DNA from: Takakia lepidozioides
Taxonomy: Eukaryota; Plantae; Bryophyta
Reading direction: 5' to 3'
Length of the DNA: 13,720 bases
Assembly: GCA_030704615.1 (NCBI GenBank)
Contig: JAKLZA010000104.1
Location: forward strand, 1 to 13,720
Positions 1 to 13,720 of the stretch are shown here, one piece after another; the stretch's first letter is position 1; every line of letters starts with the position of its first letter. Made by a program: the position numbers and the translations under genes. A model generated the notes under the pieces. That model was not told where the DNA came from. It was given only the letters and a program-made list of their open reading frames with translations, and made no database searches.

Positions 1-2892
1 TAAAAGTAGGAGCAGGACAGCCCCAATCTGGATTCCTCCTTATCATCTCTAAACAACGTTGCCGTGTATCCACACGAATTGCGAACACCTTCCTCGAAAC
101 GACGGCTTTGTGCGAGCAATTCTCCACTGTGAGGCAGACACAGTCGTCTCCACAATGGCTTGGCCATACTGCATAACAGCGGCGGAATGTGGGGCAAGGG
201 AGCGGTGGGAATTTGTTGCACGAAATCCCCGGTTGAAGGCGACGGCGATCTGGAATTTTCTTGGGCTTCCACTGCTGGAAGCACATTGTGGTGGAGGCAA
301 CATGACGGGACTCGAGGTGCTGTCCGAATGTTCCTGTCGGATCTCCAGGAATCCTCTTCGCACCCGGGTTCCTCTTCAATCCTCCGCCTGACAGGGCGAG
401 TCCGGACGTCCCCCTCTAGGTGTTCACCTCTGCGGTGCAGAGGCGTCCCTTTGATCTTCTCTCGCAATGCTGTCGCCCATTTCACTGGATTCTGGACCTC
501 GAAGCTGTTCGTACCAACAATTCCTCCCTGTCCGGCCCAAAGCCCCTGTTTGCCGCTCAGGAACTTGTAGTACGTGGCTTGCTGCATGATTGCTCTGTCG
601 ATGTCCTCCGTGTGGCCGTCACTACGTCCACCAGATGTGCGGCAGAAGACGCTCGCCAGGGGAGTGGCCGATTCTGCCATATTCGTGTTCGGCATGTCCG
701 TGTCGGAATCCAAGCACCGCTCCTAGAAGGACACAAACAACGGTGAGGGACCAATCGAAATGTCCGTAACAGAAAGACAAATGAACGAAATGACAGCAGC
801 CTACCTCCCGCATGTACTGTCCGAACTGTCGATACCGAAAATGCCACCACCCAACCAGCTGTGCAATGCTCCCAGATTGGTTGTCTCCACTGCACCTGAC
901 GTTCCACAAGCCTCGATGATAGCAAACTTAACCTCCGCGTCATCAAATGTGGGTGCATCCTTCCACGCCGTACAAAGGACACGGTGTTCAGCCTGGAATG
1001 AGCTAGCAACAAATTTGGTAGTGTAGTGGGATAGACTCTGCATCCAATGGAATCCACAGGATCTCTCTTTCCCCTCCATTGGAACATTGGGGTCCTCACC
1101 GTACACACGCCGCACCGCTGCCCAGTTGGCCTGAGCGTTGTCTGCCATGAATCCCCTGAAATTGGGCTCTGGCAATCCCGCCCTTGCCATCTGCTCGTTT
1201 ATGCCCTCCCACAGATGCATCTCGGACTGTGTGTCCTCCCCTTTCATCTCGCAGATTGCAATCGTCATGAGCCTCTTGGAGTGATAGTCATAAACATGCG
1301 CACCCATAGTCACCCACTGATGGTTTGTAATTCGCTTGATGTGATCAAACATCACCCAAGCATTCGACAAGTTTCCAGTTGTCATGCGAGTGACCAAGTC
1401 GACTCCACTCCCAGGCCCACACGTCGACATTTTGAAAATGTAACAACGATCGGATTCGCTGCCTTGCCCTGGAAACCTGCTACCTTGGATGTAGTCATAT
1501 CCAGTCATTCGTTTCACCTCCAGGATTGAGTACATGTCCGACCCCCTGCCGAACTCCTGCTTGCAAGATACGATGTGATTCCGCACATTCGGACTACAAA
1601 CGTGCGAGACGGACTCCAAGAGGTCACGCATCTCGTCTTCGGTCAAGGGCTCTCGGTCGGAACCATCTTCAGACATGATTTTGCCAAGAGCAATCTTGTG
1701 GGCTGCCTTCAGCTGAATCTGCTTTGGTCTGGCTCCGGGGCTCAATTTCACCTCCTCTTTTATGATGTCGTGTGCTTCCTGCACAGCCTCACGCATGTTG
1801 CCTCTCGCCAAGGGTGGCAGTGGACCCCAACGTGTATGCAAGCTCTAGTCAAGTCCGGGAGCAAATGGATTACGTAATATTGCTTGGCTCTGCACATGGA
1901 CATGCACGTCGGTGGTTCTTTGCAATGTGCACACTTGAAAGAACCCGCAGGAGCTTGGCTGGAGACAATGAATGGATGATGCGTTGTGCCAGTCCAATCC
2001 GTCTCGTTTCTCCGCCCTCCTTTGGAGAGAAAGTGGAAGCAGGTGGGATTGAGGCACCTCAGCTTCCCCGCACAGAGGACATATCGTACACGAACACCAT
2101 CAGCAATTTTCGTGCTACTGGTCTTCGTCACACACCAGGGGTGTCCGTCATGCTTTCGATCCATGTCTGTTAACATCCCGGAGGCTTTCTTTGACGAAGA
2201 AACAGGTGGAAACTCGAAGATGACATTGCCATCGACTTCGGGAGGCAGAAAAGTTACCTTTCTGACTGGAATTTGGCATAGTCGAGAGCAGCCAGCTCGG
2301 AGCGAGAACCATCGAGGTGATGTTGTCGTAGGAGCTGCACAATGGACCGGGTTGGAGTTATGCTCGAGGGCACATGCGTAGCACCTACAGAGACGTCCAT
2401 GCCGGATTTGAACGACCGTGTGGAGGACATGGGTACCTCAATGCAATCATCTTCCTCGTCGGAAATGTCGAATACGTCCACACGAGAAGCTATGGAGGGT
2501 CTTGACGGTCCAGGTCGGGAATGATTATCGTTGCATACCTCTCTGTTGGCAGTGGCCGCCTCTCGGTTTCCGGACTCCTTTGTGGATGGTGTGGGCAGCG
2601 ACTGATTCGGAAAGGGAATGGGCATTCCCACAGCTCGGTACAGGATGGTGTCTGACGGGGGAACGTGCCATTCGATTCCGCAACCTCCGTCGTTACCTAG
2701 CACGACAATGGTCTCGTCAACCTGTCCAGGAACATCCTTCCTTTCTTCTTCCAAATAAACTGTGCCCGGTTTGAGCTTGAATTTGGAACAAAGGTAAGTT
2801 TCAGTCACTCTGCAAAGTCCTCCCTCGTTTGGGATCCAGGCTCTCCCAAGTTGCGGAGGACAGCAAACTATAGCGTAGGAATTCGGAGCCAT
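1..2892 (-). pseudogene. MULE/Mutator-family DDE transposase with N-terminal GCM-like Zn domain; frameshifted as given (errors or decay); 3' end lies beyond the window start
   Basis: ORFs 2254-3108 (probable start MAPNSY, ATG 2892), 1760-2176 and 801-1841 join via 1-bp frameshifts at ~2270 (LDYAK/IPVRKVTFLPPEVDGNVIFEFPP) and ~1810. Catalytic-type motifs: WVMFDHIKR (D ~1344), FMADNAQANW (D ~1140), the MULE CxxH motif CGFH (~1046-1057), WWHFRYRQF, then a GT-AG intron 804-723 and MPNTNMAES (E ~672). Further frameshifted coding sequence continues to position 1. Confidence 0.8.
1811..2152 (-). other. GCM/WRKY-like zinc-binding DNA-binding domain of the transposase
   Basis: HDGHPW...LCAGKLRCLNPTC...CAHC...C...C...GVHCHP parallels the GCM pattern W...SCLGVVVC..C...CPNC...C...GEHDHP. 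By-eye alignment only. Confidence 0.65.
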
Positions 2893-3415
2893 CGAACACC
2901 GCACGGAGTTGGCAAGTGCGAGGTTCAGTATAGCGACAGACCAAGGCTCACAGGCACCATCTAAGTGGATCTGCGGAGTCCATCGACAATTGGAAGTCGC
3001 ACATTGAAGTGGAAAGTATTGTTTCAAGCTACATGCATGAAGGTGGGAGGTTTGATTCCATAGCCAGTGAGTAGGACAATGATGGCCGATTCGGCGACGA
3101 AATAACATCTCCTGACAGTTTCTCCTGAGGGTGGATCCAGCAGTATTCTCGGTGCAGACAGGAACGTTCGCACTGACAAGTGCCAGGACTGCTGGTTAAA
3201 ACGGTCAGACAACCAAGTTGTGCTCATCAAGACTGGCCGCAATTGTGTTGTTTCGGAACAATGCAACCCATTGAGGTTCCAGATTTCCCGTCACGAGTGA
3301 TTCTGTCGATTGCTGGTGGACGGAAATACGGCGCCGCATTTCCGTATTGCATCTTGGTCATGCAACAGAGCGACGGAAATGCGGCACCGAGTTTCCGTCC
3401 GGGGGAAACCTTTAT

Positions 3416-4150
3416 ACTCTCCAGAACGGAAATGCGGTAACGCATTTCCATCCAGCAAGCACGGTATGTGAAGGTGGAACGGAAATGCGGTACCGCATTT
3501 CCGTTCTGATTGAGATTTATGAACAACGGGAACAGAAATGCGGCACCGCATTTCCGTCCGAGTCGCACTTTTCGACATTCCAGAACGGGAATGCGGCGCC
3601 GCATTTCCATTTTGTATCTGATGCATGGAGCTGAGGGATAGAAATGCTGCAGCACATTTCCGTCCTTAAAAGACATTCATACTCTCGAGAACGGAAATGC
3701 GGTACCGCATTTTCATTCAACAAGCACGTATGTGAAGGTGGAACGGAAATGCGGTACCGCATTTCCGTTCTGATTGAGAATTATGAACAACGGGAACAGA
3801 AATGCGGCACCGCATTTCCGTCCGAGTCGCACTTTTCGACATTCCAGAACGGAATGCGGCGCCGCATTTCCATTTTGTATCTGATGCATGGAGCTGAGGG
3901 ATAGAAATGCTGCAGCATTTCCGTCCTTAAAAGACATTCATACTCTCGAGAACGGAAATGCGGTACCGCATTTTCATTCAACAAGCACGGTATGTGAAGG
4001 TGGAACGGAAATGCGGTACCGCATTTCCGTTCTGATTGAGAATTATGAACAACGGAACAGAAATGCGGCACCGCATTTCCGTCAAAGTCGCACTTTTCGA
4101 CATTCCATAAAGGAAATGCGGCGCCGCATTTCCATTTTGTATCTGATGCC
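3416..4150. repeat. Higher-order repeat: ~2.8 copies of a ~265-bp unit (5 x 53 bp)
   Basis: Units start at 3416, 3681 and 3942 (actctc.agaacggaaatgcggta) with near-identical spacer order. Confidence 0.93.
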
Positions 4151-4220
4151 TGGAGCCGAGTAAGATTCCGACAGCTTCATACAGCGCAATTCCGACCGGT
4201 TGAGACATTCACACTATCCA

Positions 4221-4547
4221 GAACGGAAATGCGGCACCGCATTTCCGTTCTGACTGAAAATCGTGAACTATCTGAACTGAAATGCGGCACCGTATTTCCA
4301 TCCGAGTCGCACCTACCATCATTCCAGAACGGAAATGCGGCACCGCATTTCCGTTCTGACTGAAAATCGTGAACCATCGGAACTGAAATGCGGCAACGTA
4401 TTTCCATCCGAGTCGCACCTACCATCAGGCCAGAACGGAAATGCGGCACCGCATTTCCGTTCTGACTGAAAATCGTGAACCATCGGAACTGAAATGCGGC
4501 AGCGCATTTCCATCCGAGTCGCACCTCCCAACATTCCAGAACGGAAT
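4221..4547. repeat. Higher-order repeat: 3 copies of a 106-bp unit (2 x 53 bp)
   Basis: gaacggaaatgcggcaccgcatttccgttctgactgaaaatcgtgaac...atccgagtcgcacct recurs with palindromes at 4225, 4331 and 4437. Confidence 0.92.
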
Positions 4548-5719
4548 GTATTAGATTTAAAAGGGAAATGCGGCACCGCATTTCCGTTCTGATGAAATAT
4601 CCTGAAACATCGGAATTGAAATGCGGTACCGCATTTCCGTCGGAGTCCCACCATCCGACATTCCAAAACGGAAATGCGGCACCGCATTTCCGTTTTGTAT
4701 GTGAGGCATGGAGCTGTGGAACGAAAATGCGGGAAGGCATTTCCGCCAGCGTCAGACGTTAATACTCTACAGAACGGAAATGCGGTACCGCATTTCCATT
4801 CTGACTGAAAATCGTGCGCAACGGGTACAGAAATGCGGCACCGCATTTCCGTTCGAGTCGCACCTTCCGACATTCTCGAACGGAAATGCGGCGCCGCATT
4901 TCCGTTTTGTATATTCGGCCTGGAGCTGTGCTACGGAAATGTGTTGCCGCATTTCCATCCATGTGAGACCTTCAACCTTTCCAGACCGGAAATGCGACAC
5001 CGCATTTCTGTCCAGGTGAGACCTCTATACTTTCCCGAACGGAAATGTGGCACGGCATTTCCATTCATCAACTAACGTATGTGAAGTGGGAACGGAAATG
5101 CGGCGCCGCATTTCCCTTCTGAATCTCATACATGGAGCTGTGGGACGGAAATGCGGCACCGTATTTCCGTTCAACAACTAAGGTATGTGAAGGTGGAACG
5201 GAAATGCGGTGCCGCATTTTCTTCCAACAAGTACGGATGTGTAGCAGAGTGATCGTACTTAACGGAAATGCGGCGCCGCATTCGCATTCTCGCTCCAACT
5301 CATCAGACGCTGGGACGGAAATGCCTTGAAATGTGAACACGTGGAGCAACGGAATTGCTGCACATGTCGGCACTCTATCTGACTGAAGGGGCATGAGGCG
5401 GCGCGGCCTGACCGTTGGATAATGATGTTTGATTTTCGGACGGCGGGCGTACCCTCAACGATTCGAATTTCGTAATGACGCAAACTCCACGAGGAGACAC
5501 TTTCGTCCAACCTTTCGAACCCAAGTGGTGCATCACCGCCGTTTCATCTACTTTTGTCGTGTCTCCTCAGTCACCCCTCTCGCGCCCTTTCCATCTGCAC
5601 TCTTTGCCCCTTTTCCCTCTCTCTGTTCTTCTTATGCTCGAACCTGAGAGGGGGGAGTTCGTGCACCAGACAGGAGACCTCGTCGCAAGCTCCGGAAATT
5701 ATACTTCGGACGTAGGCCA

Positions 5720-8700
5720 ATGCCGAAGGGGAGGAAGCAGATGCGTCTACAGGAGGAGATTGCCATCTCCGAGCAGCAGGCCACTCAGGCAACCCAGCCA
5801 CCAGTGAGAGCTCCATGCGATCGGGCTGCGCGCAGCTGATCGAGCACCGAACCCCCCATTTTGCTTCTGTAATTCTTAGACTGAATGCTAGGAGACTTGA
5901 ATGCAGAACATGTTTGCATGCCTAACAGGAAAGGTGGACGTGCTGGAGGGATCGCAGGAATCCGAAGAGCCGCAGGAAGAGTCCGAGGAGCTAGCTGCAG
6001 CACGTACACCCACCCGATCCCCGAGCGCGGGTACTCCTGCCGGGCCTAGCCCTCTGCGATTCAAAGACGCGTCTTCGAAGGGCAAGTTCAAAGTCTCAGA
6101 GATCGACTCGCGTTCTTCGATCATGGAGAATCGCCAGCAGGGGTCGGGCCCTTCTCCAGCAAAGTCGAAGAAGAAGCAGCCCGTCCCTCTACTGGCTTCT
6201 GAACCGGCTCAGGCCGATTCACCCCCCCAACGCGAATGAAGCAGCAGGGTAGAAGACAGATTCTATTGCAGCAGACACCTTCACCTGCAAGGATGAGGAA
6301 GCAGAAGGCAATCAGGGCGACGGCCGAACAATCTCCCGCAAAACCGCTTCCACGAGCTGAAGCTCAGTTCCTGGAGGATTTCCCGCCTGCAGATGTTGGG
6401 GCCGACTCTGCTGCAGCGAAGGCAATGGGATCGACCGTTGATCTCGATTTGGTACCGGAGGAGGGTGCTGCCGCTGAACGTTCGCAGGCAGACCTCACCA
6501 CCGATGAGCTAGCAGGCCCGGAGGAGGCCTCTGCAGTGGCAGAATTGCCCGCACACAGGCCCCAGAGTGCAGCTCCAGTTGAGGATGCTCCACCTGCTCA
6601 GCCACTACCGGCACCTACAGACATGTCTCCGGAGGATTTCAAAAGTGCAGCGGATAAAATGTTGGAGGAGACACACAGTAGCATTGGCAGAGTTCTGGGC
6701 AGCAGGGTATTCCAGCGGACTCTTCGAATCCCACTCTGTCGCATGGTCTCCCTTCCCATCGTCAGGCAGGCCCTTCCCGGAGATGTGGATAAGCTCAAGT
6801 TCGCATTTCGAGAAGGGTACCGTCTGGGATCGGCAGCGTTTTACGTTTCCATAGAGAATGAGGACGGCGAAACCCGTGGACCCACTGCCGATGAATTGTC
6901 AACGTGGGATACCCACTGGCACACTCGCAACCACGAATTCGAGGCGACGCTGAAGGGTGATCCCGACTTCGGCCATATGTCGGGAAAAATGTTCTTTGTG
7001 TGGGACGGGAATCACCGACTTCTCGCCTGGTGGGAGTACATCAAGCAGAACCATGCCAAGCACATTGGCTGGCATTACATGGTGGAGTGTGTCATCCTCA
7101 AGGTGAAGGCGGCAGACTCCTCCCTCCTCAAGAATGCCATGGCGGACCTCAACTCGTAAGATACTCATACCCTCCCTAGCACATTCGAAATGCGGTGCCG
7201 CATTTCGGTTTCCATTCTGGTTTGATTCCGTGCTTCCGTGTACTGAACTGGAGAGTGTGCCTTGCAGGGTCACTGAGAATGCGTACGTGCATACCCACAT
7301 GGCACATATGCTGTACAGGGTGAGGAAAACTGGTCTTACTGATCCGCAGATGTTTGCGGAAATGCTGGAGCCGGAGCTCATTCAGAAAGCCGTTGCAAAA
7401 ACAGACCGGACATGGTATCGTCTCACTATGGATGGAATGGTGGAGGTGATATACGAAGTAAGTCGTGCTCCAATTTCCCTCTGCTCATCCTTCCCCAATT
7501 TCCAGTAATGTTTCCACATGAATCGAATGTAACGCTTCTGCATGTTTTTGTTGGCAGTCAAACATCAAGCTGGATTTGGCCCATGCCAAACGCTTCTTCA
7601 TGGAAAGTGAGGGGCAGGTCAAAACGTTGCAGTCATTGACTGAGCACTTGAAGGAAGCCGGTGTCAAGTCCAGAACCAAATACAAGTCAAAGCTTGTGAA
7701 GCTGGTGGCAATTGCAGATCCGGCACTTGGAAAGGACTTCATCCCCGAGATTGCAAAACACTATTCTCGGGCCATGCAGCCGACCATGCAATTGGAGAAA
7801 CTGCATCACCTCTCAACGGCATGTGTGGAGGCGAAAGAGAAGGTGAGGTTTCAATGCACTGAATTTCCTTCCTAGCAATAGCCACTCTCTTCCAGCCACT
7901 GACATTGGATCGGAAATGGCAGACACGGTGGCTGTCGATCTGGAATGCATCCGAGAGCATAAGGACAATGTGGTCTTTTCCACTGGAAGTTTCCGACCCT
8001 GCAGTGGATGTGTGGCTCAACCGTATGACTTGGTGGTTCCAGGTAATTCAAGGTACTTCCCCAGATTTGCTTTTCTGACATGAATTCCCTGAACTGCTAC
8101 GTGACAATGCATTTGGGAATGGCAGGTAATGTCGAATGCAAAGGAGCAAGTCGTAATGCACACAAATTCGTTCGGCTTGTACGTCAAATGGGATGGAACA
8201 CAGACATTGGAAGACTACGTGACACGTTTCAGATGTGCGTACAAGGACAACCTTTTCGCCAGAGAGCTACAGACAGCAAGAAGGAGCGTGGAGTTTACAC
8301 ATCAGGAGGGAGCGGGGAAAGCTGCAATGCGAATTGTTTACAGGTGAAGCACAGCTGCCCTTGTATGCGAAGCCTGGTTACGAGGTTTGTCTCGGAAATG
8401 CGGCACCGCATTCGCATTTTATGTTTTCGGTGGCACTCTGCCAGTAGGTTGGTCTCAAGTTTTGCTCACGCATGCTGACTGCCTTGCAGGTATATGAAAT
8501 ACGTGCTCCTTCAGACAGGGGCCCTGGCTCAAGAGCCCCCGTTCTTCATGGCTTGGACCGTGGCGGGCCCAAGCTGTGTCTACACACCCGAGATGCAGAA
8601 ACAATGGCATCCCGCGCATCTCGTTGGATGCCCGTGGTACCTGGACATGTCTGGCGGTATTGTTGACGAGTCTGAGAAAGATCTGCACGCCTTGGCAGAA

Positions 8701-10842
8701 GAGAAGAGAAAGGAAAGACGTGTCCCTGCTGGGCCAAAGTCGGCAAAGGAATCTGCTGCTCTGGAAGAATCCAGAAAGGCAGCTGAGATGGCACAAAAGA
8801 CGGTGGATGCAGCTGTGCAGGCCCAACAGAAGGGGTCGAAGAAGAGGACTCGCCAGCAAGGAGCAGCTGTTGTGACACCCGCCAAAACGAAGAAGCAGAA
8901 ACAGCCTGTTCAGGAAGAGGGTGAGGAAGAGGACTCCGATGGAGACTTTGCAACCAGCCCACCCCCCCAAACGCAGGCTGCCTCCCCTGTGCCCACCGTT
9001 GTCACCAGAGGCACGAGAACTGGCTCGGCAAAGAAGGCACTCTTCAACCCCCCAGGGGGGCACCCTTTCGAGCCGGTGGAAATGAAGAGGCCGAAAGTGG
9101 CTCCCGAAACTGTAGTCCAGTGTGTAAATGAGAGTTTCTTGGCGGCTTTGGATGGACGGGCAGCCAAGTTGGCATACATGAAGACCATGGAGGGTCTGAA
9201 GGGCAGAGCACTGAAGAAGGCGACTGCCGAAGAGCCTTCCGACACCCCAGGATTTCAGAATATGGTCTCGTTCTTTGAGAGGGTGTGTGCAGACAAGGAT
9301 TGTAGGAGGGGCGGAAATGCCACCGAGTGGTCTTGCGATATGATCATCTTGGATATTCCGGACGGAGAGCCTGTGGAAGGACTGCAAGCTTTGCCATCTT
9401 GGAACAGGTACTCGGAGGACTTTTGGAAGAAAGGATTCGGGCTTGCCCGCATGGTGTTGGACGACAGAGGCTGTGTGGTTGTCCTGGCGAGCAGAGGAAA
9501 AAACACTCAGACAGGAATTGCGAAGTGGACCCGCAAGAGCGCCGTCCCGATTCTGAAAAAGAAGTGGACGTGCATCAACACACTGGGCCTTCGGTCGGAA
9601 GGGAAGAAGGTGATTACGACACTGGCACTCGTCCATTCATTTGCTTGGGTGCTTTCAAATGCGGTGCCGCATTCGGTTTCTAATCGTTTTCCCCCTGTGT
9701 ATGCAGACGAAGCAGTTCGATGCATACTGCTTTGTGAAGGAAAACTCCACCTTTGCTTTCCGGAAGGAGGGAGGAAAGGTTGACCCGAACTGCGACCCAC
9801 TCGATTACGACGTTCTGTTCAACAACGTTCCCAAGGAACTTCTCCCTCATAGCCTCACTTCAACGGAACCCCTGCGGTACTCACGGACTCGGAGCCCTGC
9901 CTTCATTCAGACAATTATGGAGACATGCACAGACGTGGAGGGCACAGTGCTGGACCTCATCTGTGGGACAGGTATGCAGAATCTTGATCTCTGCTGTTCT
10001 GCAAATTCTCGTTAGGATGTAGTTCGCAACATCTGAAGCGCCATGTGGTAATGTGTGGATGGCATTGTAACAGGTGCCTCAATGTGGGCTGGGCGGTTTT
10101 CCGACCGGCACCTCTTTGCCTACGAGGAGGATTCATCCGTGTGGGGATCCCATCTGGAGGGCTGCAACGGAATGTGAAGGCTCCCGACAGAGCGGAAGTC
10201 TCCTCGGATTCGTCGGAGTCCGAGGAAGACACAGTGGACATTGATGCAGAGGAGAACCCGGAATACGAGTGAGTGCAAACATTGTAAGTTTGCAAAGCCT
10301 TCTGGGTCATTTATGTCAAAGGAATTTCCCGACTGTGGTTCTCATTAGTCTCGTTGATGATTGTCATGTGCAGGATTGCAGGGTCCGGGTCGAAACATGT
10401 AGGGCCTACACTTCCTGCCAGGAAGAATGTCCCGTTCTTTGCGAGGGCCGACTTCATGACGAGCCCGGTGAGGGACTACTCCCTTCCTAGTTATGCAGCT
10501 AAACTCGCAAATACAGCGATTAGAAGAAGTGAGAATCCCAGTAAAGTAGAGCAGATTTTGGAGAGGGCTAGGGAGGACAGAAGGATAAGGAAAGAGTTGG
10601 CAGCAGCTCAGACAGGTAGACGGGTACGAAAGTACATATGTGATTCAGCGGATGAGAGCGACGCAGACAGGGAGGAGGACGACCCAACGGAGGTGAGATG
10701 GACAGTTCCGCAAGGGGAAGATGGGATTTTCGAAAGCCTGGCCAACGAGCAGTCCGCTGGAGATGAGAGAGGCACTGAGGGGGTGGAGGAGGAGCAGGAC
10801 AGTCTAGAACAGGATGAGGATTCCGATGATTTTCAAGATTAA
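5720..10842 (+). CDS. Multi-exon gene (~1400 aa): disordered N-terminus, ParB/Srx-like domain, unknown middle region, beta-class N6A/N4C DNA methyltransferase-like domain, acidic tail
   Basis: Inferred exons: 5720-5803 (tentative), 5907-7155 (5' boundary tentative), 7268-7457, 7558-7842, 7923-8042, 8126-8343, 8490-9609, 9707-9971, 10074-10268, 10374-10842. All introns are GT-AG, ~80-146 nt and phase-compatible. Two +1 corrections are needed (C7 run 6222-6228; G run ~10159-10161). Motifs: MFFVWDGNHRLLAW (GNHR ~7007-7018); CDMIILDIPDG (DIPD 9352-9363); RSPAFIQTIMETCTDVEGTVLDLICGT|GASMWAGRFSDRHLFAYEED. Confidence 0.8.
7186..7207. repeat. Solo palindrome copy in intron 7156-7267
   Basis: cgaaatgcggtgccgcatttcg. 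Confidence 0.9.
8394..8415. repeat. Solo palindrome copy in intron 8344-8489
   Basis: ggaaatgcggcaccgcattcgc. Confidence 0.88.
9655..9676. repeat. Solo palindrome copy in intron 9610-9706
   Basis: tcaaatgcggtgccgcattcgg. Confidence 0.85.
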
Positions 10843-10978
10843 TAGAATTTTAATGAAGTCTCTGTAAATGTAAATTCTCTTCCAGAGTATATAAAGGAAA
10901 TTCTGCCCGACATTCGTGACCCCTCTCCAGTGTGCATTCCAGCCACACAATCGCCCAAACCAGGACGCTCCCAAAATC

Positions 10979-11905
10979 AGAAATGGGTCAGGGCATTTCC
11001 AAAATTTTGGCAACTCTAAGAACCTCTTTTGGAAATGCGGCACCGCATTTCCAAAACAGGGGAGGGACTAATTTTTCCATTTCAATGTTGGCATAGTAAA
11101 AAGTAATCTGAATTGGGAATGCGGTGCCGCATTTCCAAAATTTCCTTTGTCCACACGCCAGTTTTGGCCTCTCCCGCTCATTGCATGGATGCCACCACGC
11201 TTACAGAGGTCGAACAAGGAGGTCGAACAAGGAGGCCGACATGGCGGGATTGGAAATGCGGTGCCGCATTTCCATATTGGGGATGGTGGTTGTTCGAACT
11301 GCAGACCCATCAGCAAAAACTGGCACCGCATTCCATTGTAAAAAAAAAGTCGATGACGGACATGGAAATGCGGCGCCGCATTTCCAGAACGGACATCGCA
11401 ATTTGTCAATTTGCAGACCCTCTCTCGGAAATGCGGTAACGCATTCCATCGCGCTGGTCGGAAATAGGTGCACTTTTCGAAGTGTTGGACGGAAATGCGG
11501 CACCGCATTCCCTTGTCCAAAAAGAAGTTTCCATTGCCAAGCTGGAAATGCGTCGCCGCATTTGCAATGCCAACCTCGTTTTCTGATCAATTTATAGACC
11601 CGTGTTGGTATTTCGTGTACCTGGACGGAAATGATGCACCGCATTTTCTTGTCCCACATGGAAATGCGGTGCCGCATTTCGATGTCCGACATGGAAATGC
11701 GGTGCGGCACCGCATTTCCCGATGAAATGCGGCGCCGCACATCCGACATGAAATGCGGCGCCGCATTTCGATCCGACATGGAAATGCGGCGCCGCATTTC
11801 GATCCGACATGGAAATGCGGCGCCGCATTTCCAAGCCGACATGGAAATGCGGCGCCACATTTCCATGCCGACATGGATGCGGTGCCGCATTTCAATGTCC
11901 GACAT
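10979..11905. repeat. Array 2: ~18 copies of the same palindrome, dispersed at first, then a ~31-33-bp tandem minisatellite (11655-11905, linker atccgacat)
   Basis: Starts at 10979 (degenerate), 11031, 11115, 11252, 11314 (degenerate), 11364, 11427, 11491, 11544, 11627, 11660, 11693, 11723, 11749, 11780, 11811, 11843, 11875. Confidence 0.93.
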
Positions 11906-12229
11906 GGCGTTACTCTGGTATATTCTTGACACATGACTCACATACCGGTTACTCTGCTTTATTCAACCAGACAGACAAATTGTAGAAATGAGACATCAAA
12001 TTGTAAACAGTGGGCCAAATCCGAGAGTTATTCAACACAATGAAACACAGTCATACAGAAGTGAGGTACATTCCAGGGCACACTCCAGGGCACATTTAAA
12101 TTTCCCCCGTACAGGATCCTGGACCGATGAAGATTGGCTGCTGCATGAATGTAGCCGTTTCAGTTTCCTACCCTGCCATGCAAACTATGGGCAGTCACTG
12201 CCAGGTGGGCCGATAGCCACTGGACACGA

Positions 12230-12293
12230 CGAAGTCCATCCCCTCTTCGATGTAAATGCGGCGCCGAATTTCCATCCGGGGGGATGGACTTCG
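12230..12293. other. 64-bp inverted repeat/hairpin centred on a palindrome copy
   Basis: cgaagtccatcccc (12230-12243) is the exact reverse complement of ggggatggacttcg (12280-12293) and encloses gtaaatgcggcgccgaatttcc. Confidence 0.85.
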
Positions 12294-12410
12294 GTGGCAG
12301 ATCTCAAACTATAACTTGTTGATGAGAAAGATGTATGGCTTCATCCACCGCTGGCGTGATGAACACGTTCCACCTCCGTCGGTGGGTACGTGTGACCCAG
12401 ATGCTCCATT

Positions 12411-13085
12411 TTGGAGGCCGGACTGCTCTTCCGCTTCGTATCTTTTCCAAAATCTAAGGGCTTCGTAGCTGTCCGCAAGGTCATCGGCATCCAAGTCGTC
12501 CTCAGGTCCTCCTTTGCAAGGATGCCGTGCTTCCGGAACCGGGACGACTGCCCCTTTGGAGGCATCGATTATGCAATGTATTCGGCCACATCGGGAGACA
12601 TTGTTATCTGGTACACAGATTACACAGAAGATACTGGTTCGATTGTGGAAACATTGGTGGCTTTTGAGTATATCGTAGGCCACTACGCCTTCGAGCGGGG
12701 TGACGATCTTGGTTTGAGGAGTCCGTGGCTCCTGCGCATCCTCGATTCCGATTTTCCCAGCTACGACGGTCACCCATGCAGAAGAAGGCGCACTGCTATG
12801 CTGTTGCGGTGGAACTGCTGCCACTGGACGTGGGTGGACTCCATCGGAGAGACCTATTCTCCTCGAGGAGTGCGCTCCTCTTCTCCATTGTATGGGGACA
12901 TTCGCATTGGTGTGGACGACGAAAACGTGAAGATTTCCATATTCGATGGTGGTATGATTGAAGGGCAGGACATTGTGGTGAACATCACTAGGGGCGGTAC
13001 AACGGCTGCAATCGACTTTACATGGAGGAGCCCCAGGACTCATGAGCTAGTTCTGAGAGCAGTCGAAGTCCCATTGACAACGTGA
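12411..13085 (+). CDS. Hypothetical protein (start uncertain; first in-frame ATG 12522; possibly contains compensating frameshifts)
   Basis: 224-codon open frame with protein-like, beta-strand-rich segments (DIVIWYTD, DIRIGVDDENVKISIFDGG) and an AATAAA ~84 nt after the stop. No recognisable family. Confidence 0.5.
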   Translation: MEAGLLFRFVSFPKSKGFVAVRKVIGIQVVLRSSFARMPCFRNRDDCPFGGIDYAMYSATSGDIVIWYTDYTEDTGSIVETLVAFEYIVGHYAFERGDDLGLRSPWLLRILDSDFPSYDGHPCRRRRTAMLLRWNCCHWTWVDSIGETYSPRGVRSSSPLYGDIRIGVDDENVKISIFDGGMIEGQDIVVNITRGGTTAAIDFTWRSPRTHELVLRAVEVPLTT

Positions 13086-13168
13086 CTTGTATTCAGTAGG
13101 CACAGGGCTCAAGATTTGAGGGCACAATCAGCACAGTAGACGTGCTTCAAATGCAATTCATGTGGATC

Positions 13169-13174
13169 AATAAA
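13169..13174 (+). promoter_or_regulatory. Candidate polyadenylation signal for the orphan ORF
   Basis: AATAAA followed by T/GT-rich sequence. Confidence 0.35.
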
Positions 13175-13497
13175 AACCTCATTGTGCCCTCTTTTTATTC
13201 TATTCTGTGTCCATTGTTCCGAGAATGCGTCATTGCTCATTTCGTTTGGGATTGGGAGTGTGGGTGAATTTTGCAAATGGCTGGTAGGCTGAAATGGGCC
13301 CCCATTGTACAGAGCAGTACCACCCTACCATTCGCGAAACATTGCCTTTCAATATATAATTCTAAATAACATTGCCGAACCTCCTTCATCGGGAGGTCCT
13401 TCTCCCCCTATGACCGTGGCACCCTAAACCCTATTCCCGCGGACACTCATTTCCGGAAAATAGTGCTGCTCATGTTTTTTTCCACACTTACGACTCT

Positions 13498-13534
13498 GCT
13501 CATGGCTCATGCCGCTCATGGCTCATGGCTCATG
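13498..13534. repeat. Short tandem repeat (GCTCATG) x5, one interruption
   Basis: gctcatggctcatgccgctcatggctcatggctcatg. Confidence 0.8.
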
Positions 13535-13720
13535 AAATAGCAGCCCCCTGGAACCCCTCTAGCAGTCCCCCTAAACCCCCCTAAGCTGCATGTTGGGCTC
13601 AGTTGAAAAATTAAGGGTACCCTACAGATCCCGTATAAGTGTCTAAGTCCCCGACAGTCCTCTAACACCCTCCAACCGCTGAACACTTTGGCAAAGTGGA
13701 CTCCGCAAGAATGCTCCAAG

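What the first reader, a model, noticed from the sequence alone, without database searches (positions are those of the whole stretch)
9325..10135. Beta-class amino-methyltransferase-like domain with non-canonical catalytic motif DIPD
Seen only after splicing three exons: motif IV-like DMIILDIPDG, then LDDRGCVVV, then motifs X-I-II (RSPAFIQTIMETCT..EGTVLDLICGTGAS..AG....R.LFAYEED), which is the beta-class order. An intron splits motif I. Known: the canonical motif IV is (D/N/S)PP(Y/F), and bacterial-derived 4mC methyltransferases occur in bdelloid rotifers and Marchantia. Inference: either an active enzyme with altered chemistry or a catalytically dead SAM/DNA-binding pseudo-enzyme.
Basis: partly seen in the sequence, partly recalled or inferred. 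Interest (0 to 1): 0.75.

Follow-up and report, generated by a model that had tools for sequence, protein, structure and literature searches.

The report
Plant transposon's ParB-methylase lacking catalytic tyrosine
A jumping gene, likely from a non-flowering plant, carries a spliced helper gene that joins a ParB-fold domain to a phage-type DNA methylase whose base-holding tyrosine is replaced by an acidic residue, so the protein likely binds the element's 56 mirror-image DNA sites rather than methylating them, a variant of a helper-gene design already reported from seaweed transposons.

Summary
The DIPD stretch is motif IV of a real beta-class amino-methyltransferase domain, spread over three exons. 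It is the C-terminal domain of a 9-exon gene that starts with a ParB/sulfiredoxin-fold domain. The gene lies back to back with a Mutator-type transposase, and a 20-bp palindrome occurs 56 times in the window, in none of this gene's exons. Relatives occur in the liverwort Riccia, Adiantum ferns and unnamed metagenome contigs, and they share the intron positions. The splice junctions are supported by homologues, not by RNA. DIP is ordinary: 2 of 5 phage methylases fetched have DIPY. Only the fourth residue is odd. It is acidic in the window and in 3 open-frame relatives (DIPE, DYPE, DVPE), S/T in 20 of 20 Riccia copies, and F in 7 of 9 fern-type copies. The SAM-pocket motifs are kept, and listed variants in the domain are silent. 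Best reading: a maintained but likely catalytically crippled self-recognition factor; an active, altered enzyme is not excluded. ParB + N4/N6-methylase helper genes are already reported in algal transposons, so this is a new variant of a known kind.

The parts
1..2437 (-). Mutator-like (MULE) transposase in pieces 1760-2437, 801-1844 and 3-722; runs off the window start
   Evidence: ESM Atlas 0.91 to PF10551 MULE clusters; D..D..C-x-x-H pattern read from the sequence (pattern recalled); no Pfam hit at E<1; homologues sit divergently beside the ParB gene in other loci
3323..5284 (.). 53-bp-period array holding 35 copies of the palindrome GAAATGCGG-NN-CCGCATTTC, between the two divergent genes
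   Evidence: 34 palindromes against a shuffle mean of 4.5
6362..7155 (+). Open part of exon 1: acidic linker, then the ParB/sulfiredoxin-fold domain (about 6690-7153) with WDGNHR at 7001-7018; start codon not fixed (1-base gaps at 5649 and 6221)
   Evidence: AF2 pLDDT 89.6; Foldseek and VIA top hits are ParB, Noc, PadC, KorB, Srx; 491 relatives; indels
7268..8343 (+). Exons 2-5 (7268-7457, 7558-7842, 7923-8042 or 7896-8042, 8126-8343): conserved middle region, fold not tested
   Evidence: open join; collinear with Riccia P0153 (E 9e-25); one contig of a run guessed to be RNA skips 7843-7922 and 8043-8125
8490..9609 (+). Exon 6: charged linker, then the N-half of the methylase domain
9352..9363 (+). 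Motif IV, D-I-P-D; invariant Trp of the following loop at 9400-9402
   Evidence: (aligns to the DPPY of CcrM, E 0.12)
9707..9971 (+). Exon 7: motif X (RSP, 9890-9898) and motif I up to the split Gly (DLICGTG from 9953)
10074..10268 (+). Exon 8: end of motif I and acidic motif II (AYEED, 10118-10132); 1-base gap at 10157/8 in this assembly
10374..10842 (+). Predicted last exon, with a 'Y-x-LP-x-YA' stretch also seen at the end of Riccia homologues
7187..9675 (.). Single palindrome copies in introns 1, 5 and 6 of the helper gene (7187, 8395, 9656)
10980..11893 (.). Second array, 17 palindrome copies, downstream of the gene (one more at 12253)
13606..13667 (.). Probable right end of a repeated element (contigs of three runs continue with differing flanks behind 13667); whether it is this element's end is not shown
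   Evidence: table 7

Best explanation
This is the helper gene of a Mutator-like transposon, likely from a non-flowering plant; its product joins a ParB/sulfiredoxin-fold domain to a beta-class methylase domain that keeps the predicted SAM pocket but lacks the base-stacking aromatic, and it likely binds the element's own palindromes as a catalytically weak or dead self-recognition factor. Shown: gene structure by homology, the two folds, the motif states, the divergent transposase, and the palindrome confined to non-coding DNA of this gene. Inferred: a dimer (both ParB proteins and beta-class methylases dimerise) would load at the two-fold sites, probably gated by nucleotide binding at the conserved G-N-H-R motif. 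It would coat the region between the two genes and the introns. It would thereby keep the element expressed or competent to transpose, as VANC proteins do for VANDAL elements. Which domain reads the palindrome is unknown.
For: Position 4 of motif IV stacks on the flipped base in CcrM (Tyr34; PMC6787082). It is non-aromatic in the window, in 20 of 20 Riccia proteins with a readable motif and in 6 of 6 loci fetched as DNA (DIPE, DYPE, DVPE, DVPR, NVPG, NIPR). The first Gly of motif I is also lost in the 3 open-frame acidic relatives (DCHAMTG, DWNASTG, DITASTG). The domain is still maintained: motif IV Asp and second Pro, the loop Trp and the acidic motif II are kept. Of 15 listed substitutions in modelled exons, the 9 from the ParB domain onward are all silent (3 inside the methylase domain) and the 6 in the linker all change a residue. 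All 56 palindromes lie outside this gene's exons, and none appear in 20 shuffles; VANC motifs likewise lie in tandem repeats upstream and in introns (PMC5735166). A divergent transposase is found in 7 of 12 loci with at least 4 kb upstream, about 5 distinct insertions.
Against: No activity, binding or expression was measured. The window's own motif I (DLICGTG) is within the range of the 5 phage enzymes, so one residue is its only visible lesion. 7 of 9 fern-type copies keep DLPF/DVPF and look competent. An acidic fourth residue in 4 diverged copies suggests selection for something specific rather than decay. Palindrome excess over shuffles was seen in only 4 of 10 upstream regions (window, L044, L061, L062), and a repeated element-specific palindrome only in the window and L044. 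5 of 12 long loci show no transposase.
Confidence: 0.5

Rival explanations
1. The domain is an active amino-methyltransferase with an altered pocket (D-x-P-acidic). ParB would target it to the palindromes, where it would write 6mA or 4mC on the element's own DNA, or methylate another amine.
For: Catalytic Asp, second Pro, motifs X, I and II are all present in the window. In CcrM several contacts to the target base are made by main-chain atoms of motif IV. D/E at position 4 recurs in 4 diverged open-frame copies. Variants in the domain are silent. Self-modification is the published proposal for the algal proteins (PMC12477816).
Against: Position 4 varies freely across the family (D, E, S, T, F, I, R, G). 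The other acidic copies have lost a motif I Gly. Recalled, from no call: removing this aromatic sharply lowers or abolishes catalysis in M.TaqI and M.EcoKI. The N4CMT test read here (SPPY to APPA, inactive) changed two residues, so it does not isolate the Tyr.
Confidence: 0.3
2. The palindromes are transposase-binding sites, and the ParB-methylase gene acts elsewhere or without sequence specificity.
For: Cut-and-paste transposases commonly bind repeated subterminal motifs (recalled). Arrays of one palindrome are not evident in most related loci.
Against: The main array is internal, between the two genes, and copies sit in the helper gene's own introns. Inverted-repeat arrays lie beside ParB-domain helper genes in red algal transposons too (bioRxiv 10.1101/2025.02.11.637652).
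Confidence: 0.12
3. DIPD is a private mutation (TAC to GAC is one base) or a sequencing error in a decaying copy of a DIPY enzyme.
For: The assembly has many 1-base gaps, and GAC is one transversion from TAC.
Against: Relatives have D-x-P-E. No difference at 9352-9363 is listed for a contig spanning 8509-11000 at 12 differing letters, although only 8 of its 12 are listed. Variants are silent.
Confidence: 0.08

Closest known systems
Accessory protein of Sola1-1_Ec32, Ectocarpus (PMC12477816; passages seen)
   Same: ParB-like domain plus N4/N6 DNA methyltransferase domain in one protein of about 1100 aa, on the strand opposite the transposase; proposed to bind and modify its own element.
   Different: Brown alga and Sola1 superfamily, against a Mutator-like element with land-plant relatives here. 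The passages seen give no motif IV. Sequence homology to that protein was not tested.
PAG2 and PAG3 of Bostrychia Plavaka elements (bioRxiv 10.1101/2025.02.11.637652; section 8 and passages read)
   Same: Transposon helper genes with a PF01555 methylase and a ParB-like domain; tandem arrays of inverted repeats beside the ParB gene.
   Different: There the methylase is fused to SET and ParB to a 2OG oxygenase, in separate genes of EnSpm-type elements.
VANDAL/VANC (PMC5735166, PMC10398659; passages seen)
   Same: Mutator-like element whose helper protein binds a short motif amplified in tandem repeats of non-coding regions, introns included.
   Different: VANC motifs are short and arrayed in one orientation, whereas this one is a 20-bp palindrome. 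No Pfam family hit any exon here. Anti-silencing is shown for VANC and untested here.
Beta-class amino-methyltransferases (CcrM, M.BceJIV, M1.HpyAVI, M.MboIIa; phage DLPY/DIPY enzymes)
   Same: Fold and motif order IV...X-I-II.
   Different: The aromatic of (D/N)PP(Y/F/W) is replaced by Asp; the gene has spliceosomal introns and a ParB fusion.
Bdelloid N4CMT and Marchantia DN4MT1 (PMC8885841, PMC10406627, bioRxiv 10.1101/2021.02.12.428880; passages seen)
   Same: Bacterial-type beta-class methylase in a eukaryote.
   Different: Those are host genes with SPPY and shown 4mC activity; neither has a ParB domain in the passages seen. Direct kinship with DN4MT1 was not tested.
DIRS1 retrotransposon methylase domains (PMC4738411; passages and section 8 seen)
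   Same: Transposon-borne amino-methylase domain predicted inactive through catalytic substitutions.
   Different: PCIF1-related group-2 domain in a retrotransposon polyprotein; unpermuted, no ParB.

Membership tests
Beta-class N6A/N4C methyltransferase (PF01555) | Motif IV precedes motifs X-I-II | tested here: met
   (193 aligned columns to phage enzymes)
Beta-class N6A/N4C methyltransferase (PF01555) | Methyltransferase fold closest to beta-class enzymes | tested here: met
   On Riccia homologue P0154 as stand-in: Foldseek ranks 1-9 are CcrM, M.BceJIV, M1.HpyAVI. Mean pLDDT 58, residues 136-226 under 50; VIA Z 6.4 for BceJIV and MboIIa, below Trm14 at 8.0.
Beta-class N6A/N4C methyltransferase (PF01555) | Catalytic motif IV (D/N/S)-P-P-(Y/F/W) | tested here: not met
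   DIPD. First-P change is common in phage enzymes; the aromatic is missing.
Beta-class N6A/N4C methyltransferase (PF01555) | SAM-binding motif I G-x-G and acidic motif II | tested here: met
   DLICGTG and AYEED, compared with DNCMGSG, DLCGGSG, DPVAGSG, DFTMGSG, DPCAGSG in 5 phage enzymes
Beta-class N6A/N4C methyltransferase (PF01555) | Pfam gathering score 26.7 | tested here: inconclusive
   Window exons scanned singly: no hit. Riccia homologues 23.7-26.2 bits, just under the cut-off. The spliced domain was not scanned against Pfam.
Beta-class N6A/N4C methyltransferase (PF01555) | Methyl transfer to adenine N6 or cytosine N4 | not testable with these tools
   needs an assay
ParB/sulfiredoxin superfamily | ParB/Srx fold | tested here: met
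   pLDDT 89.6. The 8 VIA rows at Z 5.9-7.7 are KorB, PadC, Srx (2), SerK, ParB-N, Atu1540, SbnI; only 13 of 48,161 chains reach Z 2. Foldseek E 0.013 at best.
ParB/sulfiredoxin superfamily | G-x-x-R nucleotide-binding motif | tested here: met
   WDGNHR; G, N invariant and H, R at least 90% in 32 aligned relatives; D/E-GNHR in 70 of 150 hits, 65 without a match to the pattern
ParB (parS-binding) | Helix-turn-helix that reads an inverted repeat | not tested
Mutator-like element (MULE) | MULE DDE transposase | tested here: inconclusive
   ESM Atlas 0.91, best family hits all MULE clan; no Pfam hit; third catalytic residue not located
Mutator-like element (MULE) | Terminal inverted repeats and 9-11 bp target duplication | not testable with these tools
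   left end lies outside the window and no genome is held
VANC-type anti-silencing system | Element-specific motif in tandem repeats of non-coding regions | tested here: met
   56 copies, none in the gene's exons
VANC-type anti-silencing system | VANC protein homology and induced loss of methylation | not testable with these tools
   no VANC sequence was compared; function needs experiments

The most novel reading that the evidence does not exclude
A lineage of land-plant Mutator-like elements has rewired a phage-type methylase to a conserved D-x-P-(D/E) active site. The enzyme is active and, steered by a nucleotide-gated ParB clamp, writes a non-host mark on the element's own palindrome arrays: a transposon-private epigenetic system with amino-methylase chemistry that needs no stacking aromatic.
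Probability: 0.2. Interest if true: 0.85.

Novelty: new variant of a known kind. Interest (0 to 1): 0.5.

Why it matters
Transposons that carry their own DNA-binding and DNA-modifying helpers are a proposed but untested class. This family gives a natural series in one scaffold: intact-looking DLPF/DVPF in fern-type copies, S/T in Riccia, and D/E here. It also offers an obvious candidate target, the palindrome. One assay panel could therefore show whether such elements mark themselves or only bind themselves, and whether an amino-methylase can work without its stacking aromatic.

Tried and rejected
No RNA holder was listed for 9200-10300. No contig of the four runs laid joins 9609/9707 or 9971/10074: run X4 has no piece listed across either junction, and one X1 contig covers 9658-9967 including intron sequence. 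This is no evidence either way. Word-indexed protein searches for longer relatives of single exons found nothing. Sequence searches of the PDB gave only chance hits for single exons and the ParB profile. No relative of the ParB domain was found in viral contigs. The single hit in prokaryotic genomes (L081) has GT..AG introns at the family's positions, so I reject it as a bacterial homologue and treat it as a mis-binned eukaryote contig. Phage matches are weak (E 0.01 at best), so no donor is named. Trees did not place the window consistently: the ParB tree groups it with the metagenome loci (97/93), the methylase tree loosely with fern-type fragments (91/88, unstarred), so a single 'acidic clade' is not shown. 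Acceptor 7895 of my first model was replaced by 7922. The Levivirus coat match is chance. No complex prediction was run. Literature searches found no paper describing the land-plant Mutator form or the D-x-P-acidic motif. Supplements of PMC12477816 and of the Bostrychia preprint, their reference 50 (pmid 21507349, seen only as a listing) and the journal version of the Marchantia paper were not read and may bear on novelty.

Full report
Observation. An 8-exon join from 6362 is open for 1040 codons in one frame. The stop near 10172 follows a 1-base gap: contigs of runs X2 and X3 have an extra base at 10157/10158, and likewise at 5649 and 6221. The gene therefore most likely has nine exons and ends at 10842.

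Are the splices real? RNA did not test the two named junctions. One contig of a run guessed to be RNA skips two upstream introns, 7843-7922 and 8043-8125, at GT..AG. Homologues support the named ones. L033 has both introns at the same codon positions and phases. L001, L066, L070 and L072 have a GT donor and AG acceptor at the motif I position; L069 did not show it. L081 has no intron at the first junction and reads straight through, collinear with the spliced product. The annotated Riccia protein P0153 (1207 aa) aligns with both the N-terminal half (E 9e-25) and the methylase half (E 3e-13) of the model.

The methylase domain. The motif IV exon piece scores 0.92 to N6_N4_Mtase clusters. A family profile finds CcrM as its only PDB sequence hit (E 0.12), with motif IV on DPPY. 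A model of the Riccia domain (mean pLDDT 58, confident only in the N-half) has beta-class DNA methylases as its top 9 Foldseek hits. The wide structural search was less specific, with Trm14 first at Z 8.0 and BceJIV and MboIIa at 6.4. An 11-sequence alignment headed by the spliced window domain matches 5 phage methylases at 97.8% probability over 193 columns; the window sequence alone is weak.

What is odd about DIPD. The 5 phage enzymes have DLPY, DPPY, DIPY, DPPY and DIPY, so D-I-P is ordinary. Their motif I strings bracket the window's DLICGTG. The single visible lesion is the fourth residue, which stacks on the flipped adenine in CcrM (PMC6787082, passages). Among 29 fetched proteins with a readable motif, 20 of 20 from Riccia have S or T, and 7 of 9 from Adiantum and similar unnamed fragments have F. 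Among loci fetched as DNA, the three open-frame copies have DIPE (L001), DYPE (L033) and DVPE (L081), and three stop-ridden copies have DVPR, NVPG and NIPR. The three open-frame copies also lack the first Gly of motif I. The Asp, second Pro, loop Trp and acidic motif II are nearly constant. Of the 40 difference rows shown (of 227), 15 fall in modelled exons. The 6 in the N-terminal linker all change a residue; the 9 further on, 3 of them in the methylase domain, are all silent. The domain is maintained, and the non-aromatic state is family-wide rather than private.

The rest of the gene and element. The N-terminal domain folds confidently (pLDDT 89.6) and matches ParB/sulfiredoxin-superfamily structures; it has 491 relatives. 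On the opposite strand, ORF 804-1760 resembles MULE transposases (0.91). Of 12 metagenome loci with at least 4 kb upstream of the ParB match, 7 (about 5 distinct insertions) have this transposase in the same divergent orientation and 5 show none. A 20-bp palindrome occurs 56 times with up to 4 mismatches: 35 between the two genes, 3 in introns of the helper gene and 18 downstream. None lies in the helper gene's exons and none appears in 20 shuffles. In related loci, tandem arrays are common, but a repeated element-specific palindrome was clear only in L044.

Mechanism. I commit to a self-recognition factor (0.5): a likely dimeric, nucleotide-gated ParB-fold protein that binds the element's palindromes, with a SAM-binding but catalytically weak or dead methylase domain, helping the element stay active. 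Binding, dimerisation, nucleotide use and the anti-silencing effect are inferred by analogy. An active enzyme with an altered pocket is the main rival (0.3), since D/E recurs at position 4 and the window's other motifs look intact. The trees do not show that the acidic copies form one clade.

Known context. [quoted passage not shown] Red algal Plavaka elements carry methylase and ParB helper genes beside inverted-repeat arrays (bioRxiv 10.1101/2025.02.11.637652, section 8). VANC proteins give the functional model (PMC5735166, PMC10398659, passages). Seven searches found no account of the land-plant Mutator form or of this motif; unread supplements may hold one. Earlier AI notes of this scan describe similar elements in other genomes; they are leads, not support, and one pointed me to PMC12477816.

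Verdict. A real feature, correctly spotted; a new variant of a known kind of transposon helper gene. Interest 0.5.

Noticed in passing
window 12309-13046 (-), continuing to about 12170: A third, convergent open frame of 245 codons with no Pfam or NCBIfam hit and no tblastn hit in the 80 metagenome loci; possibly a further helper gene.
   Followed up: partly
window 13606-13667: Contigs of three runs end their match at 13667 (...TAACA) and continue with differing flanks. Short subterminal repeats lie at 13498-13583. It may be this element's right end or the end of another repeat; TG..CA ends recall LTRs.
   Followed up: partly
window 3323-5284 and 10980-11893: The two CpGs in the palindrome arms are kept in at least 52 of 56 copies, and CpG observed/expected is mostly 1.3-1.5 in the arrays against mostly 0.5-0.9 in coding parts. 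This fits selection, low methylation or recent homogenisation.
   Followed up: partly
window 1-2638, 5649, 6221, 10157: Many 1-base gaps relative to contigs of run X2 (24 gaps over 1-2638); the frameshifts in both genes are probably assembly errors, so the element may be intact.
   Followed up: partly
L081 (CADCWO010000058.1): A contig filed under a cyanobacterial genome bin carries an intron-containing member of this gene family; likely eukaryotic contamination of the bin.
   Followed up: yes
L044 7400-8450 and 4880-5390; L066 7600-8310; L069 8126-8705 and 18960-20195: Other family members have their own tandem arrays with different units; L044 repeats a CATATGCA-based palindrome.
   Followed up: partly
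Riccia proteins P0151, P0153, P0154 and others: UniRef auto-names many of these methylase domains 'Trimethylguanosine synthase', which the fold and motif order do not support.
   Followed up: no
window 2254-3195 (-): An open frame of 313 codons upstream of the transposase pieces, without family hits; an extra base at 2267 in runs X2 and X4 suggests it is the transposase's 5' part.
   Followed up: no
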